A stretch of DNA of 59,947 bases, the filler included, from Platydemus manokwari (taxonomy: Eukaryota), in assembly GCA_037951405.1 (NCBI GenBank). It is 5 parts of 5 records of this genome, joined end to end, with 100 filler letters (N's around TTAATTAATTAA, not from the genome) between each part and the next. Parts side by side here need not be neighbours in the genome. Positions count along the whole stretch, not along the records: positions 25,879 to 36,717 come from JBBMOY010973306.1; 4 more parts are not named here. One strand, written 5' to 3'. Under the pieces are notes generated by a model that saw nothing but the letters and a program-made list of their open reading frames with translations, ran no database searches and was not told where the DNA came from. The stretch's first letter is position 1; each line of letters begins with the position of its first letter. Both the position numbers and the translations under genes were made by a program. This document shows, piece by piece, positions 1 to 59,947 of this stretch.

Positions 1-732
1 CATCAAAGTGTGTTTTACATGATCACTATAAGACTTGTGCGTGCATCCTAGTACAGTCATTTCTGCATTTTAATGGGCATATCATATATTTCAGGATTTT
101 AATTTTTAGACATTTTATAATCGATAATGAATAATTTTTGAATTCTACAACAAAGGAATTTTATAATCTTATTTTCATTAGAAAATGCTAAGAAGAATAT
201 TTTATTGCCATTAAGATAAAAATTGGCAATAATACTCACACGTATTATCATTTTTAAATACAAATATATCTAATGAATTATTGGATTCTGTAAATAAGTA
301 GGCTATAGAATTCATTTTGAAGCGTAATAGTTTGGGTTATTTTACAACAGAAATATGTATGAGATATAAATATAAGCATACCACAATCCGATTTGCCCAA
401 TTTGAAGCGACACGTGTCACCAAGGGCGTATTTTTGTATGACATATGTTTTGAATTTTTACAAATATACTTGTGCAAATAAAAAAATAGCAATGATAAAT
501 ACAGTATCGATATTTTGCCTGTTAATGATATTTTCTGGATAATAGCTTTTATAATGGAAAATATCCATTATCAGAAATCAAATAAACCTATTTATTATTG
601 CTAGAATTAGGAATTAAAAATGATAACTCGGAAGAGCCAATATAATTTTATGTATCATTTAAAAAGACCAATATTATGCAAATAAATTTTGATTTATTGG
701 AAATGTTAAAGAAAATCTATTTATCATTCCAG

Positions 733-2530
733 GAAAAGTCATTAACCACTGGCCTTGTAATCCTGAAAAAACCTTGATTGCACATCTACCTGATGAAAGA
801 TTGATAATAAGCTATGGGTCTGGTTATGGAGGAAATTCTTTATTGGGTAAAAAGTGCTTCGCTTTACGGATTGCAGGTAGAATCGCATATGATGAAGGGT
901 GGATGGCTGAACACATGCTGGTAAGATTTATTTACATAAAAATACTATTTTCAATCACCAAATCTAAACAACTAGATTATGTCTGTGACTAATCCGAAAG
1001 GAGAAGAAAAGTTCATTGCTGCAGCATTTCCTAGTGCATGTGGCAAGACAAACATGGCAATGTTAGAACCATCATTGCCTGGATGGAAAGTTCAAGTTGT
1101 TGGCGATGATATTGCTTGGATGAGATTCGATGAACACGTAATTATCTTGATGGTAGAAATTATCTCATTGTGAAATCTAGGGGGTTTTGCATGCTATTAA
1201 TCCTGAAGCAGGTTTCTTTGGAGTGGCGCCTGGTACAAATTACAAAACAAATCCAAATGCTATGAAAACATTTCAAAAAAATAGCATCTTTACAAATGTA
1301 GCTGAAACTAGTGACGGAGGTTATTATTGGGAAGGAATGGAAGATGAAGTTGACCGAGTAATTACTTTGTTTTTGTATCCTTTATATTTTTAGCCAAATG
1401 ATATCATTTAGAATCTAGAAATAACTTCGTGGTTGGGCGAAAAAGTGAAAGTAGGAGATAAATCTAAGGGACCAGCAGCTCATCCTAATTCAAGATTTTG
1501 CTGTCCTGCTAGGCAATGCCCCATAATACACCCTGCTTGGGAAGATCCAAAAGGTGTACCAATTTCTGCTTTAGTCTTTGGTGGTAGAAGACCAGAGGGT
1601 ATTCCTCTCATATTGCAATCATTTAATTGGAAACACGGTGTTATGCTGGGTGCATCACTGAAGTCGGAAGCAACAGCAGCAGCAGAATTCAAAGGTGCTT
1701 TTCTATTAGTTGTTATTAATATTATGCTCACTTTAGGCAAGCAAATAATGCACGATCCAATGGCGATGCGTCCGTTTATGGGTTACAATTTCGGTAAATA
1801 TCTCCAACACTGGCTTGATTTGGAGAAACCTGGACGCAAAATGCCTCTTATTTTCCATGTCAATTGGTTCCGATTGAACAGTAAGGGAAAATTTGTATGG
1901 CCTGGATTCGGTGATAATATCAGAGTTATTGATTGGATGTGTCGACGAGTAAATGGGGAAGATATTGCAGAACACAGTCCTATAGGATTGATACCAAAGC
2001 AAGGTAAAATAATTAATATCTGTATTTTTTAAAAATAAATTTTAATAATATAATTAATAATAATATTATTATTATTATTATAGTTTGCCTATAAATAGAA
2101 ATATGAGAATTATTAATTAATAATTGAAATATTTTGATCAACTTTCTTGTAACACAAAAATCGGTAACAACAAAACCAAACTTAAGGAATATAGATGATC
2201 ATGTAAAGGACGTGGTTACAAAATGTACGATAATGTGAAAACCAAGAACTTCGGAACTTCGAATATTTATTTAAATAATAAATAAATTATTCTTCACAGA
2301 ATGATTGCTTATAATGGAAGGAATTTACAAATTATATTTTTCATTAAGGAACCATTGACATTAAAGGTATCACTGTCAATTGGGAAGAGATGTTCAATAT
2401 GCCAAAAGAGTATCTTTATGACGACATTCAAGAGACCAAGAAATTTCTCCGAGAACAAACCGGCGAAGATTTACCTAGTGGAATTATTAAAGAGCTAGAC
2501 GAGCAGGAACAACGAATTAGTAAAATGTAG
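733..2530 (+). CDS. PCK: Phosphoenolpyruvate carboxykinase [GTP], 3' part (5' exons lie upstream of the window)
   Basis: Exons 733-920, 976-1137, 1181-1357, 1412-1694, 1737-2003 and 2349-2530 join in frame across GT-AG introns of 55, 43, 54, 42 and 345 nt. Motifs: [70 protein letters not shown]. Stop TAG at 2528-2530. Confidence 0.97.
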
Positions 2531-5080
2531 ATGTATAGGGTGCTGCATAGTTTATCACTATAGCTTTTATTTGTAGTGACATTTTGCTATGACAGTTTTT
2601 CTTTTTATAGCCCTGAGATGCAACATTTGTAACATTTCTTTTATTAATGGCTTATAATAATAATGAGTCATAATGGTGTTCTTTGTGGTGATTTTTTTAT
2701 ATATTTTGGCATTTAATAGGATTTTAAAAAAATTTGACGATAATTCAGTAAAATTCATATTTTCGATTATGTATCCAATATTTTATCTAATTGGAATAAA
2801 TAACTAACATTTTCAATTATTGAAGCACATTAGATTTTGTGATTTTGCTTTAAGTGATATAACTAATATAAAATCACATACTCATGATTACTAATAATAA
2901 ATTTAAGCAAATATGTCAATGTTTCGAATTAACCAGTAATCTAATCTGGGAGTAGTCAATTCTCAATATCAATCAGTTAACCATTATAATCTTTACAATT
3001 TATTTTTGGAATTGGTATTTCTAATTTTCTCAATTGAGAAGACTCATAAATCATCAGTTCAATTAGGCAATTCTAATTCAAATCCACAAGATATTATCGA
3101 TGATTCAAACCGTTAATTAATTATAAGTTGTTAAAAGCCAATAATTGATGTTTCCACCAAGGATCTGACAACTAACAGATAATTAGACGCATGCTACTAA
3201 TACAAATAAATAACAACGAACAACATAATATTTTTATTGATTATAATAATAATTAACAAACGTGTAATGCGTGATTTTGAAAGGAGTAGCGTTGTGACCT
3301 CAAGAGTAAAAAAAATTTGATTGAGGATATTAAGTGGCTCCTTACTTCGATGTAAAAATTATGAATTAAAAATTCCAACAAATTCTTTTCAGACTTTGTG
3401 GAGATCGCAGTTAACATTTCTCAACTCAGAGATTGATGAAGAAAAATCAATGATATGAATAACAATAATAGTAATTACCATTGTCGTAAAGTTTAGATAA
3501 TGAAAAATCCAAGTTGAATAATGAATGAATATTTCGAACTGATTCTGATATCATATGCGTAAATTGAACTGAACCGACATAATGCAAATGATAATTTAAA
3601 ATTCGTAAATCCACTTGGCGTAAAGTACGAGAAAATTTTGTGCAAATGACTGCTGATAGCTTTTTTAAAATACTATTTCAGATTGTGGGAGTTTCTAGTA
3701 TGTATTACTCATTTTATGTTTTCCGTAACAATTTTCTACGTTGCCATAGTGATTTGAAATTTAATTTCGAATTACTATGTTTACGCTTAGTATTTCTATG
3801 GCAATGTGAATTAATCATATTTACTAATTTATTTTCATAAAATTTTACTGTCGCTCACGATATAATTATATATTTATAATTTTTTTAAAATATTTATCTA
3901 TAATTACATGCCTTTATTTCTAATTGTTGTATTTGATTATTAAAAAATACCTATATGAGTTTATATGGATATCCAACAAAATTTGATATGTTATTTCATT
4001 GATAAATCTTTTAATAAGTGTTTAAGAGAAATAATGATTAAAATTCTGTGATTAAATTTGCACAAGATTGTTAATTGAATCATCTAGTATTACAACAATA
4101 TTGAAATTTTGTCTTTCGAAACATAACAGTAAAACGAGAGTTTAAGCCTTTCTTTTCAGATCAATAGAATCAAATAACTAATCAAAATGCTGGAATTCAT
4201 GTATTCATTGATCAGTGAAATGCAATCTTTGAAATCAATGCTCAATGATATTTTTATAAAGGCAAATTATTAGAATTTGCTAACATCGATAAACGGTTTT
4301 TGTCATCCAATGAAATGAATGTTTATGTCAAAATGTTTTACTGAAATAAAATTTTACCGACAATTATTAATTTGAATTCTCAATAGAATTTCAAAAACAA
4401 TAGATTTTCAATTTTTTATGATTTTATCGAGGAATAATTTTGAATAGATAATGTTGATATTTGTACATTTGATATCACTAAAATAAGACTGTCAGGCTCA
4501 TCCATAGAACTATTATAGATTATTTGTTTATTTTACTTATTTAATGTCAGTGCTATCTTTTGCTATTTACTCTAATAAGAATTTAGTTTCTTGTTGTTAA
4601 GATGACTTTTTATTTGTTATCTTGTGGTGACTTCTAAATCATTTATAATTTAATTTTGTTTATAATATATGCAAGCTTTTATTTGATATCAAACACCATT
4701 CAAACTACATCCACAGTAACTCTATATGAATATAATATCAGAGGAAAACAGTATGAATACAGAATTATCCAATTATCGTTTGTATGCTTCTTAATAATTA
4801 AATAAATAATGGCTATATATATGTGTGTGTATTAAGGAGCTATTTATCAAAATATGAATAAGAAATTATTTTACATTGTGTTCAATGTGAGATCTTTCAG
4901 TCTCTCTTATACTCCGACCAATTCCACTGTGACAAAGTTATCATTTTCTTTTATTTCGGTCTTTTCAGAGCTCACAATTTGACACGAGAGTGATCAAATG
5001 TTAAAAGAAAATTAGTGAAATCGATGTATTTATGAAAGATTACAAATTTTTATCACATCGTATTTTTGAATTTCCAGGAT

Positions 5081-8000
5081 TTACTGCTCATTCTTCGCGA
5101 AACGCTGATATTCAGAAGCTAGGGATTTTAATTTGTCAAGTGCATTATTGAATTCGTTTTCTTGTAATCCTTCTTCAGCATACCAGTGAAGAAAAGCCTT
5201 TTGCGATAACATGCTTGAAAACTTTTCCGCCAAGCGAACAAATGAATCCTGAATAGCTGTGGTGTTCCCGATGAACGTTGCGCACATACAGCAACCAGGT
5301 GGAGCTACATCACACATAGCTGTAGACACATTGCTTGGTAACCATTCTATGAAATTTTCGCTCAACTTTGCTTGCATTTGAAGCATTTCTTCTTCAACTT
5401 CCTGTTTGTAATAAATTTATGAATCGATAAATAATTGTTGAATTTTTCTTTACTTTTGTGCTTACAATTCCTCTAAAAACTACCGCAGTTGACAGATACT
5501 TGCCTTGTGTAGTGTCACAGGATGCCATCAAATTATTCGGATGCAAGAGTTGATGCAAAAGGCTTGAAACGTTTTTGACCACGTGTTCACAATTGTCTTG
5601 TGGTGCCAGGGGTGCGTAACTCGTTACCAAGAAATGTAACTTGGGAAACGGAATCATGTTTACTGATAATTTTCTGAGATCAGCATTTAACTGACCTGGA
5701 AATCTAAGGCAAGTAGTTACTCCGGACATGCTAGCACAAACAAGCTGATTCAAATCACCGTATGTAGGTTCATCTACTTTCATCGTTTCTATACATATAT
5801 TGCACAACGCCTCGTTGTCAAGAACGAATGTCAGGTCACTACTTTCCATTAATTGTTCAACAGATAATGTTGTGTTGTACGGTTCTACTACGACATCGGA
5901 TATCTATATAATATTTTATTCTTAAACCCTTCTATATTTTTAAATTACTTTTTCGGATGGAAATATTGAAAAGTTGCACATGATTTTTTCAGAAAAATTT
6001 TCTTTAATTTTATTTGTCAAAAGGCAACCTAAACCAGATCCAGTGCCTCCGCCCAGAGAGTGGATCATTTGAAATCCCTAGAAATATTATCATTTTCTAT
6101 CTAAAACCAATAATTTGATATAATAAATACGAAGTTATGTAAAACCTTGGAGCGAAATAGATGAGAAAATAATTCAAAACGATTTAAAAAGTTATATTAA
6201 GTATGATTTCCAGGTTTTTACAGAAATTTACAACGAATATACAGCTCAATATTAATATTTATAGTAATAATAAGTTAAAATTTTGGTAAATAAAATAAAA
6301 TAAATTATTAATTAAAATAAAATGTGGTGCCATGAATTTCATTAAAAAACGAATTCAAATCAAGCAAAAATATACTGCAAGAAATAAAAGCTACCCAACT
6401 TTACCCAATAACTACTATAGTAGCACTTTACATGTCTAAAAAGTAATTTGTGTACTGCAATATTAAGATATGTTGGAATTAATATTATGGATATTGAAAA
6501 TCAACCTTTTTAGCAATTTTATTGGATAATTATTTCACTACTTCAAAGAAATTTCCCTTAGTTGGGTAAGCAGCGAGGCTGCTTCTTGTTTCCACCATTG
6601 GAGTTGTGCGGATAAAATTAATAACCAATTGTAAATAGAACAACAGGTGTATTTACAACGTTTTGATTGTGTCTTTATCTTTCCTGAAACGTCTGAGTAT
6701 CATGTAGTCTCAAAATCTTTAATAATGTATAAAATTAGTATTTTTATGCTGAAAAATTTAAAGGTTATAGTTTTAATATTATTAATAATTAAGGGAAATA
6801 ATATTAAAATATGAGTCTTTAATTATTAGTCGCACAGAAACAATTAATGACAAGAGCCACTGATAACATATAGTCAACCAGGAAAAAATTCTAAATTCCT
6901 TAGAATAGAGTTATTCCATGCGATTTACATATGACACCGACTGACATAAAGACCAGTGAAAGAATCAGAAGATATACAATTAAATTAAAACGTCAATGCA
7001 GCATTTGGAAAAATTATTATAGGACAAAGTTTAAAGCGATTATTTGCATTAATAAATTGATTTTAATTTAAAAAAACTTGTCTAAACCTATTTGGAAGAA
7101 AAATTTTGAGCCTATATTTCCAATTGGGAAGTTTATTTTATTGTTCATTTCGGGATATTGTTGGAATTCACTATTTATAAAATTGTATATAAGATCTATA
7201 ATAAACAATTAGCGCAAGCCTCTGTGTTATCAATAGGCTCGCTACCACGATTTTTGTCAAAATACTGCTGGATAAGTTAAGTCATTGTTGAGTTGAAATT
7301 GTATTGATCGAAAATCAACATTAAAATCAAATTATTAATTTTTCACCCTAATTTTAATAATTAAAAAAATCATTCAAGGAGTATTGTGTTTAGAAAACTA
7401 GATTATCGAATTTTATCATTAGACAAAATAGTGTGGTATCATGAAAGAAATCAAATTTGAGATTTCAGGTATTACAAGGTTATTCGATCAATTTCAACAT
7501 TTTTATCGGGTCATAAATTATTTTGTAGAAGTTTCAAATCAATAGAGATACTTCAATGTTGAGTTGTTATAATTTTTAATAAAGCTTTTATCAAAATCTT
7601 ATCTTAGTGATTTTAATTAAATAGGACGAGAGTTGTTCTCATAAATTAATGTTAGTGTTTGAAAAGTGAATTTTCAATAAGTTATTATTAAGAATGATTT
7701 AATATTAAGCCTATCAATCGTTTTATATCGTGAAAATGGTTATTTACAATGAAAATTAGAACTTATTCTGTTGAGTTCTCATCTTGAACTCAACAAATAG
7801 TTGACAATATGAAGTCAAAAACTAATTTTGTTAATGAATAATTTAAAAACGAATTTGAATTTTCCAAATATAGTGCTTCATGAAAGTGTGGCTCATGAAA
7901 TAATTTTAAATAGGAATTTTGAATGCTTTAGCAAGTTTATTTCGTAATTTTAAACTCTGATAGAAAAGATAGTTAAAATTATTATCGCAAAATACGATAA

Positions 8001-9452
8001 ATTTCATGTCAAATATAATGCTGTCAAGATAATTTAGGCAATGAGTTTTATCAAGATAATTTTAATAATTAATCGAATTTCCAAACAATGATAAGTTTTT
8101 TTAAATAATGATTTCAGTATAAATAACATAAAATATTTATTTTCTTAAATATTGCCACAAAATATTGTTTAATATGATTTTCAAAATTCACCAACCTGCA
8201 ATCGTTCGCATTCATCCAATAGTTTTCTGATGATTTCCAACGTAGCATCAACTAATTCCACCCCATCAGTTAAGTGGCCCTTTGCCCAATTACTGCCAGA
8301 ACCCTGCGTACCGCTGACTACTAGTCCAGGAGAGAAAAAGTTCTTGTGGGAACAGCAAATAATACAATCAATAGTGGAGGGTTCCATATCAACGAATATT
8401 GTTCTAGGTGTATATTTCTGGCCTATCAAAAAATTATTAATTTATAGGAATAGGTAATAATTAAAATTTCTAGTAAAAAATAGCAAGATATTATGTTAAT
8501 CCAAACTCCAATAGTAAAGTAGTATAATTTTATAGAACTAACTCAAGGAACAAATTGAAATTCATCTTTCATATTCAAATTATTTTAATTAATTTGAATA
8601 TCACTCTCAAATCTATTATCAAATTTTAAAATAATTGATTAGATTCTAATATTCCTCACATTTTATATTGAAAATAGCATGATGAGTGATAACATTGCCG
8701 CTAATGACAGTCAGGTAATGCCATTTATTTATCGAGTCGCTACCTATGTTAACAACCGATATCACATCTCTTTCACTATGTTTTCATCAGTTATTACAGC
8801 TGAAGGTACAACGCAGGCATAATTTCGATTTAATTAAATTTTTATGATCACGAGTCTTGAACTCGGTTAAATCACAATTACTTAAAAAGATAATACTACA
8901 CTCGATCGCAACTCTACAGCCTACCAGAATATAGTGCTCGATATTCTCATAAAAATCAATTCGTTCACAGTTTATCCGAATTAAAAATATAATCAACGAA
9001 TAAAGTCGTGTATTACTGAAGTCCCTCACAGGACTCGTGAAAATAAAAGTTGTAGAACACTCAGTAGCAAGACCATAAACGTAAATAATCTATCTGAAAC
9101 CAATACAATTAAAACTTTAATAAAATTAGTTTTGCATTTTCATCTATGTGGAATTTACATGATTCAGAATTTTTAGTTGCTGTTCTCATTTGGGTGATTT
9201 TCTATGATGATTTTAATGATTAATTTTTGATAATACTTTAATATTTATATCTACGGAAATATGAAAATGAAACAAAAAACCATTCACAGCTTAGGACTGA
9301 TTCATTTTGCTGTTCAAAGTAAATTAAGAACGAATATGTTTACTTGCTCCTTCCATAAAATAAACATTGATCTTCTGTAATTGTAGATCTGATCTACCTT
9401 CAAAGTAACCCTCAGGTCCAATACCATGTTCATAAGCTAGCAATTCCCAAAA
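5081..9452 (-). CDS. Divergent beta-tubulin (first exon not found)
   Basis: Exons 9452-9344, 8422-8196, 6077-5949, 5903-5454 and 5401-5081 join in frame. Motifs: [55 protein letters not shown] (beta-type Lys), KAFLHWY. The 109-nt exon matches the conserved beta-tubulin exon 2 boundaries. Confidence 0.9.
6545..6615 (-). mobile_element. Possible hAT transposase dimerisation-domain relic in the tubulin intron
   Basis: Minus strand reads [21 protein letters not shown], resembling the hAT C-terminal L.WW......P.L..IA motif. Short and degenerate. Confidence 0.25.
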
Positions 9453-9605
9453 CTTAAAAAATGAAAATTAAATAATCTAGTTAGTAATATTATAAATATT
9501 GATGATAATTAGCAATAAACAACTGGTTGACATTTTAGTTCATGTCATAATAAACTCAGAAGAGAATATTTAGAAAATTATTTATTATTATTTCTTTATG
9601 CATAA

Positions 9606-12465
9606 CTTTATTCGTGTCATTCGAAACCATCAACAAGCCCGTCCACAACATTTAAGGGTCTCGTGGACCAACAATACTCAATATGCAAAATCATTGTATC
9701 AACACAACTACGGACATCCACATAACACTCCGTCACCATCAACTTTGAACTAGCTATTTAAAAATGTGGTCAAAATTCCGAGATGACGTGTTACCGGTGT
9801 CAACTTCAAATAAACGGCACAGAATCAAGTTGCTGTTAAGCAGTTTAAATGTATCTGAAAACAAGATCTATCTTTTCCTATTTTCCAGAACATGAGTTGT
9901 CTCAAAGCACTTCTTACAAAACCAATAGGATAATCTGCCATCTGAACTTGCTGTCTAATGTTACTGTAGTTTCATCGGAGTAGTTACCCTCTTTAAGCTG
10001 CATCTGGATAAGCACAAGACTGAAAACCTATAAACAAATCAAACAAAATAAATTATCAGTATTCCTTTAAGTAACAAGGATCTTCAGCTTTAATGACTAT
10101 CAAACCCTGAAATCAACGCCTATCTTCTTACAAAACTGTCCAAATTCAGTGACCTCAACTTGTAATCTCCATCATCAACCAAGATTTCGAAACATTCTAC
10201 CGCTCTTTTCCATGCCCAAAGTGACGTCATGGAGAATCGCCTTCTGGTTTATTCACTGGAATGGAAAACATTGGAACCTCTACATCCCTCTGTCAACTCT
10301 GGAATTGATCATAGCACACTTTGCAATTTCATCTCCTCCGCTATTACTAACAGAATTCTCTCCTACTCTTCCTTGACACGATAACAACTCAAACGTCAGA
10401 GAAATTACAATTGCAGAGATTGCAAACACCTTGTAAAATTGTCAAAATTTGCACCGGGCACATACAAAGACTGGAAGACTATTGATTCCGAACAAGCTTT
10501 TCTGCTGGCTTTCTTTAAAAAGATCCTTCGAACAAAGACCATACCGAACCAATGGGAGGAAGGCAGTACCACTCTCCTATTCCAATCAGTCGAACAGTCA
10601 ATCTTACACACCATATCTTCATGGCATCGCATAGCTCTCATGGAGGCATCATACCGAATTTTTGTAATAATCTTGAACCTATGAATACTCAATTGGATTG
10701 AAGCTGGCAACCTTGTCTATTCGAATCAAAGGGGAATGATTGAATCTGACGGATGTGCCGAACACAGCGCCTACCTATTAATCCACAATGCCAGTGACAT
10801 TTACATTGTCATAAATGTGCCAAAGTGCAATTACTATTTCAAAAAATTCAATGAGCAATATTGACCTCATAATATTCGATGAAACAATTCCGGTTATTGC
10901 AAACACCAACTCCTACAAGTACTTGAGAGTTCCATTCGACATTTTAAAGCGAACACCGGTAAACAGCATGCTTTAATCGATCATATCATTCTTTGAACCG
11001 ATTGCAGAGTCTCAAATGTATCCCCCTCAGAGCTTTCAAGCACACAGTGCATTCCTGTGTCCAAGGTTCCCGTTACACTTCAGAATTCAACAGGTTGAAA
11101 TTACTAAACTCGACTCTTGCATTCACTAATAGAGATGATGAACTGACCCAAACCTTCTACAAAAAATTCCTAACAATCTCTCATAAAATACTGAATCTGT
11201 AAGACTCAAAACGCAGTAACAATGACTTCCTCTATTCAGTCGCAAATTCGGGAGAATCACCATATCTACCTAACTGATGGAATACTGCATCCAAAGCATT
11301 GTTTGTGCCTTCAGATTTCTAATAAATCTGGATCATTAATCCAGGTCATTCATCATAGAACACCTAACCAGCCTAATCAAGTACATACTCAAAGAAGCCA
11401 CCAATTTATCAAGTACCCTCCTCTGGATATCAGATAAAATAGCATCTGACAAAAAATTAACTTCTCGACAATCTGGTAGACCAAAGCGAGATTTGCTTAC
11501 AGAAAATTCAGGAAGTTTCAGACTTACTGTGAATTCAATCTTCACAATGATAAAATCCAATCAAAGGTCACTGTCTTGCTGGACAAGATATACTTTTTTC
11601 ATGAAGACAGTCGTGGAAAAGTCTCAAATATATAACGTGATTCATGAACTTCTTAAATCATTGATTCACTATGAAAAAACAAGGAAGGCTAGTCAACTGT
11701 TTTTCCGCTTCTCATTTATCCCATAAGCCATTAAAGAACTTCTATTGGTCACCAAAAGTTTGGATATTCACCCATCAACCTTCTACTGCTCAATTACACA
11801 CCGAATTTATCAACACTCTGCTGGTGCTGTAACACAGAAGAAGAAACTGATACTCATATTTTTATCCACTTCCTGGCTGTTTCAGGACTCGCTTCGAAAC
11901 GTCAAGTGATAATTTGTAGATAATTTAGGAAATCGATACAACACCGTTGGAATAGGCAAGCAAACTATGGCCGGACTTGCTGATAGGAAAAAAAAGTCCA
12001 CATCGTTGATCTCAGGTTTTCTTTCGATTCCTTAATCATGAGAAATATAGATCCTTCGCCAAAGAGATTTGCCAGAAAACTAGATTGGAAGCTCATCTCG
12101 ATGTCATCTGCACCGGTGTACTTAGATCTTTGGGTCCTCACAACGACAAGGTCCTATCAAATAACCGACTTGACAAGAAGCAAATCACGGTTATCTCTGG
12201 GTTTCTAATAACAATATTGCTCAGTGATGCTTATGTGACTTACAAGGCTCAAGGGACCAAAGGAAACAAAAGAATGTCTGTTGAAATCAAGTATTAACTC
12301 TCCAGCAATGACCAGCCAAAATAACAAGAGTATAACATAGCTATTCGGTAATGTTACAAAGAAATAAGAACACTTTAAATGGAGAAATCTTGAATCAGAA
12401 CATCAGATACATCAACCTTAAGAATTCAATTTAAAAGTTGACATGAGGACATGAAGACTAATATA
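9606..12465 (+). mobile_element. Decayed RLE-type non-LTR retrotransposon (NeSL/R2/Utopia-like), antisense and upstream of tubulin exon 2
   Basis: RT N-terminal motifs APG..YKDWK, IPNQWEEGSTTLL, WHRIAL..SYRIF (10439-10684); QRG..DGCAEH (~10727-10765); SYKYLRVPF (~10911-10937); CCHC-like CWCCNTEEETDTHIFIH(F) (~11819-11872); RLE-like KVHIVDLRFSFD (~11993-12030); terminal VICTGVLRSLGPHNDKVL. Many stops and frameshifts. Candidate TSD TTTATGCATAA at 9595-9605 and 12466-12476. Confidence 0.8.
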
Positions 12466-13331
12466 TTTATGCATAATAAATCTCGGAGTGATTTTGAATT
12501 TCTGAGTTTGTGAACTCCATTACATTTAACTGAAGTTCAATTTGCATTTATTTAAACCTAATTTATAAAATTGTCGAGTTTGTAAAATATAAATTTTTAA
12601 AAAATAACTAAAAAATTGTAAATTAATATTATTAGAAAATTTCTGAAAGAACATTAATAATTTACTAAAATCAAAGAATAAAAGTTAATGGATTATTATA
12701 GAATAAATTTTGATGAATCAATTTGATAATCTATTCAGAAACATCATAAAAAGAGATAATTCTTGACAACAACTGTCGGTCTTTCATTGTCGGTAAACTT
12801 AGTATCCGTTGTAATTCTTTGTATGATTATTCTGACGACCAGTCTTTTATTGTCGTCAATTTTTGACGCTTTTTATCTTCCAGGTACTGATACTATTGTG
12901 ATTTAATAATTGACTTTGTTCTGTTAAGTGATTCTTGAATGTGATTTATATTGTAAACGTTGTCAATTTAGTTTTAAGTATATAATTGATATCTATAAAT
13001 ACAACTTTGAATAACAGATGTTAGAATCTAATCTAACACAACTAAATAATGTAATGGTTTTGGAAATCGGTTTGTAAATACATCGATTATGTCAACATAA
13101 AAGATATTAAAAATTGTTCCTATGAAGTTTTGAAAATTTGAATAACATGACGGTTAGAGTTGATTTCAATATTGTAAACAAGAGAGAAAATAAAGGGGAT
13201 TGAGAATTTTTCTACCCCTTCCAAGCAGTAAACTATACTTATATAAATTAACTATTTTTAATGCAAAACACAAATAATGGTAATTAATAGATATCATTTT
13301 AGAAAATAAAACCCATGTATATATATATATA

Positions 13332-13490
13332 ATGGAGGATCATAGACGTACAAAACGGCCTGTTGCGATAGCATTTATAGATATTAGAAGTGCCTTCCCG
13401 AGTGTACCACACAAACTTATGATGAGGATCATGGAAAGGTACGGTATCGGAGATGACTTCATTGGAGTCATCAAAGATATTTATACGAGG
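13332..13490 (+). mobile_element. 5'-truncated non-LTR reverse transcriptase fragment running into the contig end
   Basis: AIAFIDIRSAFPSVPH...YGIGDDFIGVIKDIY matches the D...AFDSV.H RT motif. It starts directly after a (TA)n run at ~13318-13331. Confidence 0.8.
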
Positions 13491-13590
13491 NNNNNNNNNN
13501 NNNNNNNNNNNNNNNNNNNNNNNNNNNNNNNNNNTTAATTAATTAANNNNNNNNNNNNNNNNNNNNNNNNNNNNNNNNNNNNNNNNNNNN
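13491..13590. other. Artificial contig linker
   Basis: 44 N + TTAATTAATTAA (13535-13546; stop codons in all six frames) + 44 N. Confidence 0.97.
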
Positions 13591-14127
13591 CATCTTTCTG
13601 TGTCATGATGTACTACAATTTGATTTGGTGTTTGTCTTTCTGTGTCCTTATTGGGAATTTAAGTTTTCACATGAATATGATTGGCCAATCCGTAGATGTG
13701 TGTTTTGTTTAGTTATGCTCTTTTTCTCGATTGTAATTTACTATCTAGCTTCACTGTAATTGGCCGATTGGTATGCCTGTATGGTCGTGTAGGCATGTAA
13801 ATGCTCAAAGTGTCAAAACAAGGGTTCTAATGTGTAATTTTGTTTTGCTTCTTGCAGAATTTCATCTTACTCAACATTAATTTGTCTTTGAACAACGTAC
13901 TGTACAAGTTTTTGTATTAATATCTATTCTAAGTGTAATAAATATGTTCTTACTTTCAAAATGCATTGTTTCTACCTAATTTATTTAATGAAAAAGACAG
14001 TAACATTATGGTTTTTTATAAATTTCTACTAAAAGTTAATAAAATTTGATATGGGTTAGTTTGGGGGCGCTAAATAACATTTATTCTGAAATTAGGGCGG
14101 TACACCCGAAAAGTTTGGGAATCACTG
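13591..14127. mobile_element. End of a hAT (Buster/Charlie-type) DNA transposon with terminal inverted repeat
   Basis: AAAAGTTTGGGAATCACTG at 14109-14127 (reverse complement CAGTGATTCCCAAACTTTT) is near the Charlie/Buster TIR consensus CAGTGGTTCCCAAAC. The next 8 nt, CTTTAAAT, fit the NNNTANNN target preference. The other end is lost at the linker. Confidence 0.7.
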
Positions 14128-16710
14128 CTTTAAATAATTGTTATATTGTAGGTTATAGTATCATCTTCAACAGTTTATTGTATCCCTACAAGAATGCGAA
14201 AATTAGAAGGAACATTGTTACAGAGTTGAAGTTGTATCTTATTTAAGCTTTCCTCGTTCCAAAAGTTTCTTTTTATAAGCCAAGAATTTAAAAAGTTATC
14301 TCTAATTTTTTAAAAAAAAATCATCACAATGGTGCTATAAATGACATCGTTATAAAATCCTGTGTCAACATTTTTCACAGATCCACAAATTTATTTTTTA
14401 ATAATAAATAATTATCTGGAATAAAGTTTTCTGCAAAATTTTTCAGCGAGATTTCATCAAAAATAGACATCGATAATAAAATTCAAATAAGGAATTTCTT
14501 TTTGATATAATTGTAGATTTGAATGCAATTTTCTGTGGAGAAAATTTCTAAAAAATTTAAAATTTCTTTGGAAAAAGATTAATTATACCTTACTTATGGC
14601 GCACCTGCTTTGGCAGAAACAAATTACTACTCAGAGAGTATCAGATATTGGTGAGATTTGTCGTTAGAGCAAATAAGCAAGAAATTAGTAAGGTTTCTCA
14701 ATGGATAACTTTACAAAGCTCTCTATAATCACATCTTATTTTAGAAGATTTGCTAAAATCAGTAAATATTTAGATTTGTTTAAAAGATATACTCTAAGTT
14801 GATTCGTGATTTAGAATTACGCGCGAATAATTTTTAATTTATATTTTTCGTATTAAAACCAAATTAGAGGTGATTAAGAAAATCATTAATAATTTAAAAT
14901 TATATTTTCAAATAGGAAATTTTCAAAATTCTATCATATCTAGAATTTACAAATAATCTGATTAAGATTTTTAAAATTTTTGCTTTGCTTTGCCACCATA
15001 CACGCATAAAATATACTTCAAAAGTAAAATGTGGATTTTAACTTCGATTAAGTCCAAAATGACTTTAAGAAATTCATTTTAATAAATCATTTAATGCATT
15101 AAGCAAAAATTAGCTAGATTTTCTCATTTGTATTATTGGGTTCTGCTTGGTTTAATGTTCATAATTTATGGATCTGACTCCACAATCCTATGGTTGTTGT
15201 TCAAATATGTCTTGTGATGTGTTATTAATAATTCAAGGTTATTATGGATAAAATATATAATTGTATTATACTAAGATCGACCGAAAAAAAGATAAAATAA
15301 CCAATAAATAAATGCCAATAAAATACTATATAACGAAAATGGTATAAATAACCAGGATTTTATTTGAATTGATTTGGGTTCTAATATGCTAGAACAATTT
15401 TAATTGCATGTATTTTAATGTTTCCTGTCCTCTCCGGAAGAAGTCTGTCGGTGATTATAAGCGTTGAGGATAGTTAGGCATTGGGTGACCATAACTATGG
15501 ATTTTACGCAATAGATTTTGTTTTTAGTTAACTAATTACGCAGATTTTTGGGCTTAGTTGGATCGGGTCCAAGCTAAAAAATAATGTGATAATTAACAAT
15601 GATTAAAATGGAATAACAAAATCGAAAGTCTAAAAAGTTGGCAAACAGTCTAAAATTTTACCATTATACTTCGAGGAACATCCCGCTGCTACTAATAATT
15701 CGTAGAAATGTAGATATTCGTATAAAAATGTATAATTTGGTACAACAGTGAATCGTAGGTCCAATAGCCGATAATTTAAAATTTCTAAATAGTTCTTGTA
15801 GAATTTATATTTCACCAAGTGAGACTAATCTATCGTTTTTACTTGGCTTTGCTTATTTTTTGTGAGTGGGGTTTTGCTAAGGGGGGTATCTGTACCTAAC
15901 CGTATTGTGACACAACTTGAATTATCAACACTACAAAAGTAGTCTATGCCCACAAATTATCTCAACCCCTCATATGTGAGTTACAAAATGCACCATTATT
16001 CAGAAAATTTCGATAATGAAATTAAATTTACTTTTATAATTTTAATAAATTGAAATATTTATTATCTTTGTTAATAGCTCAAAAATTGATGAGTATGCTC
16101 CATGCTAGCTATACTCCATTGAAGCCACTTAATGAGCCGCAAATCGTGATACTCATCTTAAGCACCCTGATTATTTTTGAAATCATTCAATGAAATTATC
16201 AGACAAAATTTTAATAAAAAATCTGCTTTATTTAAAATTTTTAAATGAAATTCATCTTTTAAAATATTTTTGCAGTTTTTTCAATTTGGCAGTTTAGTTG
16301 TTAATAATTCTTCCATAGATCTTCCATCCTGAAATGACATCAAATTTCGAGTGAAATTAATTATAGTTTATGGTCCTATCCTTGTTAGGTATATGAATCA
16401 GATTAATTTCATGACATTTTATTGATATTATGGTACTAGTAAGAAAGAATAAAGTATTTATGCATGGATGGGGAAAAATTCGATTGTTTCACTCATTGAA
16501 GATAGCTACTAGGTTCTCTAATTTTAAAAAAAGCTTGTCAACGTCAATATATTATAGCTAAATTACAATATTAAATTTTCGGATTTTTGAACAAAAAATT
16601 TTGTACTTATTTTAAACATCAATAAAGCATCATGATAAGAAAATAAAATACCAAAAAATAAATTAAAACCAGAAAACAAACTCAATAAATTCCAAAACAA
16701 AATTTCTCAC

Positions 16711-19700
16711 TTGGTAAAGTATTTTCCTCTAGTGACACAGTAATTGTACAATTCGTTTTGAGTGTTGTTGGTTGTCGGTAGGAAATTTTTATTTTTGTCA
16801 TCTGAACAAGTTTCATCTCGTTTCTTGGCATAAAACCATAATAACTGATTAAGGCCACATGCAAAAGCCACCAATACTAACAAGTAGATGAGGAAAAGCT
16901 TCATTATATCATTCAGCATTCTACCGAGGGAAATTTGCAGAGGTCCGAGATTAGGATTGACAGTGAAAATGTAGACTAATTTTAATGTACTGAATATATT
17001 AGCTGCTGCAAACAGGCATTCAGAAATCAATGTTGGATCATAGGAATCCCATTTTGGTCGACCCATTGGAATTATGTTGGGATCGTTTGAAGACTGGAAT
17101 ATAAGAAATTTAATTAAATAATAATTTAATTAAATTTAATCAAAACGCAAGCCTGGTCAATATATTCGAACTAGGTTAATAACGCACTGTTAATCCGTTC
17201 CCACTAATCAAGTTCACAAAAAGGAAAAAATATTTAAAACGAAAACTGATAAAATTAATGCAAAATAATCGATTTCATGCTATGAGATATTTTAGATTCA
17301 ACGATAACAATGTTGCCAATTATAATTAGTCCAATCAGAAGTATCAATCTATTTTTAGCTATTTTTTGTATATTGTGAACAGATTTTTTGTAAATTTATT
17401 GATCAGATCTTTCACCATCAATTCAGCCAATCAAATTCATTGAAATGACACAACAAATTAAAAAATACATAAGATCTTGAATTTTTAGAGTCTATTAAAT
17501 AAAATCAATTACAAATAATCAATAACAGTATTGAATGTATTTCCGATTAGTGCGATTTTAATAGGCAGTTGACATGTGGTGTTTATCTGATGTCTTTATT
17601 TGTCTTACTTTTTTATAGGCAATCTCTTCATTAATTTTTGCAGACTTCTCTCCATCACATTCGATAATCGCAATATCATAAATAATTCTACCGGGCATCT
17701 GGTTCATTGGAAAAGAAACAATCAAATATTACAAATCTCAGAGCGTTATCATTAATATAAACTCCTCCGATTGAATCACATTTTAATCGAACGAAAAAGA
17801 AATCAAATGGTTCAAATGTGACGAATTCTAATTAAAAGAAATTTTTGATTTAAATTTTCTCAACCTCTTCCAGATCCATTAGTAAGGAAAATCATTTTTA
17901 CAAATCTCACAATCGAAACATTGAATTGAAATGCAAAATTTATGCATAAATTTTTAATTTATGCATATATTTTCATTTTCATATATAAAACAATCGATAT
18001 TGTAAAATTATACTCTTTCATATTCATTGCTCACAGATCGGATCAAGACCATGGGAATGCAAATTGAATTTTTCGAATTAATTTATCCATAAAATCTTAT
18101 GAAGTGTCAGCGAAAAAACGCAGATTTATTTCATATTAAATATATTTATTTTCTTTTTTATTGAAATCAAAACCAATTTTTCCGATTTACATAATAAAAT
18201 TCTCATAAATTTTCATCGCCGATGCGGTGCGTTGATGTTTTATGAACTGGAGTAAATTGATTTTCTTTGTTTTTGTTTTAATTTTATTAATTCTTTGAAT
18301 TTCAATCTAAGTGGAATTATTTGATGTGTAGGCTCAATATCGGTATTGATATCCATTACTGATATCGTTTCGATGTTCTCTTCAACACTGAATTTATGAT
18401 TCTTCTCTAATTGAAGCAAAGTCTATCTATTTCACAGCATACAGATCCAAAGCTCACAGAACATTGGTTATATCTTCTGATATTAATTAGTTGAAAACGA
18501 ATCAATGATTAATGTTTAAAAATTTGATTTTCTTCACCGATATCGATTCTGAACCTCTTATTCTAGCTTTTAAGGTACGGTATTATTCACTAGATAATGC
18601 GTTATTTTTACGAGTCCTGAAGACTCAAAATATTGCAGAGGATAGTGAACGGCACAAATCTTTTAATTTAATTTTTTACGGTGGTACCCAACACTATCGA
18701 CTGCCATCTTGATACTACCACAGCGCACCTAGCAAATTTATCAACAATATAATACACTGACAAAATAAATGAAATTTTCACAATTTATTTTTATTCAAAA
18801 AAGTCTTCTTCAACTTCAAAGGTCTCCAACAGAAGCTTTACATAATCAGGAACATCAACGGCATAGTACAGGTAGTTTCTGGGCGAAGTGCGTCCGTTTA
18901 TGCACGGAGAGATCATGACGGGCCATGAATTTGTGACACCAACTTGACGGCTCTTTGAATTCCGGGTATTTTAACTCCTTCACCATCATCTTTGCCTTCA
19001 CTCGAATGGCCATTGTCGACACTACAAACCCATGTACTTTTATCCAGCTATCCACTCAAACATTTTTTCATCGACTTTAGGGTGATCAATTTGTGAGACC
19101 TGTTATTTTTATTTATTGTGGATTTTGTCTTAAGTATTATCTAGAGACTTTTTTATTTTCTCATGTTTCGCCCACAAAAAAGAAAGTGCTCAGTACCTAG
19201 TGGAGCGCATTGTCTAGGGAATATTAAGGTAAATAAAGATAAACAAGTATGCGCACCAAGGACCATTGGATTAAAAATTGAATGCGTCATCGATAAAACT
19301 ACTCACTATCCTGAAAGAACATAATTTGTCGTCCACTGGTAACGATAAAGAATTAACTGATAAAAATTAGTATATATAATTTTTATTTTTGTCAATCCAT
19401 TTCTGTGCTTCCTAATGAATCATCTTCAAGATCGGTGGGTTAAATATCAAGAAACAACTTCATATATAAATCTGATCTAATAAACACTCAGATATTAGTT
19501 AGAAAATTGTGTGGATATCCTACAATTATCATCAAATTTGAAAAATGAATCTACAAGGAATATTATGTCGACAAATGGAATCCTAAATAATTTTGTGTCT
19601 AATTAGTCGGAAATGTTTTCTAAGATATTTTATTATATAATTCATCGTAATGATGGATATCATAATCCATCCATCGAAGTATTATCAGGTGAAATTCCGA

Positions 19701-22700
19701 GAATTGCTTCTCTATTAGTGATTATTGAAGCAGAAGTTCCTGATAGGTGATCAAGTTCATTCGAGAATGAAACTCTTTCGTTGTGCTGGTGGACAGAATA
19801 TCGTTATATTTGAAAATGTTGAAATCCAGATGTAATAACTTCACTTGAACAGCCTTCACAATGGATATTTCAACTGAATCTTCATCACAATGCTATTTTT
19901 ATACATTTTTTTAATCTTAGAAAACCTAGTTATTTCGTAATCAATATGATCGAAGTCGACAATTCATGGCCAGTCTGAAATTTCTACTTTTATTCGTGAG
20001 AGGAAATTTTAACTATTTTGATTACGTTATCGCAAGACATTTAATGCATCCCTGTATCACTGTTATTACGTAAATAATCCACATTATTATGAAATAAAAC
20101 CAATTTCATAAGGAACAAACACTGGTAACCGGAACAATAAATTCCAATGAAAATTAAAATAGAAATTGAATGATTATTTCAGTAAATACGACATGTCATC
20201 GATAGATGCCATTGAACTGCACTTACCCGACAACCGACATGCTAAGAATTTAATGTTCAAAACTTATTTGTTACGAATAATCCAACAATATAAATGCGAA
20301 AAATAGATTTGGTACTTATTTTGACAGAAATATAACGTGTTATTTTAATTCAGAAAAAAAATTCCGAAACAAATCATGTCAACAAAAACCCATAATTAAT
20401 TAAATAAAAATTTCTTGACAGTAATCTTCAAAATTTTGACAATGTTTTCACTGGAATTAAATTTCTCGAAAAAATTCCAAAAAAATTAAATTTTTCTTCA
20501 AAATAAAATTAATCGATTTTCGGCTGACATTCACATATGCAGTTCAGTCTTTTTTTCAGAGGATATCTATAACTATTTATCAGTAGAATTTCTGCTGAAG
20601 CTTAAATTCAATCTGTCAAGCAACTAATACAATGATATGATTGATATCATGCCACGGATTTAAAAATATTTTTTTTACATATTTTTTTTCCTCAAATTCA
20701 TTCTTCCTCCAATTGAAATTTTCCCGGAAAAAGTGAAAAGAAAAATTATTTCGTCTTCTCCAACAAAAAAGATTTTCTTATTCTAAAAGAAATTTATAAT
20801 TTATTGTATTTCATCATGAGATTTGTCCTAGCTGAAATAGGTATTGTGATGAGAGTATTGTTTATGGATTATCAAGGTTATTTATAATTTCAGTTATTAA
20901 GAACCTATTTGATGAAGTAAAAGAACGAAAAATAATACCATTGATAACTCGACATGCGGAATACAATAAAAAGAAATCTAGTGTATATATTAACCGCATA
21001 TTATGAAATTGACTCGAGTCTAACTGCATTTAAAGGAGAGATTTTTAAGGGACTGCATTATAATAAATATGAAAATATTCGTAACTGATAAGCTGACAGT
21101 GTAGCTTTTATGCGTTTCCATGTCCTCAAAATTTAGCCACCCATTGAAAAAAATTCATTCTTTTAAAAAATGATGCTTTCTTATCTCTAAATATGAACCA
21201 TTTTCAAAATTAAACTTACTAGAAAAAGAAGAATTCCAAAGAAAATGTAAATTTACCTTAAAATAAAAATAATGCCTAGAGAAGTGGACTAGAAGTCAAC
21301 GTCTGGATTGAAATTATCAATTTTCATTACACTTTGTATATGTTGCTTACCTAATTGTTTGGGGTTAAGATATAATGTCGAAATTATTGATATTATGGAA
21401 CTAATCGAACAACAATACCACATCAATAATAAAGTATAATCCTCTTATCAAATCAAATTCTAGTGCATATTATATTTCACATTATTTTGAAACTCGAAGT
21501 TTAAAACAAAGCTTATGCCACTTTCAAAATAAAATCCTTTTCATTTTATTAACCAGATTATTGATTTTAACAGTACTTGTTATAATTTCTTTAAAATTGA
21601 AAAATCATCGAATAACTTTCATAAACTACCCCCCAAATGCACGAACTTTATCAAGCAACATAAAGCTATCATTATTATTCTTTTTCTTAATAGTTATGCA
21701 CAGTCACCATACCTTCGCATTATACAAGATTTTATTTAAATGTAACCGCTTTCAATAATGAAATCGGTTTGGGTTTTATTGGATCAATACAATGAAATTG
21801 ACATGTAGTACTGAAATGAAACCCGTGTATTTATATATTATAATTAAACACCAATCAGATAATATAAACATAATAAATATAAATAAAATTAGGAGAAAAA
21901 TATTGAAAATAATTTTGAAGGAATTTACTTTGTAATACGCCACTGCTCTCAGACTTATTGTTGCAACATAAAGAGAATTGGTGGCAAAATCTAATAGATT
22001 CCACATATCCATTATGTAGCCCTTCACACCGTTCTCCCACAATTCCTTGACCTCTTGCCAAATGAACCCTGAACGATTCAGTGAATAACACAGAGAAGAT
22101 TTAAAAATTTTTTCAAATAATTCTTGTCAGAAAATGTTCCAATTATTAGACCATAAATTTTAATTTGACGGTAGGGGTTTTGGTCAAATATTAAAAATAT
22201 TACTAAAAATAGAATCCCTAAATATTAGATTAAGTAAAGAAAATGGATCTTTGACCTAATTTCAATGTAATGTGTTTACGTGTGATATTTAATTTCAAAA
22301 TTTTTTATAATGATTTTTTTATCATATTTTGACGAAAATTTAATTTTAGTTAAAAAAGAATAGAAACAGATAAGAAAATACCAATCACAATTTAATGTCG
22401 ATTCAATATTTTGAGGATAAATGTCTCGGTTATTCAGATTCCAAAGCATTTAAAATGATTTGCAGTACCATATTGACAATCTAAGTTTTGAAGGCACCTA
22501 TAAGATCTTAAATAAAACTCCAAAATGATTGAACGGGTTGATTTATCAGTAATTGTTTATTTTAATATTTATCTTGCTTTTTTTCTTCAAGGAATGCCAC
22601 ATCTCAACTCTAAAATACAAAGGAGAAGACATCGAGAAATCATCAAATTTATTATAACAATAAATTTTTGTAAATATTTAGTTTCATTTTTGAGAATTTT

Positions 22701-24807
22701 TATCGTTTTGTGAAAGTCGACTCATTTACATGGTTAAGTTGTTATCTCACATTTATGATATCCAATAGGAATTAAATGGAAGTGCTGACCAAGTTCCTAT
22801 ACTAATCACAATTATAAATCGAAGTAGTTATCTGAAGACGTGCTTAATAATATTCTGGGTTTTTTTTTATAAAAGAATTGTAAAAATTGAGCGTATCTCT
22901 CAATTTACTTCTAATGCTGGACAAAAGAGTCCTCAATAATTTTCAACAAATTACGATTTGACCTACTTTGAGAACTATTCCAGATAATTAAATCTTAAGA
23001 GATTCTGAAGCTCTAGGGATTTAATATTTGATTTCAAACAACTATAATTCTTCTTAAGTAAAAAACATTAATTCAAAATGTCTTTAAAGAATTTAATTAA
23101 ATAAACTATATAGAATTCTGCAATACACTCAAAAAATTTAAAATTTCATTTTAGAAACCTTTTCTTAACTTTAAGTCTTATATTTAGGAATAAATACTCT
23201 TCTCATTGGATTGAATCAATAAATTATGCGTAACTGTTATTTATCTTTCACATCCTTCGTATCCCGTACAAATCATCACAATTGATGGTTTTAAGTAGAG
23301 CATTTTCTGAATAATGTCCAAAATAAGATTATGGATATTTATTTTCACTCTTTTAAAGTTTTTTATATCTGACAGTTAGAATTCTTCATCTGACTGATTG
23401 AGAAAAATTCGAAACCATAGTGATAATAATCAAGAAGAAAGTGATATTGAAAATATTAGGAAATCATAGATAATGATATGAATTCGTGATAACAGCAGAA
23501 ATCTTAACTCACAAAATGTTGAAATCAATTTTAACTCAAAACACAATTTATTGATTTTTCGAAAATTTCTGATAATGATATTATTATTTGTTCTCTTTAT
23601 TTTTAATAATTTATCTAATTCGATAATAAATATTCAGTAGTATAATGAAGATTTATAAAATAAATTTAGCAATATCATATAATACAGCACGTATCAGCTC
23701 AGAAAAACAATGAATTCAAATCAATACGAATATATTTCATTATCAATTGATGAGACCAATATTTGTTCATTGTGAACTTTATTGTTTTGGTAATAATAAA
23801 TAAATAAAGACAATTTAAGTGATAAATATCATTCGCAGAAACATTTTCTTAACGAACACACGCACACAGAGATGCCGTTCATTTTGGCATCTTCTTTGAA
23901 CAGTGTTTTATTTGCTTTTTGGTTCCTCAATAATAATTGGAAATTGGAGAAATTTATTTCCCTCAGTATATCATTGGAATATTTGTTCATTAAATTGATT
24001 TTGTAGAAGAAAATTTCCAAAATTAAATCTCGATTTGAAAAATATTACGGTTGTAAAATTTTTGAAATTATATGTACATCGATTGTGATGTTTTAGATCG
24101 ATAGAGGTATGAAATACTCGAAGGAATAGAATGCAAGAGAAGCGTATTTAAGACACGTGGCTACATCAAACAGAAATGACGTCACAACAAATGCTGTTAA
24201 TCCAGGTAATAAAAGATGAAGTAAGATGAAACAGTTGCTACTTATAATCCATCAATGATTGAGCTATGCAAAGTTGGGTTCGAAGTGAAATTCTATACTT
24301 ATCATTAGAAACAATTACAAAACTGTTCTACCGGTGTATTGTATGTTGGAATTGTCAGTTGTTAATCAGTATTTATTAGCTTCTTAACAACAATTATAGC
24401 TATTATTATATAACGTTATTGTTTCAAATCAATGATTCTTCATTATTAGAGCTGTCAATACAAACTCATCTTTACCAAGAAGGTACAAATTGTTATTTTA
24501 TAATAAAAACTAAGCTTAAAATAAGTTAATATCATTTTGATTTACAAGTAAGTTTGATTAATTAGTTCAGTCCATCAAGTCCAGTCCGTCCAAGTAAGTC
24601 GGTACAATTTAATAAAGCACACATTGAAAATGAAATGAAAAATGAAAACACAAAAAGGATATTCAAAATTATTTGAACCAAATTATTTAATTAAATATTA
24701 TCGATAGTTTATTTTGAAATATAAATTTTGAATTTAAATCTTTATAATTTCAATTCATTTTAAAATGATTTACCAGAAACCATAAATACAGATATCATAA
24801 TTAATTC
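16711..24807 (-). CDS. TRPC / TRP-gamma-like cation channel, internal exons (S2 to pore turret)
   Basis: Exons 24807-24774 ([12 protein letters not shown]), 22068-21929 ([13 protein letters not shown]...[12 protein letters not shown]) and 17093-16711 ([25 protein letters not shown]...[20 protein letters not shown]...[12 protein letters not shown]) have compatible phases and canonical splice sites. The ankyrin, pore helix, S6 and TRP-box exons were not found. Confidence 0.93.
18855..19190 (-). mobile_element. pogo/Tigger transposase relic (CENP-B-type HTH) in a TRPC intron
   Basis: [12 protein letters not shown] then [12 protein letters not shown]...[30 protein letters not shown], typical of HTH_Tnp_Tc5. 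Frameshifted, with no DDE domain seen. Confidence 0.8.
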
Positions 24808-25778
24808 CTATTTAAAAAATAAATAAAACACCGCTCAACTAAAAGAGACCGTTAGGATAAAATCATTAATTGTTAAATTTTAATAGATCTATTTATTAAA
24901 TTAAAGGTTAATCATTAGATAAATTCATATTTTCATCCACATAAAATCGATTTTTGTTCATATTATTTCTGAGTTGTGGATTAAATTCGTTATAATTAAA
25001 CAGATAAAATAGCTTGAAAAATAATTAAGAAACCCTTATTAATAATTCATTGTTGGAAATGTAACGTAAAAATCGTTAATTAAAGTCCATTATTTAAATG
25101 AACTAGGAAACATATATTATGCCTTTTTCATTTCATCATTAAATTATAAGCGTACAACTAGACGAAAGAAAATGATTCCAGATATTAGGAAATTTAAATG
25201 AAATAAAAACCATATTTATTCATTGTTTAGTAAAATATACGATAAAATTGACCAAGGTAACTCGTCACCAGGGTTGTATTATTGATGAATATAGAGTAAC
25301 AGATCGATATTATCAAAAACAGTCACCATGAACCACCAAATGATATATTTGTCGATTTATTCCATCGACAAAAGAATTAATATTCTTTTCTATAAAATTT
25401 GATTTCTTGTGTGTTGGCAAACCATCACTATTTTATAGCACACGCATTGAAAGCGAATCAAAAAGTCACAAAACACAGAAATATATTTAACCATGTTTAT
25501 TTTAATAAGTTAATATTTTAAATATAAATTCCGAATATGAATCCTTTGAGCTTTAATACTTTTTAAATTCCTCATATCTTCGTTCTTTTAAATCTTTGAT
25601 TTTTTCTAGTGTTTTGAATTATCGATTTTATCGAGTTCTGTTGATATTTAACTATAGAAAATCCTCTTTTTCCACAATCGTAATTATATCTGTGTATGAT
25701 CCTTATATTAGGCTGAGTCAAAAGTTATTCATGTTTTTTAGTTGTTTAAAGTTTTTGTTTTACCAAATCATTTAAACA

Positions 25779-25878
25779 NNNNNNNNNNNNNNNNNNNNNN
25801 NNNNNNNNNNNNNNNNNNNNNNTTAATTAATTAANNNNNNNNNNNNNNNNNNNNNNNNNNNNNNNNNNNNNNNNNNNN
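25779..25878. other. Artificial contig linker
   Basis: 44 N + TTAATTAATTAA (25823-25834) + 44 N. Confidence 0.97.
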
Positions 25879-26416
25879 TTACAACAGCAACAATAATAAT
25901 AACCATAAAATAACACTTTTCAAATAGTAATTTAGTTAGCCTTGTGGGCCAGTGGTTTCATGATTAGTAATTTTTGTATTATTTTATTATTAAGTATTGT
26001 TGATATTTACTAAATATAACATAATTAAATTCCTCAAGCCACGAAAATGTTTCTCTCCACCAAAAAGCTTTAAAACTACTGTTTTAGACAATAATATAAA
26101 AAAAGGTGACCACCGGTTTTACTAAGCTATCAGATGAAATATGGGCATATATATGTACTTAATTTTCGTTTTGAAGATTTCATTTTATTGGTCTTAAAGT
26201 CCTTTAATACATTGTTCAATGACAAAGAATTGTCAGAACTAATGCGGAATTCTGGAGGTCTAATTTTAGGATTTATTAATTTATAGATTTTGTAAATTAC
26301 CTAAGACTGTTTGTAAATGCTCTGAATTAGCTACTTGTTTAATAATTATTCATTAGAAAAATCACCAGAAACCTTAGTTAATTTACAGAAAAATTATTCG
26401 AACAATCGCTATAGAA

Positions 26417-26548
26417 NNNNNNNNNNNNNNNNNNNNNNNNNNNNNNNNNNNNNNNNNNNNNNNNNNNNNNNNNNNNNNNNNNNNNNNNNNNNNNNNNNNN
26501 NNNNNNNNNNNNNNNNNNNNNNNNNNNNNNNNNNNNNNNNNNNNNNNN
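26417..26548. other. Ordinary scaffold gap (132 N, no linker)
   Basis: Plain N run without the 12-mer. Confidence 0.95.
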
Positions 26549-26562
26549 ATATATCTGCAAAA

Positions 26563-27630
26563 ATGTCTAACCTAGTTCATAAGTTTGATAATAGTTCAGT
26601 AAACAATATGAAAGATGTTCAAGATTTGATGAATACTAAAGAACAAATTTATGATAGAAAATATATTAATTAGGAAGGTGATAGTATGAAGGGTAATTTG
26701 GAGTTAAACTATTATAGAATAACAAACCTGGGTGATCCTGAAAATGAAACGGATACTGTGAATAAACTATATGTGGAGAAATATGTGGAAAAGAATCTTG
26801 AAAAGCATCCTGAAAAATTTGAAAAAGAAATTACTAAAATTAATAAACTCATAGGGCTATTTTCTCGAGAGTCAAAACTAAGAACTGACTAAATTAAAGA
26901 TAACATAATGAATATTGTTAAACTTGATTTTTTGTGTAAATCAATAATTACAATGGTAAATGATAATAAAAAAATAAATAAAAAAGAAATAAATTTATTA
27001 TCTGAAAAATTATTATCTGAAGTTTAAAATTCATAGAAGGAAAAACAAAAGAAGAATTTATAGAGATGATGAAGAAAAAATTAAGGGTTCAATCTGGAAG
27101 GAATTAGAAAAATGAGGTAATCTCCTTAAAAAAACAAATAATAATATTAAAAAATTAAAAGAAGCTATTATTGATCTAAGAAAACCAATTAATGTTAATA
27201 TTTTTCACGATGGAGAAGAAAAGAAATTTATCCGTTCAAAGTTAAAGGAGGATAATATTGGTTGTGTTTTAAATAAAAATCTATTTTAAAAAGTAATTCA
27301 CCAAAAAAATATATAAAATATATTAAGATAATTAATAATTACCTTATAGATATGTGGAATAGTTTTGGGGAATTTTATAATAGTGAAAAGAATAATATTG
27401 GATTTGGTGGTAATTTTACTTATGAATCTAAATTTCCTCGAGGTTATAAACAGAGATTTAATTTTATATTTCTTGTTCAATATGTTAGTGGACAAGGAAG
27501 TTGTATTGGAACAAAAGATCGGACAGTTTTCTTGGATAATAATCATGGAACAGAATTTATATGTATGCTGAAAGAAGAAAAAAATGAAATCCAAGAATTA
27601 TTTGGAGATATTATCCTGAAATTATCCTGA
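26563..27630 (+). pseudogene. Decayed fibre/stalk-like gene of Polinton/adintovirus type
   Basis: One frame from ATG 26563 reads MSNLVHKF...RKYIN*EGDSMKGNLELNYYRITNLGDPENETDTVNKLYVE. This matches the G.L.M...RITNL.DP....DA.NK.YVD trimeric stalk motif. Downstream are broken K/E-rich and beta-rich fragments (27352-27630). Confidence 0.55.
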
Positions 27631-27760
27631 TATGTTGTATTATTAAAAAATTCTATTGAACAACGTAAACTATAGCATAAATTAAATTCAATCGAAAATT
27701 CTATTAACAAAAATAAAATTATGAAATAAAATTATTTAATTTCATATTTAATTTCAGAAA

Positions 27761-28410
27761 ATGACTGTGGGTTTGGAAGATCGTTCAATAATCCAAATGA
27801 TTACAATCCAACTGCTCCGATCTATTTAAACTATGGAATAAATCATGAAAATGATTTTTTAAAAGTAAAAATTAATAAACTTAGAATTGAGAACTTCTTA
27901 AATGAAAAAGAGTTTTAGAAGAATTATTAAGTTATAATAAGTTAAAAGTTGATGGTAGCCTGAAGTATTTTATTTTGACATCTGGTGGAGCTTTAACTAT
28001 AATGTCAAGTATTTTACCAGTTCTTTCGGATTTTGAAATTTTACCAACAATTACTTTATATTGTGAAGCTGGTTTTGGTTTATTTACAACAATAAATTCC
28101 GGTATTGGAGAATCATTTCATATTGGATTAAGTAGTAAAAAGAAAAAGATTTATAGGGAAATTTGTGAGGCGATTAAACATGGTATTGATAAATTGTATT
28201 TCTTTCAATTAAAAGCCTTAGAGGATAATATATTAACTGATGAAGAAATTAATAAAGCTAAAGATATTATAAAAGATTTACTTGAAGAAATTTTGTAGAT
28301 TTAAGAAAATGATATAAAATAGGAAAACAAATTGGGAAATGAAGCAAAGAAGGAATATAAAACAGAATTTGAACAGAAATATAGTGAAAATTCAAAGAAG
28401 TTAAAAAATA
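27761..28410 (+). pseudogene. Decayed Polinton-associated two-TM protein gene
   Basis: PTAP...FLKVKINKL..., a Gly/small-residue hydrophobic segment (LTSGGALTIMSSILPVL...GFGLFTTINSGIG), then KKKIYREI...IDKL...KALEDNILTDEE. This resembles the SKAL.D..ISDEEF protein I recall from invertebrate Polintons. Interrupted by stops and frameshifts. Confidence 0.5.
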
Positions 28411-28499
28411 AATAAAACTAAATAAATAAAAATGAATAAACGAAGTTAATTAACAAATATGTGTTTTTCTTATTTCATCTAATTTGTTAATCCATTCCA

Positions 28500-28700
28500 T
28501 ACACTTTAGACATTTTAATTGATGTCCATGTTGCCATGTTGCTATCCCATTATTTTCGATAAGTCTCTTATCATCAAATGGGTCTATGGGCATTTTTTCT
28601 TGAGAAAATAAATATATGATTTTCTGATTTTAAACCATAACTATGGCATTTTTCAAAATATTTTTTTTACTTGCATGGAAAATATTTCAAAACTATCTGT
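28500..28700 (-). pseudogene. C-terminus of a protein-primed DNA polymerase B (Polinton/Maverick)
   Basis: Minus strand reads IYLFSQEKMPIDPFDDKRLIENNGIATWQHGHQ (DDKR at 28564-28575). This matches the pPolB terminal motif K.AL...DDKR.I..DGI.TL.YGH. Confidence 0.75.
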
Positions 28701-28789
28701 ATTTTTTCATTTGCTTGTTATTGTTTATGTAAATATCTCTGGGAGTGGGAGTTGTACGGGTTTAGAGATTTTGACATTTGTTCATTCAA

Positions 28790-29500
28790 TATACAGACAT
28801 GGAGACAAACTAAACAAATAATCACATAATACATTTAGTTTTGTTCATTTATGAAATATTAAAAAAAAGCAAGTTAAGGTTTCATTAAGTTATTGTATTG
28901 TTAATACTATTTCAATAAATTTTTCAAGCCATGAGATTTTGCAGCTGTTTGTTTTTTATAAGTAGTTTCATCATTGAGACATGAACAGTATGTGTATTTG
29001 TGTATATGTGTATTTGTTTAAATATTATGATATTTGAAAAACATTTCAATAAATAATTATAAATAATAATTATAAATACTGATTATAAATAAGCATGCTG
29101 ATTTTCACATCAAATTACTTTATTTTTACTTCAGTATATTAAATATGTTATTCAATGTCATAGACAAACTGAACAAAAAATTAAACAATACTTACGTTTT
29201 TTTCATCTATAAAATATTTTAAAAAATGAGTAAGTTACTTGCTTCATTCTCTCGCTGTATTGAAAATATGACTTCTATGAATTATTCAATCCATGAGAAT
29301 TTGCAGCTGCATGTTATTTATAATCATATTCATCATTTAAACATGAACAGTGAAATTATATTCATATTTCATTTACTTATATTTCCATATTTTCAATATA
29401 ACATATCGAATAATTTAAACAAGATAATTAAATTCTTAATCTTTCAAAAATGTCATTTGAAAATAAATATAAGGATTAATATTGATATTATAAACACATA
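28790..29500 (-). repeat. Diverged ~360-bp tandem duplication
   Basis: CCATGAGA.TTTGCAGCTG...TCATCATT..ACATGAACAGT occurs at 28929 and 29291 (offset 362). AGACAAACT.AACAAA occurs at 28803 and 29162 (offset 359). Confidence 0.75.
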
Positions 29501-29741
29501 TTTATGAGAATCATTTTGATTCCCTCCTGTAAAAAATTAACAAATTAATCTTTACATAATTTTATTAATTTATCTATTATAAAACACCTGTGATAACAAT
29601 TCACACAACTTATAAATGATATGATACTTGTTCACAATTTAGTAATCAATGTCACTAGAAATAAATTATGATTAAACATCAACAATGAAATAAGCATTTA
29701 AATTTTGTTAAATAAAGTCAAATCTTCTTGGTAAACAAATT

Positions 29742-31135
29742 TCATTTACATTTATAATGTGAATTGTAAGACAATTTGTGACACCAATACAATTCCATAT
29801 TTTTATCTATAGAAACATAATAAGATGTTGCACAAAATCCAAATTTTTTCATGAAAACTTGTTGATTAGAATCTATTTTGCTGAAATTATCACCAGCAAA
29901 AATGTTACCCCAACTTCCGGTTTCCAATTTCTCCAACAATCGTTTATCATTTATGTTTATCCTTTGACCATCTTGCCTATACAGCACAACTAGATTGTTC
30001 CGTTGTAAACTTGATTGATATTTCGTGATGTCAATGTGACATACACGTAAATTAGTACAGTTATCATACGTCAACCACTTGGCGACATTGGGATTGAGAT
30101 TTTTATCGATATCAGTAAATTTTTCATCAATCATGCGATCAATAATTTCTTTTCTATGAAATGCTATAGCTCTTCCCTTTTTGTAAACACCTGTCATTAT
30201 AACCGTATGTTTTTCTTTTGAATTTAGTATTGGTTCAATATTTCTTTTATTTACAGGTGCAAAAATCGAGAATGATTGTTTATTATAGATTTTCTTGACA
30301 TTTCGTAGAATATTAAAACGATTTGATGATTGTAGGATTATCAGCTAAATTATAAATGCAATTTATTAAAAATGATATGGAAATATTTTATAAAATTAAT
30401 GAAACATTTTAACTAAATTATGTGATTTTTCTAAAAAATAACAATTTACTTTGTAAACAAAGTTTGAATTTTATAATTTATATTATGAAGTCATATCTCT
30501 GTATATTAAGATTTTAATTTTTTAATTTATTTTCATTTTATTTATTTACTATTGTTTGAATACAGAATATTTAAAGTTATGAGTTTAGCTTTCAATCGTT
30601 ACTTTCAATTTGCTCAATTTCTTTGAACAATCTAAAGGGCATAACGAATTACGATATAACATGCTTATGCTCTTTATGAAAACATTATAAATGGCGTCTC
30701 GTAATATTTCATTTCGTATTCATAATTTAAATTATTTACTTTTAACTTCATCATGAGATGTATTCAGAGGAACAGATATTGGAATAAAGAATAATAGTTA
30801 TGATAAAAACTTTCTACACAATAACTCCGTAAAAATTATAAAAATGTAATTTACAATAACATATAATAATATAATAAACAACAATCAATGTTACCTTATT
30901 CCATTCTTTATCTATAACATATATATGTATGATTCTTGGTTCTAATATCTCGTCACAATGATCAAATTGTCCGTATATCAAGCATTGATTGTCGATATAC
31001 ACGAATCCAAAACAATTTCTTGTCATGCATATCACAGCACAATTAAGAATATCTATATCGACAACAGTTTCAGTAAAATTACCAACCCATGTTAATTTCT
31101 TGAGAAATATATTTGATTCGGATTTTACCGATCTC
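29742..31135 (-). CDS. PAN/apple-like domain protein, 3' exons
   Basis: Exon ~31135-30895 (ILNCAVICMTRNCFGFVYIDNQCLIY, PAN-like Cys spacing) ends at AAG|gtaac. A phase-0 acceptor tttag opens an uninterrupted 603-nt terminal exon, 30344-29742. The 5' structure is unresolved. Confidence 0.5.
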
Positions 31136-32349
31136 TTTTAAAATTAGAAGCAATTGGAATGATATCTATGATTGTTAGAGGTATTTTATAAAGTGACTTC
31201 GAAATTATTGAATTCCAGTAACAAGGTACTTGTGTTTTCTCTCAAAATAAGCATATTAATATCTATTTAATAGATGGGATACGTAGATCCCAAATTTGTC
31301 GATGTTATAATGAAATGATTATTTTTTCCAAATCGAATTAATCATACAGGTGAAGATACCACAAATGTATAAGTTTCGGAATTTAAATAGGGACTTGGCT
31401 CAACAATTCAGCTTTGTCCTTTTTCGACTTTCTGTTTAAAGCACTTTTGGTAGACGGAGCTAACACAAAAAATTATATTAAAAAATATATTATATTAACA
31501 AACCCATTAGTAAACTAACAATCAATAAATAATGACAATTTTTATCAAAATAAAACCAGTAATTTAAAATAATTTATTGAGATACCACATAATTTGTAGA
31601 TTTCTCGCCAATGAAGAAATAACTTGCCATCGGAATATAATTGAAAGTCTAAATATCGTTGTAGAAATTATCGAAGAATGTTTTGTAAGTATCAAATATA
31701 GTATCAAAAATCATTCCTTCAAAATTGGGTTGAAGGACCCTTTTTCTTAACTTAAGCCGAAATATGAATTGAGATTATGTGGTATTTTCTGAAATCCATG
31801 TTAGTGAAATTGCAACAACATGAAATTTAAACAACAAAATAATATTTTAAAATGTGTTTAAATGAGGATTTTGCCGAATATTATAATTTTTTAAATGACT
31901 TCAAAATATAAATTATGTTACAATGTGAAATATAGATTATCTTTTTATATGATTCATTTTATTAAAATACATCCTAATGTATTTATAATTGCTTATAAGA
32001 AATTATGATTTCTTTTCTAATGTTCATAAAATAAACTTAGTTAATATATTAAATTTGATTTTATTGTGACCAATATTTATTGTTATTCATTACCAATTTA
32101 CAATGAATATCATACATATTTGTATTTATGATGAAGAAATAGTAGATTGGTATTTATAATTATTTATTCAAATGTTATACAAATATCATAATATTTAAAC
32201 AAATACGCACACAATATTTATATAGGTGCCAGCAAAAAATTTCGTGTTTATCAATCATAGCAAAAAAAATAATAAAAATAAATGAAGATCAAAGTTTGTA
32301 TTTTCTGGGGTAAATTTTTAACAAGACTGAAATTTATTCTGAAAAATGA

Positions 32350-33320
32350 AGTCAAAGTAATGGGAGATGCATTTTTTCATTGTAACTTTACCACAAAGCA
32401 ACCTATTGGCTGCCGAAATCCATCGTTTTCTTGTGAAATGTCATAAGCTTTTAGATGATACAGCAGATTATCAGAGTTTGCAGGGAATCGGCGAATTATT
32501 TTTAATCAAAAAGAAGGTTCAAAAAGACTAAGAACGAGCACTGCAGAATACAATGTCATTATTGAGCGTAAAGCAATTGAGGAAGACTGTCTCTTAAGCT
32601 GTATCCTCATTTCAAGAGTCACTTACATTGCAGAAACGAGTGATAACCTCATATTGAAATAAGAACTTGGAAAGAAGTTACATTGCAAAACAAATGGTTC
32701 CCTCGCACTAGGATGAATAATAAGAAGAGAATCAGTGTCAGTGGCTGTCAAAAAATGTTAAATGTTTATTCTGCAAGTAGGGCTCAAGTAAACATCATTG
32801 TCATCCATGAAAAATGTAATAATCTTTGAGACTAACGTTCAAAAGAATCAAACCGTTTTTGGGTGGGTGACACAGACGATGATCCAACGGTTCCTAGGAA
32901 GTCAATATCGAATCGCAAAAGCCTGATTATTGTTGATAACTGTTTGATTTCTATTTCCTCTTGTTCTAAATTTCTAAATCTAATAATTATATAAATAATA
33001 TGAATGGTACGCATAATAGTAAAATTCGCCATTTGTTCTTGTTGACGCAATGAATTCTGAGAATCAATGAAAGGTTGAGCTAATATCCAGAGACGATCCA
33101 AGAAGTTGAGAACCTGATGAGACCTATAATAATCCATTACAATTAATATGTTTCAAAATAAATTTATTGCTGATTGTCACCCTGGCGAATTACACTTAAA
33201 AAGGCTAAATCATTTAAATGAAACTAGACTTGTTTTTACGGATCAAAATCAAGTCCAGTGTTGATTGGAAGTCAATATTATTTTATTGAAATTTTCTAAC
33301 AAATTTATCAGCTTAAAAAA
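32350..33320 (+). mobile_element. Heavily decayed BEL/Pao LTR retrotransposon relic
   Basis: A Cys/His knuckle-like stretch (~32380-32450), RVTYIAE (protease flank), QTVFGWV (FGWV at 32858-32869), then ETRLVF and IILLKF appear in the order expected for Pao gag-PR-RT. Confidence 0.45.
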
Positions 33321-34119
33321 GGAATTAAAGCAAAATAGAAAATATCATAAAGAACGGAAATGATAAGTTTAAATAAGAAAAGCATATATTATATCAATCA
33401 ATGTAAACAATGTGATTGTTATTGCCTTATAACTAGGGCGAGGATTAGAATTAGAAAGTAAATAGAAGTATATAACAATATATGAATTTTAGATTTCCTT
33501 GATAATAAAACATGTTTAAAATGTAGAATTGTCAAATTAATAATGCATTTGAAAATAGCATTAAAAAGAGATTATTATGTATATATTATAGAGAAAAAAA
33601 AGGTAAGTAAACTGATAACAAGAAATATTATGATAAGGAATCATCTTTTATTAAATCATCCTCTTTGTTTGCATTTCATACTCAATGAGATCAGGATTAA
33701 ACAAATCTTTTAATCCTTCAGGTTGTACTAAAGAATTATTATTTAATTGGTCAGAATTTAAATTCATCAGAATCTATCAAATCAATTGAAGTAACTCAGA
33801 CAATGACTTATTTCTAGTAAAAACGTTAGAGAATACATGTATACGCAGTAAGTTCCCTAAGGTCGTCATGAAACGAATATTTTAAGATTAAAATTATAAT
33901 CCAAAAATAATAATTTTAAAATTAACTTAAAAATTAATTTTATTTATTTGAATTATTTTAAAATTTTAAAATTATTATCAGTTAATTTTAATTAATGCTC
34001 ACATTCCCATTTTCAAATTATTAATTTTCTCCACATGCATTTTTATTATAAGACCATAAAAATTTTGGTGTCACTTTCGTTGGGTTAGTTAGCAGAAGAA
34101 GCAGAATTTATAACAATAA

Positions 34120-34750
34120 AATGAAGATCTCCCCAAACTTTAAAGATTAGAATAACACAAGTAACAGAGGAAGTTTTAGCTCAAGTAATTAAGGATTTTT
34201 CAGCTCAATCAGATGATGATTTAATGAAAATTCAAGGAAGTGGGCGGAACATATTTGTATTAGGCAGTATAAAAGTAAATATTTCAAAGATCAATGTTTA
34301 ATCAGGTCATAGTTACCTTTACCTTTTTCAAGTAAGTCTTTATTAAATATAGAAAATTATGATAACAAATTTTCAAATCTAGCACATTTATATCCATTTG
34401 GTTTTAGATCTAACCAGAATAGATCGGGTCATTATATCAGATATTTTAATACAATAAATACAAATGATATAACATTTCCAACAGCAATTAATCTGATTTA
34501 TAAATTTGAAAATAATAATAATTTTAAAATAAATGTTTATGTATCAAATAAACGATCACAAATAAAGAATTTAAACGGAGCAAACATGCGTTAATATACT
34601 AAAAGAAAAGATTATCAAATATATCCAATTTATATATCACAAATAGAAATTTATACTCAGAATATAAAACTTCTATATTTAGAAAAAGGAGATAAAACAC
34701 ACTATGTTTATATAAAAAACTTGAATACGCTTATGAAGGGTGAAATAAGC
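34120..34750 (+). pseudogene. N-terminal region of a Polinton/adintovirus pPolB
   Basis: QGSGRNI..LGSIKVNISKINV*SGHSY, INIENYDNK, NDITFPTAINLIYKFENNNNFKINVY and IYPIYIS...NIKLLYLEKGDKTHYVYIKNLNTL follow, in order, the recalled consensus GSGW...INI.KY.PL.GSSY...IN..N.DN.CF...I.FP....I.KFE..N...INVY...HY..IKNL.RL. Confidence 0.8.
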
Positions 34751-34799
34751 TAATGGTTAAGAAATAATAAAAAATTAAATATATACTACAATCAAATAT

Positions 34800-36717
34800 T
34801 AAAAAATGGATCAAACGAAAATATCAGCCTTTTTCGCTATCCGGAAGAAGAATTTCAAACTCAAAACTATTACAAGAAAAGACCATCCTATGCAGAACAA
34901 GTTCAAAATAATAGACAATGGTATCATACATGATCTAAATCTGGACAACGTTATAATAAAGATGGAAAATTTTACCAGCAAAATAGAAAACAATTTAATA
35001 ATCAAAATGAAGAATTCAATAATAATAAACAGGACAGAAGACCACGTTTTAATCAAGAAGAATCGAAATACTACAATAATCGACAAGCTAAAAAAACAAG
35101 TCAAGAGTTCTATAGATACCAGCATGTAGAGGACTATCCCAAAAAGACAACATTTGGCAATAATCGAAATGAACGGAATATAAGCAGAAATGGGCAATTC
35201 AACTTTAGAAATAACAGAATCCAATCTAGACAAACAAGACTTAAATATCCTAACTCAAACAGCAACAATGACCTTAAACAGGAAGACACCAGAAACACAG
35301 GAAGCACTGCCAACAAAGACATAATTGACAATACTAACACTAACATTGAAAACACTACGCGCAATGCACACACCACACACAATACAAACACTGGTAGCAC
35401 TGCAAACACGAATAATAAAACACTCATTCCTAACATACCCAACCGCTCATTAAAGTTGCACTTGACAACACAATCATAATCAAGATTGAGCCAATGAAAT
35501 GCGAAAATCCAAACATAAGCATAAGAAAATTAAAGGAGGCAATCATAGGCGTAATAGGTCCAAGAGCAACCAATGACACGATAACGAAACGCACTAAACA
35601 AAACAAAAGTTTCAAGACACAAACACAAAAATTGCCTCAGATACAAATAACACAAACTGAAAATCATCAAAAGGACACCTAAATCATCACTAACAGTACA
35701 GTTAGTCCAGAAAGCACAGTCGATTTAGACAAGACCCCAAAGGGCACACAAGAAAAACAACAAGAAAAACAACAAGAAAAACAACACAAGAAATCATTAC
35801 ACAAGAAAAACTACACAAGAAAAACTACACAAGAAATCATTACACAAGAAATCATTACACGAGAAATCATTACACAAGAAATCATTACACAAGAAAAATT
35901 ACACAAAAAAACTACACAAGAAAAACTACACAAGAAATCATTACACAAGAAATCCTTACACAAGAAATCCTTACACAAGAAATCCTTACACAAGAAATCC
36001 TTACACAAGAAATCATTACACAAGAAAAACTACACAAAAAAAACTACACAAGAAATCATTACACAAGAAATCATTAAACAAGAAAAACTACACAAGAAAA
36101 ACTACACAAGAAAAACTACACAACAAATCATTACACAAGAAATCATTACACAAGAAAAACTACACAAAAAAAACTACACAAGAAAAACTACACAAGAAAA
36201 ACAACACAAGAAATCCTTACACAAGAAATCCTTACACAAGAAATCCTTACACAAGAAATCCTTACACATCCACCCCACTTACAAACAAATCACTCAAGCT
36301 CGATTGATGTGGTAGCACTGAGGGGGTCACCAACATTAACACCACCACTTCAAGATATGACCTCTCTAAGGACCAGATAGACACATTCATTCAGGACAAC
36401 ATCCCAGAACATGAAGTTTATTATCTAGGTTCATACATTACCGAAACTATAATCACATTCAATTTAAACACTGAAGAAGCTAACATTTGCATACCGACAT
36501 TAAACACTAGTAAGACATTTATAACTCCAATAAACATTAGGAACATTCACTGGGTCCTCTCACATAGATCTAGAGATGAAGGAATGGAATTGATAGATCC
36601 GATGGGAGACCAAAGTGCTTACCTCCTCGAAGCATCTGCGAAAGCCAACAAAATAATCAGTGTACTAAAGCAATCACAATACTGGGCAAACACGACATTA
36701 AATGGTCCAAAGAAATA
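34800..36717 (+). mobile_element. 5' part of a putative non-LTR element carrying a Ulp1/C48-like protease domain
   Basis: Abrupt shift to an A/C-rich strand. An N/Q/R/Y-rich frame (KRPSYAEQVQNNRQ...) is followed by a minisatellite, then an open frame from 36308 to the gap: DLSKDQIDTFI...FITPINIRNIHWVL...ELIDPMG...NGPKK, matching Ulp1 PIN...HW.L...D. Confidence 0.6.
35751..36267 (+). repeat. Minisatellite of interspersed 14- and 15-bp variants (roughly 35 units)
   Basis: Units AAATCATTACACAAG, AAATCCTTACACAAG and AAAAACTACACAAG, preceded by 12-bp CAAGAAAAACAA units. Confidence 0.95.
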
Positions 36718-36817
36718 NNNNNNNNNNNNNNNNNNNNNNNNNNNNNNNNNNNNNNNNNNNNTTAATTAATTAANNNNNNNNNNNNNNNNNNNNNNNNNNN
36801 NNNNNNNNNNNNNNNNN
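36718..36817. other. Artificial contig linker
   Basis: 44 N + TTAATTAATTAA (36762-36773) + 44 N. Confidence 0.97.
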
Positions 36818-36849
36818 AACATTTCGTCACGCTCTTCGTTGCATTGAGT

Positions 36850-37080
36850 CGAATTCCAAAATAAAATTTATGCTAGAAACGGTTATAAATTATATCATTC
36901 CCATTTGAATCTCTAAATAATCTCGGCCGAATAATAGAATTTTATGTTTTACTAATTTGTGGTTTATTTTTTTTGTTGTTTCAGACTAGATTAATATATG
37001 TGTTTACATTCATATGCTTGTGTCCAAATTATCTCACTATTTCTAATAAATTGTCTTTCTTCAAAAGCAAGAGGTACATT
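36850..37080 (+). mobile_element. Possible Penelope-like RT C-terminal relic
   Basis: IKFMLETVINYIIP resembles I.FT.E.E....LPFLD, and LHSYACV...LINCLSSKAR resembles LH..S..P...LI..L..RA. Very degenerate. Confidence 0.3.
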
Positions 37081-37429
37081 CCATTCATTGTCCTTATTTA
37101 AGATTTTGAGGACAAAATGGAAATAACTGTGAATTCAAGATAAGATATAAAATTACTCATCGTGTTGTATTTTTCTTTAAGAAAAAATTAATTATTTGTT
37201 TGAATCGATTCCACCACGAGAGGCTTTGAAATATTGAAAACCAGGGAAGATTGCATAATCTAAATTTATAATCATTTATATACCTATTATGATTTTGCAT
37301 TTGATCAATATTTGTTAATGCGATGAACTTTGATATTATAATGTCAAAAGAGTATTTTCACAAGGATGACGAGCTCAATCATGCCTCCAGATCCAAGCGA
37401 AAATCGCTGAAAAATTTTTCTAAAAAACC

Positions 37430-38346
37430 AGTAATTCTAAACTTACCTGGCTGTGTAGGCCGAATATTTTTCTGGGTTTACTTAATTGTAAATCTGGGTA
37501 CATCTGCACGGATAATGAGTTTAATCATACTCATGATCCGAGTGGCAACTCATATAAGTAAAGGCATTTCAAGAATAGGTCTTCCTTGTTCTCCGGGTCA
37601 AGCTCTCAGTCCGAAAATTGGGTTCTCAACAAACTGTTGGGAATTCTCAACGAATATGCCCAAACTAGCAAATCCAATAAGTGCAATTCACTAGATAATG
37701 TGTCGGACAATCAATCTCGCTCTTTCTCTGAGAACAATCTATCAAAACACTGTCCCGGACCACTGATACAGAATCAGGACCAACCCAGCAATCAACTTAT
37801 GCCAAAGTTACATATCTCAGCCAACGGTACACTCACGGAAGTCTTAATATCAGAACCCTCAACACAGGTAACCAAAGATATGACTGTTGAACCTAGCACC
37901 AAAGAAGTAACTACGGAACCGGGCGACAAAGACAATGGTTTTCTATACGATATCAGGACATTACAAAATCCGGCATTGAGATGGAAACCAGGTTATGTAC
38001 CAAAGGTCCATGATCCACGAGTTATACCATGGGACTATTTTGATGATAAGGACAAGACCTCGAACGGAACTCAACAAGTCCTAATCAACAGCTGCCGATG
38101 CAAAGTGAACAAATAAATCGGTCAATAGCCGGAGAAAACAACAGTACCAATATGCCGTCATTATTCGGAATCTCACGAGCGAAAAACCAAATGCTATCCT
38201 CAGAAACACAGGCGTCTACTGAGGTCCAAAACAATTCCGTTATAACACTTAAGTTCAAGTTCCCAATAACGGACAATGTTATGCTGAATTCGAGGATATT
38301 ACCTGGCCGAACGTCAATGACGAGGAGAAAGAAAGTCAGATTCTGA
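37430..38346 (+). mobile_element. Decayed LTR-retrotransposon integrase and C-terminal tail
   Basis: YLAV*AEYFSGF, TSARIMSL...VATH, RWKPGYV.KVHDP followed by a frameshifted R-SYT (PRSY-like), a Ser/Thr-rich tail and a basic end GRTSMTRRKKVRF*. GC content is higher than the flanks. Confidence 0.4.
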
Positions 38347-40564
38347 TCCTGCTAGACTGAGTTTCTGCGAGTTTCCACCACTAATAACAACTCTAGAATA
38401 ACTGTGATAATTTGCTCTACCACTTAATGATAGACTTTGTCCGTCTAGTATTACAAAAAACTTGTTTTATAAATAAATATTAGTATAAATAATTCATGCA
38501 TGATATCAAGCAATTACGGTTTGAATATCTTAAGGATTTTCAAAGTTTATATAAAGGGATATAAAAAAATTTATTTAATCGGTACCCATGCATATTCTTC
38601 GTCCAAACAATATTTCAAATGGAGAATGTTGAATTGAACTTTGATATGTTGCATTCATGATAAATTCTATCCGTGCTATTAATTTATCCCAAGCCTGTTT
38701 CTCTAATGCCATCGTTGTTACCACCATGTCTCGGACAGTACTAATCATCCTTTCAGATAAGCCTGATGTTGGTATGTGGAGGTAAATTCTTGTTTTATTC
38801 AAACTCGTGTTGCTAATTCTTTCATTTCCCTTCCTTCAAAGACTCTACCCCCATCAGTGAATATTGATTTTGGAGCCCCATAGATCCATTTATCGATGAT
38901 AGCCTTTGAAATACTTGTTTCATCTTGTCGAATAAGTGACACCAAATTTACTAACTTACTGAATCTATCTACTATAACCAACAAATATCTGGTTTTAGTC
39001 ATAAATTACCCAAAGTGTGCAACATCAACAACGATCTGTTCCAAAGTCCAAAACTATTCCCTGGGAATCATCATCTATTTAGCTCGTCCAGTGTATACCT
39101 TCCATTTAGCACAAATATCACAATTCTGTACTTCATGATCGATGCTTCGCGTCTTATTTGGCCAGAAGTAAATTTTCTAAATGTAATCTACCAATTTCTT
39201 ATTACCAATATGGCACAACTCCTCATGGAGGTATCTCGTAAGATTCTGCCAATAAATCTCTGGTACCAAAATTCTCTTCTTTCCATTCTAATTATACACC
39301 ACCATATCTTCAAACAATTCATATTTTCCCTAACCATTGTCGAATGGAACCAACGACAGCATCTTCTTGTTGAATCTTTCTTAGTTCGTCATTATTTGCA
39401 ATTGAATGCTCGACAACACTAATAAACCGAATTTTTGGTTTACCTTCTTCAGCTCCCCGGTGCTGAGTTAAGAATTGTGAACAAAATGCTTCGCCTATAC
39501 TTGAGAGTCCATCCGCATTTTCATGATCTGATCCTTTCCGATATTGAAGTTCAAAATTGAATCCGGATAAGTTTGCAAACCATGTTTGAAAGTGAGAGCT
39601 TATCGGTTTGTTAGTTTTCTTCATGTATGTCAAGTCTTTGTGATCGGTGCTAGTCACAAATTTCCTTCCCAACAGATAATGTTTAAAATGCATAGTAAAT
39701 GTCGTGAATTGCCAAAAGCTCTTTCCTCGTTACGCAATATCCTTTTCCATGACTGTTAAGAGTTCTAGAAGCATAGGCTACTACTCTCTCTTTTCCATTT
39801 TCATCCAGCTGGCTTTGAACGCCCCCAATCACTCCATAACTAACGTCGGGGTCTAAAATCATCTCTTTGTTTGGATCTGGAAAGACCAAATTTGGAGCTG
39901 TGCATAATTGTTCTTTAAGGTATCCAAAACTTTCCTCACACTCTGTACTCCACTCTAACTTCTTGTCACTTCCAGTCATCATGGCATATAACGGAGCTGT
40001 AATTAATTCGCAGTTCTTAATATATCTTCTGTAATAATTGCGCAATCCTAGGAACGACCTCAACTGAGTGATGCAACTAGGTTTAATTGCTTGAAATGCT
40101 TCTCATTAGTTTGTATACCTTCTGCACTGATCGTATGATCCAGGAAATTCAATTTTCTAATGCCAAAAGTGCGTTCCTCAGGATTGATTTTCAAACCTGA
40201 TGATTCAATCAACCTGAATACCTTTTTTAGTTTCTCGTTGTGTTCCTCGACCGTTTTTCCATACATTAAAATATCGTCCAGATAAACAAGAACGCCTTTG
40301 TAAATCAAGTCCTTCAATCGCATTAATTAGACTCTAAAACGTTGCTGGCGCGGTACATAATCCAAAAGATAGTCTATTAAAACAAAACTGCCCAGTTCTA
40401 GTGGTGAACGCCGTTTTCATTTTATAATCTTCCTCAAGTTTGACCTGATAATATGCTTGGCCTAAATCTATCGTGAAGAAAACTGTGGCTCCATACACTG
40501 AGTCCAATAACGTTTGGTTATCAAGTACCGGGAATAAAACCTCTCAGTCGGTTCGTTTAACTTT

Positions 40565-41636
40565 CTGAAATCTAAACACATCCTGATCGATCCATCTTTC
40601 TTAGGAACCACGACCAAAGGAGAGTTCCAAGGTGTTATGACATTACTATTTAGAAAATTTTCTATCAATTCTTGAATTTTGGTTTCTAAATTAATTGTTG
40701 TCTTCTGGGGTTTTTGGCAATAGGTGAATGCTTTCTCTTCCTCTTGCCGTCTTTCATCTTTACTTCTATTCTATCTCTAGTTTATATATGTCCTATTGAC
40801 TCAACCACATTAAAAAGATAGTTACAGTAGGTTGATTCCGGTTTTTTTTCTCTTCCATGGAAAGTGAGCTAACACAATCACTTGCTTCACTTTCAGTTTG
40901 AATATCGGTACTTTGTCGTCATTAGTTTTTAAGTCTAAACACATCGTGTTCGATCCATCTTTCTTAGAATCTACGACTTAAGGAGAGTTCCAAGGGCTCT
41001 TGCAAGGTGTTATGACATTACTTCACCAAATCTGTTAGTCCCAAATCTAACTGAGGAGCCATAAAAATTGAGCCATTTTCTTTTATACACTTCTTCAATG
41101 AAATATCGTTCTTATCAGCAATGCAATTCAGTGCCATTTCGATTCTGTCTTGGTCGCTGCATTTCTTTCCCACATTCTTGGCATCAATTGATTTTATCCC
41201 TGCAAGTCTTCATCATATCAACTGGTGATATATCTTTTACTACAATGATCTCCTTTACTAGAATTTTGTTGTTCCAAACTATTGGGATGTTTATTTTCCC
41301 TAGACACGATTTAATCTGCGGCTCTCCAATGCGCCTCCAATTGCTATCCTTCATTACTGTTATTGATGCACCAGAATCCCATAACATTTCAATTTGTGTA
41401 CCGTTGCAATAAATTTTACTCCACTGTCTACCATCTGCTTTCTGATACATCTGTGAATGCTTCCTCTTCCTCTTGCCGTCTTTCATCTTTACTTCTATTC
41501 TATCTCTAGCTTATATATGTGCTATTGACTCAACCACACTGACGAGATAGTCACAGAAGGTTGATTCCGGTTTTTTTCTCTTCCATGGAAAGTGAGCTAA
41601 CACAATCACTTGCTTCACTTTCGGTTTGAATATCGG
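40565..41636 (-). repeat. Internal tandem duplication in the Gypsy element with reciprocal deletions
   Basis: 40724-40908 matches 41453-41636 (gag-pol junction), and ~40930-41022 matches ~40565-40646 (RT start). Confidence 0.92.
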
Positions 41637-42634
41637 CTTTACCTTCTTCGTCATGGATGCACAATATTCTCCTAGGACTATTGTAACTAGGCTTTCTGGC
41701 TAAATGGCATTCTCTACACGAATGTCCTTCTTTACCGCATATCAAGCATTTATTCCGCAGTGGACATTCAATCTTCCGGTGTCCAAGCTTACCACAGCAA
41801 AACTAGCAGTGGGTTTCAAATAATCAACACGTGGTGTAGGTTTTCCTCTGCAATCGTTGTAGAATTTAGAAGCAATAGCTTTCATTGATCTTGTTGGTCT
41901 CTCGTTGTTTGGAGATTCTGTGCGATTAGCTGATGCTCGATGATATTCTTTTACACCAAAATCTCATTCCTGCAAAATTGGACTTGGCTTTTTGAACGAG
42001 GTCTCCTGCTAAAAGGTCTTTCTTAGTTCACTTTGAAATACTGACTGATGGCGTTTATGGGCTTCGTCGGAGTTTACTTTTCAAAATTGACAGCTAGCTC
42101 TCTTCTTCTATCGTCGGACATTGCAGAATCGACAGTAAATGACTCTTTCAATTTCTTGCTATTTAGACCTTGCATAATAAATAATCTTGAAATTTCTTCA
42201 AGAGTGTTTTTCTTGTCAAACACTTCCGAAATTAGCTTATTTACCCGAAGTTCAAAACTGCGATATTTTTCATCTGGTCTTTGTTGCATTGCTGCCAAAT
42301 CTTGAACCTTGTCGTATACTGTTTTGGCATGTGAAAATGTTTCTAAAAACCATTTCTCAATTTCTTCATTTGAAACAACCTTTTTGAAACTGCTGAATTC
42401 TTGCCACAGCTGTTTGGAGTCATCTCTCAAAAGCATGTCAAATGCAAATGATAGTTCCATTTGTTTAAAAATCGCGAAATCTTTTGTTGTCTGGAACCAT
42501 TTCTCAGCGTCTTGTATTGATTAATCGAAGAATGATGGTTTCGGAATTAATAACGCCTGCGTTTTTGTGGCAGATTCACAAAAAAATGTTCTGCCTCTCT
42601 TCTCGTTTAGCTCTAGTCAGAGCGTTAATTTCGG

Positions 42635-42645
42635 CGTGGTCGCCA
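42635..42645 (-). promoter_or_regulatory. Primer binding site, tRNA-Arg(TCG)-like
   Basis: Minus strand TGGCGACCACG lies immediately upstream of gag and is complementary to a tRNA 3' end ...CGTGGTCGCCA. Confidence 0.75.
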
Positions 42646-43386
42646 GTAAAAAGATAACTCGCTTTTATCAATATTTTATTCTAATTCAAAATTACACAGT
42701 TTGTTTTTTAATATTAAAATAAATCTTATTTTTTTATCTATGTCTATTAAAGAACTATTTGAATAGTATGGTACACTTAATTCTGACTATACAATGAGTT
42801 AGACAAAAGAAGCCACAATGTTTAATAGACTCTTGAAGTCGTATCAAAAACGAAATTCTTCTTCGAATGAGAAATGGCAAGTAACATGGAGCAAATAATC
42901 ACTTTTGAAATAACATAAACTAAAATAATTATACGCAAATTGTATACCAAAAATTATATTTTTTGAAATAATTTTATAACGAACTATGTCTCCGCCTTGT
43001 ATACTTAGTAAATGAGCATTTGAGAGCTGATTTCCTTTACTCTTCCCTTTTTATAGCACTATCTATCCACGCCCCTATGATGCTAGTAATCAATTATCGT
43101 TCCAACTAGCGTAATTTGTTTATAATGGTTCATATCAATTGATAAATTTTCATTAATTTTATTTTTACTAGCTAAATGTCTTCAATTTTAGAAAATAGAA
43201 AACAACTTTTAATATTTTGATACAAACATAAGCTGATAGTTCAAGAGTTTCAAAATTTTCAATTGAGTCAAATTACTTTATTTAAAGATATTTGATTGAA
43301 AATTATACAATCTCATAATTAGCGTCTATCTAATTAGTCTACAAACTCTTAATAATCATGTCTACGAAATAATGACAAATAATCGT

Positions 43387-46300
43387 TTAATTTTGAAGAG
43401 TCGTTAACTGTTTATTGCATTCGGGGCAAACTGATCTTGCATGATAGAATTGATTTTTAACTTGACAGTTGCAAATATCATAAGATTTCATGTTATGAGA
43501 TGGAGCACAGTAGCAATTGTAATTGATTTCATGATTCTTACAATTTTTGTGCTTGTCCTTATACTTTACGTGTATTCGTTTTGAACATTCATTGGATGAT
43601 TGTTTCCCAGAACATGTATGCTTTTTATCATCGTTAATTTTTGAAAATATTAAACTTTGCTGAACACTTTTATCATAGATAAGGTTATCTTGGCTTTTCG
43701 ATTTCACATTCTGATGACTAGTATTTCTGAGTGGACTGTGAATTGTTAATTGATCTTCTGTGCAAAAACATGCACTCGTATCACTACCCGATATTGATGT
43801 ACATTCGGAACTAGAATCTCTTTTTGTGTAATTTGATGTATTCACCAAACCAACTGATTTAGGATGAGATTGGTTATTTAGCATGAATAAAGTCGTCTAA
43901 ATTCATTTATTGTTAATAAACTTGAAAAAAAACTATGATTTACTTCTGCAATTGGTTTTGTAACAGTAATTTTGTTGTGAATCTCTTGATTTATATCATT
44001 ATCTTTTGGTGTGTTTGAGTCAACAGCATGATTGCAAGTATTCTGCTTTTTATTGTTGCTTGAACAAGATCCTTTGAATATAGCTTCCGCCATTTTACGA
44101 AGATTCTTTACTTGATTTGTTAGACATGCGAAATCTTGTAATACAGGGTTTGTTCTCACAAGATTCTATAATTATCTATAATTATACATATATAATTATA
44201 TAGACAAGGATTCTCACAGGGAAGCCCACAAGCTTTATTTTTACAAAGACTATTATTCTGAAATTTAATTTTCAAAATGTCTACCATTTTCAGTAGTACA
44301 AGGGCGAATTATCATCTCAATAACGTCATGTAATGCATCGGGAATTCTATTTTCAAATTGATTTAAGGTTTGGAGTTGAATCTGATCGCTACTTATACAT
44401 AACTTCAAAGAAAGAAATCACGCAGTGTTAAGTCGAATGATCTCGAGATCACCACAAAAACACCTTTGGCTTAGAAAGTAATGGTTCAAGTAACTGATAA
44501 TGAGATCATATAAATGAAGCGGATCTGTATCTTGCATGAGGTAAAGAACTTCAAAAACTCAGGTCTTTTCAAGACAATTTCCTGTTTAATAGAAGTTCTT
44601 TTTAATGAAGTAGCGCTCTTTAATCGTTTGACATCGTGGTATGGTTGTTATTGAGTAAACCAACACACAAATCAAACAATCGATAATCAAAAGAATTTAA
44701 ATTTCAATGTTAGTAGAATTTATTGCCATTTTAAAATATTCAATGAATTCAAGCAGATTTTACTTAGGTGATTCGTTGTGGGACATAATTTTTAACACTG
44801 GAAACTTTTGGTGATAAGTTGACATTTAAACATAATTATAATGGATGCTTGATTAATCAAACCATATTTTGTTAAGAGTCAAATATTATGAATTAATTAT
44901 AAATTAACTAATTACTAATTTAATTTAATTATATATGTTTTTCTATCATGATCATTGACGGAATATTTGAAAAAAGTCGAAAGTTTACGTTGACATTGAA
45001 ACATCATGTATTTAACTTTATCAATTATAAAGTGCAATTAATTAATTTATTTATTTGAATATGCTACCCGAAAATAAGTAGTATTCATGAATCTTTTGCA
45101 TCATATAATTAACACATTATTGATTTTATGCTTCACGTGAGTCCCATATTATTTTAATTATTTACCAGAACAGAAGCCGCATTTTGATTGTTTCTGCAAT
45201 TATTGATATTGCAATCAATATCCAGTTTGCTTTTTTTCATTAGATCTTCAAAAGTCTAAAAATTCTTTTGTAATGAAATTTAAAATTATTAAAAATCTTC
45301 TACTTTTGAATTCCCTTGTGGGTCACGGATATTCAGTAATAAACTACGACCATTCTTTGTAATAGAATGCCCACCGTTCATGGAATTTTCTGGAGTACAA
45401 ACATCTTGATATCCATAATGATGTTCAATTCCTTGAGACTTATCAGTAGGCTGTCTAAAAGACAAAGGTATATCTTTATGGATTGATTCTTGGCTATATG
45501 GACTAAATCCACGATCTCGGTTAGATGCAAGTGCCAGATCCTTTTTAATTCTTTCGACATCTTTCTTCAATAAACTTATGTCACAATCAACTTCTTTGAA
45601 TTTGCAGTTGAAATATTGACTGCAAATTACTTCTTCAACAAAGTATGTTTGATTAAAATCGAACCAACTTGTCCCTTATACAGATATCTATCGATCCAGA
45701 TTTATCTCCAATTTCACACTTTAACTGCTCTATTTGACAAATTAATCTTTGTTGAGCTCTCATTAAGTTATTCAACTCTAAACTTATATTGCATCCGTTA
45801 CTGTTTCTCATAAAGTTACTGTTGGATGAATCTTGATTTTGTGATACCTAAACAATTCTCTTTAACTATAACTTTTTAGAGTTAGGATAAATTAATTTTG
45901 GTAGATAATATTTAAATAATTTCATTTCATAGTAAGAGGAAAATGGTAACATTTTGGATCTAAGGTGATGTAGAGACTAAAATTAATACAAGTTGTTCAG
46001 AAACCTACAGAAAAGCATTGGCTTATATTTTAATCAATTGATGAGACATAAAATATTAATTTCAGGAACATCACTTCACCAATGAATAGAAATTCAATAA
46101 ATATTCAGTTAAAAATAAAGCAGATTCATAGAACTCAGATTCAAGAAAATCCTGTATAAAATTAATAAAATAAAAGAATGTCAAACTTGCAACACATTAA
46201 TTGCCTGGAGATTTATTAAACGGCATCATTAAATTATTTTTTGTAGATAAACTATATTTTAAAAAACCCTATTTCGGTCTGATTTTAGTGTAAATAGTTG

Positions 46301-47561
46301 TATAAATCCACTCGCACAACATTCAAATATATTTATGGATAAAAATGTGACAAAAGTAAAGTTAAATTTAGTCTGATAAACAATAATAATGATGAACAAA
46401 CATTGATCATCTGTGATAATAAAAGCAAGTCATCAAGCTAATTATTGATAATTAGCTCGTGACGGCATGTAAGATAGAAATAGTATTAATATTTACTTAT
46501 TCAAAAGTTTCATCAATATATTCGTATTTAAGCAAATACACACACACATATATAACTACGTCACATAATTGAACCAGCACAAATTGAAATCTTTATTGAA
46601 TGTAGATATTTGAAATGCTCCAAAACAAGAGCGCTAAAGTCAAAACAAGCATCGGCTAAGCGGTAAGTCGTTAGTATTTGAATAATTTTTAAATTAAAAT
46701 TTAACTAGTGAAACTGTAGCATGAGTGAAACACAAACTTATTAAGATTTTCGTTATCCTGATCATTATGCAACAACGTACATCAACGTAGTAGTTGAGGA
46801 AATACTTGTTGTGTTGCTTAATCCGTTGTAAATTCTGACATTAATTATTACTGAAAAATTTTTAATTTCTTTTTAAATCTTTTATTGGTCAAACTTCAAA
46901 AACAATAGTGAACTATACTGCGTAAAAAATGGCATCAATGAAGTTTAATTACAAGTAATATAGGATATTTTTTATTTTCATATAATTAACAAAAAACATA
47001 TGCAGACTAAATGCTTAAAAGCCCCTGTTTATTTTCAAGAACAAAAAGAATATGTATTACTTATGTATAAAACATGAAAAAGACAATTAACTTTGTAATG
47101 GTTGTAAGAAAATATCGACTAATCTATAAATAATCAAAAGCAAGCTCATGACATTGACGAGAGGTTTAACTACCAGCAGAATTTAATAAAATAATAATAT
47201 TAAAAAAACTTACATGCATTCTTGAAAATCCTTTTCGACTTTTCATTGTTTTATTTATAGAATCTGGTAAATAATTTCGAGAGAAAAAATCTATCGCCTT
47301 GGTAGGTTCTGCATCAATTTCTACCATATTGTATGGTGTTGAACCTTGATCTGAATTTCCTATTAACAATTGTGGTTTTTTAGAATCTTTATTATTTGTA
47401 TTTGTATTGTTATTAACATTGAGATAAATTAATTCTTCTTCGATGCATTTCAATGTTGATTTGCATCTAAAAATATTTGATTGAGCCGAACTAATGCTTT
47501 TGGCTAAAGCTTTAAAATTAATCATGATATTATTAGAATTTTCAATGGAATCATCATTCAT
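43387..47561 (-). CDS. Uncharacterised coiled-coil, Cys/Asn/Ser-rich protein (~554 aa, six exons)
   Basis: Exons 47561-47214, 45847-45669, 45619-45304, 45255-45166, 44165-43944 and 43896-43387 join in frame (1665 nt) with GT-AG introns, three of them 47-49 nt. No family recognised. Confidence 0.75.
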
Positions 47562-47892
47562 TTCAGAATAAATCGACAAAGATCAAAAGTCTTCAGTGAT
47601 TTTTAAACATTATTAATAAAAATTCAATGCAAATATTGAATGAATTTATGAAATATAATTGCAATTATTATTAAATGTAAATAACTTGATTATCTGTAAT
47701 TTGTTGAGTTATATTTGCAAACATTTTACAGGTACAATGTTTTTTGCATTTTTTTTAATGTGCCCTAATACTAAATAAATCCAATAAAACGTTACAGCTG
47801 TTACAACACACGCGCACATATAGACGGGTATGTGGGTTTATTGATTAGTTCTACTGTTGTTATAGTTATGAATTATTCTTGTAGAAGACATA

Positions 47893-49980
47893 ATGGAATT
47901 TAAAGGACCAGACTTTTGTGTTGTTGGTGATGAAGTGGAATTTACAATGGTTTATCATAAACGCTACAAGAATATTTCTTTTCGTGTTAATGATCCGAGT
48001 AATAATGAATTTGTACCAATTATCAAGAAATCTGATGATCCAACAGTTTGTGTAATAAGCTTTCCTACATCAGTAATTGGAATGTATAAAATCAACGTGT
48101 ATAAGAATAATCTGCTCAAGAATAAACCGGTAAGTTGTTATCATAAATAATTTTAGCTTTCAACAGAAGACACGCAAATAATACTTATCAATGGAAACAG
48201 ATAACAATCAGATATATTAAAAGTCACAGTTTAAGAAAAATCTTTTATTAATAATGACATTTTGCTAAATAAATGGAAAAAATATCAGTTAGTATTATTA
48301 CATTATACCAGATTGTAGGGTCAATTTACCCATTTGATATATTTCTGTGAATACCAGTTACATATAAATCCTAATAAAGTTATTTTAATCGAATATACAT
48401 CAGATTGACACTATTAATTTAAAAATAGAATAATTTCAGATAATTTCTTATTTAAAATGAAATTTATTATAGAATGAATTGTTAACTTCTGGTCATTGTT
48501 ATGCATTTGATCTAGACCAGGAGAGGTGGCACATGGATATTATTTATTGGTCATTAGAATCTATAGAATTAGTAATGGAAATGCGAATGCATCATCCTGT
48601 CGTTAAGAATGTTAGTACGAATATTTCAGAGATATTTATGTATATGATATTAAGATAATTGCTCAAGCTCACCTTTTATCAGCCATAAGCAACACCATCA
48701 ATCCTTATGTTGTGGTTCAATGCCATTCTAATATTTTGCCAGATTATACTTGCAGGTTCACTTTTATTCCTCCACAATACGGTAGCTATGAAATCAGATT
48801 TTATTTCAACAACACATCAGTTCCAGGTTCAATAAAAATATTCTCAGATTTAATTCAATAGACTTATTTCTTTAGGACCTCGACCAAAGGTCCATGTTAT
48901 TAATGCTACAAAATGGAAATTGGTTCATTCTTTTACCACAGATCAGTGCTTGACATCACTCCAAAAAAAAGCTTCATTCATTTTCGAATTATGTGGTGCA
49001 CCTTCAGAATTTCTCAAAGCTTGGGTACAATGTCCAGATAAAACTAATGTTAATATGTTGCTTTATGGTGAAGAAAAACATAATAAAATTGGTCAACTAA
49101 GATGTGATTTTACTCCATCGATTATTGGTCTCCACACTCTATTTGCCTGTTATCAAGACGTCATGTTTGATAAATGCCCATTAGAATTTCACGCTTATGA
49201 TGCAAAATTGGTGGAAATAGTTTCAATTATTCCCGATTTTGATTCCGGCAAGAAACACAGGGTAGGAGAAACACTGACTATTACATGTGAATATCTATTT
49301 TACACAAATATTTATAATATATAATGTATTTCATTAATAGATAGTTGCCCCAATTCAACTCAGAATCAAATCGATGTAACGGCTATTGCAAGTGAAGATT
49401 CGGGAATTTATTCTCCGGTTCCAGTTGAAAAATCCATATCAAATAAAAAGGGAATTGCGATATTTAAGGTTAATCTACCATTTGCAGGCCAATATTTAAT
49501 TGAAGGATTCTATATCAAAGAAAAAAGTAGTGATTTGAATTTTAAAGAACCATGAATTATTTATTTAAAGTCCATTCGATAGATATGGAAGTCGTGCTCC
49601 CATTAGAAATGAATGATAAAAGTAATACATTTATTGGAATTATTAATCTTTATCATATTTGTTATAAAGATTTTAGCGATAACAATACTGAAGAAAGTAC
49701 TTTCAACGGTAATATTTTTGTATTCAATTTATTTATTTAGACCTTACTCAGAATTAATCATAGACGAAATTCAACAAACATCTTACCCGGAATCAATGAT
49801 GGCTATCTCAGGTCATTTAAATTACTTGTTTTAAATTTGTTTTATTACCATAAATATCAATTATGATCTCCATAGAAAAACTTCATAATTATTTCACAAC
49901 ATTTTACAATACTGGAAGAATAATAGAATACATAGGAGATTATAAGACATTTTCGGACACACATAGGAAACCATAAACAG
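47893..49980 (+). CDS. Divergent filamin-type Ig-repeat protein (boundaries approximate)
   Basis: Repeated F.P...G.Y.I motifs: ISFPTSVIGMYKINV, FTFIPPQYGSYEIRFYFNNTSVPG, CDFTPSIIGLHTLFA...KCPL, VNLPFAGQYLIEG. In-frame introns at 48827-48875 and 49287-49340. Exons in 48130-48650 and the 3' end are unresolved. Confidence 0.65.
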
Positions 49981-50734
49981 TTTATAAAATATTATAAGAC
50001 ATTGACTGTAAGAAATTGTGCTATTAACTGTGTGATGTAAACGAGATTAAATAAATGAGTACAAACATTTAAAAAATAATTGATTAATTTTAAAAGAATG
50101 GTGGATATGAAAAAACATGAAAAATCATTTTACCATCACAATAAACTACAAAGACAATACTCTTATTTGGATATTCTCGAATATTTATCATGTTAAAATT
50201 ATGGAATTTTATTTGTGCTCTACTTGGTGATAATTAAGAACAAATCAACAAAAAATTATCGACGATTTATTTCTTAAATTAAGTATAAGAAGTTAGAGCA
50301 TACATTTAATTATTTCGGCAAAGAGTAAGATGGATAACAATCGCCGAAGAGAACTAATGGCACTCTACTGCAAAGTAAAAATAAAATATGGAATTTGATT
50401 TGAGTGAAGTTGTTAAGCAATAATTTATAACTAATCTCCAATCGGATATTGATGAGAATAGGATAACGTGAGATACAGAAATTGAATTTATCATATTAAG
50501 TATAGAATAAGATTGAAACTGAAAATAATGTTTGTCTTGCGAATAAATGCTCGAATAATGCAATAATTTCCTGTTCGTGAAATGTTGCTTGCAATACGAA
50601 ACTTCCTGTCGTATGAAAATTTCTGAATATTCGAATTTCTGGATTGAGAATTATTTGTACATTATGTCAAAAAAGTACCGGGAATTAATCATTTAAAAAA
50701 CCCGCTTAAAGGTACTGTCAAAATTATGCTTGTC

Positions 50735-50834
50735 NNNNNNNNNNNNNNNNNNNNNNNNNNNNNNNNNNNNNNNNNNNNTTAATTAATTAANNNNNNNNNN
50801 NNNNNNNNNNNNNNNNNNNNNNNNNNNNNNNNNN
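50735..50834. other. Artificial contig linker
   Basis: 44 N + TTAATTAATTAA (50779-50790) + 44 N. Confidence 0.97.
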
Positions 50835-51024
50835 ATCTCATCTTGAATGATTTTCTTTGTGAACTGCGTAGGGATTTGTTATTGTTATTATTGAGACTTT
50901 GAGTGTATTATTTCAATTAATACAGATTTGTAGATTCAAATTGTTGTTTGATAACGCAACACTATCTATATTTAGTGAACCACCTTTCATAATCAACGCA
51001 AACATATCAACAATAATTCATTTA

Positions 51025-51395
51025 GTTAACACCACAACAACCCCAATCATTAAAAACAATTAATTCAATCCCAATTTCAATCCTTAGTCAACTCGACTTG
51101 ATTTTTCAATATCCTTCACGTGGTTATTGAGTAACTACTTCTAGAGTAGTGTACTAAGCAAGTTTATCAACTTCGAGATTCATCTTTATGCAAATCAGAT
51201 AATAATATTTTAATATCTTCTGTGTGTGCATTCGTCTATTTATTACCAAACCAATTATTAGCAATGGCACAAACAATCCTAATTGCAACAATAAATTCAT
51301 TTGGCTTTAAACCTTCAACAATTTAGTTAAGTTTTCCGGAATCATTGTCTCCATGTGTGTTACTGAAGCCTTCAAGAACCAGTGTACACATAAAA
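51025..51395 (-). mobile_element. Possible Chapaev3/CMC-like transposase relic
   Basis: ANNWFGNK*TNAHTEDIKILL, MNLEVDKL and NDWGC loosely parallel FLGN.K..NY..LV..ML, MSLK.HFL and ADYCW. Confidence 0.3.
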
Positions 51396-51773
51396 TCAAC
51401 CACAACTCACAATTAAATTTAATATATAAACATTTATTGCATATTTTTCATGATAAATATATCTTCTCTGTATATTTTTTACTTTATCAGGAACTTCGAA
51501 AAATCGATAATAGGATTATTCATTCAACTGAAGTAGTTTTATGTTGAAACAATATTTCATAAAATATTTGATAAATTTGATAAATATTTATTTAAAAACA
51601 ACAATATCAAGCGAAATCCAATTGCTGGAGAAAATTTCAAATGTGAAATTATTTATTTGTCTCTCATAAGAAAGTCAATTTGATTTGTCAGCAAGTCTAT
51701 TTGAAGGAAGCAATTAAATATTAATGCATATAAACACAGGAACTTTGTAATTAATTATCACATTTCATCAGCC

Positions 51774-53135
51774 ATGGGAATCGATAGAGCCTTCATGAGA
51801 AATCTGATACCAGCTAAAGCTTTTTCAGTTTGTGTTCTTTTAGTTATAACAGTAAACATGATATTTATCGGAGGTAAAAGAAGAAATTTCGGATTATTTG
51901 TATCGGCATTTTACAGATCCTTCAATGGAACGAGTATGTTTGAATTAAATATGATTGGAGATAGTTATTCATCATTGGCCTTCATACTGATGCCCTTTAT
52001 GACTTCAGCAATAGCATACTACGGTAGTGCCTATCAAATGTCAATGTTTCTGGCTGCAGTTTTTATATTTTGCAGTTCCATGCTTTCTTCCTTGGTTATG
52101 AGTCCGTGGTTATTATTTATTACCCACACATTTTTACATGGAATAGGTTCGGGTTTGGTACTTTCAACATGTGCTTTGGTTGTCACTGATTATTTCAACA
52201 AAAAACACCCATATCATGTATTAGCCACCAGCTTGGCATCGTCCGGTGCGTATGGAGTTCTCATTTTAACTCCTCTTTTTGCACATTTGATCCAAGCATA
52301 TGGTTGGCGTTCAGCTTTCCAAATTATTGGCTGTCTTTTCGTAGTAGTGATTGCTTTTGCTGTTGTTTTCTTTGTACCAGTCGAAGATTCGTATTCTGAA
52401 ATTGGTGATTCCAATCCAACTGATAAAACGACCTGGAAATTTTGTACTTTGCAACATATTAAAGAAAATAAGCAGACAATCATTTGGTTTATGGATAGAG
52501 CATTAAATGGTGCGATATTCTTTGCTCTTCTGATGAATTTGACTGAATACCGACGCGAAGCTGGAATTATTGATATGGAAATTGAAAGTGGATCGACAAT
52601 AAATATAATGTTAGGTATTGGTGAATGTATAGCTTTTACGATAACTATATTCATTGGAGATCAGCTGAGAGGTAGTTTGGTAATGATCCAATTATTCGGA
52701 GCATGTTTTAGTTTTCTGAGTACGATTTTAATGAGAGCAGTTACTCAAAACATATCTGCAACAAATGTAATAACTGTTTTGTTAGGTGCATCGGTTGGCC
52801 TGGGAAATTGTGTTTTGTATGCATCATCGGCAGAAGCTATGAATATCGATGGATCCATTTCTTTGCCGATGAGCAAATTAATGAGTGCCATCGGAGCTCT
52901 ATTTTCTCCAATATTTTCCGGAATGATTATAGATAAATATGGATTTGAAGGATTGTTTGTATCATTGATTTTATTGAGTTTTATAAGGGTTATTGGATTG
53001 GGATTTATAAATTTTATGCTTCATCAAAAGAAGCAATTATTGAAGAAACAAGAATCATACAATCGATTGGAAGATGCTGAAGAAACTACATCATTGAATG
53101 AAATGAATTATAAAGTCACCCATTCGACAATTTAA
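51774..53135 (+). CDS. MFS transporter, divergent monocarboxylate-transporter (SLC16)-like, intronless
   Basis: 453-aa ORF with about 12 hydrophobic segments: LHGIGSGL, DYFNKKH, YGWRSAFQIIG, SPIFSGMIIDKYG. Confidence 0.85.
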   Translation: MGIDRAFMRNLIPAKAFSVCVLLVITVNMIFIGGKRRNFGLFVSAFYRSFNGTSMFELNMIGDSYSSLAFILMPFMTSAIAYYGSAYQMSMFLAAVFIFCSSMLSSLVMSPWLLFITHTFLHGIGSGLVLSTCALVVTDYFNKKHPYHVLATSLASSGAYGVLILTPLFAHLIQAYGWRSAFQIIGCLFVVVIAFAVVFFVPVEDSYSEIGDSNPTDKTTWKFCTLQHIKENKQTIIWFMDRALNGAIFFALLMNLTEYRREAGIIDMEIESGSTINIMLGIGECIAFTITIFIGDQLRGSLVMIQLFGACFSFLSTILMRAVTQNISATNVITVLLGASVGLGNCVLYASSAEAMNIDGSISLPMSKLMSAIGALFSPIFSGMIIDKYGFEGLFVSLILLSFIRVIGLGFINFMLHQKKQLLKKQESYNRLEDAEETTSLNEMNYKVTHSTI

Positions 53136-53829
53136 AAACAAATCTTTAATTATATTGATATGCAACGATAATTTGATTTTTGTTCATGTTTTGATGAACT
53201 GGTTTATATAAGTGTTTACGTGTATTTATCAGAATAAAATTCCGAATAATAATGTATTATTATTATTATTAATATTAGTGAATAGATAAGGTTTCCTATT
53301 AAATTTGAAAATTTATTTTTAATTTGATGGCATTAATTTTGATTCTAAAATGTGATGTATTTTATTTAGTTTTATAAACAACAAAGATCAGTAACAAACC
53401 AGCTTATTAGATTTATTAATTTATAACTACTACCAACAAAATTGAATTATAATATTATGTAATTTATAAATGGAGTTTATTTGGTTTGCTATAATATGAT
53501 TTCATACAATTTTATAAAGTGAGTAATAGAAATGAATAAAATCACAAATTCAGTTCTCGGAGTCGATATGAAGACTGCAATATCAAGTAATCTCTCTTTG
53601 ATTTCAAATTTAATAGTTTGAAAATATTTTTAGTATTTTTTATGTATTTTAATCTTTTTAATTGAACATTTTAATCATCAATTAAAATTATTAACTTAAC
53701 ATTCATCTAATTTCATCAATCATCACTACCAGCGGTGTCATCTCAATGAAAATTTAAAAGCTTCATTACTAAGTTTTAATTAATGAGATTACAAAAATTC
53801 CCTTCCGAAAACGATTATTAAATATACAC

Positions 53830-54200
53830 TAGAAACCAACTCATGGTACATATCCGACAATTTGATGGAGGCAATTCCAGTGAATCAAGCCAGAGGATTC
53901 GTGATATTGAGGTATGGTAATTGATCAACAGCCTAAATGTAACTGGTGCTTTCGATTTACTGCTGGCAAGTGGGGTAGTAATTGTATGAAGAAATTTTAA
54001 AAAGGAAAAATAATTTTAAAAATCGATATGATGAATGGTTTTTTTATTCAACTGAAAGCAGTGCACATTACTTATTCGTCGAAACTTTTGAAGATTGAAT
54101 AAAGAATGGGATTTAATTAAACCTGATGAGTCTGTTAATTGTATTCGGAGATTTTTTTAATTGTTTCAAAGTATGCTTAATGTAAAACCACGCTAATATT
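53830..54200 (+). mobile_element. Gypsy gag relic related to the gag at 42.1-42.6 kb
   Basis: QFDGG...GAFDLLL...YDEWFF...KPDESV parallels FFD...FAFDMLL...EKWFL...RPDEKY of the larger element. Confidence 0.4.
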
Positions 54201-54418
54201 CCTTACAAACCTCTTCGGAAAGAACATTGATCAAAACCTAGAAACAAACCTTTGTAAATGGTGCACCGACCATAAAATCAACTTTAATCGAAATAATGTA
54301 TGGAACAAGATATCAACTATTACAATAATCATAAAATAATCATAGAAAAGAAAGAATAGTTGTAAAAATTATAAAAACTGATTTGATGAGATTTATATTA
54401 AAAAAATATTTTGTTTCT

Positions 54419-56098
54419 TTATTTCTTTTTTTGACTTTGACGAAAATCTTTTGATAAGTATGCTGAAAACATTATTAATCCACTTACAAAAATCAAACAA
54501 CCACTGGTGACAAAGGACCATTCAAAAGTATTTGTCAAATCATAAATAAGCCCAGATAAAGGCGAACATATAAGAAGACCGATTGCTTGGACAAAGCAAG
54601 TCAATCCAAGACCTCGACTGAAATGATTCAATCCTACAATCTTCAATAATACAACTGGTGTTAGGGTTGTGTATGATCCAATGAAAAGTCCAAATCCAAT
54701 TGTATACACCAACATCAGTGGATATATATAAGCTACAAAGCTGAAAAGTATGAAGCATCCACTTAATATCAATGATATACAATATAATAAGTAAGTATTT
54801 ATCCATTTCTTCGAACCCAAGTATCCAAAACATAATCGGCCTATTGTATTTCCAATTCCGATTGCAACTAATAAGAAAGCAGCATTTGATTCTTCAATAC
54901 CAGAATTCATTGCTCTTACTTTTGCAAATATGAAAGTCGTATCATGTCCGAGATTGGTGAGAAAATTTCCGCATATAAATATCAGAAAGGCCGGAATCTT
55001 TAAAAGTTCCAATAAACCCTCATTTTTCGATATATCATTTTGTTTTTCTGCCTTGATTTCTTCATTAAGTTGATGAGATTTGTTTGGTGAATATTGATTT
55101 TCTAAATTATCTTTAATACTCATTCCTGAAAGTGTAGAAACGGTTAATTTGGACAGAAATTTTTGACTCTCGCACAGTTTTTCATTCATTTCTCTCTCGT
55201 TAATATATTCTAGGGTTGATTGAATACTCTTATTATCTTCTTCGGTATCACTAATTGATTTCGATGCAATATTGGCCATTGATATGAATTGATTAATTTC
55301 TGATTGTGGTGATGATATTGTTTGAATTTCTTCATCTTTTAATGTGTTTTCTAAATGATCTGTAGTTTCTTTGTAATTTTTCTTGTTTCTTTTATTTTTA
55401 TTAGATATAGGTTTAAAAGAAAGAGCAAAGATTCCACAACCAAAAAACAGAAATCCATAAATTAACATTGAAAATCTCCATCCATACCAACGAATGAGTT
55501 TTTCACATAAAGGTGTAATTATAAATGCTGCAATACCAGTTCCACTGGTAAATATTCCGAGAACCATTGAGAGACGTTTATCAAAATATGTCGACAAAAC
55601 TACAGTTGTACACATCATCACTATTCCCATACCAGTACCAGTTAAAATAGAAGATAGAAATAGAAACCACAAAGGTGAATAGAAATATGGTGCAGCAAAA
55701 ACTATAGCAGCAAGAACTGATCCGATAATTGCTACTACACGATTACTGAGTTTAATGGTTAAAAGACTTGCTATTGGTGCAGATGCCAAATTCATGGCTG
55801 ACATCAATGAAGCCATCCAACTCATTGTACTTTGTGATGTCTTGTATTCCATAACTAAAGGATTCAAAAATAATCCAAAAGTCACAATTAATCCACCACA
55901 TACTATTCTCATTGCCAAAGAAGCCAACAATACAAACCAACCCCATCCACCATCAGGAATGTCTGAATTTCTTGAATTTCCTGATTTTTCTTCGAAATTG
56001 ATTTTGGTCGTTTCCACATCATTTTTAGAATGATCAGGAATAAAATGTACAATTTCGCTATCAGCGACTTCTTTAACTTCACAATCGACTGATTCCAT
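54419..56098 (-). CDS. Monocarboxylate transporter (SLC16 family MFS), intronless
   Basis: 559-aa ORF with the PDGGWGW signature, YFDKRLS, YGWRFS, a large central loop, NTIGRLCFGYLG and SGLIYDLT. Confidence 0.93.
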   Translation of the reverse strand: MESVDCEVKEVADSEIVHFIPDHSKNDVETTKINFEEKSGNSRNSDIPDGGWGWFVLLASLAMRIVCGGLIVTFGLFLNPLVMEYKTSQSTMSWMASLMSAMNLASAPIASLLTIKLSNRVVAIIGSVLAAIVFAAPYFYSPLWFLFLSSILTGTGMGIVMMCTTVVLSTYFDKRLSMVLGIFTSGTGIAAFIITPLCEKLIRWYGWRFSMLIYGFLFFGCGIFALSFKPISNKNKRNKKNYKETTDHLENTLKDEEIQTISSPQSEINQFISMANIASKSISDTEEDNKSIQSTLEYINEREMNEKLCESQKFLSKLTVSTLSGMSIKDNLENQYSPNKSHQLNEEIKAEKQNDISKNEGLLELLKIPAFLIFICGNFLTNLGHDTTFIFAKVRAMNSGIEESNAAFLLVAIGIGNTIGRLCFGYLGSKKWINTYLLYCISLILSGCFILFSFVAYIYPLMLVYTIGFGLFIGSYTTLTPVVLLKIVGLNHFSRGLGLTCFVQAIGLLICSPLSGLIYDLTNTFEWSFVTSGCLIFVSGLIMFSAYLSKDFRQSQKKK

Positions 56099-57979
56099 TT
56101 AATATTTATAATACAAAAAGAATTTACAAACAATTTTTATCAATCTTGTAATAACATTTGTTTCTTCCGTATTTTATTTATTTATGTAACAATAAGATAT
56201 TAATGAAATTTATCAAATGATTTTAATTAGTTAAATTTTGAGTTAAATTATTATATAATTAAATAAGTTTGATTGCAAAAAATTGATGTGGTCAAGAAAA
56301 GAAGTGCTTTAAGCGTAGTTTTATAATGAAATCACAATTAATGATTGTTATATTTTTATGAAAGTTTTAATTTTAGTGAATAAAATTATATGCATTAATT
56401 TTGTGAAGAAAATAATTCAAAATGACCTCGAGATTGACCTAATTATTTGGCTTTAATTTCATTTTGGCAGTAAATAAGTATAAATTCATTTCGCTATTAA
56501 ATTTACTTCATCCAATTTTAATATCATTTTCACTCGTATTTCCATGCTATTCAAATTTAAATTTCATCTCGTTCTATTTTAATACATCAGAGATAACCTT
56601 GCTAAGATAATCACGAAACTATATATATTATTTCCATGTTTACCACCATCAAACGATATTTTATCATTTTACCTCAACATAATATCATAAGTGATATCGT
56701 CTAGACGAGATCATAAATGATTTATTCGCAATATTATATTGAAACCTTTGTAATTCATTAAAAATAAGTTATTTAATGAAAATTTATCAAATGTAAAAGA
56801 GAATGAATATCTAAGTGATCTTGTAACAAAATTTATTTCAAACAATTATGAAAACATTATATCGTTTAATTAAAAAATATAATTAGAAAATGAATTTAAA
56901 TCATTTTAAGGATTTTTGAGTGAATTATTGATGAGAAAAACTATTTTAATATTTTATTAAAATACTTTGGTTAATTTGTGAATTTGATATTTGTTGATGT
57001 TGATAAATAAGTTCAAAATTTAGTTATTTTTCAACCTTAGCGGTGTTAAACTCTCATTTATATTCAAAACTACATTTGATTCCTTTTTATTGGATAAATA
57101 TTTTCCTATTCAAAATCTATGTTTCATTTATTTAGATTTTCTGATTAGTTAAAAATGTGAATTATTTTATAATCTATTGAGTCAAGTCATTAATATATTG
57201 AATATTTTACTGTTATGTCATTATAATGATTTAGAAGTGCAGCATATCGGATCGTTTTCGTTACAAATTTAATTTAATAATTTTATTTCTTATTAAACAT
57301 TTTCTTAAATAATATTTATTTTAAAAATAAAAATAATTTGTCAATCACCACGGACCAGATCATGATTAAATAGCGATGAACTTGAACTGTTTAAATCTAT
57401 ACTTATAAATGAACATTTTAAAGTTCATTGAATAAAGAAATGTGAAACCTTATCAAAATGTAATGACATCGGTAGAGTGCTCATGAATTTATGTGATCAA
57501 TGAATAATAAAATCTTCTAAAGTTATTACTCTAAATAAATAAAATATTTTACTGAATAAAAATATGAAAATCATTTTAAATTTATTATATATAAGCACTG
57601 AATTTTTTGCGAATTATCTATAACGGTGTTCTAAGACTGGAATAATCAACATAAATTAAAATTTATTTATTAAATCATGCAAATAAGACATTTTTATAAA
57701 TATCCAATGTCATGTATTTATGTAATGAACATGTGTTTTAGTAATTTTAAAATAGTGGCAGAAATTGACAATTTTACACTCGATTGGATTTTTACTGGAT
57801 CATTACGAACGATGAAATATTACGTTGTCTTTGTTATTGCTTTCAACTTTATCAGTATAATGTTTTTAAACTTTGTTTTTTTACAAATGAGCTCTTTTTA
57901 TCATTTTGCAGATATATTGTTGAGATTGTGTTTAAAGCGAATATCAAGAATAGATGTGATAATCCAAAATTAAATCTTA

Positions 57980-58900
57980 TCGAGTTCAAATGATGGGAAA
58001 TTTGAAAAATATGATTGGCATTTCAATGTGACTTTTGTATTTATGTTTTCTCTATGCAATGCCGATTGTTAAATGATTAAAGTAGAGAATCTAATAAAAT
58101 GTGCGATCACAATTTTTAGTGTCAGAATATTATTAACCCAATGATATATAATAATACTAAAGACATTTGAATGGTCATTTTTAATAACAATATAAAATGA
58201 TTAATGTTTATGTTTTTATCCTTGATGTTAACAATTATGAGATCTACTCTCACTTCCACGTTTGCGAATTTCAGCGCAATTGGGCAATAACTATTCTGAA
58301 CTAATTCAGTTGTCATTATTTCCATGTTTTGCTATATCTAAATAGGAAGAATGAGTTTGGTGGTCTGCATTTTGTGAAAACGTGCATTTTGTCTATGCCA
58401 CTACTTTGTGTAGGTAGTTTTTCGATACTCATAAGACCGCCTCCGATTACCACTTTTCTTCAAACAGAGCTGTTGAACTACTTCTGAGACACCAGCACCA
58501 ATATATTTTATTAGAATTCATAAAGCTCTACCGGAGGACTTTAAGGATCTCCCTGATTTGTAATCGACAGAGGCAGTCCTCACCATTTTCTTCAAAATAG
58601 ATGTTTTGATAGATCTACGATTACAAAGACAACTTATTTATTAAGTTTCGTTGAAGCATGTTTGATGATATCAGCGATATTGCCTATCATATATTTTGTT
58701 CCTACCTTAGATTGAAGTTTAAGCAGATAAGATCATCTTTTCAAGACACTGGTGGGTCAGTCATTTAGATGAAATGCTTGGGTGATAGAAAGCAAGTAAA
58801 CTTTATGCAGAATAAATTGAATATTTTTTGGAGATGTTACAAAGTTCAGAGCCACCATTTGATTTTGTTATAATTATGTACAGTTAGAAGAGCAGAATTT
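57980..58900 (-). mobile_element. Decayed RLE-type non-LTR retrotransposon relic
   Basis: GGGLMSIE (GGRGL.SIE-like, ~58420-58445), VRVDLIIVNIKDKNI (RPD-type endonuclease-like) and FPII near the end, in the expected order. Confidence 0.4.
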
Positions 58901-59947
58901 TGTATTCTTCTTCATAAACAGACATGAATATTATGTTGTTTTGATCTGAAAATCCAAATGTGGAAACTTTTAAAGAATAATTGTATTTTACTTTACGTAA
59001 AACTCCTAATATCTAATTTTCTAAACATTTTCATGATTAAAAAATATAATTTTACTTTGGTTCGTTGAACTAATGAGTACGTTCTAAAAATTTTATTGCG
59101 ATTTAGTTTAATCAAAACAAAATGTTACTTAAATAAAAAATATGAGTACGAATAGCATGAATACGAATAGTACGAATATAAGAATAAATAATGGGTTTCA
59201 ATTTTACATGATGTAATACTAAACAAGCAAAATCTAATAATATATATTTTTAAATAACTTATTTAATGATTGTTTACTTAGTGAATTTCATTGAAATTTA
59301 GAATTATCTATTTTAGTAGACTAATACTGCATGAAAATATTTTAATAAAAATATCTTTATGAATGATTAATAAAATAATAATGTATATAGTGATTATCTA
59401 TTCTGATAATGATTATATATAATGAGAGTTAATACTATTAAGTTTTTTTTACAATAATTCTTAGAAATATCTGTGCTATATACGTTAGGAACATCTTACG
59501 GGCTTATGCGTTCGAGTTATTCAGCATCCATATGTATCATCACAGTAAGCATCTCAATATATGTACAAAAACTTATCCCTTCAACTTTCTTTGCCTGTTG
59601 TAGGGAGTTGTGGTTTGAAGTAAAAAATTAATTTTGAAGTTCTGCTTCAAAAAATATCGAAAGACTATTGTTGTTAAATTAGTTGTTAAAATTTAAAAAC
59701 AGTGATTTAAGAATAAAATTTGAAAATTTTCTGTCCAATATGAAAAATATAGCTTTAATCAGACTTGAAAATCTACTTGCTATGTAATTATCTGATGAAG
59801 TCAAGATTTAAAGAAATTTTAAAATCTAAATTTAATAAATATTATTCCATTATATATTTTAAAAAATTATATTTATTGGGTCTATAACTTAAAAACCGGA
59901 ATTTTTTTAGAACAATTGAGTGTTTATTAAAGAAAATCTTGTACAAT

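Follow-up and report, generated by a model that had tools for sequence, protein, structure and literature searches.

Probable Remains of a Polinton/Adintovirus-Type Virus in an Animal Contig

The window analysed here, a stretch of DNA of 59,947 nucleotides, contains decayed pieces of what is, with a probability of about 0.88, a Polinton/adintovirus-type virus. The virus was probably carried into an animal germ line by its integrase, and what is left of it is now likely inert. These pieces are probably the fossil of a common type of integrated virus rather than of a novel one. The host is taken to be an animal because the window also holds spliced PEPCK-GTP, ion-channel, and tubulin genes. The four motif modules reported in a first-pass annotation were all found where it had placed them, and its 10.8-kb segment corresponds to the contig part at 25879–36717, which holds all four between two N44-TTAATTAATTAA-N44 spacers (the window consists of 9–14-kb stretches joined by spacers). 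A gap of 132 N (26417–26548) adjoins the fibre-type piece, and 26549–36717 is free of N.

The viral pieces form two blocks. The left one (26.56–28.72 kb) comprises the fibre-type gene, the two-TM gene, and a polymerase end facing back at the latter, in the same gene order as in intact relatives. The right one (34.13–34.75 kb), 5.4 kb away, is the N-region of the protein-primed family B polymerase (pPolB) on the opposite strand. There are stops or frameshifts in every viral piece, and the G+C of the blocks (0.21–0.26) lies inside the range of the surrounding DNA. The features are as follows.

26563–27020, plus strand: broken fibre-type gene, N-terminal part with fibre-stalk motif (26659–26808); PHROG 2710, tail fibre, E 5.7e-8
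27021–27700, plus strand: candidate continuation of the fibre-type gene across frameshifts, from open runs by frame; 117-codon open stretch at 27277–27627
27761–28415, plus strand: broken two-TM accessory gene of the KALEDNILTDEE family; identity 85% to P0001 and 67% to P0002, both intact
28450–28719, minus strand: pPolB C-terminal end; profile match 28519–28719, positions 1121–1186 of 1190, E 7.7e-6
28803–29351, no strand: tandem non-coding unit of ~190 nt, two copies 76% alike, from a repeat search
29742–31137, minus strand: probable intact, spliced host gene; one exon stops at 30895 (GT donor, phase 0), and the terminal exon is 30344–29742 (AG acceptor, phase 0, 200 codons)
33360–33540, plus strand: possible zinc-finger scrap, CxxC ... 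KTCxKCR; L015 has the same pattern, pairwise E 0.02 over 13 residues
34128–34750, plus strand: pPolB N-region; profile match 34301–34744, positions 189–320, E 3.3e-25

The Viral Pieces

The pPolB is present as fragments only. A profile of 45 Polinton-type polymerases (1190 positions) matched both at 28.5–28.7 kb and at 34.1–34.75 kb, the pair of matches set beforehand as a test of the first-pass reading; positions 321–1120 are absent, and the best control values were E 1.3 for the reversed window and 1.5–6 for five shuffles. The N-region match extends to 34128 in another frame, with a frame change near 34.31 kb plus stops, and homology ceases at about 34750. At E <= 1e-3, 90 of 120 pPolBs match this piece, and a direct search with it against longer proteins found none of 282 candidates to be related. 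The C-end is short (best single-sequence E 1.2e-4), and the best single matches of the two pieces are different proteins. In a quick-search tree (82 of 140 rows, 144 columns), where the window piece falls in no starred group, the N-piece and the pPolB of the metagenome element L004 form a loose group (SH-aLRT 85–87, unstarred). By its position and the domain order outlined in 10.1101/2024.03.18.585575, the N-region likely represents the end of the terminal-protein domain followed by a vOTU protease domain. In the alignment of this predicted vOTU domain the His column is kept and the catalytic Cys column is a gap; the Cys motif is kept in 133 of 139 relatives. In the living virus, the N-region would have primed replication, and its vOTU protease would have released it; the fibre-type protein would have attached to host cells, and the two-TM protein with its helical hairpin would have acted on membranes.

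The frame of the fibre-type gene opens with the ATG at 26563 and is interrupted by in-frame stops near 26671 and 26890; the PHROG 2710 match spans residues 37–82, and 10 PHROG families match at E <= 0.1. A two-sequence profile from Polinton-like loci matches 26659–26778 (E 1.7e-8, reversed control 6), and tblastn gives E 2e-4 and 5e-5 against ORFs of two such loci, L022 and L023. The gene likely continues through 27021–27700, a region with no Pfam, PHROG, NCBIfam, or Atlas match and a fold model of pLDDT 39, so that calling it a fibre head would be a guess. A lectin-type head at 27277–27627 was rejected (head-domain profile 1.7 bits versus up to 2.8 in shuffles, and no Atlas match).

The two-TM gene has KALEDNILTDEE at 28212–28247, shows two hydrophobic peaks (1.75 and 1.31), and is matched by its family profile at E 1e-39. 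It is 85% identical to the intact metagenome protein P0001 over 143 residues, and 91% over 130 aligned columns; an intact protein this similar in a metagenome assembly means that a close relative is functional now or was recently. The window piece is sister to P0001 (SH-aLRT 97) on a branch of 0.10, versus 0.033 for the intact sister. It is damaged by a 6-residue deletion, a change of frame near 27.91 kb, and, in the matched part after 28295, three in-frame stops. An open stretch of 130 codons (27906–28295) retains both hydrophobic segments; a run of this length occurs in 10 of 200 shuffles.

The best BFVD matches of the predicted P0002 fold are iridovirus proteins (Foldseek E 8e-5 to 9e-4); hence the two-TM gene alone is not Polinton-specific. 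Among the three Atlas clusters listed for the family, two are largely viral, Nucleocytoviricota being commonest among the few members with a phylum. No SLATT Pfam domain was found among 40 family members, and the P0002 model has no PDB match by Foldseek at E <= 0.001. The GasderminX accessory gene of Beta adintoviruses, a candidate identity for the two-TM gene, is unconfirmed as a label: there is no gasdermin among the listed PDB matches, and VIA-align retrieved generic helical bundles only (best Z 10.1, rmsd 3.7, 149 aligned).

The neighbourhoods of two-TM relatives, together with the pPolB profile matches, bear out the Polinton/adintovirus origin first proposed. Neither outcome that would have refuted it, best matches to unrelated host proteins or a lack of pPolB matches for the two polymerase pieces, was observed. 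Among 11 short loci with close two-TM relatives, two have pPolB tail-to-tail with the two-TM gene as in the window: L004 (whole pPolB) and L005 (C-end). The stop codons are 16 and 25 nt apart in these, versus 34 nt here. Other neighbours are one double-jelly-roll capsid end, one integrase end, and one fibre motif; a Polinton core gene adjoins the two-TM gene in 4 of the 11, and 6 have none of these neighbours. Of 26 Polinton-like loci in IMG/VR, 2 have a distant homologue within the virion module (E 2e-12 and 9e-12), and in one of them, L013, it is surrounded by rve integrase, A32 ATPase, DJR capsid, and pPolB.

Missing Modules and the DNA between the Blocks

No integrase, packaging ATPase, capsid, or AGT-type terminal repeat had been recognised in the first-pass annotation, and profiles and a repeat search in the contig agree. 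The 20-sequence rve integrase profile has no match in 25879–36717. Its sole matches in the window, at 38611–39032 (minus strand), belong to a gypsy retrotransposon beyond the spacer, where they follow RT, RNase H, and Integrase_H2C2, and were rejected as a Polinton integrase. Best E values were 0.55 in the window (reversed control 1.3) for the A32/FtsK packaging ATPase (19 sequences), 2.2 for the double-jelly-roll major capsid (10 sequences, PF21738 confirmed on L013), 0.27 for a presumed penton cluster, and 0.85 for the adenain-type maturation protease (16 protease-like ORFs). The last profile gave no match at 36308–36715, which was dropped as a candidate Polinton protease. The contig has no run of (AGT)3, (ACT)3, (AG)5, or (CT)5, end motifs taken from PMC8097293, and no terminal repeat or target-site duplication marking integration; its longest inverted pair (64 nt) flanks the host gene. 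Any terminus on the left would be hidden, because the left end falls in the 132-N gap. Since the fossil is truncated, its missing integrase allows no conclusion about the ancestor.

General searches named little. Pfam named none of 42 six-frame pieces of the contig and gave no viral family on 19 pieces, NCBIfam gave one weak match among 9 proteins, no Rfam family was found in the contig and no tRNA in the window, and no RNA run is among the listed sequencing runs matching the stretch.

Most of 28.75–34.1 kb, which the first-pass annotation had passed over, is taken up by non-viral DNA, including an intact exon of 200 codons. An open run as long as this terminal exon arises in only 1 of 200 shuffles, and 29742–31137 is likely an intact spliced host gene. 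It has no match from the Polinton profiles, no Pfam, PDB, or NCBIfam name, and one weak tblastn match (E 0.004). As to a viral origin of the exon, IMG/VR gave a count of one related stretch with no locus displayed, and a search for exact 24-nt matches gave 0. A 64-nt part of the tandem unit (29007–29070) recurs inverted at 32146–32209 (91%), and the unit is probably a repeat of the host rather than a terminal one. The zinc-finger scrap may, on its motif pattern, belong to the right block.

The single continuous virus once proposed for 26563–34750 is not supported: the strands of the two pPolB pieces are opposite, the core lacks about 800 codons, and an intact, likely spliced host gene intervenes.

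One Broken Copy, Two Insertions, or Another Origin

The favoured geometry, at about an even chance, is a single copy that was split by an inversion accompanied by deletion. After entry, the inserted copy would have decayed neutrally; an inversion of roughly 28.75–34.75 kb would have carried the pPolB start together with the flanking host gene, and the polymerase core would have been lost at the break. Nearly as likely are two sister insertions, also of Polinton origin, made independently on either side of the host gene and each reduced to scrap. The opposite strands, the 5.4-kb separation that contains repeats and a likely host gene in intact form, the lack of a shared terminus or target-site duplication, and the different best single matches of the two pPolB pieces are all as one would expect from two events. 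One origin is argued for because the pPolB pieces are complementary rather than overlapping, the N-piece breaks off at the place expected after an inversion, and the N-piece groups, if loosely, with the L004 pPolB, which is linked to a two-TM gene. Moreover, two insertions would both be needed within 6 kb, while profile searches of the other 49 kb of the window found no further Polinton-type match and no second copy.

Quite improbable is an assembly artefact or a contaminant, with viral scraps from another organism joined to host DNA. The piecing of the window with spacers and the gap beside the fibre-type block leave room for it, only one sequencing run contains the stretch (0.56 of its words), and contaminant adintovirus contigs are described by Starrett et al. 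(PMC8502044). However, the N-free sequence from 26549 onward and the G+C of the viral blocks speak against it, and stops and frameshifts would not be expected in a free contaminant virus, whose genes would be intact.

Still less probable is an origin of the scraps from a large, iridovirus-like DNA virus or from host genes. The P0002 fold matches and the Atlas clusters would suit such a source, but the matches of both polymerase pieces are to protein-primed PolB, L004 and L005 share the tail-to-tail layout, and close two-TM relatives adjoin DJR capsid and integrase ends. Least credible of all is co-option of the two-TM gene by the host to make a shortened membrane protein, as its open stretch with both hydrophobic segments might suggest: a frame change removed the start, a deletion and stops followed, the intact sister has a branch only a third as long, and such a run is found by chance in shuffles.

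Relation to Known Elements

The decayed Polinton/adintovirus-type pieces share with adintoviruses and animal Polintons, as described in PMC8502044, a pPolB with a predicted N-terminal OTU-type domain and accessory membrane-type and fibre-type genes; in contrast, integrase, ATPase, hexon, penton, adenain, and ITR are not left in the contig. By way of its relatives, the class is likely Beta adintovirus (PolB divergent from Pfam PF03175), the polymerase core itself being absent here. PF03175 has no match in the intact relatives L004 and L013, and among 120 pPolB homologues PF02945 is found in 35 and PF03175 in 10. As for the GasderminX label, L013 pairs the distant two-TM homologue with PLA2, an Alpha adintovirus hallmark.

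Degraded adintovirus copies are endogenised in many animals (Starrett et al. 2021, PMC8502044), pPolB1-type Polintons are reported from 17 of 23 invertebrate phyla (PMC10748475), and 96% of vertebrate Maverick copies are defective (Barreat and Katzourakis 2021, PMC8097293), so that inert debris such as this is the norm. The vertebrate fossils described there also have stops, frameshifts, insertions, and no discernible TIRs. Here, however, far less of the element is left, the pPolB halves face opposite ways, and the host is likely an AT-rich invertebrate with short introns. Degraded copies being documented across animals (PMC8502044; PMC8097293), the locus has little significance alone.

The remaining interest lies in the closest relatives, which are unnamed metagenome proteins, and in a two-TM family without assigned function. 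The metagenome elements L004, L005, L002, and L010 and the proteins P0001 and P0002 have this family in common with the window; unlike the window, the four elements, on contigs of 1–5 kb, have largely open genes. The earlier suggestion of an undescribed lineage gains some slight support from these unnamed relatives, but the pPolB type is common to elements in mollusc, echinoderm, insect, and spider genomes. IMG/VR searches with the two-TM piece, the pPolB N-piece, alignment A2, and the L004 pPolB counted 0 of 10, 0 of 45, 0 of 238, and 0 of 2 stretches as relatives.

Like the two-TM protein, uncharacterised proteins of invertebrate iridoviruses and viral SLATT-domain (2TM effector) proteins form a long helical hairpin carrying two hydrophobic segments. 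By Foldseek, E values are lower for the former (those given above) than for SLATT (0.05–0.3), identities are 15–19%, and rmsd is 8–21 Å; because helical bundles match loosely, this kinship is a lead only. Among the literature matches listed, none combines SLATT and Polinton, and none of those on small-genome animal parasites deals with elements of this kind, a negative that lends support to no reading. It is doubtful that the pieces stem from an unnamed, probably still circulating Polinton-type sub-lineage, known to date from short metagenome contigs only, in a compact-genome animal, with a SLATT-like membrane effector, not a gasdermin, shared with invertebrate iridoviruses.

If the inversion reading is true, the locus would be a small example of a Polinton-type element marking a host rearrangement. 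It can also be used as a host marker, tying an unnamed metagenome group to an animal genome.

Polymerase pieces and the layout of the relic

The contig at 25879-36717 contains debris that derives from, and works like, an animal Polinton/adintovirus; it is a real relic and a further case of a known kind of element, not one continuous hidden virus. Fossils of this type are common. The four motifs that the first-pass annotation had joined into one decayed virus over 26563..34750 were all found where it had placed them, and its assignment to the Polinton/adintovirus kind is right, given the matches to a profile of the protein-primed polymerase (pPolB) and the relatives of the two-TM gene that lie beside Polinton core genes. 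The single virus was overstated, as the two pPolB pieces are on opposite strands with a likely host gene between them. No motif received a name in the Pfam scan; the fibre-type gene matched PHROG tail-fibre families (best E 5.7e-8).

A search with the pPolB of a related metagenome locus (L004) gave 1017 relatives, the best 120 of which include proteins of mollusc, echinoderm, insect, and spider genomes. A profile built from 45 of these 120 matched both regions proposed as pPolB, 28.5-28.7 kb and 34.1-34.75 kb.

Matches of the pPolB profile in the contig
28519-28719, minus strand: C-terminal end (piece D), profile positions 1121-1186, E 7.7e-6
34301-34744, plus strand: N-region (piece E), profile positions 189-320, E 3.3e-25

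Controls (the reversed window and five shuffles) reached E 1.3-6 at best. Piece E was matched by 90 of the 120 single proteins at E ≤ 1e-3, its nearest relative being 40% identical, and the best single-protein match of piece D had E 1.2e-4. The exonuclease and polymerase core, which occupies profile positions 321-1120, is absent. By its position and the invariant Cys/His of the alignment, piece E likely comprises the end of the terminal-protein domain and the vOTU protease, the latter described in 10.1101/2024.03.18.585575. The predicted catalytic Cys column is a gap in piece E, and the Cys motif is kept in 133 of 139 relatives. The polymerase is likely of the PF03175-divergent (Beta) class.

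The present layout would result if a single copy had been split by an inversion spanning about 28.75-34.75 kb and had lost its polymerase core; we put the probability of this at about 0.5. The two pieces are complementary, the remaining 49 kb have no further Polinton-type match, and piece E groups loosely with the L004 pPolB (SH-aLRT 85-87, in a quick tree of 82 of 140 rows and 144 columns). All three points likewise speak against two insertions, which would leave the same layout and which we rank only slightly below one copy: no termini were found and the best matches of the two pieces differ, both of which favour two insertions and, with the weakness of the tree, count against one copy. An assembly artefact is a very improbable source of the layout.

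Within the 5.4 kb between the pPolB pieces are a duplicated unit of ~190 nt, a 64-nt inverted pair, an exon whose GT donor (phase 0) is at 30895, and a terminal exon of 200 codons preceded by an AG acceptor (phase 0), an open run of this length occurring in 1 of 200 shuffles. The two exons likely form a host gene, whose product has no name from Pfam, PDB, or NCBIfam and one possible relative in IMG/VR. The Cys spacing of the exon at 30895-31137 (minus) is what we take to be reminiscent of a PAN/apple domain, with no support from Pfam or PDB. The G+C-richer stretch at 32300-33152 (minus) contains an open frame of 106 codons (32835-33152), along with protein-like frames that are broken by stops; it matches no family and is a host exon or pseudogene.

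The two-TM gene and its neighbourhood

Over 143 residues, the two-TM gene shares 85% identity with one intact protein (P0001), and it is 67% identical to another (P0002). Of the 50%-identity representatives, 176 are relatives of P0002, and 111 of the 168 collected relatives match the window only at 27.7-28.45 kb; the close ones looked up had no informative names. The copy is damaged: its frame changes near 27.91 kb, it has lost 6 residues, and it contains stops. Its branch is 0.10 long, against 0.033 for intact P0001 (SH-aLRT 97; quick tree of 45 rows), as expected for neutral decay following a fairly recent insertion.

In metagenome contigs, at least 588 pattern matches led to 10 two-TM loci among the matches listed, and GTDB added one (n = 11). 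The gene lies tail-to-tail with a whole 1342-residue pPolB in L004 and with a pPolB end in L005, the stop-to-stop gaps being 16 and 25 nt, and 34 nt in the window. Other loci have a capsid end upstream of it (L002; PF21738 E 4e-4, profile E 2.5e-33), an integrase end beside it (L010), or a fibre motif on the same locus (L009), and 6 of the 11 have none of these four. Among 26 IMG/VR loci found by pPolB alignment, 19 have the integrase cluster, 18 the ATPase cluster, and two a distant two-TM homolog, which in L013 lies among rve integrase, A32 ATPase, double-jelly-roll capsid, and pPolB. Since its relatives lie beside pPolB, capsid, integrase, and ATPase genes, we class the two-TM gene as an accessory gene of Polinton type. 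Another homolog (L037, 597-1019) comes from a contig of 3.2 kb that is assigned to a Chlamydiae MAG; this contig likely belongs to a eukaryotic virus and was mis-binned.

The predicted structure of P0002 (pLDDT 84) has three long helices. In BFVD the folds closest to it belong to iridovirus proteins (E 8e-5 to 9e-4), with weaker matches to SLATT-domain proteins, and PDB gave generic bundles only. The hydrophobic hairpin of the protein, and the position of its gene within the virion module, suggest that it may be membrane-active. A suspected identity with GasderminX, an adintovirus gene of Starrett et al. (PMC8502044 section 3.2), was not confirmed.

Polinton parts absent from the contig

An animal Polinton/adintovirus has integrase, ATPase, capsid, protease, and TIR, whereas the present sequence lacks all five; comparison was with PMC8502044, PMC8097293, PMC10748475, 10.1101/2024.03.18.585575, and 10.1101/2025.02.07.637071. 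Profiles of integrase, ATPase, capsid, presumed penton, and protease have no match in the contig, nor were AG/AGT-type ends or a long inverted repeat at its edges found, so that profile and repeat searches bear out the absences already remarked in the first-pass annotation. These parts are missing because no more than scraps of the element survive.

Directly after the pPolB piece, 34750-36717 (plus) holds open frames of A/C-rich, low-complexity sequence, 33 tandem copies of a 15-nt unit (35784-36268), and a 136-codon frame (36308-36715, plus) cut by the spacer. The HW...DxxG spacing of this frame presumably recalls an Ulp1-type cysteine protease; it matched no Pfam, PDB, or Polinton-protease profile. 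A separate mobile element may occupy this stretch and have truncated pPolB.

Surrounding DNA

Sequence in the window is rich in A and T (G+C 0.22-0.39 per kb), and the contig has a 132-N gap at 26417-26548. Immediately left of the gap, a frameshifted stretch at 26100-26230 (plus), which may or may not be part of the element, bears what we take to be a resemblance to an F-box motif; its scanned pieces had no Pfam match.

Other features of the window
13491-13590, 25779-25878, 36718-36817, 50735-50834: the same 100-nt spacer at each of four places, N44-TTAATTAATTAA-N44, with stop codons in every frame
38611-42520, minus strand: decayed Ty3/gypsy retrotransposon with gag-like region, RT, RNase H, H2C2 finger, and rve integrase

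The spacers are artificial joins, and adjacency across any of them is thus not evidence of neighbourhood. The window's only integrase, at 38611-39032 (minus), was rejected as a Polinton integrase and is that of the gypsy element, because RT, RNase H, and an H2C2 finger precede it. This element has an internal 185-nt duplication (40724-40908 and 41453-41636, 94% alike). A PEPCK-GTP match (E 1.5e-76), whose gene is interrupted by a short in-frame intron, an ion-channel piece, and tubulin suggest, from sequence, an animal host with compact genes. Two long intron-free ORFs facing each other, at 51705-53135 (plus) and 54419-56098 (minus), whose exact sequences are absent from the protein collection searched, have by eye the look of monocarboxylate-type transporters.
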